A stretch of 54,676 nucleotides of DNA, counting the filler, from Basidiobolus ranarum (lineage: Eukaryota), in the NCBI GenBank assembly GCA_040143965.1. It is 4 parts of 4 records of this genome, joined end to end, with 100 filler letters (N's around TTAATTAATTAA, not from the genome) between each part and the next. Parts side by side here need not be neighbours in the genome. Positions count along the whole stretch, not along the records: positions 13,717 to 27,325 come from JASJQH010000474.1; 3 more parts are not named here. One strand, 5' to 3'. Position numbers and translations under genes: made by a program. The notes beneath the pieces are model-generated. The model was not told where the DNA came from and searched no databases. It was given only the letters and a program-made list of their open reading frames with translations. Numbering within the stretch: the stretch's first letter is position 1; the number at the start of each line of letters is the position of its first letter. Below, piece by piece: positions 1 through 54,676 of this stretch.

Positions 1-369
1 GAGAATGGATTAACCACCAAATTTTCATTCAATTGAAACAATCAATATAAAATATCGAAGTTACAAGAATTTGGATAATAAAATCCAGTTTGCTAGAAAT
101 AGGAATGAGTAAATCCTCAATTCACACAAATATGCTAAATGCTCGTGGATAATCGAACATGCAGTTATGCTGATAGTCAACATGACCCCTCTGTTGCTAC
201 AACTGACTATATATAGACAGTAAGAGATGGGGGAGTATTGAAGTGAGTAAGATAAATATTGAGATTGGGGTGATTCAATGCGATTCGATGACAATGCCGA
301 TATCTTTACTGATCCCAACGATCAAGCCAGATTTAGCACTCGGTACTACCTCGACTGTTCTTACCAAAT

Positions 370-377
370 ATGACTCA
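370..377 (+). promoter_or_regulatory. Gcn4/CpcA-type AP-1 site (ATGACTCA) about 170 bp upstream of the lysine biosynthesis gene
   Basis: Exact TGACTCA core upstream of ATG 547. Amino-acid biosynthesis genes are classic Gcn4/CpcA targets, but the motif is short and can occur by chance. Confidence 0.45.
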
Positions 378-546
378 CGACATATCTATGCTCACTCGTG
401 ATAAGTAATAGCTCCTAGCCCTAACCCTTCCCCTTCGGTTTCCCCTGCCAACTCTGGTGTAAGATAAAGTATTAGGGTTGGGATTACTCATAAGCTATAT
501 ATTCTATCATCAATCAAGAATTACTGTTTCATCTTCATCTCTCAGT

Positions 547-2011
<1,465 letters not shown>

Positions 2012-2310
2012 ATTTTATTTAACATAGATATCAGATATTTCATATAAAAAAGTGACTACTAGATCAATAAACAATTAAAACATTCACAATATCCCAAAGT
2101 CATCCGTTAGATGGATCATTAGAGAAGTTCTCTAACACGTAAGAATCGATGTTTATTCTTATCGAATGATTGATACAATTACTGGCGTTTAATCCATTAT
2201 ATTCTTCAGATTGTACTCGGAGTGTTGTACCGTTCAATAAACGTTAGATCGATGCTCTGATTTGGTATGCTTCCTAACACCTTATAGTATGATTTCACTC
2301 GAGGTGTTTG

Positions 2311-3094
2311 TTAACTACGTAATAAATCATAATGAATATCAGACTCGGTATTTCTAGAAATCCACAATGCACCAGAGCTAATATAAGAAATTCCAGTTAA
2401 ACTATTGTTCATAAATACAACATCAAGTTAGCCTTTTGGTTACTTTACCTCAACAAAATGGCTATATTTTGAACTATGGGTGCGATACCAAGGTAAAAAT
2501 AAGAAGAATCCACTCCAGGCGCAATATATTTAATACACAGAATTGCCTTTCAAAGGAGATAATTATATTAGATGTTGAGCTGCGTTTGAAAAGTACAATC
2601 AATAAACCCCACCACTGAACCAGCTATACCACCACCCATGGCAGCCATCCCTATAAAGAGCATCACTCTTGCTTTACCAACGACTCCGGAGCCACCAAAG
2701 GTCATGGAATCATCTTCAAGGAGGCTCTGATCAATGGAACTTACACTTCAAAATATTAGAAATATCCAAAAGTATGGATAACTGCGTAATATAACTTACA
2801 TGATCATACCTAAAGTAGATATAATACCAGAAATATAATCCTCGAAACCAATATATACAGGTAGTTCTTCAAATGTTGTGGACAAAATTATTCCATCAAC
2901 AAACACCCACCAACCTATAGCAAACTGAAAAGTACTAATATAAATAACCTTTAAATATCCCAACCATCAGTTCTTAAAATACAAACCAAGAACCCCGCAA
3001 TATATGAACCAAACTCTTTTTTCATAATACCCAAACCTGAAAACTTTGGAAAGTTGCAAAGGAATGGGCTCCTAGAATTCGACCAAGAATCCAT
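2311..3094 (-). CDS. VPS68: Vps68/TMEM50 (UPF0220) small membrane protein, 5 exons; absent from the ORF track
   Basis: Manual splicing gives MDSWSNSRSPF...GSYIAGFL/FAIGWWVFVDGIILS...FEDYISGIISTLGMII/VSSIDQSLL...KARVMLFIGMAAMGGGIAGSV/AILCIKYIAP...IVQNIAILLS/SGALWISRNTESDIHYDLLRS*, matching the Vps68 motif pattern. Confidence 0.85.
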
Positions 3095-3498
3095 AATATA
3101 TTGCGTTGGAGTAAGTTGTACAAGGAGAAAGTGCGAATTCTAATAAATTATGGATTTCTGCTACCTCTTAAACAACTCTATACGTCATGTTATTATTGAA
3201 CTCGATTTGATAGCCTGAAAGTTGAGCCTGTATGCTGGTGACTCCTTATATTATATATATACCAATCACTAGGAACGTTATAACGACCATACCAGAGATA
3301 AAATTGCGGTGTATGAATACTCTTTTGGTACTCATTAGAAGTTTATTACAAATTTGGCGAAATTGAAGGTTCGAAAAAATAATGTCCATTGTTAATGTCC
3401 ATAGAGAAAAAAAGTCCATAAATAAGATCTATTAAATGATCTCAAGTTTAAAAAAATGTCCTTGGGGATAATTTGGGGGAATAGTTTTAGCGCATGAT

Positions 3499-4721
3499 TT
3501 AGAAGTTGAGCTTCTTGGGTTGTTCCCAGGAGAATTCTTCACGACCAAAATGTCCGTAACAAGCAGTCTTGGAGTAGATGGGCTTGATAAGGTTGAGTTC
3601 CTTGACGATAACTCCGGGACGGAGATCCCAGTTGTTCTTGATGATCTCAAGGAGCTCGGCGTTAGTCTTGGTGCTGGTACCGTAGGTATCAACAAAGATA
3701 GAAAGGGGCTCGGCAACACCAATAGCATAGGAGAGTTGTACCAAACAACGCTTAGCTAAGCTAGCAGCAACCAAAGACTTGGCGATCCAACGAGCAGTGT
3801 AAGCAGCGGAACGATCGACCTTGGACCAATCCTTTCCAGAGAAAGCACCACCACCGTGAGCACCCCAACCACCATAGGTATCAACGATGATCTTACGTCC
3901 GGTAAGACCGGCATCACCTTGAGGTCCACCAATGATGAACTTGCCTGAAGGATTCAAGTGATAGACGGTTCTTTCATCGAGAAGATGGGCAGGAATAACA
4001 GCCTCAACAACCTTTTCCTTCAATTCACGACGAATGGTCTCGTTGTCAACTTCAGGAGCGTGTTGAGTAGAAATAACAACAGTGTCAACTCTAAGAGGAA
4101 TCATGGCACCGTTATCGTTCTTGTATTCAACGGTAACTTGGGTCTTGGAATCAGGACGTAACCATCCGAGAGTACCATCGCGACGAAGTTGGCTCATCTT
4201 GTAGTTAAGCTTGTGGGAGAGGGTGACGGTAAGGGGCATAAGCTCAGGAGTTTCGTCACTGGCATAACCGAACATAATACCTTGATCACCAGCACCGGTA
4301 TCTTCGATGGCATCACTGACTTGGACCAAACCTTGGGCAATATCAGGGGATTGTTGTTCGATGGCAACAAGAACGTTGCAGGTCTTGTAATCGAAACCCT
4401 TCTCGGAATCATCGTAACCAATGTTACGGATGGTTTCACGAATGACCTTTTGGTAGTCAATTTGAGCCTTGGTGGTGATTTCACCAAAGACCATGATCAA
4501 ACCAGTCTTAGCAGCAGTCTCGCAAGCAACCTTAGAGAGAGGATCTTGAGCGAGGCAAGCATCAAGAATAGCATCGGAGACTTGATCGCAGATCTTGTCT
4601 AATGAGGTAATGACATGTCAGTAAGGGTGGTCAACAAACAAATGTATAGGAATATCTACATACCAGGATGACCTTCGCCAACGGATTCAGAGGTGAAAAG
4701 GAAAGTATCAGCAACGGTCAT
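3499..4721 (-). CDS. SAM2: S-adenosylmethionine synthetase (MAT), 2 exons (intron 4599-4663)
   Basis: [77 protein letters not shown]. Strongly biased codon usage typical of a highly expressed gene. Confidence 0.98.
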
Positions 4722-5299
4722 TTTACGAGATTGACTTGAATGGAAAAGTCTGATACGGGTAGGTCCGCGAGTAGCATGTACTTATAAAGATTGATGAAAT
4801 TTTTTTTTCAGGCAAAAAAAAGTCGTAAATACTCACTCTGGAGGAATAGCTTAATTTGGAAAAGACACTTGGATAAATATCCTCGACAAATTGGCGATTT
4901 CTGGTAATGGGAAAATAATGCCATTGGTAACCGCGAATTCTGAAATCTGTACAACGCAAAAGCACCCAATAAAAAATAGACAACATCGCGCTAACCCTGC
5001 TTCATTTGAGATCGACAAAAAGCACATACAGTTGAGGAGATTCTGTTAACCATGCATCAGTAAACGTGTGAAGAATCTGACTTGAATTCTTACGCACAAG
5101 CATCCATGCCAACTATATATTAGCATAGATTTCCATCACTATTTCCATCACTATTTCCACTCACTTGAAAAAATATTGCGCAATTTTCTATGCTATTCTC
5201 AGATGTTCTTCGGGTCAATCTGGATTATTATGGCTATATATAGTGGGTCATGTTTACCTAACCCTAAGCATCGATAACAAATGGGTTAATGGGGCAGCT

Positions 5300-5309
5300 A
5301 TCACGTGAT
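5300..5309. promoter_or_regulatory. Cbf1-type E-box palindrome ATCACGTGAT upstream of SAM synthetase
   Basis: Perfect 10-bp palindrome with TCACGTG core about 580 bp upstream of the SAM ATG. An AACTGTG (Met31/32-like core) lies at 5342-5348. Confidence 0.4.
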
Positions 5310-8300
5310 TCTCCAAGTCCAAGCAACATTACAGTCAATACAACTGTGCAAATCATAGAAAAGTTATTTTTAGAGTACAATATTGATGCTAGGTTCAAAT
5401 GTTAGTAACCCTAAGTGAGAAATCTTAATGAGTTTAAAATATTAAGTTAGCCCATCGGTTTAGCAACTAGCCTACCTCTAAGATGCTATGCACCCAAGGG
5501 AGGTTGATAGATACTTTAGGTATCAAACATATTATAACAGGCCTAACCTCTCCTAATCCTGAGCAATATGGCAGAAAGTAGCCTCAAGTTTTACCCTAAC
5601 CCTAAATACTACAATCAACTCGCTTAATAGCTGCTTATATTTTAAAGGCATCAGAACCACAGCAATCGCTAAAATCACATAGCTCTAACCCCATTTGAAC
5701 ATGTAGCCCTGAGGATAACAAGAACGTTTCTTAAAAGCGTACAAAACAATTAAATTCAATCTGTTGTGTAAAAAAGCGACATTCAGAGAGTCAACTAATA
5801 ATGATAATATATCTCGTATACTAATTAAAACTGACAAATATGAAGTTGGAACTATCGGAACGGGTTATACCAGGTTAAATGATCTCTTGATTATAGGATA
5901 TACACAGTCTTTCCTTTGACATTCTGTTTGCATTTATCTACTAAAATGATTTGAATGTGGTATAGCATACAAAAAGCTTTGCATGTCTTACTAGTATGGA
6001 TTTAAACGAGCAATTAATCAGCGAATTACTTTAACCATTAACGACTTTGAGTTAACCACTTCTTATCTGATCATTTTGATTCCACCAGCAACATCATGCC
6101 CTTAGCCGTTCTGCATTGCTATTCAGTGATACCTTCTCCATTTGATAGGTATCTGGCAAATGATTTCTAGGAAATTGTTCAAGTACCACCATGCTCACTC
6201 AATCGACTTAGGAATGCTTGCAAAGCTAATGAAGACGAATTTGAGACTGTATTGGTTTTTACCTTCCTTGTTGTCACACCTTTCTGTGGTATCTTACTTA
6301 GACCCAGCACTAAATCAAGTTAAATGGAGCAGTTCATGCACTTAGCACCCGCCAATGCAGGATTAGATCGCAATTACCAGATATTTAATCTAGTTTTTCA
6401 TATAACTCGAAGTGCTATGTTAGTACTAGTGGATATTTTAGTATCAACGGACAAAGGATGGACTTGCCAACAATCTATAGAAAAGGTATCAGTTGTCTGA
6501 GTAGAGCAGTGGTGATATATCAGTTGCTTGAGTAGAAGAGAGTGGTGGTAATATATCAGCTGATTTGCTCAAAATAGGGTTCACAGTTAAGCTTCATTAA
6601 GTCACCTTTTTCCGAGTTATTTTCTGATTGCATCATAGAGTTCGCCCAATTGATGGGACCTTAGCAAAGTATTGAATGCCTAAAAGTGTGACTACCAAAG
6701 GCAGTGACCCCTTTTCCATCATCAAAATCTGGATGCGAAATGACGAAAGCAAAGTCCAATTAAACGGACATGCATGTCTTTGGTAATCCCAGTTGGTGAA
6801 GTTGAACCCAACTCTTTTAAAAATAGAGCATTTCAAAAAGTTCATATTCATCAAGTGATCAGCTTTCCGACATTATCAGTGGTCAGTGGTTTAATTCGTA
6901 AAACTGGTGCTATCGTTTCGTCAAAACAAAGGGGTTTCGTGCATGGTGTAGTTGCCGATCCTGTACTGTGATGTTTGGGAAGGAATCCTCCTTAATGGTG
7001 TACTTTGCTATTGAATAGTTGATTCCTTATCGGCAATGTATGTACTCGCCTTGATCGTTACTACATATGAAGCATACGGTTCGGAGTTCTTCCCCCAATG
7101 ATCGATCGGCTGGTCAAGATTATATCGTACTAAATAATCATCCTACTGTTGCTAAATAATATTAGAAATCTCCGTCATCGGCTTATCTGAGTGCCCAAAA
7201 GAAAAGTGGTTTTCGCGCAGCACTTACACTTTTCATTATAATGGTAATGAAGAACCCTCGATATTACATCGATAAAAAAGAAAATCGGAGATTATCAAAC
7301 TCCACCCAATACTTGGTTAAAGGGGTGTAAAGGGTTCACCACATGTAAAACTCCTTGATTGCAGGGTGGGTATACTTGGCCCTTTCTAAACTACATCGTG
7401 CTGGTTTTGGTCGTTATGTGGAAATTGAATTCTTGATAATGCAATTCTATCTGAGTCAAAGGGTCCGTTATCAGTTATATTTGCTTATCTATTGTGGCAA
7501 AGTGACAATACACAAAGAGATCCAAACCCGCTCATAAGACACAGTGCTATGTACCATGGATTTTGTATCACTTCTATTGCACAAGTACAAAGGTCTTGAT
7601 TCCACTTTTGGTTGGATGACGGAAGGCTAGATTTCTCACCTGTCTTGTTCAAGGGTGGTAGGACAACAGGACGGTGGAAAAGTCACCAAACATTGATCCA
7701 ACCATGCAATAACAGTAACACAACGATGCTTGATGAAGATATTGTAGTGGTGGGGTAATGGTAGGAATCTATTCAGAGATTCTATATTTGAGTAGGGTAA
7801 GCGACTCATTGAGCGCAATCAGGCCTGGATCTTGTTCTTCTCTGGAAATACGGTAGTACTACTTAAATTTGTTTTCTCCAAGTTGGATGAAAACCGGAAT
7901 AGGATTACTTCCAGCCAAGGTTCGATAACTATTTTTTCAATACAAACCATCCAAAGTTCACACTTGCTCCAAAATAGTGACGAATGGTTTCAGCTAGGCG
8001 ACGTACAATGCAGATACGATTCCGCTTTCCTGTCATTAACCATTGCGGTTGTAGTTGTGATGGGAATGAGGGGTTTTTCTTATTTGCCATCAATTTCATT
8101 GTTAAGAACTTGATTAACTTCTTGAGTAAAGTAATTAAAAAATCCATTTCATGTTCTTGGCGTCAATTAGAAATTAGAACTCTAAGGACGATTCTCATTT
8201 GATTCAGAATGAGTTGGTCATTCAATGATACTTCAAGCCCTTTTTGAGCTTGAACCAACAATTGGGACCGCTTTGTATTCTCAAAGAATGAGACAAACGC

Positions 8301-9429
8301 TTTGAGAATCACCTTTCTATATGTGTGAGTGGGTGTGGATGTGTGTGGGTAGTTTGATGACGAAAACAGTTGGAAGAATAGGCTTTCTCCAATCCAGAGA
8401 CTTTCATCTCACATAAATCGAGTAAAAATCAATTCCGAAATATGCTGATCTGGAGAATCCTCAAACTTACGGATCCCGTGCAACATAATGAATCTATAAC
8501 CAGTAAGAACTGATGGTTCAGTCTGGAGAGCAAGCCAATTCGCAAGGCAGGCGAAAGCAATATAACATCTTCGACCCTTCAATCTCATCTTCAACCTTAC
8601 TACGGAACCAAGCCAACTAGACATATGATGGGATTAGAACAAAGAACAACGGTTCTCGAATCACAGAGTGGCGAAGTGCTCAAGTGAAAAGTATCAAGAG
8701 AATATGTTTAACATACTTATGCATGTATCACCATTCTAAAAGCCAAATCAGGAAATCATTAATTAGTGGATGCCCAAACTTAGAAAAGGACACAGTGGTG
8801 TACGAATGGTCAAAAAGAAGTTGGAATTACCTAAAGACATTTTAATGATATATTTGGTGAATGAATTAAGAAAACCAATAAATTGATCTTCCGACTTTAT
8901 TATTTATATTATCTTTTGTACAATTCGCCTGGATCATCACATTCGTTACCCTCTTTGGTATATTACCAGTAACTTGGGTGTTAAGTTGCACAAATGGGGA
9001 GCACCTTATCGTCAATGTTGGCGGTATTAAAACTAAATTTGGAAAGTCAACGGTAGTGAATAGGTATGAATACAACTAGCTTACCATCTGACCAATATTC
9101 GATGACTATGGTTCCTAGATTAAGAAACATTCTGAGCACTCATTGGCTGGGATCAGAATGTGTGCTTCTGATTTGCTCGGATTTAAACATACAGCATTTC
9201 GGTATCGTTCCAAGATCCCTAATCTCAACCCTCACTGTTCCAAACTCCTATATATAGAGATCCTTCAGCTAATATTGTCTGTATCAAAGACAATTGTCGA
9301 CCTACTCATTCTTTTTTGTAATCTTTCAACTCTTCGTCCTTTTGTGTACATTTGCTCTTAGTTTGATTGCTTTTGGTGTCTCCTATTCTCGCTCTTGCCA
9401 AATCTTTGTTCACATACACACCTTAGACC

Positions 9430-11403
9430 ATGTCTTCCGAATTAGTAAACTACAACGGAGAACCTCCTAAGAAGAAGTATCGTCCATCATTAGTCTCTGA
9501 TGCGATTGAATCAGATTACATTGATGAGACTGATTTTGCTCAATATATCGATACATCTAGTTTTGACTTTACTGGGGAATCTGATTCCGCAGATATCCAG
9601 TCTCTAAAAGATGACAACATTGAATTTTCCGAAAAACCTACCAAGAAAGATCTACAAGCACAGAAATCCGCTGAGAATACAGCCACTCCGTTGGAGTCGG
9701 AAACGCTAGAAAATGTAAAGGCCTCTGAAGATCATTCAGATACAGAATTACCAGAACATGACGATGATGTCAGTGATTCTAGAGAAGACAAGAAGGATAC
9801 TGCCTCCTCAAAAAAGCGTACCAGGGCAACTGCTGAGCAACTTTCCATTTTGGAAGAGACTTTCTTGACCAACACATCTCCCAATAGTAAAGTAAGAGAA
9901 GCACTAGCTGAGCGTGTAAAAATGTCTGAGCGTTCCATTCAGATATGGTTCCAGAATCGTAGAGCAAAGGTCAAGTTAATGCAAAAGCGCTCCCATATGC
10001 TACAAGAGGAGGCTTTCAAGCAGCAATACCTTAGTACATGCATGGCCGGATATAATACCAACCTTTATCCATTCCGGATGGGTATGGCACCATATCCTAA
10101 TGGCCGTGTTCCCCTTCCACGTTCAAATACCGAGTTCATCCCTCCAAATATCCCTAGAGCCTCTCCCGTTCCTCATCCTAGTCAACATCTTGGTGTGAAC
10201 ATGTCCGGATACTATCCACCGCAATATCCCGGTCAAATACCCATAGGGTATTCTCCACAGCCATTCATGGCTGGACAAGATCATATTGGTGGTTCTATGC
10301 GTGAGAGACCAACAATGATGGTTCGTAGTATGTCAGCACCTACCACACCCAACGCTGCATCCACTGATGGTTGCTACACATTCTCATGTGATACCTTAGG
10401 TGTCGGCTCATGGAGGCGTATGTCAATAACATCCACCGATCTCATTTGCTTTTTCAATACTGTTGAGAGAAAAATGACCTGGCAAATTATGGATAACAAT
10501 GCCCGTTTCAAACTAGAGTTTCCTTTCACTGCCGTTGTTGGCCTAGAATATCAAACACTGGACGCAGTGTTTAGTCAACTTGCTATCGACATTAGCCAAA
10601 CACCCTCATTTTACATGGAAGTCAAATCTGGAAACGGTCATGTGTGGACACCTTGTCGTGATTTCACCGAAGGAAAACAGGCTTCTCGTTTCTTTAGACA
10701 CGTAATCAAGGGACACTCACAGCCACTGAAAAGCCAATTAGTTATGCTGATGCAAGCTGATCCCAATTTACAACGAGTTACTCAGATTGACGCCCCAGGA
10801 TCAACTCTATCTTCCCAAATGATCCCTGAACGTCCTCAATCGTTCCCAGTTGTTAGCAGCACCGACTCTCATGCTGCGAATATAGAATTCGCTTCTCGTC
10901 GTGCAATTTCAGTTCCTATGCTAAATATGGTAGGCCCAGGTGAAAGGCCCAGAGCAGTTTCAATGGTTTCTGAGATGGGACAGTTTGTCAGTTCAGAAAT
11001 GACTCCAGAGTTACAAGAACAGTTAATTGCCACCCTAAATCAAGGTAGTACCATCGCTATCGGATCCAACATGGCGACCCCTCCATTGGCCGAACATGAC
11101 TTCAATCAACCATCTGCATCCAATTCCCCCATTGAAAACAGCACCCCAACGCCCAGCGAACTGGTGTTGACCTCGCCACTGAGTCTATACCAGAATGCCT
11201 TGGAGCAAAGCCAGTATACCAGTTCCGCTGTTTCTAACCAGAGCACCATTGATCCTATGTTCGGAAACTTGGTACCTCAGATGCCATCTAATGATGGGCT
11301 ACTCAACTACGACCATGAAGTCTATGACCAGATTTTAGTAGGTGGTTACCAGGGTGGGTACCAGGCAGAGCTTCTGAATCAAGAATACAATGGGCAATTC
11401 TAA
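9430..11403 (+). CDS. Homeodomain transcription factor (Phx1/Hoy1/Pah1-like), intronless, 657 aa
   Basis: KKRTRATAEQLSILEETF...ERSIQIWFQNRRAK homeodomain, N-terminal PKKKYR NLS-like motif, and a downstream block (FSCDTLGVGSWRR...FKLEFPF) resembling this fungal family. Confidence 0.92.
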   Translation: MSSELVNYNGEPPKKKYRPSLVSDAIESDYIDETDFAQYIDTSSFDFTGESDSADIQSLKDDNIEFSEKPTKKDLQAQKSAENTATPLESETLENVKASEDHSDTELPEHDDDVSDSREDKKDTASSKKRTRATAEQLSILEETFLTNTSPNSKVREALAERVKMSERSIQIWFQNRRAKVKLMQKRSHMLQEEAFKQQYLSTCMAGYNTNLYPFRMGMAPYPNGRVPLPRSNTEFIPPNIPRASPVPHPSQHLGVNMSGYYPPQYPGQIPIGYSPQPFMAGQDHIGGSMRERPTMMVRSMSAPTTPNAASTDGCYTFSCDTLGVGSWRRMSITSTDLICFFNTVERKMTWQIMDNNARFKLEFPFTAVVGLEYQTLDAVFSQLAIDISQTPSFYMEVKSGNGHVWTPCRDFTEGKQASRFFRHVIKGHSQPLKSQLVMLMQADPNLQRVTQIDAPGSTLSSQMIPERPQSFPVVSSTDSHAANIEFASRRAISVPMLNMVGPGERPRAVSMVSEMGQFVSSEMTPELQEQLIATLNQGSTIAIGSNMATPPLAEHDFNQPSASNSPIENSTPTPSELVLTSPLSLYQNALEQSQYTSSAVSNQSTIDPMFGNLVPQMPSNDGLLNYDHEVYDQILVGGYQGGYQAELLNQEYNGQF

Positions 11404-11528
11404 TCGCATCAATCCTTCGATCCATTTTTGATTTTTCATACGTTTCCGCATTGAATTTTCCGATCTCCTCATTCGCCAATTAGATTTAGTATTTTTGTTT
11501 CTTTTCTCGATGTACAGTTTTGCTCCTG

Positions 11529-11583
11529 CCCTCACCCTTGTCCCTCACCCTTATCCCTCACCCTCACCCTACTCTTGCCCTTC
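11529..11583 (+). repeat. C-rich CCCTCA/CCCTT degenerate repeat in the 3' region of the homeodomain gene
   Basis: ccctcacccttgtccctcacccttatccctcaccctcaccctactcttgccctt; eight CCC tracts. Confidence 0.7.
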
Positions 11584-13616
11584 AGTTCGATTGAATATAT
11601 TTATGACTTTAACCTTTTTGATTTGTCAATTTCCTCAAAATCGTTGTATATTACTGAGAATAATAAATCCCCTTCATTATCCACAAAACTGTTCAACGTA
11701 GCACCAGAGCCTTAGTCTATTCCATAGCCCCTGTTTAAACCCCCAGAAATTGAAATAAGGCGTCATAAATGGCAGTTAATGACAAGGTGGCCAAGGTTTC
11801 ATACAGTTTGGATCGATATTGATTTAGTGTGCAAATTATGTCTGGGAGGTGTGTGAAATGAATCTATTCCCATCAATTCAATCTTCTCAGAGCTCATTAA
11901 CAAGTGTTAGGGAACATTGGTATATTAAGTGGTACTAGATGTGGTGGTTGAACTCAGAGATGAGGCGGTAAAACCACGAATGCCGAGTAGTTACTCCGTC
12001 AACATAGAAGGTTAAAGTAACAGTGATCATATGAAGGTTATGGTGTATCCATATAGCTACATGGATGCCACATTTCCAGGAGCATGGTCCCTTTTACTCT
12101 CTTAGCTCCTATCGCTCTTGGTGTTTTTTTCACTCCTATTTAACACTCCACTCCACATAGCCACAAAGTCATGGAACATTCATTTATCCCGAGAGAGTGG
12201 GATCTTTCTTACCTTGCTGGATCTCAAATGACCATCACCTGCTATAACTATAAGTAGAAATGTCTTTGGAGTCGAGCTGAGTAACGGGGCATCAGGTTCA
12301 AGTAAGACCGTGGGTTTCTTACTTGAAGTTGGGTCTAGCTTTAATGGAGCGAAAACAATGGACATTCTCTAAAGAGTATGCGAGCACTTGATGCACTCCT
12401 TGTCCTAAACCTCCCTTTTCTACATCTCATCCAATGCTTTCACACAAAGTGTTCATCGGTAATGATTTGATTTTACCAAGAACACTGGAGTGATGGTAGT
12501 GGTAAGTCAGGTCAGACTGGGTAATAATCTTTCCATATCGGTGAAGTGTTTCCTTTGGGTCTTTAAAGTGGTCGAGTAAATCAAGATGTGAGAAATCTCG
12601 TTAGTTTTAATGACATGACGATGGAGGAATACAGAAATCAGATACAAAAATCTCGATTATAATCACTATTGTATTACCTGTTTCACCTTGAACTCTCAAT
12701 CGACGTCATAAAGGGATGTTTTGTGAAACCTAGTACAAATCTATCTACTGTGAGTGGCGGTTGTGCGTGATTTCGATCAAATGAAGGAAGTAAATATAGA
12801 TTAAGGAAGCGTGCAGGTAGGTACGCATCAAAGTCGAGACTTTGTTGAACTTGGTATAGTATAGGCCTAGAATGCAAAGTGGGTTTATTCCGATCATATA
12901 TTCCCCATTTCTCTTCCAATGACGGTAATATTTATTGCTCATAAACTAGCAAGTGGCCTACTTTACTTTAAAGTGCGAAGTAATACACTTCAGGAAAGCT
13001 TTCATTCGTTCATGGTGTACTCGCTGGTTGTTTCGTGGCATCGGGATATCGGATAACATTTTCCCTAAGACTCAAGTATTTCCAGCTATTATCATTGCTA
13101 GGTTACTTCAAACCCACATCGTATTAAATACTATATTGAGCTAATTAACTGGAGTCTCACAATGTTCGCTTAATTCCAAAATGTAGTACGCATATTTATT
13201 TTTCATAAAAGAATCCTCCGTCATTGCACTTGGAATCACCACTTTGAGAGTTTTAGTTTCGTTTGTAACTCTTTGGGAATCGCCATTTCCTTGAATGATC
13301 AGACGTGGTTACGTATGTGTTCTATATATTTATCAATGTTTTGATTCTGTATCCATTTTAGGCCTTCGTTCGGGTTCAATTTTATTATAAACTTTTACGG
13401 TTAGACCGACATTGATATTTCTTTATTTTAGAGTTCAAATGAAGTATATCATTGTGCCACTAATACTTTGCCTATATTGTCTCTCATGTAAGTACCAGTT
13501 GAGAGCAATTCTCTGTTGACTACATTTGCTACATTGTCCTAGCAAGGATATTTCGGCAAACGAAGTTAAAGCCGGTAGATCTGTGGTATATATATACATC
13601 TACCGCCTTTGGTATT

Positions 13617-13716
13617 NNNNNNNNNNNNNNNNNNNNNNNNNNNNNNNNNNNNNNNNNNNNTTAATTAATTAANNNNNNNNNNNNNNNNNNNNNNNNNNNN
13701 NNNNNNNNNNNNNNNN
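13617..13716. other. Artificial contig-joining spacer
   Basis: 44 N + TTAATTAATTAA (stops in all six frames) + 44 N; identical to the two other spacers. Confidence 0.98.
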
Positions 13717-16700
13717 AACTGAGGTAGCACGATCCTTAGAAGCAGCACTAGAGGGTCTAGGTCTAGTAGCAACGGGACGAGTAGGGCCTACATGAGCTGG
13801 CGCACCTTTTGATTCAACTGGTTTCCTAGAACTGGCTACTGAGCTCACTTTGGTAGTAGGTGCAGGCTTTGGTGCAGAAGTTCTACTAGTTGCAGTAGTA
13901 GTAGTAGCAGGCTTGGTGGCGGTTCTTAAGGTAGAAGGAACTCGAGTTCTGGTTCCATCCTTGCTAGCAGCAACTTTGGCTTGTTCTCCGGTGATAGGTG
14001 AACGACCACTGGGAGGCATACTGGATCTCTTAGGTGCGGTGGCGGAAGCGGTAGTGGACCCAGCAGCAGGACGGACGCTTCTCTTTGCAGTAGTAGCATC
14101 GCTCACAGATACAGGACGAGGTTTTGCTTGAGTGGTTGTAGCACGACTGCCATTTGGTGGGGCAGCACGCATAACAGGGCTACGAGTGGGTTTCTTAGCA
14201 CCATTACTTGCACTATCTGCGTTACCAAAGACGATCTTGATTTCGCGTGAAGCGCTGGAAAAAGAATCACTGCCATGTACAGCATTCTTAGATCCATCAG
14301 TACCATACAAAGCACGAATACTTTTTGGAGCAGCTTCTTTAGCCTTTACTGAGTTAGTTGGGCCCATCAAATCTCTCCAAGCTTTAACTGCGCCTTCTTT
14401 TCTAAGAACCATGGCGTAGACAGGAGCACTGCTCATCCAAGTGATAAGCTTTTCGAAGAAAGGCTTTCCATCATGTTCGGCGTAAAACTCCTTAGCCTTG
14501 AGTCTAGTAAGTCTAACTTCTTTTTCTTTAACAATAGTGAACCCTTCTTTCTTAATGATCTTCTGAATGTTGATCTTACGACCAGCACCATAGGCATCGG
14601 GCTTAATAAGGGCCAATGTTTGTTCAATATCACTTTGGGATACGTTTGAAGATGCTGAAGTGCTTGAAGGGCTAAACACAATCTTAATCTCACGGGTAGC
14701 ACTATCAACAGAATCACTTCCATGTACAGCATTATGAGATCCATCTGTACCAAAGAGTGCACGGATACATTGGGGATTTTCCTCCTTAGCCTTAATAGAA
14801 TTGGTTGGGCCAATTAAGTCTCTCCAAGCTTTAATAGCATTATTCTTCTCTAGAATCAAAGCGTAAATAGGTTGGCTAGTCATGAATTCAACCAAACCTT
14901 CGAAGAAAGGTTTGCCTGTATGTTCTTTGTAAAACTCCTCCGCTTGACTCTTGGTAAGGGTGATTTCTTTCTCTTTGATAATGGCAAAGCCATCCTTCTT
15001 GATAATATCAATGATTGCTGCTTTGTTACCGGCACCATATGCGTCAGGCTTAATTAGAGCTAAAGTGCGTTCTAATTGAGCTTGGGTTTCGGTAGTAGCC
15101 TCTTGTTCAGCCGGTTCATCAACGGATCCCGCATGGTCAACACTAATATCTTTCTCAGGTTCGGGGTTAGCTTCTTCAGGTACAGCATCACTTGGATTTT
15201 CTGCAGTTGCCACGGCATCCTCATTCAATACTTCAGCAGTACCTTCGCTTTGTACCTCAGCACTTTCAAGGCCAGGTTGAGATTCTACGTCTTCAGGTAA
15301 TACATCATCACCATTCTTGGGTGGCTCATCATCCGTTACATTCTGGATTTCTGTATCTGCCACTTCCTGTGGTTGGGAATCAGCAACATCCTCTGCTGGC
15401 TGAGAATCTTCTTGATTTGAAGCCTCAACAGCTTCTTCACTAGGAGTAGCAACATCCTTTTCTGCTTGAGAATCTTCTTGATTTGAGGCTTCAACAACGT
15501 CTTCAGGTTGCTGGTTCACTTCGCTTGAAGTCATAACATCCGCTTCAGTATGAGAATCTTCTTTTGAAACAGGAACTTCATATTCAGGCTCATCTTGGGA
15601 TTTGGTTTGGCCAAAAACTATACCAATTTCTCTTTTAGCATTGGCAATCGAGTCACTGCCGTGAACAGCGTTTTTAACACTGTCGGTACCATACAAGGCC
15701 CTGATACTTCCATGAGATTCAAACTTCGCTTTCAGAGAATTAGCAGGACCCATCAAACTGCGCCACTCTTGGACGGCATTTTCTTTTTCTAGTACCATAG
15801 CTAGAGAAGGAGCACTAGTGAGTAGATTCACAATGTTTTCAAAGAAACGTTTTTCTTTGTATTCACTGTAAAATTCTTCAGCCAGAGATTTGCTAAAAGT
15901 GACTTCTTCAGATTTAACAACAACAAACTTTTTCTCTTCAATTAATTGAAGAATATCCTCTTGGCGGCTTGTTCCGTAAACATCTGGCTTAATGAGAACA
16001 AAAGTTTGCTCTTCATTGCTTACTTCAAGTTTATCATCCTCAGTAGCTAATTCCTCTGTCACGTTGGTATTCTCAGTATCAGCCTGTTCATCAGCAACAG
16101 GGATGACTGGTACTTCATTCAAAGCTTCTTCGGGAGTCTTCTCAGGAAGTAATGCGGATTCTTCTGCAGATACATCCTCACGGTGTGGCTCGTGAGTTTC
16201 AGTTTCCTTAAGCTCGGTAATGTCATCGGTAACAACCTCATCATTGTTCTCAATGCTTGGTTCAGGGATTTCTGAATCAGCTGGAGCAACGGAGTCAGAA
16301 TCTACAACTTCATGTACCTCAGCATCTTCATGGGGCTGGCTTGAGGTGTTATCTTCGTTGCTGTTGTCAACTTCCTCCGTGACCTCAGAATCTTCAATAG
16401 CTTTAGAATCTTGGTCTTCAACCACTGGTTCTACGGTATCGGATTCATGTTGAACAGGCTCCTCAGATTCCAATTCTTGAGAAACAACATCCTTTGTACC
16501 ATCGTTTCCTTCTTCAACTTCAAGGTTTGATTCTTGCTCAACATCTGGGGGAGAACTTTCTTCTGAATCCTCGACATGGTTGTCTTGAGGTAAAACATTT
16601 GAATCAACAACGTCAGTGGCTTCGGTTTGTTCTTCGTCATCTTGCTTTTGTAAATCTAATGATTCAACATGGTTCTCACTTTCATTCTCTTCGGTAACTA

Positions 16701-18318
16701 AATCAGCCTCTTCATTAGTTTTCTCTTCGTTGACTGACACAGTTTCTTCATTGGTTTGATCTCCGTTGGTTAGATCAGTTTCTTCAATGGTTTGTTCTCC
16801 GTTGATTAGAGCAGTCTCTTCATTGGATTGTTCTCCATTGGTTAAAGCAGCTTCTTCATTAGACTGTTCACCATTTACTTTAGCATCAACTTGCTCAGTA
16901 CTATCTTCTTGAGAGAGTTCGAGACTCTCTTTTTGGTCCTCCAATACTTCTTCCTGATCATTCTCAGTGGTCGATTGAATGACATCAGATTCAATGGGTG
17001 CTTCGGTGTTATCCACATCAACACCAGCAGTAAGAGATTCGAAGAATTGTGGGAAAAAGAATGTGATTTCTCGGTTAGCAGCTTCCTTGGACTCACTTCC
17101 ATGAATAGCGTTCTTAACCTCATCAGTTCCGTAAAGGGCACAAATACTATATTAACTATAGATTAGTATTGAATAAAGGGTATTATAATAAAAGTGATTT
17201 ACCTTTGTGGCCGGGTGATTCTTGCAACCTCAACATCAGCTGGACCCATCATCTCTCTCCATCCACGAACTGCGTTAATTCCTTTGAGAAGGACGACGTG
17301 AACCTCACCACTACATTAACAAAAATTTGATGAGTATTTACTATTGATCATGATTCAAAAGTATATCCCAGTTACCTAGTCATAAATGAGATGAGATCTT
17401 TATAGAAAGGTTTACTTTTCTGATCTTTGTAAAATTCTTTAACTTGATCTTCAGTTAATTGTAACTTTTCGAAATTCAACACCTCGAATCCTTTATAATT
17501 AATCGCCTTTAATATGGTATCAGAATGACCGGCAGCAACTGCATCTGGTTTAATCATTCCCAAAGTGTACTCGGATTTAAATAAAGTATCGTCTCCGTGC
17601 TCTTTAGAATCACTAACCATAGTATGTATACTATTGGCGAAGACGAACTCAATTTCTCTTTTAGCGGCCTCAACAGAGTCAGAACCATGGACAGCATTCT
17701 TGGTGATATCAACGCCGAACATAGCACGAATACTATATTGAATTGGTTATAAATCATGAGTCAATATGAACACTCAAATAAAAAATGGATATATCACCCA
17801 CCTATTAACATCCGTATCTCTAGCAACTTCAGGATCGGTAGGGCCTAATAATTTTCTCCATATTTGAACTGCATCATCTTGACGAAGTTCAAAAGCCATA
17901 ACAGGAGCACTATTTATGAGAGGTACAGGTTAATATAGAGAAGTAACCAAATTGAAGTGAAAAAAAACCCTCGAAGAGTACCAAGTAATGTAAGAGATTA
18001 ACTCTTCGAAAAAGGGTTTATCCTTATGTTCAAGATAAAACTCTGAAGCAGATTCTCTGGTAAACCAGAATTTCTTTTGGCGTACGAGCTCAAAGCCGGC
18101 CAGTTGTACCAGGTCTTTGATAGCTTGGATGCGGTGAGGTGTGAGACAGTCTGGTTTGATTAAAGCCAAAGTACTCTCAATTTGGTTTTGTTCCTCAAAG
18201 TTCTAATAAAAGACATTAATGAAAGGTGAAAAGAAAGTGAATAAGCTAGAATAGAGTGGGAGTAGTAAATAGCAAGCTTTAGTACCTGAGAATCAACATC
18301 AGTAGGTTCGGGTGCCAT
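13717..18318 (-). CDS. Large multi-domain nucleoside diphosphate kinase-like protein (five group-II-like NDK domains, acidic linkers, basic tail); 3' end truncated by contig end
   Basis: ATG 18318 (MAPEPTDVDSQ) spliced through five introns into the long ORF-track exon. Five IKPD...FY...WR..(L/M/I)GP...NA(V/I)HGS(D/E)S...REI units. Confidence 0.9.
16695..16875 (-). repeat. Intragenic 36-bp (12-aa) tandem repeat in the acidic linker
   Basis: NGEQSNEEAALT NGEQSNEETALI NGEQTIEETDLT NGDQTNEETVSV NEEKTNEEADLV. Confidence 0.8.
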
Positions 18319-21300
18319 TTTATAGGAAGTAGTTATTAAGGATAAGGAATGCTAAACCACTCAATGCTAACTAGGTTACTGTAGAGTTGGAGTATAAGGA
18401 AAACAACTGATTAAGAAAAATATCAAGAGTTGTTAAGAGAAATTATTAAAGTAAGCACTAACGAGCGGTAATGCGAATATAGTATAACTTTAGATTACAA
18501 AGGCAATCCAACTCTGATGATGGGGAGAAAAAGATACAAATGCTAGGGGGATCCTTCCGAACCATACGTAATAGATTTATATGGCTAGGGTGGAAAAGAC
18601 AGGGGAAGAAACTCGAAGGTTCTGTATGCGAAAGATAACCAAGTTCATGCATTAATGGAATAACATTAAAAAAAGCTATAAATATACTGAATTTCCTGTA
18701 AAACCATAATGAACGGCTGTTATGGAAGATCAGTCCTAAAACAGATTTCATAAATAAGGGGTTTGGAGTAAACAAATCTTGGATTGATTTGTTGTGAAAT
18801 TTCATTTCAATTCAGCGAATTGTCATGAAATAAGTATATTCTAGAATGCTTTCTAAAGGTGGTATAAGGATAATGTCAATTAACACAAAGATATTCGTAT
18901 CACAGCTGTAGTTAATATCTGTCGATGTAAGCCAAATTACTTCAGGAGATCGACAGGAAACCAACTCTTTGCTTAAAGCTGTACTGGCAGCAATAGCATA
19001 CATGCTGTAATTTGAGTGCTCCCTCTTAGATGATCTTCAATATCTGACCTTGCTCAACTCTTTCACTGTAAGGTATGATGGGCACCAGAGCACATATCGT
19101 GTCAAGGGGAACGTTAGAATATTCAGGTGAGCAACGGTTATCCATGTGCACAGTTGATGCAAGGCCCACCACGAGAGAATATTGGGAATGCAGCATAAGA
19201 TATGTAAATCTCAATAGCAATACGAGGTACGAGTTGTGCCTGAAATGCCACAACTTGGGCGGGCTCGCTGTATGTTCACTTGCTATGTATTGACTACAGG
19301 GCTAGTATTACCAAAAATCCCAAGACGATGCATAAATGTGTAGACTGAAAAGTCAGGATTCAGAGGGCTACTATCCTACCAATCTTGAATGGCCAATCCC
19401 GTGGGACCTCGATACAAGCCTGCACCAGTACAAATCTCTGTCTCGTTGGCGACTAATGCAGACCGATATAGATCAGGATATCGAATAAGATCGGTTTGTC
19501 CCAAGTTTATAGCATGGTTGGAGCAATTTAGGTATTTAGATCAAGAATGTAATAGAGTGATATGGATATCCTTGAACAAGTGAGCCAGCATTGTTGATCA
19601 AGGTTGCGCATGGTACCCAAATCTGGGATGTCGAATCGAGACCTATCACACCCAAACTTCACTACGTAAACTCGGTAGAATAGTGAATGCAAGATGAGGC
19701 TTTGAACTGTTCGATAGAGTTGTTTCCACAATACGAGCAGGTTTCCCACTTTCTGCTCATGTGTTTCGATTTTAACATATCTCAAGGAAGTGAAAAGCAT
19801 CCGGATTATAAAATATAATAAGTCATATATATGAACTCGCATTACTAAGGAATAGGGCTGAGTACATTCTATCTGTTGAGCCCCCTCCGTATTTACGAGG
19901 GAACAAATTAAATGTGCTGCACATGTTTGAACTCGGCCAATAGAAGAATCCTTCTTTGTAGAAGAATGAGATACTATGCCATTGTTCGTTGAGAGGTAGA
20001 CGGGAGGTACACGGCTCGTAGATCTTATATCACTTCTTTACATTTCATTCTGAAGTGTCCAGTCCCATGTCGATTAGACACTCTATCACTTGCAGTAGAA
20101 GCGAGTAGCGAACACTGGTGATGTCAACAATATCTTGTGAAGGTCGACCACTCTCATTGTTGGTTTTCTCTTCTTGGTGACAAGTTGTTTCTTCGTCATC
20201 TGTGGTCAATACAGCCTGTATCACCCTAAAACCGTGCATACAGGCAATATCTAGTTAGATTAACTCCAACTTTCATTTGTACTTTGTTGGTGGAAAGAAA
20301 ATCCCTGGATAAAATGTGGCTCCAATAAACAAGTATGTTTCTATTCGTACCACACCAACACTTTGCCAGTCATGTGAACTAAGTTAAGGCCTCGTGTGAT
20401 GACGAATCACGTGATCCATTTACAGAATGAAACTTGCCCTACTCACTCACAAATCTCTATCGTTGACTCAACCTCGTCCCATTGGCCAACTCTCGGAGTA
20501 TTTCAACATATGCTGTGACAATGAATACGCACAAAGGGCTTTTGGTTAGGTAGATTGGCCACAGACCTTGCTAACATGCTAATATCCATATTATGTATAA
20601 CTTAGGGTTAAAGGGCTATAGCTTGATATATATAGAATACTTTCTATATATTTCGATGTACCCTGGATTATTTTATGTGTAATCATAACTAGAATATCAA
20701 CTTGATTCGTTAGATTCAATTATAATCATTTTACATCCATATTATAAAATATATCATGAGTTAACCTTTGAAATACCCAAAATCCATGAACTTAGCCTGG
20801 ATTTGATGTGTACTCAATTGCTATTCTAATCCGGAGTTGATGCACCAGAATACTACATTTATTTACTATTAAGGAGCAATTTTTCACTTGAATATCTGAA
20901 CGTTATCTAAAACTTTTCCACTTTGTAGCGTATACATCTCTAAGTTAGTAAATATTATTTGAGATTTGATGAGGATATACATTTCTGAAGTCATCTTCAG
21001 ATAATGGAGAAAGCCTTGGCCAGTGTTTAAATGTGAATTGCTTGACTTTTCAAGGATATATTAATGGTGGAGCTATCTCCAGTTAAAGTCAGGCCCGAAG
21101 GTAGCGAATTCGAAGACAAATTCTATTCTCTATGATCTATTTGTTATCTCATTGTACCTAAACCTTTGGAACACCGAATGGTTCGAAATTTCGATTTTGT
21201 TCGGTATACCTCGATAGCTATTATCTTCAGGATTGTGGCAGTTCCTCAGAGCATATTTATCTTTCTTTTAGACAGTATTCGTAATGATATCTGTTAAATA

Positions 21301-21826
21301 AGCGGAGACATTGATCACTTCAGATATAATAAATAAAGAAGTGGTAAAACACACGAAGATATGGAGAATTAGAGATTTCTTCAGCCCGGTAGCGAAATCA
21401 TGTCTTGATCCATCACATATATTCAATTTATAATGATTTAGTACAGTAAATTTTGACGCGCTAATTGAAATTCATGTCGAATTGTAGAGACATCAAAAGT
21501 ATCTATTTCCTGGTTCCAACTATCTGTGGAATGGACGGGAAGATGCCGGTCATTTGGACTACTCATTATTTTAAAGCTCAAAGTTAGAGAGTTTCACATA
21601 TTATTAATGTAATATTTTAATGGACCTGGTTTGCTGCTTAGTGGATGTACATAAATGCCACTAATGAGATTGAATCTTCGCTTCTTATATTAATGTGAAC
21701 TCAGATGTTTAAGGTAATAAAATACTACAACGGCTATTTACACAGCTGACGGGAAGGATATAGAATTGTGCACGAAACAACCACAGTTCAGTACAGAATG
21801 CTCAGTATGGCCTCATTATGAAATAT

Positions 21827-23608
21827 TTATACTAGCTTAAACCAACGAGCAACGAAGTAAAAAGTTATCCCCATAGCAGCCAGAAATACTACTATGCTAT
21901 AAAATGGCCAGATGGGATCGTCAGGTTCGTCCTTGGCCTGGTGTGGGACAGCCACATTCATACCAAATAGACCTGTACATAAAGAAAATCATTAATATTG
22001 TATATATGAATGAATTTGGCCTTTACGGAATGAGGGTAGGCATCTAGAGCTTCAATATTATTTACCAGTGACGATATTCATCGGAACTAGAAATGAGGCT
22101 ACAAAGGTCATCTTGGCGATCACATCGTTTGTTGCATTTTGTGTTTGCGTGATTTCAATTGAGATTTGAGCGAGATAATTGGCATGGGCTCTGGATAGAA
22201 TCTTCTCATGATGATTTACATTTTGTAACATAGTTAAAATGTGATCTAGAGATAAAGAAAGTTAATGACCGACTTGGCTGACTCTAAGATGTATGCTTAT
22301 ATCACCTTGAATATCACCCAGATACAGGGATATATCATCGCCAGTGTGGTGTGTATGAGGTCTATCACTGTAGCGTTTAATCAACCGGCCAACAACGTCA
22401 GCTTTGGGGCCCAGCAATCGAAGGAGACCCATAACGTTCTTACGAGCTTGACCGATTCTACGTAGCATGTCTGATTGTTCCGATTGCTTCAAAATCAATA
22501 CCAGTTCGTCAATCGAGTTACTCTCAAGCTCTACATTATCAATTCTGGGTCCAAACGCATCAGTAACATCATCTACAATGGCATAATTAATCCAATCTAT
22601 ATGCGTTCATTAGAGGTAACAGTAAGTAAAAAAATCTGAATTTCAAACATGCAAGCATAATACCTGGTTTGACTTCAATGTAGTCCTGGAGACTTTGGAT
22701 ACGTCTGATAACATTTTGTGAATGGGGAATTGATTTAAAGTAGTACTAGAGGTAAAAGTTAGGGTGGCTTAAAAAAGGTTGATGTATAAGGATGCTACTT
22801 TAAAACACTCACAGTAATGACTCCTTCTGGCATTACGATGTTATAAATATTGACCGGGTTCATATATGTATCACTGTTGATATCTTGGTCGAAGGTTCGG
22901 AAACAAACGAAGTAATAATTTGGGAAAAGTTCGAATTTCTCTCGTGCCTCTAATTCCATGATGTCTTCGGTGGTAAGGGGATGGATATTAAAAACCTGTA
23001 CATAATATCGATACTTTTGAGTACAACAGTGTAATCACCAACAGATATAGATTCAGCAAATACCTTGCTAAGAATATGAATCTCTTCGTTAGTTGGACTG
23101 AGAACATCAATCCAGAAGTTTCCTTTCTTAACTACGTCTATCAGAGAATTCTCTTTCGTGGAAATATCAGACAAAGAACGACCTTTGATAGTGCCAATCT
23201 GAGGAGAGTACAAAGTAAATCTTTCGAAAGTTTCAGGATTTGCTTGCAGTTGCTGTAGTTTGAGACAAACATGAGTGCTATATGGAGCGAAAATTTATAA
23301 TTTTTTCTTACCAGGCGTTTTTTGGTAGAGCTGATAGTTCCCCGGCGATGCATGATAGAGGGTTGGGGGCTTGCCTGGAGGTATTTCTCTAAAACTTCAT
23401 ATCTGAATTGTTTGCAACCTTTGTTAGAGTCAGATGGATAGCATATATCCTCTCTGAGTGTTATAAGGTCCTCGTACTCTTTTAGAATATGTGTGCTTAA
23501 ATCGGTGTCTAGGTCGCTATCAGTTGTAAGATCAGGAGCTCCGAGGGCATCTATTTCTATAAGGTTAGATACATGCTCGGGAACTTCTTGATACTCTGAC
23601 ATAGGCAT
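21827..23608 (-). CDS. CorA-family Mg2+ transporter (Alr1/Mnr2-like), multi-exon
   Basis: FWIDVLSPTNEEIHILSK/VFNIHPLTTEDIM, REKFELFPNYYFVCFRTF, DWINYAIVDDVTDAFGP, QSDMLRRIGQARK, LYLGDIQDHILTMLQN, GLFGMNVAVP (GMN motif); TAA at 21827-21829. Confidence 0.92.
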
Positions 23609-25839
23609 TGTGAGTTAGAAGAGCGATGTATAAGATCAACAGACTTCGAGGAACAGTTTCCCAGAAGTAAATTAGAGTACAGATGAAAGCTAGATTTACT
23701 TATCAGGGCGGGTAATAAAACGCTAAATTCGGCAGTTATTTAATGAAGTAGTGGAAAGATTCGGCTCCTCACCCACCCTTGACTGTACCTATGGACGTAT
23801 TTGATTTGATTTTTTGTAGCACCTTGTGTGAATAGGAGACCTATATGGCGCTTTTATTAGCAAATAAGAACAATGAGTATTTTATAGATATGTAACCAAT
23901 AAAGGGAATTCCGTTCGATAGAGAATTAAAGCTCAGGAATGACCGACTAACCTTACCTCAGTTGCCTAATTGGGCCTCACTCCCCCAAAGCATTCAATAT
24001 AGCCATAACTTTGATTTCAATAAGGATATGGAATTTGTTGTTATTCAAAATACCAGTGCTGACTGCCGCTTTCCTAGCGTCCGCTGGTAAGTACTAGTTT
24101 CATTTTTCTGGACCAGTCACCCCAGGTTTATCAAATGCCTAAGAATATGACATGTTGCAGGGCTTTAAAACCCAGCACCCTCAACTACTTGGAAGCCAGT
24201 GATTAAGTTACAACGGGAACAAAAAAGAATTGAGAATTTGTGTGTTTCTCTCCACATGGCTCTGCATATGAAATTTTCTACTCACTAATAGGTTAGGCTA
24301 TTGGGCTCGTGTATCACTCTGTGCAAGGTAATTTCAAAGCATTTAGGTACACCAATATGTAGGCCATAAAGCACAATCCATGATTTGTAGTTTTTTCGGG
24401 GTTGACGCTAAGCAAAGTCATCGATAAGTAACACCAACGTTGGTGAAAATATTTGATGCCATTGTTTTCGGGTGTTGTGAATAGCTGCTTATTGCTATGA
24501 TGATCAACTGACTCGATATGATACACACGAGGTATGGCAAAGGCATGTACATTTATAGGAGTCAATGAGTTCTTAGGGCTATTTGCTAGTATGCCAGACA
24601 AGAGATATCGAGCCAATTTTAACGTCTAGATTGTGATTTTTGGAATGAGGATGGTTGACAGAGAGACACATTGTTCACGGTCTGGTTGTTTTCAGATTAA
24701 TCCAGCCATTTGGATCATTGAGCCAAGCTGTCAAACCAGGTATGAGCATCTTTGAATGGCAAATATACTTTGTAGGCTCTTAGCAATCGTGCATAAAAGC
24801 AATTAATTACGGTCATTAGGGAAAGGAAGGTATCAGTGGATGCTCTAAATGCATTACTTATAACTTCTCACAATTGAGTATCCTTGTATACTCTATTTAT
24901 CCTTTTTTGTTGGAGATCTTGGCTCCTTGCTATTTCTGCTGGCTAAGGCAACTTTAAATAATCGATATTTCTTTACAAATGATTTCTGAACTTAATCATG
25001 AAATGCCTTCAACATTTGATGCCTAAAAGCTATATTTATTCAGACCCGAAAAGCGTTCACGTCAAACGTGGAATTTATCGGATCAAGTATAGCATATCAT
25101 GTCAGAATCACATACATGTCTTCTACTTGCAGTTGAAGATGATTCCAAAGTTATTCTAGTGAATGGCTATACTAAGAAGTTTCAGTCACAACTTTCTATC
25201 TTTGGAGAAATAGCGCTCAATTGGGAGCAACAGCATATGGCCCTTTTAGCCAAAAGGCATCGAAGTTCCAGATGTAAGGAGGTTGACAGGGAGAAGAAAA
25301 TGGATATTTTGATTAACACGCATAGTTTGGCTTTGTTCAAATATAACTAAGAAGCGTACAAACAGTATTGTAGATTGTCTCCTTCATAAAACCACAAGAA
25401 GTGGTATTTGTTTATATCACCTGTCATGGTCTCATATCAGTCAGAATTGGCTTTTCTCTATGAGAAAGATCACAATTGGTAATACTCTGCAGAGTCTTCA
25501 TGAAATCGCACTGGCATTTTATGTTGATACTTGTGTCAACAAAGTTGCCACTATTCCTTGTATCGTCTCGGAGTAAATGCTAAGTATACGACGATCAATG
25601 TTCATAACTCAGTTTTATCTGAAGATAGATGATCATAAATCTCGCCCACCTCAATCTCAGCTGTAAAATGACTAGCGTGCTATGATGAAAATTCAATAGC
25701 TTGCAGCTGATTTCGATCAAATTTGATTTAGCCATCGTTGTTAATTACTCAGCAATTCATTCAACTTGAAAAAAAATCATAGGCAAATTTGGACGTAAGT
25801 AGACCAGAAATATGCTACTGGTTCTTGCTCTCTATCAAC

Positions 25840-27325
25840 ATGACGAAAGAAAAGATAAAGAAAAAGGGGGGTGGCAAATCCAAACCTCATAAAGAGCCCG
25901 TTAAAAATGAAAGTGTGGAGAACGTGGTCGATTCTCTTAAAGATAATACCCGATATAATGGGAAAAAGGCTGGCGATCCTATACCAACTGTCGAGGTATT
26001 GCTCTATAGTTTCTAAATCTACTTCATCGCGACGACATTCTAACCTTTCTGATAGGATAAATGGCAACTTTTACCCGCCTTTTTAAAAGTCAAGGGTCTG
26101 GTTAAACAACACATCGATTCATTTAACTATTTTATCAACGTTGATTTAAATAAGATTTTGAAGGCTAACGAGAAAGTAACTTCTGATGTCGATCCCAACT
26201 TTTATCTAAAGTAAGCGCTTTTAAAACATCAATCGATTCGATGTACATCTTGTTTAAACTGTTTCATAAGATATACTGGTATTCGCGTTGGTAAGCCTGA
26301 GCGAACCGATCCTCATGCTGTCAATTTAGAATACACACCTCACGAGTGTCGCCTTAGAGACCTCACTTATTCGACTAACATCTATGTCGACGTTGAATAT
26401 GTTCGCGGTAGGCAACTTGTGCGTCGTCGTGGAGTTCCCATTGGTAGAATGCCTATTATGCTACGTAGTTCTCACTGTGTTCTAAGTGGTAAAGATGAGG
26501 CGGAACTCGCCAAAATGTGCGAATGCCCCTTAGATCCAGGCGGCTACTTCATCGTCAAGGGCACTGAAAAAGTTATTCTTGTTCAAGAACAATTGTCCAA
26601 GAATCGTATTATTGTTGATGTGGATCGTAAAGGAATGGTTGTTGCTTCAGTCACAAGGTATGATGTCCAGTTTATCGAAACAGTGTTTATACGGCTAGAC
26701 TCATAGGTGCCCATTGTTAGTTCCACGCATGAGAGAAAGAGTAAAACCTACGTAACGGTCAAACACGGAAAGCTTTATCTACGCCATAATTCTATCAATG
26801 AGGACCTGCCTGTTGTTATTGCCATGAAGGTTAGTTAATATGTAATGTTATTTCCATCATTTATAGATTGATATTTTAATATATGAATTACATAGGCTAT
26901 GGGCTTACAAGCCGACAAAGAAATTGCGCAGTTAGTTGGTGGCAGTGATCCTTCATTCCTCGATGCTTTCGCTCCTAGTTTGGAAGAATGTGCGAGATTC
27001 AAGATCTTCACCCAACAACAGGCCCTGGATTATATTGGGAGTAAAGTTAAAGTCACTAGAAAGATTGCAAGCATCAGAAGGCCCATGGTATGTATCAATT
27101 CCAGTGGCTTATTGATAATATGCTAAAAACTCGTAAATTATAGTCTGAGGAAGCTCTTGAAATTTTATCTTCAGTAATTTTGGCACATGTTTTGGTAGAT
27201 GGCCTCAACTTCCGCCCTAAATGTATTTATCTTGCTGCTATGATTCGCCGTGCCATCATGGCGATGAATAATGAAAGACTTATCGACGATCGTGATTATG
27301 TTGGTAATAAGAGACTAGAATTGGC
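25840..27325 (+). CDS. RPC2: RNA polymerase III second-largest subunit, 5' part (truncated at contig end)
   Basis: [97 protein letters not shown]. These motifs are Pol III (RET1)-type. Confidence 0.95.
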
Positions 27326-27425
27326 NNNNNNNNNNNNNNNNNNNNNNNNNNNNNNNNNNNNNNNNNNNNTTAATTAATTAANNNNNNNNNNNNNNNNNNN
27401 NNNNNNNNNNNNNNNNNNNNNNNNN
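27326..27425. other. Artificial contig-joining spacer
   Basis: N-run/TTAATTAATTAA/N-run, 100 nt. Confidence 0.98.
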
Positions 27426-27788
27426 GATTACGACGAATACGATGGGGACGGTCATGGAAGAGGAAAGAAGTATGGTGGTGGTGGTGGTGGTGGTGGGGAC
27501 GACTACGATGATGATGAGTATGATGGTCACGGTGATGGAGGTGACTACAAGCACGGAGGTGGAAGAGGAAGGAAATATGGTGGTGGCGGTGGTGGTGATG
27601 ACTATGATGATGATGATGAGTATGATGGACATGGTGGAGGAAGAGGAAAGAAATATGGCGGTGGCGGTGACGACTATGATGATGAATATGATGGGCACGG
27701 TGACGGAGGTGACTACAAGCATGGAGGTGGAAGAGGAAGGAAATATGGCGGTGGTGGTGGTGATGATTACGGTCATGGCAAATATTAG
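27426..27788 (+). CDS. 3' end of a Gly/Asp/Tyr/His/Lys-rich repeat protein (5' truncated); true frame is not in the ORF track
   Basis: The frame starting at 27426 is open for 120 codons: DYDEYDGDGHGRGKKYGGGGGGGGDDYDDDEYDGHGDGGDYKHGGGRGRKYGGG...DDYGHGKY-TAG. Variation between repeats falls at third positions in this frame (GGT/GGA/GGC, GAT/GAC). Confidence 0.8.
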   Translation, partial: DYDEYDGDGHGRGKKYGGGGGGGGDDYDDDEYDGHGDGGDYKHGGGRGRKYGGGGGGDDYDDDDEYDGHGGGRGKKYGGGGDDYDDEYDGHGDGGDYKHGGGRGRKYGGGGGDDYGHGKY

Positions 27789-28051
27789 ACAAAGTACTAC
27801 CACTTGGATACCCACAACCCGTAGAATAAATAGATTTCTTTTGATCACTATATAAGATGGCTGACTAGGATTTTACTGTTCTTACATATATATTCGAAAT
27901 AGTGAATTAAGAATGTAGAATTACAATAATTGAAGTCGATATTCACCACTTTACTCCATACAAAACTAACGGAAATAATTGATCTCAATATCGATGATTT
28001 ATTATATATTTTTATAACGATCATAATGCAAATCTACTCGAAATGAATTAT

Positions 28052-28118
28052 AGTTAGCAATGTATGATATGAAGTTTTATAGTCAGCAATGTATGATATG
28101 AGGTTTTATAGTTAGCAG
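28052..28118. repeat. 29-bp tandem repeat (about 2.3 copies) downstream of chitinase
   Basis: agttagcaatgtatgatatgaagttttat / agtcagcaatgtatgatatgaggttttat / agttagca. Confidence 0.8.
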
Positions 28119-28161
28119 GCATTCCCCGATTATGGTAACTGCCTGAGAAATCCTTTGTTTT

Positions 28162-29692
28162 CTAACATTGGCCTTGATCGAACCAAACCTTTTGAGTGTT
28201 ATTCCCCGGAGCATCGTTCTGGGTCCACCATTTAGCTTTCCAGAGATGGTTATTGTAGGTTACTTTTTGGGTGCCTCTATATGCTAAAGTAGGAGACCAT
28301 CCAGTGACTCCAACGCAATTCCCAAGAGCTGGGTTGTTGCCAGTAATGGGTGTCACTTTAGAAGTGGGTGACTGAGAGGCAGTCGTAGTGCTAGGCTTGC
28401 GAATTTCTTGTAGAGCATTTAGTAGCTCGTCATTCGAATCATGAGTCATATCCCAATACATAACACCACGTAGCCCTTGCTGCTTAGTATAGTCCACTTT
28501 AACTTTGATGGATTGAGGGTCATCGTAGGAGATATACATCTTACTACTAGCACTGAACAGCCATGGAGTCTGGGTAGTACTGTCCCAATATCTATTCCAA
28601 CCTGGGATAGGATTGGTGAGTCCATTTTTAAGAATCTCACTTCTTAAATATTTCCAAGCCCAAAGACCACCATAAACTGACCCTTCATTGCAAAAGGAAT
28701 TTGGTATATTGGAATCGACAGGGTCACCCTTTGGAACAGTAGATTGCTTAGACACATACTGGTTTAAAGGATTAACGTTCATGTCTACCGTAGTAGTCAC
28801 AGATCGTCCGTAGAATGGCAGCCCCATGACCAATTTTTCAGCTGGCCATTTGGCATCCAACCAAGTCTTGGAAGCTTGGCGAAAAGAAAATGGATCTCCA
28901 CCTTTAGAATCGTAATCGAATGGTGCATTTGGGCCAGTTGTAGCTGACCAGCCACCATTGATATCATAAGCCATTACATTAACAAAATCGAAGTATGGTA
29001 CGAAGGAAGAAACATCATTTAAAGGACTTCCGTTAGGCCCATCAAAAGGTTGAACTCTCACTGCGGCAGTTAGTAGCTTGTGTTCATTAGGAAACTCTTT
29101 ATCCAATGCAGCCCTAAGTTCCTTAAGAAGGCTCAGATAGTTGGCACTGTCTGCAGCGTCATGCACGTTGCATTTTGCTCCTAATCTGGCTGGGTACTCC
29201 CAATCGATATCGATACCATCGAAATCCCAACCATCTGGACTTTGGCCCACTGGCTTAGTGTTCTTTCGTACGAATACGAGAGCATTGTTGATAAATTTCT
29301 GACGTAGAGAAGGATCACGAACAACAAGTGAAAATGTCTGGCTACCGGTCCAACCACCCACTGATATGAGTACCTTTACGCCCTTCGCTTTAGCTAGCTG
29401 AGTCAATTGACGGATTGCGTTACCATCATAAGTTGGATCGATGTAGATATTAGCTGGATCCTCCCTTTTTGTTAATACACCGAAACCTAAAAGCAAATGT
29501 AAGTCATACAACTTATAATCACGTGAATGGAAATATGTTACCGTAGTTAATATGAGTAACCTTGTCGTAGCTGAGTTGACTAGGTTGAACCCTCCCCCAA
29601 GGGACGTAATATCCTACAATCACCTTATCGTTTGCACGAACTAAGGCAACAGTGGAAACAAGAGCGGAAAGAAGGGCGAGTGAAATCTTCAT
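28162..29692 (-). CDS. Secreted GH18 chitinase with C-terminal CBM5/12 (ChtBD3) module, 2 exons
   Basis: Signal peptide MKISLALLSALVSTVALVRA, IVGYYVPW, KVLISVGGW, catalytic DGIDIDWEYP, VMAYD, ISYDDPQSI..K, GVMYW. S/T linker, then KVTYNNHLWKAKWWTQNDAPG. Confidence 0.96.
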
Positions 29693-30703
29693 GATATCTG
29701 GTCGTAAAATGAGAAGAGAACCCTAACTTAAATAGTTTTTTACATTGCTGTTGGTGTCTGCCTTTAGAAGTAGCTATACGGATATTCGTCCACATTTTTG
29801 GAGAAAACTTTGTATCATCATCTACCGAAGTCATAGCTAAGGTTTATCTTGGTTTGTACGGTTAGAAGATCGTCCAAGGTGGCCTGATCTATCTATATAA
29901 GCAGTAAATGATAAGCATTAGATGTAATAATCTAAAACATCCCTGTTGATGATCATCTATTATTTTCTATAAATCTGATATGCTATATAGACCGCGAATC
30001 GAGTCCCAATTTATCGATATTCATACTTCGCGACAAGGTAGTCGAAAATTATTATTACTGTACATGTTAATATACATATATATGTTGACATATGAGTTAC
30101 TGTTAATATTTTTGAAAAGAAAGAAATGTAGTCCACAATTAGTACCAACTTACAGTGAGAACAACAAGCTGTAATGTCGGTGTGGATGTGGCATTATCAT
30201 TATAGCTAACACAGATAGCACCATAGGAAGTTACCTAAGAAACCCGAAGGATTCAAATTTCCGTAGCGCTGTAATACTGTTACTAAGCATTGATTCTGAT
30301 TTTACTCCATCCAACATCTGAGCTTTTATAGAAAGTAAATTTTGTCTGTGAAATTATGGGATTTGTCAGAAGCAATATTCTCTAAATATCAAATATCTAT
30401 TTTATGATCACAACCTCAACCCTAACCCTACCTTTCGGGCTAAATAACATAATCATCATCATCATAACCATCGCCATATGATTCAATACCTATTTCCGAT
30501 AAGCGTAACATTGATGAATAGAACATGATTTATTAATAGTTTATAATGTAAATTAAGTGAATGTTGTTACAAGGCACAGGAAAGTGTAAAGAAATGTGAG
30601 CTTATTAGGAAAAGACAACTTGGTCTGAGCCAAAACAAATACATATCCAATGATGTTGCTCATGTATGTTTAGAGGGGACAAGGGTAGGGTTGGTGAAAC
30701 AAA

Positions 30704-31753
30704 TCATAATGCCAAAAACTCCTCCTTTTTCCGATAATACTCATTGAACCGGAGTACAGCATAACTCATGTAATCGAAATCAATGTCGGAAAGTTGAGCT
30801 TGAACTAATGCCCATAGACCCCAGAAAATATGGGACGCAAGAGCAAATTGGTTCACCTCCCGATATAATGTGTCTACTTCCACGCTTGTAGGCGCCTTCC
30901 CCTGTGCAGACTCAAGATACTTAGCGAGCCATACTAATTGGTACTCCCTATCCGGATACCTTGAATAATCACACTCGAAGCCTGCATATTCAGCGAAATG
31001 ATTTCCAATATCAAACCCACGGAAACTGTAAGATCCATATTCGTAATCAATGAAAGAGCAAGAGTTACTTTCTGGCTCATAAATAAGATTGGCCGAAAGT
31101 AAGTCATTATGACTGAACACAACTGGTGCATCAAGCTGAGTCAATTTTTCTTCCAGACTGTTTAATTCGTCGTTTAGCACCGAAAGATCAAAGTGCTTTT
31201 GAAAAATTCGATTAGCCTCTGGGTTATCGTATGTAGTGGGAACGTCATGTAGCCATCTTCTTAATGTTTTAAACAACTGTGGCGAATGGTCCCCTAAGAT
31301 ATTAACTTGATGCCATGTAGCCAATTTTTCGGCCACTAGCAAAGAGGTTTTGAGGTCGGACATCATATCCAAAGAGTATACTTGACCTGCGATGTATCCG
31401 TAGATAAACCCATTCTTAAAGCGACCGTACAAGGGTGGACAAAGGCCAAGTTTGGCGAGACCGGTAAGGTTAATTAGCTCTTGTCTTCTATCAATCAATA
31501 CTTCGGACTTTTTTCCGTACGCACGGATTAATACTGATTGACCATCACTATGTTTACAACGTACGAGTTTATTCGTGATACCATCTTTGCACTGAGTAAA
31601 TGTCAACTCGGATTCTTTCCACTCTGGAAAGACGGTTAGTACAACCTTTAAGGCAGAGGGGATTAAGGTATCGTGATGAACGATATAATCCAGATTTGGC
31701 ACTTCATGATCGATGAAATGTTCCAATTCGGAGAGAGTGAGAAGTTGATTCAT
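30704..31753 (-). CDS. Ethanolamine/choline kinase, intronless
   Basis: GITNKL, VLIRAYG, YGRFKNG, Brenner motif FSHNDLLSANLI, FIDYEYGSYSFRGFDIGNHFAEYAG, LASHIFWGLWAL. Start taken at MNQLL (31753). Confidence 0.93.
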   Translation of the reverse strand: MNQLLTLSELEHFIDHEVPNLDYIVHHDTLIPSALKVVLTVFPEWKESELTFTQCKDGITNKLVRCKHSDGQSVLIRAYGKKSEVLIDRRQELINLTGLAKLGLCPPLYGRFKNGFIYGYIAGQVYSLDMMSDLKTSLLVAEKLATWHQVNILGDHSPQLFKTLRRWLHDVPTTYDNPEANRIFQKHFDLSVLNDELNSLEEKLTQLDAPVVFSHNDLLSANLIYEPESNSCSFIDYEYGSYSFRGFDIGNHFAEYAGFECDYSRYPDREYQLVWLAKYLESAQGKAPTSVEVDTLYREVNQFALASHIFWGLWALVQAQLSDIDFDYMSYAVLRFNEYYRKKEEFLAL

Positions 31754-32375
31754 CTCGTATAAAGTGGTGTACAATAGAAAGTGAGATAAGAGACAAAACG
31801 AACTCGCACGGATAAAAGACACCCTCACTGACTTAATAAAGAAAATTAGCAAGGCGAATCACGGATAGTCTTATCTAAGTACAATTTGCATTCGTTGGGG
31901 TTTGAAAAAGTGGATAATCGAATTATACGCTATAGTTTTGTAGCATGTGATCTGGTTTCAAAAGCTATCTTGGCTCCTCTTACATGCACACACAGACTAA
32001 ATCATTGATTCCATAACAATTCATAATATTTAATACGTTGTAAAAAGCGATTGGTGCAACATGGATATGTTCTATGTTCTCATATACTAATTGCGCTGTT
32101 GTAACCACTCAAATCATTGGGCTTCCAATTTTATCCATTTTGGATTTAAATATGGTATCCTTTTTGGATTCGGCCAATTTTCTCTGAGCGAATCAATTGC
32201 AAGAATGTTGAGGCGATAATATTGAATATTCGTATATATTCTATTCTATATCTCTCAACATCATAATGTTTAATTCGAGAATATTATGATGACTACCATA
32301 TTAAGAATAATTGAGTGAATTTTATTGCGTTAATCATAACTCTTCATTGAGAAGACAGTATTTAAATAATCTAAT

Positions 32376-33992
32376 TTAGGCCCAGTCACAGGCGATTGAA
32401 CTACCGATGGTCTTGCATACCGTACCAACTGCACAAGTGATTTCCATTAGTCTACCATAAGCGCAGCTAGTAAATTTGGGTGATTTACCAGAGTCAACAC
32501 ACTTGTACACTCCATTCTCGCATGATGTTTCTGTTGGCTTGGGAACACCCGAAGAAACGGTAACAGTAGATGTCACGGTAACAGTAGATGGAATACAGGA
32601 TTGAGTAGTCGCACTAAAAGTAGAGATACTACTAATTCCACCAGAGGATTTGGTGGGTACGTTAGATGTTCCGGTAGCAGTAGATAATGTGCTTTCTACC
32701 GAAGTTGAGAACTGTGTAGTCTTGGAAGTTACCTTGGTCCCGGTGGGCTTGGTAGTCACTGCAATATTAGAAGTCATGGTTGATCCTTGAGTTTCAGTGG
32801 GTTTCTGAGTCTCGGTAGATTTTTGGGACTCAGTAGTCACTGTAGACTCTGGTTTCCCGGTAGGCTTGGGGTCATTCTTATGCTGATTGTACCACTCGCA
32901 GATGGGTCCTTGAAGTTCCATCGATGCCATGATATCTTTTCCGTCACATTTACTTTCGGTGAGACATTGTAGACTGTTGGCCATAAATGCTCCATTTCCT
33001 GGGTTGCTTGTGTCGCAGAGACACGAGAAAGACTGAACAAAGTTAGGATCAGTTTCATCTTGGGTATAGCTAGACCAACACTGCTTTCCAGCCTTCAAGG
33101 AGCATGAAGTGATGCATTCACTGGGATACTCGAAGGGGAAGTAGTCTGAAGGTTTATGAGTTTCGGTAGGTTTTGTGCTTTCGGAAGTTTTGGTAGATTC
33201 TGAGGTTACAGTGGGCTCTTGAGTCTTGGTGGATATTGATGTCGCGGTAGATTCTTGAGTCTTAGTAGTCTCTACGGTTAAAGTTGATTTTTGAGTTTCG
33301 GTAACCTTGGAGGTGATAGTTGACTCTGGAGTTTCGGTGCTCTTGGAAGTGACAGTTGTTTCTGGAGTTTCAATAGTTTTCGAAGTTGTTTTTTGGGCGT
33401 TAGTATTTTCTGAGGTGATGGTTGGTTCTGGAGTCTTAGAAGTTTCTGAGGTGATAGTTGAATTTTGGGTCTCAGTAGTCTTTGAAGTTGTAGTAGACTC
33501 CTGAGTCTTGGTTATTTCTGAGGTGATGGTTGGTACTTGAGTCTCTGAAGTTACAGTGGGTTCTTGAGTTTCAGTAGTTTTTGAGGATACCGTAGGTTGT
33601 TGAGTCTCGGTAGTTTCTGAGTTCATAGTTGATGCTTGAGTTTCGGTGGGTTTAGGATCATTCTTGTGCTGATTGTACCACCTACAGATGGGTCCCTGAA
33701 GTGCCATTGAAGCACTGATATCCTTACCACTGCATCTGTTCTTTATCAGGCATTTCAAACTATTACCCATAAATGCACCATTACCAGGATTGCTAGTGTC
33801 ACACAGACAGGAGAAAGACTGAACAAAATTAGGATTGGCCTCATCCTGAGTGTACTCAGACCAGCATTTTTTCCCAGCTTCTAGAGAGCATGATGTGATG
33901 CAATCACTAGGATAATCGAAAGGAAAGTAGTCAGAAGCAGAGATTACAGTGGCTACAGCAAGGCCAGCTAGAAGCTTGTTAGCAAGAAGCAT
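32376..33992 (-). CDS. Secreted protein: signal peptide + two CFEM-like 8-Cys domains + S/T stalks + C-terminal CBM19-like chitin-binding module (paralogue A)
   Basis: MLLANKLLAGLAVATVISA signal; two DYFPF.YPS.CITSC...SCLC...C...C...GPIC.WYNQHK domains; C-terminal CENGVYKC...C.YG...CAVGTVC...ACDWA. Confidence 0.85.
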   Translation of the reverse strand: MLLANKLLAGLAVATVISASDYFPFDYPSDCITSCSLEAGKKCWSEYTQDEANPNFVQSFSCLCDTSNPGNGAFMGNSLKCLIKNRCSGKDISASMALQGPICRWYNQHKNDPKPTETQASTMNSETTETQQPTVSSKTTETQEPTVTSETQVPTITSEITKTQESTTTSKTTETQNSTITSETSKTPEPTITSENTNAQKTTSKTIETPETTVTSKSTETPESTITSKVTETQKSTLTVETTKTQESTATSISTKTQEPTVTSESTKTSESTKPTETHKPSDYFPFEYPSECITSCSLKAGKQCWSSYTQDETDPNFVQSFSCLCDTSNPGNGAFMANSLQCLTESKCDGKDIMASMELQGPICEWYNQHKNDPKPTGKPESTVTTESQKSTETQKPTETQGSTMTSNIAVTTKPTGTKVTSKTTQFSTSVESTLSTATGTSNVPTKSSGGISSISTFSATTQSCIPSTVTVTSTVTVSSGVPKPTETSCENGVYKCVDSGKSPKFTSCAYGRLMEITCAVGTVCKTIGSSIACDWA

Positions 33993-34083
33993 GTTGATAG
34001 TCGAGATGTAATAAGTGACTGACTTAACATAACAATCAATGAACTGCATATTTATATCCTCTGATTGCTGTGCGTAGTCATTT

Positions 34084-34092
34084 TTCTTGGCA
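34084..34092 (-). promoter_or_regulatory. TGCCAAGAA box (PacC/Rim101-like) upstream of paralogue A
   Basis: 92-100 bp upstream of the ATG, just upstream of TATAAAT; conserved in all four paralogue promoters. Confidence 0.65.
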
Positions 34093-34926
34093 CTGTCTCT
34101 AATCTATCAACTATGACCTGGAATCGCCTTTTCGAATTTATTGAATTAGCAAATGGAATGTCTCTTTATTTGGAATGCACTTAGAATAGTTGCGCGATGT
34201 AGTGGTCAGAGGAAAGGTATTCTCTCATATCTTTTGAGCAATGCGCTTACTAGAGCGTTCCTTCGTGTCAATGGGCCAATCATCCTAGATTGCCATAATG
34301 AGTATTTATGCTTAATCCTACTCAATCTAGGTAGTAATGATAAGCAAAATCTGATGCTCTAATCGACACTTGTATATCCAGACCCTCTTATGCAGTCCAA
34401 CGATAGCCGACTAATTCTAGACTTCATTGTGAACATGGATTTCTCAAATCTTTGATACCATTGACTTGGCTTCTTTTTTGTTTGCGCTCGTTAATGACAA
34501 TTTTATTGAATCAGAGATAAACCTGCATTAAATTCTGTCATGCTGTAGCTATATCCCGAGTGCAAATAGTGATAGTCAACCAGGTAGTCGGATAGGGTGC
34601 ATTCTAAATCAGTTTGATCTTACGCCCACGAGGCTCTGGTAAAATCACCTGAATTATTTAAGGGAATCTTTGCTCGAGAGCCTTCTATAACTGGAACACA
34701 TCTCTGGGAGTGTGCCTCGTTCATACTTGGTATGGATGATTTGCAGAGCTCATCATGGACTATAGAATAATTACTAAACCTGGTGATATGTGGGATTTAC
34801 TTGTTTTATTGCTTTCTTTATTAGAAAAAGTCTAAATATTTAATATGAACTATTGCCTAATATATGCTTTTTGTATGAACACAACTATTATAATGTTGAT
34901 GCTCAATATCCTAGATGTTGCTAAAC

Positions 34927-35856
34927 TTATGCCCAGTCACAGATGATGGAGTTACCACTGGTCTTGCAGACGGTTCCAGGAGCGCAGGCGTTGTCAACTG
35001 ACTTTCCATGGACGCAGATAGTGTATTTGGTAGATTTACCTGAATCAACGCATTTATAAGCACCATGCTCGCATGTGACATCTGTAGGCTGTGGAGCAAC
35101 TTCAGTTTCATAAACGGTGGTAGTAACAGTAACAGTAACTACTGGACATGTAGGATCAACGATGGCAGTGGTTTCAGTGGATACTTGAGTCTCGGTAGGC
35201 TTTTGAGATTCAGTAGTGCTGGTAGGCTCCTGAGTAGTAGTCTCAGAAGTCTTGGAAGATTCTTGAGTCTCGGTGGTTTCGGTAGGCTTTTCGGCTTCAG
35301 TAGAAGTAGTAGTAGGCTCTGAAGTCTCAGTAGTAGTGGTGGCGGGCTCTGAAGTCTCAGTAGTAGTGGTGGTGGGCTCTGAAGTCTCAGTAGTAGTAGT
35401 AGTGGGCTCTGGAGTCTCAGTAGAGGTAGTGGTGGGCTCTGGAGTCTCGGTAGAAGTAGTGGTAGGCTCTGGTGTTTTAGTAGAAGTGATAGTTGGTTCT
35501 GGAGTCTCAGTAGGCTTGGGGTCATTCTTATGCTGATTGTACCATTCACAAATGGGACCTTGAAGTCCCATCGATGTCATGATATCTTTTCCGTCACATT
35601 TACTTTCGGTGAGACATTGTAGACTGTTCGCCATGAATGCTCCATTTCCAGGGTTACTTGTGTCACAGAGACATGAGAAAGACTGAACAAAGTTAGGATC
35701 AGTTTCATCTTGGGTATAGTTGGACCAGCACTTCTTTCCTGCCTTCAAGGAGCATGAAGTAATACATTCACTAGGATATTCAAAGGGAAAGTAATCAGAA
35801 GCAGAGACAACTGAAATGGCAGCAATAGCAGCAAGAACTTGAGTAGCGAAATACAT
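34927..35856 (-). CDS. Secreted protein: CFEM-like domain + TETPEPTTTS repeats + CBM19-like module (paralogue B)
   Basis: Signal peptide, one 8-Cys domain, about seven 10-aa mucin-like repeats, C-terminal CEHGAYKC...CAPGTVC...ICDWA. Confidence 0.88.
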   Translation of the reverse strand: MYFATQVLAAIAAISVVSASDYFPFEYPSECITSCSLKAGKKCWSNYTQDETDPNFVQSFSCLCDTSNPGNGAFMANSLQCLTESKCDGKDIMTSMGLQGPICEWYNQHKNDPKPTETPEPTITSTKTPEPTTTSTETPEPTTTSTETPEPTTTTTETSEPTTTTTETSEPATTTTETSEPTTTSTEAEKPTETTETQESSKTSETTTQEPTSTTESQKPTETQVSTETTAIVDPTCPVVTVTVTTTVYETEVAPQPTDVTCEHGAYKCVDSGKSTKYTICVHGKSVDNACAPGTVCKTSGNSIICDWA

Positions 35857-35957
35857 TTTAGTTGAGAAGTGAGATAATCAATTCAGTATGCGCTATGGGA
35901 AGTATTTATATTATGCTACGTCACGTCGACTTAACCCTACCGCAAGCCTAGTTAAAT

Positions 35958-35966
35958 TTCTTGGCA
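35958..35966 (-). promoter_or_regulatory. TGCCAAGAA box (PacC/Rim101-like) upstream of paralogue B
   Basis: 102-110 bp upstream of the ATG, upstream of TATAAATA. Confidence 0.65.
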
Positions 35967-36514
35967 TAGGGTTCCGATGCAGAGGTTTAATTACTTCCAA
36001 TTTAGAAGTATTCATACACCATCCACTTCTCTTAAGAGAGAATCTAGATCAACGATAGTAAAAACTTGCACGCTGTTAAATTCTAATAAGGGGAAATTAG
36101 CAATCGGTTGATCTATGAATAGCATGTCTATTGAGTTATGCAGAAAGTGAAAGTACAGATTTTCTTTATACGCAAAGCTTATCGTAATATAGTAATATGA
36201 AATAAGTTTATCATAATGTAGCATATTGACTAAAATCCAAATCAAAAGAATGCAAGAGTTTATCGAAATATCTTCCATATTCATGCTGAGTCTAGATATA
36301 ACCCACTCTTTTGGTTACAGTTTGAAATTCTTGCCGACCAGAATCCACTCCAGTCGGTAGAGGAATAATATTCGGATTTGCCATTCGAAATATATGAAAG
36401 CATTGAACACTTTCGATTAGAAAAATCAATGATGAGGTAACTCAGCCACTCAAACAGCCACATGGATTAAAACGTAACCCAGTTACACCAAAAGATATAG
36501 ATCGGAATTGATTT

Positions 36515-36646
36515 TACTGCATTCATAGTTGCTTTCATATTTCTCTATTCTACTGCATTCATAGTTGCTTTCATATTTCTCTATTCTACTGCTTTCATAT
36601 TTCCTTATTCTACTGCTTTCATATTTCCTTATTCTACTGCTTTCAT
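36515..36646. repeat. Composite minisatellite (2 x 36 bp, 2 x 24 bp, plus a partial unit)
   Basis: tactgcattcatagttgctttcatatttctctattc x2, then tactgctttcatatttccttattc x2, then tactgctttcat. Confidence 0.9.
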
Positions 36647-36925
36647 TTAGCTGATTTCTATCATTGGCCGAATTAGTACCAAACCGAGATTCTCGGCTCC
36701 TAATAATCGATTTTATAAGTCGATTGTTCTAATGATCATTCTTATGCTTATCAGCTCAAAACGGTTTTAATTATTCGATTTGATGCATAACCTAAACTTG
36801 CTTTAAACTTTTTTCTTGACAAAGATGGCATATCAGTCAGATTTTGTAAATTGGGTGTATGTTTATTATAGAAATAACTATAGAGTATGTCAAAAATTAT
36901 AATGAAGTTGGCCATAGATACTTTA

Positions 36926-37570
36926 TCAATCATATTTGCCAGTTACGAATACACCAGCAGCAACGATGACCAGTGCACATGCAGAGCTAAGATTAGCTGT
37001 GGTTCCAGCAGATGTTGGGGTCTCAGAAGGCTTCTCGCTTTCAGTAGTGCTGGTGGATGCGTGGGTAGTTGCCTCTGAAGTGCTGGTGCTTATTTGGGTT
37101 TCTGTTGACTTTTCCACCTCGGAAGCTTCGCTAGACTTTTGAACCTCGGTAGTTTCAGCAGAAGTTGTAGAAGATTCTGGTGTTTGAGTAGATGTTGGAG
37201 TCTCAGTAGGTGTTGGAGTCTCAGTAGGTTTAGGGTCATTCTTATGCTGATTATACCACTCGCAAATGGGTGTTCGAAGGTTCATCGATGTTGTAATATC
37301 CTTACTTTCACATTTGTTTTCTGTAAGACATTTTACACTATCGAGCATGAATGCTCCATTTCCAGGGTTACTTGTGTCACAAAGACACGAGAAAGACTGA
37401 ACAAAGTTGGGATCAGTTTCTACTTGAGTATAGTCGGCCCAACATGTCTTTCCGGCAGCCAAGGAGCAAGAGGTAACACAATCACTGGGATATTCGAAGG
37501 GAAAGTAATCAGAAGCAGAGACAACTGAAATGGCAGCAATAGCAGCGATAACCTGAGTAGTGAAATACAT
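36926..37570 (-). CDS. Secreted protein: CFEM-like domain + short S/T/E stalk + hydrophobic C-terminus (GPI-signal-like); no CBM19 (paralogue C)
   Basis: MYFTTQVIAAIAAISVVSA signal; 8-Cys domain; ends SAGTTANLSSACALVIVAAGVFVTGKYD. Confidence 0.83.
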   Translation of the reverse strand: MYFTTQVIAAIAAISVVSASDYFPFEYPSDCVTSCSLAAGKTCWADYTQVETDPNFVQSFSCLCDTSNPGNGAFMLDSVKCLTENKCESKDITTSMNLRTPICEWYNQHKNDPKPTETPTPTETPTSTQTPESSTTSAETTEVQKSSEASEVEKSTETQISTSTSEATTHASTSTTESEKPSETPTSAGTTANLSSACALVIVAAGVFVTGKYD

Positions 37571-37652
37571 CTTAGTTGAGAAATGAGACAATCAATTCAG
37601 TATGAGCTAGGGAAAGTATTTATACCTCGCTATATTCTGTTAATTCACCAAT

Positions 37653-37661
37653 TTCTTGGCA
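37653..37661 (-). promoter_or_regulatory. TGCCAAGAA box (PacC/Rim101-like) upstream of paralogue C
   Basis: 83-91 bp upstream of the ATG, upstream of TATAAATA. Confidence 0.65.
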
Positions 37662-38393
37662 TTAGTGATTTTGGTCTAGAAGCCTACTTGTAATTTAGCG
37701 ATTGGAATTCTTGGTCTATTCGCTCACATTTGCTGGTTGAATCGCCTCCAAATGACTCTGGAGCAATAAAAGGTAAAATGGCACAGAGTTTGATAAATAG
37801 GCAGTGGGGTTATCTAGTCCAGGCAAAGTCATCCGAATCAGCTGGCTTATCCTAAGCAAGCATTTCTGTGGCAAATGAAGATGAACGACTCTAATATTGA
37901 CGATCCATCTAGCTATATCCTAATGCATGGATTTTCTTGCATAAAAATATAGGTAAATGAGAAGGAATCCACTGTCTGATAGGCTATTGCATACAATACG
38001 TCTAGATGGGTCTTATCCACCAATTGCTATAGAGATACACGAACCAGAAGAAGGGAAGAGCCATTAATTAGCGATTAGATTCTGACCACAAAAGTAGTTT
38101 TGACTTATTGCTCTGATAGAAGCTCAAACATTACAGCTACCTGGATCAGAACATTACTAGGTTACGCTAAATCACCCAAAAAGATGTTTACCTCGGAGCG
38201 GTACCCGAAATTTTCGGATTTTTCCATTTAGTGAATTGTTGCCTAGATCGCAGACTTCATCCATTATTATCCATCGTTGTATAATTGCTGATTACCCTGA
38301 TTAGAGCCAAATATCACACGAGATGTTGCTTTTTATATATTTATTGTATGAATAGCTGACTATTATTTGTCAATGTCCCAAATATTACTGAAC

Positions 38394-39302
38394 CTATGCC
38401 CAGTCACAGATTATGGAGTCACCATTGGTCTTGCAGACGGTACCGGGGGAGCAGGCATTGGCAACTGACTTGCCATAGACACAGACAGTGTATTTATCCG
38501 ATTTACCAGAATCAGCGCATTTGTAGGAACCATGCTCGCATGCAACATCAGTAGGCTGTGGAGCATCTGAAGTTACATATACGGTAGTAGTAACGGTGAC
38601 CACTGGACATGTAGGAGCAACAGTGGGGGTAGTTCCAGTAGATACCTGGGTCTCAGTAGGTTTTTGAGTTTCACTAGTACTGGTAGGTTCTTGAGTAGTA
38701 GTCTCAGAAGTCTTGGAAGACTCGTGAATCTCGGTAGTTTCTGAAGGCTTTTGAGTTTCAGTGGTGCTGGTAGGCACTTGAGTAGTAGTCTCAGAAGTCT
38801 TGGAGGATTCTTGAGTCTCGGTAGTTTTACTAGATTCTTCAGACTCGGTTGATTTCTGAGTCTCGGTGGATTTACTAGGCTTTACAGTCTCGGAGGTCTT
38901 AGTAGGCTCAGGTGTCTTGGTAGGTTCTGGAGTCTTGGTAGGCTCAGGAGTTTTAGTAGGTATGGGATCATTCTTATGCTGATTGTACCACTCACAGATA
39001 GGTCCTTGAAGTTCCATCGATGCCATGATATCTTTTCCGTCACATTTGCTTTCAGTGAGACACTGTAAACTGTTAGCCATGAATGCCCCGTTTCCAGGAT
39101 TGCTGGTATCGCAAAGACATGAGAAGGATTTAGCAAAGTTGGGATCAGTTTCATCTTGAGTATAGCTAGACCAACACTTCTTTCCAGCCTTCAAAGAGCA
39201 AGAAGTGATACATTCACTAGGATACTCAAAGGGAAAGTAATCAGAAGCGGAGACAACTGAAATGGCAGCAATAACAGCGAGGATTTGGTTAGCGAAATAC
39301 AT
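38394..39302 (-). CDS. Secreted protein: CFEM-like domain + PTKTPE repeats/S/T stalk + CBM19-like module (paralogue D)
   Basis: Signal peptide, 8-Cys domain, C-terminal CEHGSYKC...CSPGTVC...ICDWA. Confidence 0.88.
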   Translation of the reverse strand: MYFANQILAVIAAISVVSASDYFPFEYPSECITSCSLKAGKKCWSSYTQDETDPNFAKSFSCLCDTSNPGNGAFMANSLQCLTESKCDGKDIMASMELQGPICEWYNQHKNDPIPTKTPEPTKTPEPTKTPEPTKTSETVKPSKSTETQKSTESEESSKTTETQESSKTSETTTQVPTSTTETQKPSETTEIHESSKTSETTTQEPTSTSETQKPTETQVSTGTTPTVAPTCPVVTVTTTVYVTSDAPQPTDVACEHGSYKCADSGKSDKYTVCVYGKSVANACSPGTVCKTNGDSIICDWA

Positions 39303-39397
39303 CTTTGTTGAAAAGTGTGATAATAAACATAGCCTGAATTACGGGAGGTATTTATACCATTCTATACTGTGCTTGCTGTAAAAATCTCTGGTTAAAA

Positions 39398-39406
39398 TTC
39401 TTGGCA
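39398..39406 (-). promoter_or_regulatory. TGCCAAGAA box (PacC/Rim101-like) upstream of paralogue D
   Basis: 96-104 bp upstream of the ATG, upstream of TATAAATA. Confidence 0.65.
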
Positions 39407-40884
39407 TTAGTATTGAGGCCTGGAAGCATACCTATTTCCAACTTGGTAAGAGGAACTCATACACAACATTTGCCTTCACGACAATCCTAGATTCACTTTG
39501 AAACGGTTCTGGAATAGTGAAAAGTAACATGGCATAAGAGTATTGTGATCTAATAAAAAATGAAGTCATAATAGTCTAGATATTTCCGCCACAATTGGTT
39601 GGCGTATTGTATTGATGCTTATCGAATAGATTCTACAGTTCCCTCGTTTTGAGTATTTTCACGAGAATTGTTTATTTTGGTTGCTAAGGCGTAGCTAATA
39701 AAAACAATAGTCGTAGGATGAACCACTGGACTTGAATTCATCTATGTTCACTTGTGAGGTATACACTTTTCTTAACAGAGGTTAGAATCGAGCTTTAACG
39801 CCAAAGATCAAACTCGTTTATCGGATAGGGTATACTACATATATCCTGTATCTATTTTCTTCGTATGTCTAGACGAGATCCATTCGTGAATTTTGAAATT
39901 TGTGCAAACGTCAATGTACTCAACTAAAAGAAGCGGAAAATTTATCAAGATTCTATAATTAGTAGAGCATTTGAGAAATACATTGATAACGGCACCAAAT
40001 GTTTTGACATTTCTATAATACATGCCAAAAAAATTAGCCTTCATGGCGAACTTACATTTTTATTGTTCTATCATTTTAAAAGGTTAGTGCGCTCTACTCC
40101 CCCTCATGTCTTCTTAGAACTAAACCATTGAAGTCACAATCTCTATCGAATGACTTTTCTCAAGTTTATTGTAAGGAGTATTCAGTTGGATCTGGTCCCT
40201 TATTAACAAATTCATCGCCTACACTGTTAGGAAAATAACTCGAACTTGTTATGGTAAAAAGAGATATTTTTGGCATTCGGATATAAAATAATTCTCATAC
40301 AGCAGTTAGATCTACTACTACACAAATCTGCCAATATCAACTGGAAATTCGGACACCACTGCCACATTGGACGAAACAACATTGATCAGAATTCGATGAT
40401 TTAGAAATGATCTGTAGTCGATTAATTGAACTTAGCACCAAAAGATTCGGCTCGTTATATATAGATGAGCCGAAATATTCACGCAGATTGAGAAGCTATT
40501 TTATCAGCATAGAATTACTTATCTGTAGTGGGAGAATCAACAAAGTAGCTATGAAACCAGTTGGCATTTCAAGTGATTTTCCTAATGAGGCACTAGATGA
40601 TAAGTAGATGTAAATTTAGCGATGCAACAAAATCTAAGTTTGAGCGATTATCTACCACTCGATATCTGCTTGATAATCTGTTTACTTCTTAACTACTCGA
40701 TTTACCATGTCAACTTCAGCAAGACTCTTGTGCGTTCAGGTGATACGATCGTATTTTGAATGAATCCTTCGTAATGTAACCAACCATATATTATTGTCTG
40801 AATATTCTTAGTATAAAACCATCCATCCTCGCCTAATTGAAGTTCGTGCTTCGAAAATTTCATTTTGTATCAATTAATTCTAAG

Positions 40885-41015
40885 ATGGTTTTCCAAATGC
40901 GTGCCGCTACCCGCCTTTTGGCTTCTCGTTCTACCTTCGCTTTGAAGTCTCTCTCAACCCCTTTAGTCGTTAGAGCTCTTCCTAAGCCTACCTTTACCCC
41001 TCGCTTCGCTACTAG
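40885..41015 (+). CDS. 5' end of a gene encoding a mitochondrial presequence; product unknown (truncated at contig end)
   Basis: MVFQMRAATRLLASRSTFALKSLSTPLVVRALPKPTFTPRFAT: R/S/L/A-rich with no acidic residues; TATAAAA at about 40812. Confidence 0.65.
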
Positions 41016-41115
41016 NNNNNNNNNNNNNNNNNNNNNNNNNNNNNNNNNNNNNNNNNNNNTTAATTAATTAANNNNNNNNNNNNNNNNNNNNNNNNNNNNN
41101 NNNNNNNNNNNNNNN
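41016..41115. other. Artificial contig-joining spacer
   Basis: N-run/TTAATTAATTAA/N-run, 100 nt. Confidence 0.98.
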
Positions 41116-41864
41116 CTATCTATTTCTATTGATTGCTTGTGGGAAGCTGTCATTCTCGGTTTCTCTCAGGTATGGCCTTCAACAAGAACCGTGATTAACG
41201 GTGTTTCTTTGGGGGATGTGTGGCCATCAGATGTTCTGAAGAATTCGGAAAGTAACCTTCCCACTGATGAGCTGGTACCATTTCACAAGCTATCCCAATG
41301 GTTGACGTACTCCTTAATGGAGCCAATGAATCAGGTAATGGGAATCAAGTTTGACCAAGTAGAAAAAATGACTGGCCTTCCAGAATATCGTAATGGTATG
41401 TAATTTCGTTAGAGATTTCTACTTTGAATTCATAGAATACTCATGCTTCATAGGCGGTTTATTTGTTGACCTTGGAGTATTAACCTTGAAGAAAGAAGAT
41501 TATGAAAGAGGACTCGCTCAGCAAGACCAATCGGGAGCAGAAAAAGTTCCAAAATTTGCAGCTTTCGATCCAGTGGTTGTGGAATGGAGAGCTTTAACAA
41601 TTGTCCTTTTAGATATGACTGCGCAGAAGATCCGAGAAAACCTTGGGTTATCTAAAGAGGAATTGCAGTTAGCATCCATTTTGGAAGGAGGGACTTGGAA
41701 AGTAAGTTATCTGTTATCAAATGCACTAGTCTCAAAGAAATCTAAGCATCTGTCTACAACCACTGATACCAATTTTCTAGGCCGGACGCGAGATTGCTGC
41801 TCAACTTCGCCCTCAAACCAAAGGTCCACCTATTGCGATCATCTCCGATGGTACCGTTTTCTAA
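41116..41864 (+). CDS. DUF1688 / Urc4-Urg3 family protein (uracil catabolism), 3' part, 2 introns
   Basis: SLGDVWP, LVPFHKLSQWLTYSLMEP, TGLPEYRNG/GLFVDLGVL, VVEWRALT, ILEGGTWK/AGREIAAQLRP..GPPIAIISDGTVF*. Confidence 0.9.
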
Positions 41865-42509
41865 GATATCTGAATTCACATGTATCTTCTATTTTCTGGG
41901 AACTTTTCAGTTCGCTTATATACCCTGATGTATACTTTCAAATCAATAAAAGATTTCTTGAAAATTCTAGCGGAGCGTGTTTTTTAATGGTGACTAAAGC
42001 ATATGTATCTGATAATAAGAATGGATGAACCTGAATGGAATACCAGAGGTTCCATGAATACTGGGCATTTGTTGATGGGTAATATTTGAAAGCATTTGTG
42101 GAGGTCTTAATCTTCAGTTCAGTGATACGTAAAAATTCTAATTACCGGCTGTTGGAGAGGTGGGAACTCTAGTCCTTACTCTAAATACCTATACATTTGA
42201 GAATACTGGAATCTCTAGCCTTCACAATAACTTAAAATCGTATTGACGAATGATTCTTTAGCTGATCACTAGGAAAAAGCATGTCGAAGTAAATATTTCA
42301 TTTACATATATTGAGTTTTATTAATTTGAACAGCATTCATACTTGGTAGCAGGTTAAGGAACTACATTGTCATACAAAGGACAAAGGATGAAATTTACGA
42401 ATATAAAGAGTGCGTCAGTTTGAAGCTTCAGTGCTATGCGAGAGGGCTGGGATTAGAATTAGTGTAAGAGGTGGTTCAAGGGAGAAAGAAATTCGATTCT
42501 GTCATAATC

Positions 42510-42905
42510 TTAGGCGATTTGTTCCATGCCTGGTTCACCAATATGCTGGCCAAATGGCCATAGTGAAAGTTTTGCCAATTTCCAGTGTTGCATGGCGAAA
42601 GGAAAACCAACGATAGTTACTGCAAAGATCAGTGCAAAGGATAAATGTAAAAGGAAAGCTTCCCATCCTAACAAAAACAACCAGAGAACATTCATAACCA
42701 GACGTAGACCGTCGACATCAATACGAGGATTAAGCTGCTGTTCAAATGGGAAGAGTGCGAGAATGCTGAGTTTGAAGCATTCGTAACCGAAGGGAATACC
42801 AACTATAGTTAGCATACACAAAATGCCACCTATAAGATAGTAGAGGCCAAAAATCCAACCTCCCAGTAGAATCCAAAGAATATTACCAACGATTCCAATA
42901 ATCAT
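42510..42905 (-). CDS. YccF-domain (inner membrane component) protein, 131 aa, intronless
   Basis: Two repeats of N(I/V)LW...GW......(L/V)TIVG(I/F)PF...(F/W)KL..L.L(F/W)PF. Confidence 0.88.
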   Translation of the reverse strand: MIIGIVGNILWILLGGWIFGLYYLIGGILCMLTIVGIPFGYECFKLSILALFPFEQQLNPRIDVDGLRLVMNVLWLFLLGWEAFLLHLSFALIFAVTIVGFPFAMQHWKLAKLSLWPFGQHIGEPGMEQIA

Positions 42906-44439
42906 TTTAAAATCTCACACAACTGTAGAAGGGATAAATGTAGTGAAAGAGTAGGAGATACAAATGGTTTAGCAAGATGAGGCCTTTTGGAAAATTCAGG
43001 TCAAATATAAATGTGATTTGAATTTACCCTGATGACATCACTGATACCTATTTTCTATATATTTAGATTAGAAAGGCTAGCACTATTTGCTCACAGAATT
43101 CTCAAACGTCAGTAATGTAATGCTTAAGGTTATGATTGATATTCGGACGTCAAGAGCGTGCTGCGTCATTCAATTAGTTCCAATTTATATTTAACGATGC
43201 GTAGCTTGCTAGGATTCTAACGGCTTGGCACCGATGTAAATCTCCTAACCTGTGTGCCATCATCTTTTGAGTCCGCATAGAGATGGAAATGGTCATGTGA
43301 TTGTCAGTGTTGAAGTCCAAATCCCATCATTATTATCAAGGACTTGTGTTCGCTAGAAACAGAGCCTATGTAGTATGGATTAGAAATCGTTAATCTATAG
43401 ATCATGATGGTTACGCTAGCCTATTTGTGTTCTAGCTATATACTTGACTAGACACGGAGAGAGCATGCTTTGAATATCACACTCTTTCATCATAAATGAC
43501 CAAATACAGTATAGCGAATCGTCACATTGCGCCCTGAAAATTGGACGATTGACAGATGACTAATTACTAGAATGAGTGTATACGTAACGGACATATGCCT
43601 ATCTCAAGATTATTGCTGCAGGATCCGTCTGTCAGACCCCTGAAACAATGGAGGTATTTTTGTGCCTGGATCCATTAGCTGGTAGGGAGGTCATGGGCAA
43701 ATAGATATTGGGGTGGATACTTACATATAATTTGCCTCTGTCTATGCATAGTGTTGAAGGCTTTCGCATCGCTTTAGCGGCGAGCCTAGTACCGATTAAT
43801 GATTTTAGAACTGCAGATTTATTTTTGTCATACCTATTTTATGTAGTATAGGAATCTGGAGATCTCTATTACTACGCGCTTTTATGATCATAGTATTATA
43901 AGCCGCCAAACATAAGTACACTACTGTCACAACTACAAGGCTGTGGCTTCATCACACAGTTATCAGTGTTTAGACTCATCTGTAGAAATACATCTGAAAG
44001 AATTTTAATAGATTTTGAAAGTTTAATGGCACAATCGAAAAGAACTCAATATACTAAAGTGAACAAATGATAATTCTCGATCTCTGTCCTACATGATGAC
44101 TTTGAAGTATTTCTCCAATCTCCGCAACAGCAACCAACTTCATGGCTAACGAGAATTACATGAAGTGATACAATCTATACGCGAAATATATCCAAAACAA
44201 CAATAAATTAAAAGCTAGTAGAGATATTAGCTATCAGTAGAGAAGGATCAGTAACTATGTTTCCGTTTGAGTGAGCATCTCGAAAATAAAAAGCGTTATA
44301 TTTACCTCCAATGCGTTAGATTAAGTGAGTTCGATACAACGGAAGAAGCTATCTTAGAAAGAAATGTGTCTCGCATTTATGTAACTTCCTAAAGAGTAAG
44401 ATGGTAGAGGGCCAAGTTGCTTTGCACTTGGTCATCTAT

Positions 44440-45879
44440 TTAACTTAAATTTTTCATTTCTACGTCAGATTCATTGCCTTCCGGTAGCATGGTGTACGGA
44501 TATTCTTGTTGAAGAAAGCGCTTAAATGTATGTTGATACATTAGAAGTTTGACTTCGGCCAAGGCTTGATCCAGCATATCAAGTGCATATTCATCGTCTC
44601 GAATTCTTCTTTCAATTTCAGATACAATTTCTCCCTTAAGGTTTACTTGGTAATCAGAATCCATTTGAATGAACGTCTCATAGATTGATTTCAGCTCTAC
44701 TCTGATTTCTACTGGCAAACGATCTTCCTTTGTCGGGTCATGGCTCTTGACAAAGGCAGTTGGTGTAGTGCGTAGTCTAAGATAACGTTCATAGAATAGC
44801 GCATTTTCAATACTAAAGTCCTTCACGGTAAAGGCTTTAAACTTTTCGAAAAGAATCGGATGTTCAAGGACTTCCTCGAAACTAGGCAATTTTCGTCCGT
44901 TGAGATAGTTTTTGGCTCTTTTGTTAGTTTGGTAAATCTCAATCAATGGCAGGCCACAGTTCAGTAAATGTATGGACCACAATGTGCAGAAACCCCAAGT
45001 GCCTACTGGAATGACCGCACGAACATCATACAATACGGGGGTATAACTGAACAACAAGTGAAATAAAAATCCAGTTCCTGTTGCCAATACAATGAGTGAA
45101 AGCTCTTTGACAATGTTATAAGCGTCTGATACTCCTCGAATATATCGGATTACAATACTGCCGAACAAAAAGATCTCACAAGAGCCTATGACATAAACCG
45201 GAATGTATTCCCAACCGTTGAAACAGTCCAACCGTGGGTGTGCGGTGAAGGCATAGCTTTGAGTAAAAGCTTGTACTGTTATCGTCAATGCGATGTGGAA
45301 GAGGGTAAGGCCACCAAGAATACGAATTAGAAATCGATCTTCAAAGATATACGAATGGCGCTGAATCCAGTTACTTTCAAGGTCGTAATCTTGCGAAAGT
45401 TTTAGGTTTGTCGAAGAATCGATAGTTAAAAGCACGATAGACGGGTCACTTGATTGGTCTTTATTGGAGTTGATGGAGTTTGTCTTGCTTTTCTCCCTAA
45501 GTCCTTCCTGGCGACGCCTTTCAGCCTTCAGCTTAGCCAATGATGATCTGTAGAGATATGCGACACGAAGGAATTTCCCGACAGTGGTCAGCATAGTCAC
45601 TGGTGTCAACAGTGAACCAAACCACAAAGTTACAAAGCATGGTAGAAAGCTGGCAAATACAGGGCCCATCAAATATACTGTAGACAGCACAACATTTGCT
45701 GCTACTCCGATCATTGTAATTAGGAGACTACGTGATCGAATACCTGGGTGTTCTCTATATTTCCAGAAAAAAGTCGTAGTAATGAGGACTGATGACACAT
45801 ATAGTACGTATACCACGAATATTGATGCTTTCTGCCCATCAGAGACAGGAAAATCTTCAGCAGCCATTCTGTGTACCAT
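44440..45879 (-). CDS. Seven-transmembrane protein with C-terminal RGS domain (GprK-like), intronless
   Basis: Hydrophobic helices (IRSRSLLIT, FLPCFVTLW, DAYNIVKEL) followed by RGS motifs SFEEVLEHP..FEKFKAFTVKDFSIENALFY, IYETFI..S.YQVNL, LMYQHTFKRF. Start is 45879 or 45867. Confidence 0.88.
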   Translation of the reverse strand: MVHRMAAEDFPVSDGQKASIFVVYVLYVSSVLITTTFFWKYREHPGIRSRSLLITMIGVAANVVLSTVYLMGPVFASFLPCFVTLWFGSLLTPVTMLTTVGKFLRVAYLYRSSLAKLKAERRRQEGLREKSKTNSINSNKDQSSDPSIVLLTIDSSTNLKLSQDYDLESNWIQRHSYIFEDRFLIRILGGLTLFHIALTITVQAFTQSYAFTAHPRLDCFNGWEYIPVYVIGSCEIFLFGSIVIRYIRGVSDAYNIVKELSLIVLATGTGFLFHLLFSYTPVLYDVRAVIPVGTWGFCTLWSIHLLNCGLPLIEIYQTNKRAKNYLNGRKLPSFEEVLEHPILFEKFKAFTVKDFSIENALFYERYLRLRTTPTAFVKSHDPTKEDRLPVEIRVELKSIYETFIQMDSDYQVNLKGEIVSEIERRIRDDEYALDMLDQALAEVKLLMYQHTFKRFLQQEYPYTMLPEGNESDVEMKNLS

Positions 45880-47673
45880 ACACGCTCTGTATAGATGAGT
45901 TGAAAATAGATACTTGGTACAACCCACGCTCAGACACCCTTTTATAGCCTCTTCATCCAGGCTGACCTACATAATGATAACTACCTCATTCTGTACAAGT
46001 TTCTTGTTCTACATATACTCTTCCCTTTTCGGGTTATATTCTGTTCTTTTTCGAGAATCGTATATGGCTCAAGCTTCGTAAGAGGAATCGCAAGATGTAC
46101 ATAGGATCAGTACTCTATAGGTTTTCATTCATGCTCTCTGCCAACAACAGAGCCAAACGTACACTTCAAGTGAATACATGTACTCCTGAAACTATTTGTT
46201 CTCCAATCTTGAATCGATTCAAGACTGTCAGCCCCCTATTACCGTTACCATAGATGCGACTTGAATGAACATTGAAACGCCCTGTGGTGAGAGATATAGA
46301 TCGGGCACAATTGAGAAGGCTGCGATAAATACCTGCTAAGCATGGTTTGAAAATCATTCAAGAATTGAATGTGAATGAATGATACTTATGGGAGGCAATC
46401 TTTTAATAAAAGTCAATTTACATATGGCTTAACACATCCCTACATACGGTGACAAACCATTTTAGACAAGAATTTAAGCAAGTCGAAGGGAGGAGTGACT
46501 CTGGCAAAGCATCAAATATAATTTCTCATGGGCCTACATTATCTAATTACACTGGTTGTCATTTGGGCGTGATTCTCGCGACAAAAACATACATCAAGAA
46601 AAGTAACTCATGGCATTAGTATGCATTGCTAATGCAAGGAAATTAGCGCACTTCCAATGTAAACTGCCATAGTTAATTTCCCTAAATATATCACCAATTG
46701 ACGTAATTCGATAATTATCTCAACCAGTTTTGAACCGGTATGTTCTGCTCTCCTGTCTTGCAAAACTCTTTGTATTCTACAATTAAAGAGCAACTCATTT
46801 GGTTATGTAACTTGAACAATGTTGATCTAAAGATGACTATAAATGCTTCCTTAATCCCCCGCACTGTGACCTGAGTCACTTACAGTGCGATTAGTTTCAC
46901 TGTATTTCTCGGATTCGACTCTGAAATCATTATGTGATCGATTCATCTCACTTTACTATAACATAAACTCTGACCACTCACATGGTACTGTTCTTCCTTT
47001 CCCTAATACCTGTTCAATCAAATCGAAGCTAAGAAGCTGCGAACCACATGAAACAAAGTTTATGCCTAAACTTTAAGGTTAGTTGATAGCATATGGATTA
47101 TTCTGTGGCACATCATTGTATCAATTAAATAGCACAATTGCCATATCAAAGTTCCCGATTCAAGGTCACAGCCACAATGCGTCCACTCTTTCTAGAGAGT
47201 GATTTTGGGACGCAACGACTCACAAATTGTTCTCCTAGGGGGATCTACAGGCTTTTAATGGGCATTGGAAGTGCCAGAAGTCTAGGTGATAGTTGAGTTA
47301 TTGTTATTTCAAAGCTTAGTAATTTGACCTGAAACAACTTCAATATCTTCGATTATTGGTCGTGACCACCACCACTGTGAGTACACCAAGCCAATGCGGT
47401 AGCTGGAAAAGATGTTGGTTGCTTATGTCAGCTGGTCTTTCATGCTTCGGATCGCTAACACTGTATAAGGGGGCAGCTTATAGGCCTTTCATTCCTATTT
47501 GATTTGGTAGACTATTGATACGTCCCAATTTTCATGACGTAAGAAATCTTATTATTCAATTAGAAAAGTTCTAGCGACATTTTGTACTGACTACATCACC
47601 AGTGAGATTTCTACCAGTGGGCAACTATTCAGAGGAAGGATGGAATCATTGCATTTTATTTTTAATATTAGCA

Positions 47674-48102
47674 TTAACTCAAGTTCATTTGCATGGATTC
47701 TATCTTCGAGACACCGACCATTGCCTCTACCTCGATCTCAACTAGAAGCTCCGAATCAATAAGCCCGGAAACTTCCACCATGGTTGAAGCTGGAAATATC
47801 CCTGCTAATGCCTCCTTATGGGCACTCCCCACTTTTTTCCAATTTTCCTTGATATTTACGACGTACATTCGTACGCGATAGATATCTTTAGTGTGGGCTC
47901 CAAGACTCTTCAAAGCTAATTCAATGGTTTGGAATATGCGCAGAGTTTGATGATAAGCATCCCCATGGTGAACAATTACCCCAGTCTCGGGATCAGTGGA
48001 GGTAGTGCCAGTAACCACCACTTGATTACCCACACGAACAGCTCGTGAATAGCCAACCTCAGGTTCCCAAGGGCTGTTACTACTAAGGTTTGTCCGAATC
48101 AT
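47674..48102 (-). CDS. Rid/YjgF/YER057c/UK114 family protein (non-RidA type), intronless
   Basis: SPWEPEVGYSRAVRVGNQVVVTGTT, DAYHQT, RVRMYV, PASTMVEVSGLIDSELLVEIEVEA. Confidence 0.9.
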   Translation of the reverse strand: MIRTNLSSNSPWEPEVGYSRAVRVGNQVVVTGTTSTDPETGVIVHHGDAYHQTLRIFQTIELALKSLGAHTKDIYRVRMYVVNIKENWKKVGSAHKEALAGIFPASTMVEVSGLIDSELLVEIEVEAMVGVSKIESMQMNLS

Positions 48103-48571
48103 GATGTGCCTGGAATCAAGTGAGTAGCCTTCTTTTATATGGGCTTTTTGTCATTGTGACTCAAAGTACTGTGAGAATATACTGCATAAAATCATTTCAA
48201 TTTCTAGATTTGATAAAACCCTATCACTCTACCGGTACTGTTTGAATGTTTTCCATCTTTCATGGCAGCTGTGTTTATAGTTAGCAAGATATTAGCCATG
48301 TAACTACATCTCCCTCCCAGGTTACCATGCAACTTTAAAATGCGCAGTTTTGATTTATAATGCTATTTGTAATACTATTTGTAATGCTAGTTTTAATTGG
48401 CTGAGGTAAACATGAGACTTACTAATCAATCAATATGATATCATGTTTTTTCTAGGAAATCTCATCTCTTTACCCGCAGCACTTGCTAAATTTGATTCAT
48501 TGAAAATTTAGCATTTGACTTGCTAACAAGTGTTGTATCTTGGTTAGTTACCGATTCAGTAAGCCAACAAT

Positions 48572-51500
48572 ATGCTGTCGCACTTGAGACATTGTGGTCG
48601 AACAAGACCTGCAAATCTATTAAACCGTGGAAACACCACAAGTTTAAGCACAAGAGCAGCATTTCCCACCACTTCCTACCTTTCCCGAAAGAGATACTCG
48701 ACAGTACTTGAGGATAAATGTGAGTTTTTCCCCCAAGATTACTTTCTAAATCTTGAAACTAATCCCCGATTTCAATTTTACGTAGCCACTTTTGCTCCCG
48801 GGGCAGTTGTCAATGGCTTCAAGGTCGAAGAAGTTAGAGATGTCAAAGAATTCAATTTAACTGCTATTAGATTGAGACACGAGAAAACAGGCGCAGAGTA
48901 TTTACATCTGGCTCGCGACGATAGCAATAATGTTTTTAGGTAAGAATAATTATTTAGGCAGTAATTGAAATTTGATCACTAACTTTAGTATTTATTAGTG
49001 TCGGATTTTCCACTGCCCCAAGTGATAACACTGGCATCACACATATCTTGGTAAAGCAATATCCTCTGGACTATGAAAAATATTTCTTCTCAACTCGTAT
49101 CTATAGGAACATACAACACTTTGTGGCTCAGAGAAATTCCCTGTTCGAGATCCCTTTTTCAAGATGTTAAATCGATCAATGTCTACTTTTATGAATGCTT
49201 GGACAGGTATGAGATTTGACTTTTCAAATCGACCCGTCTAATATCCAATTCTAATCTTATTTATGTGTCAATAGCTAGCGATTATACTCAATATCCATTC
49301 GCCACTCAGAATCCTGCCGACTATGCTAATCTCCGTGATGTTTATATGGACGCAGTATTTGCTCCTAAATTACGTAAATTGGACTTTCTCCAGGAAGGAT
49401 GGCGTATCGAAAACGAGGACTTAAATAGTATGTGAAATGTAGAATTATGCAATTGTGGATTAACCTCTGATATTGATTGCAATTCTTATTAGATGCTAGT
49501 TCACCACTTACTTTTAAAGGTGTCGTTTATAACGAAATGAAAGGATCTTTGGTAATTTCCCTTGTATTGTATTTATTTAATTTTAGCCTGTTAACGTAAA
49601 GATTCTTAGTCGGATTCTGGTACCCTCTTTTATCATCGTGCCCAGCAAAGCATGTTCCCTGGTACTACATATGGATATGTGAGCGGTGGTGACCCTCAAT
49701 ACATAACAGATCTTACACATGAAGAACTTGTTCATTTTCATCAAAATCATTATCATCCAACAAACGCTAAATTCTTTTCATACGGTAATATTCTTTTGTA
49801 CCTTTAACCTAGTAGTCTTAATTTTAATATATTAACACTGTATTATTTCTAGGAAACTTCCCTTTGAAGAGCCAGCTCGAGTCTGTCAACAACAAAATCA
49901 GCCAATTCTCACCTATTGAAATTCAAGACCCCAACAAAATTGTTACACCTTTTACATCACCAAAGAAAGTTGTTGTCAACGGACCCTATGATACATGTAT
50001 GATGTTGACGCGAGTCTTCTACTTCTACTTCTCGTTATTAACTCTTATTCAACTTTAGTGGGAAATCCAGAAAAGCAGACTAAGATGTCAGTCTCATACT
50101 TGACTAATGATGCCACAGTATGTAGTTATCGCATTCAATGGTTTGAATGACCATCATCTAATATCAACTCGTTGGTTTTATGACAGAACGTATTTGAATC
50201 TTTCAGTATGAATATCTTGTCAGGATTACTTTTGGACGGTCCAGCTTCACCCATGTACAAAGCTCTCATCGACTCTAACCTTGGCTCTGAGTATTCCTCC
50301 AATACAGGATACAACACATCAACTAGGTAGGTCTTGTAGTTCTCTTTGTTGCTGTCGCATTGCTCAACTATATCAATATTTCAGAACAAGCTCTTTCAGT
50401 GTTGGATTACAGGGAATCAAATCGACCGATGTCGATACGGTAATTACCTTTTACCTTTCAGGTTTATTTTTTATTTCTAATCACGCATATGTATCTAGGT
50501 CGGAGATACAATCCAGCGAGTCTTGGAACAGGCTCATAAAGATGGGTTCAGCAAACGTAGAATTGATACCATTGTTCATCCCATCGAATTAGGCAACAAG
50601 CATGTAAGTGATAAAATCGACCATATTTTTATTACTATGAGCTAACATATAAATCTATGTTACGTTTTGAAAGAAAACTGCTAACTTTGGCTTGACCATT
50701 ATGCAAGCTGTGTCATCCAGCTGGTTCCATGGCAACAACCCTATTGATTTGTTAGAGATAGATCAGGTTTGTGGCAATTTTGATATTATTTCTCAGTTTT
50801 ATATATTGATCTTTTATTTCAGAGCCTTAAGCGAATCAAGGAGGAAGCTCCTCAAAAAGGATTCTTCGAGTCCAGAATTGAGAAATACTTCCTTAATAAT
50901 CCTCATAAACTTACATTTGTCATGGAGCCTGAAGCTAAATACAATGAGCAATTAATCGAAAATGAAGTTAAGCGCTTGACAAAGATTACTTCTACACTCA
51001 CTGACTCAGACAAAAAGCACATATTCCAACGTGGACTTGACTTGCGTGCTAGTCAAGAAACTGTTGAAGGTTATTACCTAATTATCATGAAATAATTCAT
51101 TGCAAAACTAATATTTCTTATCATTTTAAAGATATTTCATGTCTTCCTTCCTTGGCCCTATCTGATATCCCATTGAAGGGTGAGAGAACAGCCTTGGATC
51201 ATAGTGCCATCGATGAAGTCCCTGTTCAATGGCGTTCTACATCTACTAACGGAATTTCATACTTGCGTGCTATCAGCACACTGCGTGATATGCCCGAAGA
51301 GTTGAAGATTTACCTTCCTCTATTCTGTGACGTACGTTAATTTTTCCAATCTCGATTGATTTCACCTTTTTAACCTGGGTTTGCTATTCATATTAGTCAT
51401 TGACTTTCTTGGGAACCAAAGATAAATCAATGGCCGAAATTGATGAGGAGATTCGTCTCTACACAGGCGGAGTTTCTTTCTCCCATTTCCTCTCCTCCAA

Positions 51501-53059
51501 TCATTCAGGTATATTTTTATATATACGAGAACATATCTAGTTTTGCTTCTAACCATCTTCTTTTATAGATATTGATCAATTCGAAGAAGGAATTTCTTTC
51601 TCATCACACGCTCTCGATCAAAACATCCCCCAAATGTATGATATGGTTTTGAATCTTATCAACGAAACCAACTTCGAGAATGTTGACCGTCTCAAAACCT
51701 TGATTTTAAGTGTAAATATCTTCGAATCATTTAGTGGTATATATATTGTTTATCAAACTAAAAACTATTGTTAGAATTCTTCTTCACTTCTAAACTCAAT
51801 TCCGGACTCGGGCCATGTCTTTGCGAGAGTTTTTGCATCTTCCACTCTGAGCCCTACAATGGTACAAACATGCTATTATTTATTATCCGTTTAGTCTTTC
51901 TAATACTTTATTATTAGAAAATGTCTGAGATTTCGAGCGGTTTAACTCAGGTTGAACTTGCAAGCAAACTTGCAAACAATTTGGATAATATCAATGATGT
52001 TGTAGAAAAACTCAAGGTATAGTTTCATTCTCTCTGCTTATGCGTACTGAGACTTTCATTGTTATTAATTCTCGAATTTCTCTAGGCGATTCAATCATTT
52101 GTTTTCAACAAAGCATCTCTTCGGGTTGCAGTTAATGGCACAGAAGAAGCATTAGGTCACAATCAAAAACACCTCAAGAATTTCCTACAAGGACTTGGAT
52201 CAAGCAGTACCAGTGGCTTAGAAAGCACTGTAAGAAAGTCTATATTCAATCGTTCGTTTGCATAATTGGTACTCATTGTCCCATTTAGTCTACCTTTAGC
52301 CCGGAGTATCGTAAATCTTTTATCCCACTCCCCTTCAGTACAAATTTTGCTGCTAAATGTCTCAAGACTGTACCATATACTCATGAAGATAGCGCTAAAT
52401 TAACAGTAAGCACTTTTGACGTTTCTTAGCTGTAGCAGTTATTTATTTTATAATCTAGATTCTTGGCAACTTGATGACACATCGCTACTTGCATCGTGAG
52501 ATCCGTGAAAAGAACGGTGCTTATGGTGGTGGTGCAGGATATGCGGCCAATACGGGTATTTTCTCCTTCTTCTCGTAGCGCGACCCTGCCCCTTTCAACA
52601 CTATCGAGACTTATAATAAGTCAATTGACTGGGTTATGGGCAACAAATTTAACGACGAGGTAAAATTCCTAGTATTAATAATGATGAGATCAATGCAATA
52701 GAAACTAATCCAATAATGTAGGAGTTAACCGAGGCTAAGCTGTCTATTTTCGGGAAAATGGATGCACCAGTAAGTGCCTCTCAAGAGGGTATGACCTACT
52801 TTACTACCGGGCTCTCCGATGATATGAGACAGAAGTAAGCAAAAAATTTTTAGTTTTCTTCGTGAAATCATGTTAACATTATACGATTATTAGGCGTCGT
52901 GAAGCGTTACTCAGTGTTACCTCCAACGATGTTAAAGAGGCAGCTGAAAAATACCTCAAGGGACATATGAGTAATTCTTCTATCGCAGTTTTAGGTGAAC
53001 CTAATGAAACCATTTCTCAGAACCCTGACTGGGATGTCAAAAATCTTGGTACCTACTAG
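48572..53059 (+). CDS. CYM1: Mitochondrial presequence protease (M16C, Cym1/PreP), about 20 introns; contains an in-frame TAG at 52576-52578
   Basis: [47 protein letters not shown] (HxxEH), [47 protein letters not shown]; natural stop TAG 53057-53059. Confidence 0.93.
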
Positions 53060-54119
53060 ACAAGTAATGATCATTAATCATTGATTTTTTGATTACCATT
53101 TCATTTCTTTGCATTTGTCATTGTTCATCCACATTCTTGAAAAAAGAAAGATTAAGATTTGTCTACAGAACTCATTAAATACGTATGTTTAATACACCAA
53201 ATTACTTGTTGAAATCAACATAAATATTGAAATTTACGTTAACTTTACTTTTATACATTAATTTGACTTCCTACTGATGAAAGTACATTACACTTTTATT
53301 CGAGATGGTGATCAGAAGGATTGCAAGAACGAATTTATCCCCAATGCGGCTATAATAGTATCTGAGTTTTGATTTGACGAATCGTATCAAATATTTTTCC
53401 ACAGACTGTAACTGCATCTAAAACATCCTGATCGAAAGAGAAGTACAAAGCCTACTCGCCCATATACCCAAGTTGTGCCGTGATGAACTAATGGTAATAA
53501 GGTTACAGTCTAGATTCAAATGACTCCGCCTAAGATATTGTTAGATCCGAATGGAATCACCCTTGTGGAGCGGCGATATATGTATTTGGAATACCGCTTC
53601 GCAGATTTTAATGTAATACTCCATACATTCAATATGTATATCGAAAGTTAAAAATTCAAACGATATTGCTAACTGAGTTTGTTATCACTTCTAATACTGA
53701 GCAAGGCCTCAGCAGTTTAACGAATACTTCTGTTAGCATATATTAGCACTTAAAGGTTTTCTTGAAATAAATTTGAATCTTAAACTTGGATCATTCATTT
53801 CGCTCTAATTTCGCATTTCCCAAAGTATAGTTTATGGGATCTAGTTCTTTGACACATATCTACATTAGTATTATGATTTTAACCATTTATGGAAAACTTG
53901 ATTACAATCTGGTTTTGATAAAGAAAGTGAGGCTGACATCACTTACGGCATGTCTTATTCCATACAGGGCCTAACAGAGTAGGATGAATTCATAGAACTT
54001 TAAAGGCCAGTACTTCGGAGAAATACTCATTTAGATAATTCAATAGTGAAAGAACCTATAAATACCAGACTCATTGAAATAAATTCATTTTCAACCAAGT
54101 ACTTTCAACATTCACTACC

Positions 54120-54676
54120 ATGTCGTCGGCTGATGATTTAGCTTTCATTAAATCCTGGGTCAATACTAGGGCTGAAGAGTTTAACAGTATTAAGCCTCCA
54201 AAGCCTCCACGGAAACCGCGTCGTAGAACAAACAAAACCCAACAGTCTTTGCTCGAGAGTGCTTTCCAGGATAATAGGCGTCCCAATACGGCCGCTAAAG
54301 AGTTACTAGCCCGGAAGTTAGGGATGGATGTCAGAACTGTACAAATATGGTTTCAAAACAGACGTCAAACACTAAGAAAGAAGAAGCTTGAGCCCATCAT
54401 TGTTCCCCAGAACTCTGAAAATAGTGATGAAAAGCAATGCAAAGGTAAGCGAGAATACACCGTCTTGAAGTTGGATTACAAGATCCCTAAGCGCTCCCAG
54501 ACTCTATGGCACGACGAATCAAGTGCTTTTAATGAAAAGAGCGAGAGTACTGAATATCAACTCCCTCAACCCATGACTTCACCTGAAGCTGAATCAAACA
54601 AGATTGACGCGGCTTATCCTGCGGGAGCCAACCGAGAGATAAAGGCAATGTTTCCACGAGCATCTGGGATTGACCT
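54120..54676 (+). CDS. Homeodomain transcription factor, 5' part (runs off window); absent from the ORF track
   Basis: MSSADDLAFIKSW...PRKPRRRTNKTQQSLLESAFQDNRRPNTAAKELLARKLGMDVRTVQIWFQNRRQTLRKK. Confidence 0.9.
   Translation, partial: MSSADDLAFIKSWVNTRAEEFNSIKPPKPPRKPRRRTNKTQQSLLESAFQDNRRPNTAAKELLARKLGMDVRTVQIWFQNRRQTLRKKKLEPIIVPQNSENSDEKQCKGKREYTVLKLDYKIPKRSQTLWHDESSAFNEKSESTEYQLPQPMTSPEAESNKIDAAYPAGANREIKAMFPRASGID

Follow-up and report, generated by a model that had tools for sequence, protein, structure and literature searches.

Does the mRNA of a SAM synthetase gene of the fungus Basidiobolus ranarum carry, in its 3' UTR, a group of sites at which the transcript may itself be methylated? 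The question is raised by four copies of a short GGAC-containing word that follow one another closely behind the stop codon of this gene. The initial annotation had reported these motifs, the stop codon and a downstream AAUAAA, and direct reading of the sequence confirmed all of its coordinates and words for them. We analysed the motifs within the whole stretch of DNA in which they lie (54,676 nucleotides, filler included; hereafter, the window). The observation is solid and turned out to be sharper than first described, and its interpretation in terms of m6A is a good, testable hypothesis that has serious rivals.

To our knowledge, m6A feedback on SAM synthetase is known only with METTL16, which acts at hairpins in vertebrates and at a splice site in nematodes. 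A literature search, in which titles and the beginnings of abstracts were inspected, gave no paper on a cluster of Ime4/METTL3-type sites in a fungal SAM synthetase mRNA.

The SAM synthetase gene and its tandem neighbour

The SAM synthetase gene lies on the minus strand and is made of two exons. Exon 1 (4664-4721, start codon 4721-4719) and exon 2 (3499-4598, which contains the stop TAA at 3501-3499) are separated by the sole intron (4599-4663, GTATGT ... TTAG), whose excision gives an open reading frame of 1158 nt. The translation of 3502-4596 (minus strand) is 100% identical to the NCBI entry methionine adenosyltransferase sam2 of Basidiobolus ranarum, and the protein carries the Pfam domains PF00438, PF02772 and PF02773. 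In a protein homologue search, other members of the family were found at 96%, 94% and 92% identity in B. meristosporus and B. ranarum. The family appears expanded in Basidiobolus, with at least five distinct proteins in B. meristosporus and at least three in B. ranarum; since several paralogues exist, any control exerted through the 3' UTR may be paralogue-specific.

Upstream of the gene, a TATA-like sequence, TTTATAAG, is found at 4788-4781 (minus strand). Farther upstream, about 410-440 nt from the start codon, a 12-nt tandem repeat in approximately three copies occupies positions 5129-5159 (minus strand); its core reads ATGGAAAT, and it may be a promoter element.

The stretch behind the SAM synthetase gene had been taken as empty by the initial annotation. 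This proved wrong: a tandem gene of the UPF0220/TMEM50/Vps68 type, with at least three exons, is located at 2571-3094 on the same strand. Two of its exons, 2966-2799 and 2747-2571, match Pfam PF05255 (E values of 1.1e-08 and 6.8e-09, respectively), and in the reading frame they are preceded by a first exon with the start codon at 3094. The distance from the SAM synthetase stop codon to this start codon is 405 nt, a gap into which the 3' UTR and terminator of one gene and the promoter and 5' UTR of the next must fit. Between the two genes, reading of the sequence reveals a TATA-like run, UAUAUAUAUAAUAUAAGG (3245-3262, minus strand), which may serve the downstream gene as its promoter or be an efficiency element of the yeast type. 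A six-codon upstream ORF, with its AUG at about 3189, lies between this run and the UPF0220 start codon.

Four copies of a 9-mer follow the stop codon

Four 9-mers of the form A[A/U]GGAC[A/U]UU, all on the mRNA strand (minus), are found 38-120 nt past the SAM synthetase stop codon and upstream of the first AAUAAA. They are AAGGACAUU at 3455-3463, AUGGACUUU at 3411-3419 and AUGGACAUU, which occurs twice, at 3394-3402 and at 3381-3389; the adenosines that would be candidates for methylation are A3459, A3415, A3398 and A3385, respectively. In all four, GGAC is followed by A or U, as in the RGAC/DRACH core, and three of the four have the exact 7-mer GGACAUU in common. The spacings from copy to copy are irregular (44, 17 and 13 nt).

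The four copies were aligned by anchoring them on GGAC and including 12 nt to either side. Within the 9-mer, 7 of the 9 columns are invariant (3 of 5 when the GGAC anchor is left out), as compared to a single one of the 24 flanking columns in the same alignment. The conserved unit is a sharply bounded 9-mer and not a longer duplicated block. The tail behind the stop codon (179 nt) contains 20 G residues, 8 of which are inside the four GGAC cores.

Two other short words were noted in the tail, each present once: UAUUUAU, the core of AU-rich elements, at 3424-3418 (minus strand), directly before the second copy, and UUAAAC at 3451-3446 (minus strand), shortly after the first copy, which we take to be the hexamer bound by S. 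pombe Mmi1. We also considered whether the AUGGAC words might begin small ORFs (of 31 and 60 codons), an idea that was dropped as it had no support of any kind.

The extended consensus and the setting of the cluster

The extended m6A consensus of yeast is given as ANRG-m6A-CNNU (PMC6667471) and, equivalently, as RGAC extended by AN upstream and NNU downstream (PMC9731578). A 2026 preprint describes a preference for U at position +4 in yeast, mouse and human cells and also infers a preference for an adenosine four nucleotides away (10.64898/2026.10.16.759739). When the Basidiobolus copies are compared with this consensus, all 6 fixed positions are satisfied in each of the four (A at -4, R at -2, G at -1, C at +1 and U at +4 around the target A), and the copies differ from one another only at -3 and +2, both of which the consensus leaves free (N). 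The motifs, which had initially been read as DRACH, therefore exceed DRACH, as all four match the nine-nucleotide extended consensus of the METTL3/Ime4 family.

A fifth match to the consensus, ACGGACAUU, is present at 3549-3557 (minus strand) in the coding sequence, 50-58 nt before the stop codon, where it encodes the Gly-His of YGHFG. The two codons that compose it are the rarer ones in this gene (GGA in 6 of 30 Gly, CAT in 2 of 6 His), and this codon choice is a weak hint only.

Writers of the METTL3/Ime4 type usually act in unstructured 3' UTRs, near the stop codon of a long last exon; in any transcriptome, on the other hand, most consensus motifs stay unmethylated. The setting of the cluster agrees with the usual location, since the predicted 3' UTR is unfolded and follows a long last exon. 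The minimum free energy of the tail (3498-3320) is -16.1 kcal/mol, with a z-score of +1.46, and 187 of 200 shuffled sequences fold at least as well; by this folding model, the tail RNA is unstructured. With a predicted unpaired probability of 0.32-0.58, the 9-mers are unremarkable and no more accessible than the tail on average (mean 0.57).

The first canonical poly(A) hexamer after the stop codon is the AAUAAA at 3342-3347 (minus strand), 152 nt downstream, which is presumably used as the signal. A poly(A) site upstream of the motifs had been named as an observation that would speak against their being part of a 3' UTR element; no canonical hexamer, either AAUAAA or AUUAAA, precedes the cluster. 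Given that there is no earlier hexamer, and that AATAAA or ATTAAA occurs within 200 nt of the stop codon in 10 of 14 putative 3' regions of the window, the poly(A) site probably lies beyond the cluster.

Scans for known elements were run on the same sequences. An element of the METTL16 type was rejected, because no UACAG is present on the mRNA strand across the pre-mRNA (4790-3300) and there is no stem-loop structure. The METTL16-type core UACAGA was seen once, at 4951-4946 (minus strand), some 230 nt ahead of the start codon; since it also precedes the TATA-like TTTATAAG, it is probably not part of the mRNA. A SAM riboswitch or another curated RNA family was rejected as well, Rfam giving no match at the gathering score over the whole window, and a tRNA scan of the window found none. 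A tandem repeat or microsatellite was discarded, since Tandem Repeats Finder returned no rows at a minimum score of 30 and the spacings are irregular, and so was a remnant of a mobile repeat or transposon, the region having no second copy in the window.

The cluster is far beyond chance

The word GGACWTT shows no global excess: 13 occurrences were counted in the window on both strands, against 16.8 expected from shuffles. Four of these 13 fall inside the 83-nt cluster, on one strand. The 9-mer A[AT]GGAC[AT]TT occurs six times in the window, four of them in the cluster; the remaining two are at 12358 and at 44823, the latter within the reading frame of an RGS-domain protein. Elsewhere in the window, same-strand clusters of GGACW reach at most two, and a cluster of four bare GGAC recurs once, on the plus strand near 14055.

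As a test motif we used ANRGACNNT, which comes from the literature and is independent of this sequence. It occurs 42 times in the window (22 on the plus and 20 on the minus strand). A cluster of four within 83 nt was obtained in none of 300 first-order Markov simulations of the window, 8 of which got to three. The Poisson expectation for such a cluster is 0.048 for bare GGAC, 1.5e-4 for ANRGACNNT and 4.8e-7 for GGACWTT. When the 179-nt tail itself was shuffled (200,000 mononucleotide shuffles), four or more ANRGACNNT were never seen and four or more GGAC were seen once.

The other 3' regions of the window were used for comparison. Their 13 gene ends were set by the ends of ORFs together with Pfam matches, and one of them (13669) adjoins a run of N. 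Among the 14 putative 3' regions of 200 nt, GGAC is present four times in that of the SAM synthetase gene, once in each of three and never in ten, which bears out the initial statement that no comparable cluster exists in the other 3' regions. The count of ANRGACNNT is four for SAM synthetase, one in one region and zero in twelve. The four-site cluster is far beyond chance, and we consider it probable that the 9-mer is a selected functional word.

A few features seen elsewhere in the window may be mentioned. The 3' region of a GH18 chitinase gene (28048-28112, minus strand) contains a direct tandem duplication of about 31 nt (…CTAACTATAAAACCTCATATCATACATTG…), and a repeat of the CCCTCACCCTT type is found at 11532-11564 (plus strand), behind a homeodomain gene that ends at 11403. 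A reading frame of 1160 amino acids with four nucleoside diphosphate kinase (NDK) domains spans 13669-18202 (minus strand); two further exons that match NDK lie upstream of it, and such a multi-NDK protein is unusually large for a fungus. Six runs of 44 N, in three pairs, were found at 13617-13660 and 13673-13716, 27326-27369 and 27382-27425, and 41016-41059 and 41072-41115; one pair adjoins the assumed stop codon of the NDK gene, whose 3' region is therefore uncertain. An isolated frame of 163 amino acids at 26215-26703 (plus strand) matches only the N-terminal domain of Rpb2, and no further Rpb2 exons were found among the frames of at least 90 amino acids in the window; the frame may be a fragment or part of a gene with many small exons.

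The m6A machinery and comparison with relatives

The initial annotation had held that the lack of an m6A writer in the genome would argue against its reading. At the level of the genus, a writer is on record: Table S1 of PMC10826363 gives IME4-clade (A0A1Y1Y383) and KAR4-clade (A0A1Y1YAV1) proteins, together with WTAP (A0A1Y1YFE9), for the congener B. meristosporus. The 873-row sheet of YTH proteins in the same source, which is filtered by name and to a length of 300-1000 amino acids, has no Basidiobolus row and, because of the length filter, does not prove absence. According to the same work, early-diverging fungi have up to five candidate writer genes and few YTH readers, and these taxa are understudied (PMC10826363).

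Relatives of the SAM synthetase were looked for in metagenomes, where 80 loci out of 589 relatives were considered; the closest of these are 71-77% identical and none is from Basidiobolus. The 3' flanks of six loci at 70-77% identity, among the ten loci viewed, have 0, 3, 0, 0, 2 and 3 GGAC per 250 nt at a G+C content of 50-60%, counts that come from what are presumably GC-rich eukaryotes and speak neither for nor against conservation.

A precedent among the SAM synthetase genes of budding yeast was also sought in published data. In the tables of PMC6667471 that we searched, the m6A-seq windows of SAM2 are below the threshold for m6A dependence (fold changes of 1.47 and 1.33 vs. 1.75), and in the RNA-seq table SAM1 (0.74) and SAM2 (0.53) are under the log2 cut-off of 0.8. 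The searched part of the supplements of PMC9731578 offered nothing in support of such a precedent.

Alternative explanations of the cluster

We regard as the best explanation that the four 9-mers are acceptor sites for an Ime4/METTL3-type complex (Ime4-Kar4-WTAP/Mum2) within the 3' UTR of the SAM synthetase transcript, and we would give this reading a probability of roughly one in three. A role at the level of RNA is favoured because all copies are on the mRNA strand and most likely within the 3' UTR, in an mRNA that is probably abundant (the abundance is our assumption). The competing explanations are weighed below.

The one that survives best, although we hold it to be rather unlikely, is that the copies are neutral local repeats, generated by small duplications or slippage in an A/U-rich tail, and that they resemble the m6A consensus by chance. 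Short repeats of this kind are not rare here: nine loci of the window, this cluster among them, have a complex 7-mer at least three times within 85 nt. By our reading, non-coding DNA accounts for four of the remaining eight (5129-5159, 11532-11564, 28048-28112 and 36530-36646), two of these being located in the 3' regions of other genes. Within the cluster itself, copy 4 begins 13 nt after copy 3 and the two have 11 of 13 letters in common, so that a small duplication is possible, and repeat detection groups three of the copies as 17-nt units at 76% identity. Against this explanation, Tandem Repeats Finder remained blank at its minimum score of 30, the spacers are unrelated, invariant columns number 1 of 24 in the flanks as compared to 7 of 9 in the core, and the region is unique within the window. 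Unrelated flanks and irregular spacing make a recent duplication unlikely; an old one, in which the core was kept and the flanks were lost, would need selection on the core.

The 9-mers might instead be sites for another sequence-specific RNA-binding protein, or seed sites for a small RNA, that affect stability, translation or localisation of the mRNA without methylation. This explanation accounts equally well for the statistics, for the strand bias and for the sharp edges of the 9-mer; the tail has other short RNA signals (UAUUUAU and UUAAAC), and the exact GGACAUU of three of the four copies is like a set of repeated seed matches. We know of no fungal RNA-binding protein whose motif reads AWGGACWUU. 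Moreover, the agreement at six of six fixed positions, with variation confined to N positions, would have to be a coincidence. Acceptor sites for m6A are favoured over another RNA-binding factor because the fit to the writer consensus is complete, and we judge the latter to be unlikely.

Improbable, in our view, is a DNA-level element, in which AAWGTCCWT on the plus strand would represent transcription-factor sites, either for the upstream region of the UPF0220 gene or for the SAM synthetase gene itself. Such a promoter reading becomes possible because the tandem gene starts only 405 nt past the stop codon, and the cluster precedes that start codon by 290-370 nt and the TATA-like run by about 120-200 nt; furthermore, the same-strand tandem repeat upstream of the SAM synthetase gene (5129-5159) has a core, ATGGAAAT, that is a single letter off the 3' UTR core ATGGACAT. 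However, all four copies have the same orientation, which would happen in one case out of eight if orientation were free, and the motif was not found in the other upstream regions of the window, its other two matches being those at 12358 and 44823. A DNA-level role also leaves the fit to an RNA consensus without explanation, and we are aware of no fungal transcription factor with a motif of the AAWGTCCWT type. What probability remains falls to something else altogether.

Proposed function and comparison with known systems

If the 9-mers are m6A acceptor sites, the Ime4-Kar4-WTAP complex would methylate A3459, A3415, A3398 and A3385 during transcription, and possibly also A3553 in the coding sequence. 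An m6A-binding protein would then shorten the life of the SAM synthetase mRNA, as at the 3' UTR site of yeast RME1, and the number of methylated sites would set the strength of the effect. Alternatively, the marks may aid 3' end formation just upstream of the tandem gene; with the two genes so close, faulty 3' end formation would run directly into the UPF0220 gene. We infer for this reading that the cluster is inside the mature mRNA, that its adenosines are methylated and that the mark has an effect. A shortened mRNA life is proposed as the outcome because of the precedents of yeast RME1 and of Pho92, which couples translation to decay (PMC9731578).

The position of the cluster hints that the gene for the cell's methyl donor is under methylation control. 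By analogy with the known loops, a SAM feedback can be imagined, in which plentiful SAM would allow Ime4-Kar4 to methylate up to four or five sites, so that the mRNA would be degraded or mis-processed, whereas at low SAM the mRNA would accumulate. The idea of SAM sensing is attractive because the product of SAM synthetase is the co-substrate of the writer. METTL3-METTL14, on the other hand, binds SAM much more tightly than METTL16 does and should therefore be a poorer sensor. We consider SAM sensing very doubtful, the whole of its support being the identity of the gene.

The closest systems in which the SAM synthetase transcript itself is methylated are found in animals. In the 3' UTR of MAT2A, the hairpins hp1-hp6 are methylated by METTL16 and the mRNA is destabilised when SAM is abundant; the strength of the response is believed to depend on how many sites there are, and the hairpins are restricted to vertebrates (PMC9778287). 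The Basidiobolus cluster is similar in layout only, a SAM synthetase mRNA again having repeated candidate methylation motifs in its predicted 3' UTR. Whereas the MAT2A motif, UACAGAGAA, is presented in a stem-loop to METTL16, the Basidiobolus motif is of the METTL3/Ime4 family, has no UACAG and is not part of a stable structure. In C. elegans, METT-10 deposits m6A at the 3' splice site of sams-3/4/5 (PMC8208822, PMC9778287). If a feedback holds in Basidiobolus, the two systems would have in common that m6A on a SAM synthetase transcript serves as negative feedback from methyl-donor supply. They differ in that the sams mark is a single site on the intron AG, within a nonamer of the METTL16 type, and acts on splicing, whereas the Basidiobolus intron ends in UUAG|AC without such a motif.

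Among fungi, the nearest comparison is S. cerevisiae RME1, in which a site for Ime4 lies in the 3' UTR, 129 nt past the stop codon, and methylation lowers the mRNA level (PMC6667471). Both cases are fungal and have in common the ANRG-A-CNNU consensus, the GGACA core and the 3' UTR position. Unlike the four Basidiobolus copies, RME1 has one site, its methylation is restricted to meiosis, and its mRNA encodes a transcription factor without a metabolic link. In Toxoplasma and plants, m6A-assisted polyadenylation through a YTH-bearing CPSF30 guards tandem genes from read-through (PMC8313237). The arrangement described here is similar, with the motif upstream of the predicted poly(A) signal and a tandem gene 405 nt past the stop codon; a YTH-CPSF30 of Basidiobolus is hypothetical. 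Finally, a structure in the 5' UTR of S. pombe sam1 is said to bind SAM, as bacterial SAM riboswitches do (PMC9778287). These too are cis-acting RNA elements on a SAM synthetase transcript, as the Basidiobolus cluster would be, and sam1 is also fungal. They are, however, structured, ligand-binding and 5', whereas the Basidiobolus element is unstructured, 3' and without an Rfam match.

Should the 9-mers be the sites of another factor or neutral repeats, they would be of local interest only. If the m6A reading with its feedback is true, this would suggest that the link between methyl-donor supply and mRNA methylation arose more than once, and the cluster would be a convergent counterpart of the METTL16-MAT2A loop, with another writer, another motif and no RNA structure. 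Work on mRNA m6A in early-diverging fungi would also gain a first concrete target that can be mutated.

Follow-up and report, generated by a model that had tools for sequence, protein, structure and literature searches.

Group II nucleoside diphosphate kinases (NDKs) are regarded as proteins of cilia, and the dynein chain that combines thioredoxin (Trx) and NDK domains is regarded as bound to the axoneme. NME7/FAP67, which consists of a DM10 domain and two NDK domains, is an inner protein of axonemal doublet microtubules and a partner of the gamma-tubulin ring complex. TNDK-IC is described as a chain of the outer-arm dynein and its family as opisthokont-specific (PMC4415241), and a 2026 review assigns NME8 to the outer dynein arm and presents NME9 as a microtubule-binding, animal-specific duplicate of NME8 (PMC13256974). 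The origin of Nme8 has been placed solely in choanoflagellates and animals (PMC2978717). The genus Basidiobolus is described as having neither flagella nor centrioles (PMC6492006, PMC1599754). Here, we examined a multi-NDK gene of Basidiobolus ranarum, a fungus without a flagellum. The gene is located in the window, that is, the whole stretch of DNA analyzed (54,676 nucleotides, filler included; four contig parts joined end to end).

Gene structure and domain architecture

Encoded on the minus strand, the gene runs from position 18318 to 13717, and its splice model (six exons, GT..AG introns) gives 1,419 codons with no stop. The product matched the database protein P0001 letter for letter over all 1,419 aa. 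The initial annotation had proposed a single spliced gene with the layout NDK1-NDK2-acidic linker-NDK3-acidic linker-NDK4-NDK5-basic tail; the spliced frame is continuous and identical to the GenBank model, and the layout is as described, with spacers of 344 and 177 aa. Its account of the orientation and end of the gene needed correction, because the gene is on the minus strand and base 13717 is the final base before an artificial contig joint, with no stop codon, rather than the end of the gene. As the frame is open to the contig edge without a stop, the 3′ end of the coding sequence, perhaps reaching beyond the tail, is missing; no S/T/P/A-rich open frame that could continue the tail was found at the ends of the other three contigs. 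The last exon (3,430 bases) extends from within domain 2 through to the tail, so the parts carrying the B- and C-type domains are not separate genes. On the reading frame and the GenBank model, the locus reads as one spliced gene. In each domain, we scored the catalytic His118 together with K12, Y52, F60, R88, T94, R105, N115, S120, and E129 (named by human NME1 numbering). The features are as follows.

13617-13716, no strand: artificial joint between contigs, N44-TTAATTAATTAA-N44, truncating the NDK gene
13717-18318, minus: whole gene to the contig end (splice model; identical to P0001 = K7432_008496, GenBank, partial)
18318-18286, 18202-17982, 17909-17802, minus: exons 1-3 (splice model)
17732-17376, 17310-17203, 17146-13717, minus: exons 4-6 (splice model)
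17633-18181, minus: NDK domain 1, A type, residues 19-154; two introns inside; 10/10 key residues canonical
17047-17575, minus: NDK domain 2, B type, residues 174-309; catalytic His retained; T94A, R105C
16015-17046, minus: acidic spacer 1, residues 310-653; 344 aa, net charge -106
16709-16875: 36-base (12-aa) tandem repeat in acidic spacer 1
15607-16014, minus: NDK domain 3, C type, residues 654-789; 9/10 key residues (T94A)
15076-15606, minus: acidic spacer 2, residues 790-966; 177 aa, net charge -49
15382-15505: 66-base (22-aa) tandem repeat in acidic spacer 2
14668-15075, minus: NDK domain 4, C type, residues 967-1102; 10/10 key residues
14221-14628, minus: NDK domain 5, C type, residues 1116-1251; 10/10 key residues
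13717-14220, minus: basic S/T/P/A/K/R-rich tail, residues 1252-1419; pI 12.0, net charge +24; truncated by the contig end

In agreement with the proposed domain count, the NDK profile (PF00334) matched five stretches of the full product, scoring 718 bits (E = 1.7e-219) where the cut-off is 27, and also matched the separate exon pieces and the long ORF. The two introns of domain 2 correspond to those of domain 1 in both domain position and phase, and domain 5 is 68% identical to domain 4. Both spacers, conceivably eroded NDK domains, are of low complexity and rich in D/E (D+E fraction 0.34 and pI 4.05 in spacer 1; D+E fraction 0.31 in spacer 2), and the tail of at least 168 aa has a K+R fraction of 0.18 and an S/T/P/A fraction of 0.61. 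Neither a tubulin-binding repeat of the tau/MAP2/MAP4 type nor any other non-NDK Pfam family was detected in the whole product at E ≤0.01, and the likeness to these classical microtubule-associated proteins is one of composition. When residues 1-310 were searched against the Protein Atlas, only generic NDK clusters were returned, with scores <0.9.

An AF2 model of domains 4-5 showed the NDK fold (pLDDT 91.5), with packing between the domains that was not confident (pTM 0.59). Single NDK crystal structures matched the model at TM 0.8-0.94. In Foldseek, the top match was NME7 of doublet microtubules, with both NDK domains aligned; the rmsd of this match was about 18 Å, the mutual orientation of the two domains being different or undefined.

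Affinity to group II NDKs and family assignment

Among relatives with solved structures, sequence similarity was highest to NME7/FAP67 (E 3.7e-57 to 2.5e-44), RSP23 (1.4e-44), and NME5 (1e-33), with TXNDC6 in the human axoneme entry 8j07 at 1.7e-27. Single-domain group I or bacterial NDKs mostly scored 1e-26 or weaker, the best being the Aquifex enzyme (2e-31). The resemblance to NME5/7/8/9 rather than to Ndk1 that had been suspected from motifs is thus upheld, in that NME7/FAP67, RSP23, and NME5 score above the group I and bacterial NDKs, and TXNDC6 above most of them. This group II affinity rules out a housekeeping Ndk1-type enzyme. An NME7 orthologue is likewise ruled out, as the product contains no DM10 domain (PF06565 or PF25364) and NME7 domains form a separate clade (support 96), even though NME7/FAP67 is the best solved-structure match by both sequence and fold.

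The best full-length matches were chytrid and blastoclad proteins annotated as “thioredoxin domain-containing protein 3/6”, followed by TXNDC3/6 of mollusc, fish, and shark origin. The chytrid relatives are 46-62% identical over the C-terminal half, and most carry both PF00085 and PF00334. With at least three tandem NDK domains and Trx-NDK proteins as nearest relatives, the features by which this family was recognized, the Basidiobolus protein belongs by sequence to the TNDK-IC/NME8/NME9 family (NME8/DNAI8, NME9/TXNDC6). The occurrence of Trx plus NDK proteins in chytrids and blastoclads contradicts the published choanoflagellate- and animal-only origin of Nme8 (PMC2978717).

Like animal TNDK-IC/NME8, the Basidiobolus protein is a single chain with tandem group II NDKs and long charged disordered regions; it differs in having no Trx domain, five NDK domains rather than three, and a host without a flagellum. 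Its tail is basic, whereas those of mollusc and brachiopod members of the TNDK-IC family are Glu-rich. NME9/TXNDC6 (Txl-2), of the same family, has a single NDK domain and a Trx domain.

Because the product has no thioredoxin domain, it lacks a defining feature of TNDK-IC/NME8. PF00085 was detected in the Spizellomyces control but not in the B. ranarum product. In a tblastn search with the N-termini of 14 homologues against the contig, there were no matches beyond the NDK domains, and minus-strand ORFs upstream of the gene gave no Pfam match at E ≤1.

Phylogeny of the NDK domains

Domain trees were built without group I sequences. In a tree of 63 domains, domain 1 grouped with the first domains of fungal Trx-NDK proteins (support 88), domain 2 with the second domains of fungal homologues (91), and domains 3-5 fell inside a fungal C-type clade (95). 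The per-domain phylogeny that had been suggested as a check therefore places all five domains with their positional counterparts in fungal Trx-NDK proteins, in the layout A-B-C-C-C. The animal A, B, and C domains did not pair one-to-one with the fungal A, B, and C domains in this tree. In a tree of the A-B part, animals and fungi were split (100/100), the Kickxellomycotina formed a clade (97/94), and Basidiobolus fell outside the group of chytrids, blastoclads, and aphelids (81/87). Basidiobolus was not resolved as the sister of Kickxellomycotina, the two forming one clade in just 22% of bootstrap trees; constraining them together cost 0.91 lnL (p-AU 0.33), and a constraint uniting Basidiobolus with chytrids was not formally rejected (p-AU 0.066). 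The domain trees are compatible with vertical descent.

Relatives in flagellated and non-flagellated fungi

The initial annotation took group II proteins to have one to three NDK domains; this premise fails, as the chytrid homologues have four to nine, and five NDK domains are for the same reason not unprecedented. Nor is the basic tail a novelty, since it is inherited in the fungal family and recurs in chytrid and blastoclad homologues. The uncharacterized Trx plus NDK(n) proteins of chytrids, blastoclads, and Olpidium, all flagellated hosts, share with the Basidiobolus protein the A-B-C(n) order and a basic S/T/P/A-rich tail; unlike it, most have an N-terminal thioredoxin, they carry three to nine NDK domains, and their linkers are mostly short and mostly non-acidic (longest seen, 116 aa), compared with spacers of 344 and 177 aa in Basidiobolus.

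Among the 40 matches listed, there were 20 Coemansia proteins together with Kickxella and Linderina proteins, and Dimargaritales relatives came from Tieghemiomyces, Dimargaris, and Dispira. None of the Kickxellales and Dimargaritales relatives examined has a Trx domain (Spizellomyces control with Trx). They resemble the Basidiobolus protein in this and in having an N-terminal A-B pair and a long disordered tail, and the Kickxellales proteins also have a partly acidic spacer between B and C. The Kickxellales have one C domain and the Dimargaritales none, in contrast to three in Basidiobolus; their tails are 550-800 aa long and not consistently basic, and the A domain of Coemansia is catalytically dead. 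As the net charge of Kickxellales tails varies from -57 to +23, a basic tail is not a constant feature of the Zoopagomycota.

An orthologue in Basidiobolus meristosporus (P0121; 172,649-base contig of an independent assembly) is 74% identical over A-B, with N1 about 93% identical, and close to identity with B. ranarum is seen throughout the domains and even in the short linkers joining them. The middle part of the B. meristosporus model differs, with an in-register N2/N3 fusion and with acidic spacers that are absent or far shorter; these differences may be real or may be errors in the model. If real, they would mean that the spacers evolve fast. What is new here is the missing thioredoxin module, the long acidic spacers, and the survival of the family in non-flagellated Zoopagomycota; multi-NDK proteins of Basidiobolus or other Zoopagomycota were not the subject of any open-access paper found, and presence/absence tables of flagellar genes in comparative studies of fungi may list the family. 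With a non-flagellated host and closest relatives from flagellated fungi and animals, the earlier suggestion of a retained axonemal-type protein stands. The TNDK-IC/NME8/NME9 family is well kept in at least three aflagellate fungal lineages, each time without the thioredoxin module. The NDK part would thus have a flagellum-independent job, separable from the Trx part that would have been lost along with the flagellum.

Catalytic residues and alternative explanations

The catalytic His, within an N-x-x-H-G-S-D motif, is present in all five domains, and the key residues are canonical at 47 of 50 positions, the exceptions being T94A and R105C in domain 2 and T94A in domain 3. Among the homologues examined, the catalytic His is lost in four of seven A domains of chytrids and blastoclads and in all four A domains of Coemansia (His to Asp), and it is also often lost in the B domains of all three groups; every one of the 17 chytrid and blastoclad C-type domains carries 10/10 key residues. 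The Basidiobolus protein is likely a tethered multi-site NDP kinase. Intact motifs are not proof of catalysis, as neither human NME8 nor NME9 has detectable NDPK activity according to the 2026 review (PMC13256974). That report, the frequent loss of His from A and B domains, and the two substitutions in Basidiobolus domain 2 would all suit a non-catalytic scaffold, that is, a pseudo-kinase whose NDK folds serve as binding modules and whose charged disordered regions organize a complex. However, His118 in 5/5 Basidiobolus domains, the complete residue sets of domains 1, 4, and 5, and the fully conserved chytrid and blastoclad C-type domains form a pattern that would hardly be expected unless catalysis were under selection, and we regard a scaffold as rather unlikely.

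The same intact residues are what would be expected of an ordinary soluble metabolic NDP kinase, one with no cytoskeletal role whose tandem domains serve to raise activity and whose charged low-complexity regions have expanded neutrally; the recent tandem repeats in the spacers and the reduced or absent spacers of the B. meristosporus model also point in this direction. Such an enzyme is nevertheless improbable, given the affinity to axonemal group II rather than housekeeping group I, the retention of the A-B-C order and a disordered tail across distant fungal lineages, and the short interdomain linkers conserved between Basidiobolus species. The fragmented assembly, the truncation at the contig end, and the different middle part in B. 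meristosporus could be taken as signs that the gene is artefactual, whether through contamination by a chytrid contig, decay into a pseudogene, or the misjoining of two adjacent genes, but the orthologue in an independent assembly, the 1,419 open codons with a single exon spanning domain 2 to the tail, and the ordinary eukaryotic genes neighboring it on the contig make this highly implausible. The locus is a genuine conserved gene of B. ranarum.

We therefore consider it probable that the protein is the Zoopagomycota form of the Trx/NDK family, a Trx-less multi-site NDP kinase tethered by its tail, plausibly at microtubules. It would descend from a gene of the fungal ancestor encoding Trx plus NDK(A)-NDK(B)-NDK(C)n and a basic tail. 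After the loss of the flagellum, the thioredoxin module would have been lost and the NDK modules kept. Duplication of the C type within the lineage would account for the layout A-B-C-C-C, and two long acidic low-complexity spacers would have been gained. Each domain would exchange phosphate between NTP and NDP via a phospho-histidine. The basic tail (pI 12) may tether the protein to an acidic polymer, most plausibly microtubules or a microtubule-containing mitotic organelle, where the tethered protein would provide a local GTP supply, and the acidic spacers may project flexibly from the protein or pair with its own tail. From this, we infer a link of the Basidiobolus protein to microtubules or a microtubule-organizing center. 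The GTP-regenerating or phosphohistidine scaffold role put forward in the initial annotation is likewise hypothetical.

A more specific proposal, to which we give little credence, is that this protein and its Kickxellomycotina relatives are surviving components of a degenerate centriole, corresponding to the microtubule-containing mitotic organelle in Basidiobolus and to the nine-microtubule ring in the spindle pole body of Coemansia, the composition of which is stated to be unknown (PMC6070874). An axonemal-type multi-NDK protein would then have been redeployed to supply GTP to, or to mark, the centriole remnant. If true, this would offer the first molecular handle on the change from centriole to spindle pole body in fungi. 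The multi-NDK protein is a concrete candidate for localization in two fungal groups with described centriole-like remnants.

Gene model and domain architecture

The window comprises four contigs of approximately 13.6 kb separated by N44-TTAATTAATTAA-N44 linkers (positions 13617–13716, 27326–27425, and 41016–41115). These artificial joints truncate the features that touch them, including the multi-NDK gene, and adjacency across a joint is meaningless. The gene is located on the minus strand of the second contig, where a stop-free frame runs from 17151 to 13717, into the contig joint, with four shorter NDK-like frames upstream. The spliced exons total 4257 bases (1419 codons without a stop), and the product is letter-for-letter identical to P0001, the database entry [quoted passage not shown], indicating that the public annotation contains the same gene model, likewise labelled partial. 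A single transcript is predicted on the basis of the open frame and the GenBank model. The PF00334 profile check proposed in the initial annotation yielded five NDK matches (718 bits, cut-off 27), and no other Pfam family was found on the 1419-aa product. Together, the splice model, Pfam, and composition bear out the architecture first described, namely five tandem NDK domains (NDK1–NDK5) with acidic spacers and a basic tail.

Features of the multi-NDK gene (window positions) and its product (residues)
18318–18286, 18202–17982, 17909–17802, 17732–17376, 17310–17203, and 17146–13717, minus strand: exons, joined via five GT..AG introns
17910–17981 and 17733–17801, minus strand: introns of NDK1 (splice model)
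17311–17375 and 17147–17202, minus strand: introns of NDK2 (splice model)
Residues 19–154: NDK1
Residues 174–309: NDK2
344 aa between NDK2 and NDK3: spacer, net charge −106, pI 4.05
Residues 654–789: NDK3
177 aa between NDK3 and NDK4: spacer, net charge −49
Residues 967–1102: NDK4
Residues 1116–1251: NDK5
C-terminal tail, at least 168 aa: K+R 0.18, S/T/P/A 0.61, pI 12.0
16709–16860: young tandem repeat in spacer, 36 bases × 4.2 copies
15382–15505: young tandem repeat in spacer, 66 bases × 1.9 copies

Affinity with a ciliary protein family

When the C-terminal half was searched against proteins of 629–2004 aa (330 matches among 7997 scored candidates, 120 listed), the best non-self hits among the matches listed were chytrid proteins of 928–1777 aa with 46–62% identity. 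The top chytrid relatives were named “thioredoxin domain-containing protein 3/6” or “nucleoside diphosphate kinase”, and most carried both a thioredoxin domain (PF00085) and PF00334. Lower in the same list were proteins of Blastocladiomycota, molluscs, a brachiopod, fishes, and sharks (TXNDC3/6). The top solved-structure matches were all axonemal: NME7/FAP67 of the doublet microtubule (E-values 3.7e−57 to 2.5e−44), RSP23 of the radial spoke, NME5, and TXNDC6 (entry 8j07, human axoneme). The single-domain NDKs of bacteria and of group I mostly ranked lower (approximately 1e−26), the exception being an Aquifex NDK (3zto, 2e−31) immediately above TXNDC6. AlphaFold predicted two canonical NDK folds for domains 4 and 5 with a floppy linker between them (pLDDT 91.5, pTM 0.59), and in a Foldseek search with this model, chains of NME7 ranked first, with single NDKs matching at TM 0.8–0.94. 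The original group II assignment is upheld by these axonemal and Foldseek matches. Among named families, the closest is TNDK-IC, the thioredoxin/NDK intermediate chain of dynein, to which human NME8/DNAI8 and NME9 belong. Passages of one study describe TNDK-IC as an opisthokont-specific component of outer-arm dynein (PMC4415241), and passages of a 2026 review describe NME8/DNAI8 and NME9 as ciliary and mention microtubule binding by NME9 (PMC13256974).

Scanning all retrieved proteins with an HMM of the five window domains, we counted 4–9 NDK domains in the chytrid homologues (nine in P0003; eight in P0002, P0004, and P0005) and three in the animal homologues. The statement in the initial annotation that group II proteins have 1–3 NDK domains therefore fails, and five domains in one chain are precedented. 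Basic S/T/P/A-rich tails with SKxASR-like repeats were found in many chytrid and both blastoclad proteins examined (net charge +5 to +17, S/T/P/A 0.34–0.66); mollusc and brachiopod tails were strongly acidic. The chytrid domain counts and the chytrid and blastoclad tails indicate that Basidiobolus inherited both its multi-NDK chain and its basic tail from the family. Multi-NDK giants are also widespread in flagellated protists. The eukaryotic proteins among database entries P0036, P0039, P0113, P0114, P0347, and P0375 have three NDK domains fused to adenylate/UMP-CMP kinase domains (1400–1640 aa), and a 1348-aa Aphanomyces protein and a 1296-aa Saprolegnia protein have three NDK domains near the N-terminus.

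In a tree of 63 complete domains from 20 proteins (quick method, four partial domains dropped), NDK1 clustered with the first domains of the fungal homologues (type A; support 88) and NDK2 with the second domains (type B; 91), while NDK3, NDK4, NDK5, and all third-and-later fungal domains (type C) formed one clade (95). The NME7 domains were separate (96), and the animal A, B, and C domains formed their own group (90). The protein thus has the composition A-B-C-C-C. NDK4 and NDK5 share 68% identity and appear to represent a Basidiobolus duplication already present in B. meristosporus. NDK1 and NDK2 each contain two introns, which match in domain position and phase (codon split after ..IT/..MT; before S-I-R/C-A), and NDK3–5 are intron-free; these seem to be old introns common to A and B domains and missing from C-type domains.

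Unlike the chytrid thioredoxin–NDK proteins, the Basidiobolus product has no thioredoxin domain detectable by Pfam, which located this domain at residues 126–214 of the Spizellomyces control. When the N-terminal 300 residues of each of 14 homologues were searched against the window by tblastn, only the NDK domains of the multi-NDK gene matched at E ≤ 0.001; the sole weak match elsewhere (chytrid query P0008, E 0.015) was on a different contig. Five upstream minus-strand ORFs had no Pfam match at E-values up to 1. The acidic spacers are long (344 and 177 aa), whereas the linkers of the chytrids examined are 40–116 aa and mostly non-acidic, and Basidiobolus, in contrast to its flagellated relatives, has no flagellum. 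The feature is real and correctly described: within a known family of ciliary proteins, it is a thioredoxin-less, spacer-expanded, aflagellate form. The databases already contain it as a hypothetical protein; no printed description, and no paper on the multi-NDK family in Basidiobolus or other Zoopagomycota, was found in the open-access literature searched.

Conservation of catalytic residues

We scored ten key residues of group I NDKs (K12, Y52, F60, R88, T94, R105, N115, H118, S120, and E129 in human NME1 numbering). NDK1, NDK4, and NDK5 retained all ten, NDK3 nine (T94A), and NDK2 eight (T94A and R105C), and the phospho-accepting histidine was kept in all five. In the seven proteins examined from chytrids and blastoclads, all 17 C-type domains had ten of ten key residues; the A-type histidine was lost in four of these seven proteins and in all four Coemansia proteins. 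In the latter (P0152, P0235, P0236, and P0246), the catalytic His of the first NDK domain is replaced by Asp, and other key residues differ as well; the second domain is canonical in three, and in P0246 it has lost three key residues, the His among them. Between B. ranarum and B. meristosporus, identity is approximately 93% in NDK1 and 80–90% in NDK4 and NDK5, the NDK1–NDK2 linker is identical, and the NDK4–NDK5 linker differs by one residue. At the sequence level, this would be the signature of purifying selection rather than of a decaying relic.

Relatives in aflagellate fungi and descent

A search with the A-B pair against proteins shorter than 780 aa (7199 matches among 8000 candidates, 120 listed) gave as its best match P0121, [quoted passage not shown] (614 aa, 74% identity), whose gene is on a 172,649-base contig; P0152 of Coemansia interrupta was also among the matches listed. 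Around residues 156–292 of P0121, the first 37 residues of NDK2 are fused exactly in register to the last 99 of NDK3, spacer 1 is missing, and spacer 2 is only approximately 38 aa; this arrangement reflects either genuine recombination of the repeats or a faulty gene model. A search with P0152 gave 40 matches in all: 20 named Coemansia, one Kickxella, one Linderina, one unnamed protein at 64% identity, five chytrid proteins, and 12 unnamed or protist proteins. All 22 named Kickxellales proteins lacked PF00085; four of the five chytrid proteins had it.

When 1.84 billion representatives were searched exhaustively by HMMER with P0121 as the query, 394 proteins reached E ≤ 1e−30, of which 150 were listed. 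Among the matches listed, 119 were newly met, of which nine were nearest to Basidiobolus or Coemansia by BLAST against labelled sequences: three from Dimargaritales (Tieghemiomyces parasiticus, Dimargaris verticillata, and Dispira parvispora), two Coemansia fragments, and four environmental records. Ten further look-ups included one aphelid and one chytrid, and the other named ones came from oomycetes and Vitrella. Neither Mucoromycota nor Dikarya were represented, an absence that is provisional because the organism look-up covered 20 of the 119. The Kickxellales proteins consist of A-B, a spacer of approximately 90–170 aa (D+E 0.16–0.23), C, and a tail of 360–680 aa; those of Dimargaritales have only A-B and a long tail.

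In an A-B pair tree constructed with a careful method (25 proteins, 291 columns), fungi were split from the animal outgroup (100/100) and Dimargaritales grouped with Coemansia (97/94). Basidiobolus was placed at the fungal base with no resolved sister, outside the chytrid/blastoclad/aphelid group (81/87). Constraining it with Kickxellomycotina cost 0.91 log-likelihood units (p-AU 0.33), although a single clade of the two occurred in only 22% of bootstrap trees; constraining it with chytrids cost 5.5 units (p-AU 0.066), and neither the tree nor this test supported a chytrid contaminant. The A-B sequences fit vertical inheritance inside Zoopagomycota, with the single clade not proven. The chytrid proteins combining thioredoxin and NDK domains (P0002–P0010, reaching 8–9 tandem NDK domains) and the three-domain blastoclad forms conflict with a passage of Desvignes et al. 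2010 according to which Nme8 arose in choanoflagellates and metazoans and is absent from fungi (PMC2978717), and agree with the “opisthokont-specific” wording for TNDK-IC (PMC4415241).

Possible function

We consider homology and retention highly probable. Beyond the fold, motifs, family, and conservation described here, we infer a mechanism in which each competent NDK domain would pass the ATP gamma-phosphate via phospho-histidine to GDP or another NDP, while the highly basic tail would anchor the enzyme on an acidic polymer. Given the axonemal and microtubule record of the family, this polymer would probably be the microtubule lattice or a microtubule-containing mitotic organelle; the acidic, repeat-rich spacers may be flexible projections or fold back onto the tail. 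Judging from the retained residues, catalysis is somewhat favoured, even though human NME8 and NME9 are reported, in passages of the 2026 review, to have no measurable NDPK activity (PMC13256974). A microtubule or MTOC location, suggested by analogy with the family, is more doubtful: Pfam detected no microtubule-binding repeat on the product, and the basic tail is inconsistent among Kickxellales. The combined account is, on balance, the best explanation and rather better than an even bet.

The proteins of Basidiobolus and Kickxellomycotina might be a surviving component of a degenerate centriole. The first two aflagellate groups found to have the family are groups with described centriole-like remnants; in Basidiobolus there is a microtubule-containing mitotic organelle. 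The original ultrastructural work is said to be that of McLaughlin et al. 2015 and McKerracher and Heath 1985. The number of studied species behind this coincidence is very small, and NME8 in animals belongs to the dynein arm rather than to the centriole; we regard a centriole remnant as improbable.

Other genes in the window

The remaining large frames of the window are ordinary eukaryotic genes.

Other features of the window
3499–4617, minus strand: S-adenosylmethionine synthetase
9427–11403, plus strand: homeodomain protein with TRF2/HOY1 PH-like domain
26215–26706, plus strand: RNA polymerase Rpb2 fragment
28162–29613, minus strand: GH18 chitinase with CBM5/12
30704–31858, minus strand: choline/ethanolamine kinase
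44440–45966, minus strand: RGS-domain protein with a weak, sub-threshold 7TM match

In addition, the third contig begins within an open plus-strand frame (27426–27785) whose product is a low-complexity repeat rich in Gly, Asp, Tyr, and His (DYDEYDGDGHG..GGGGGG..).
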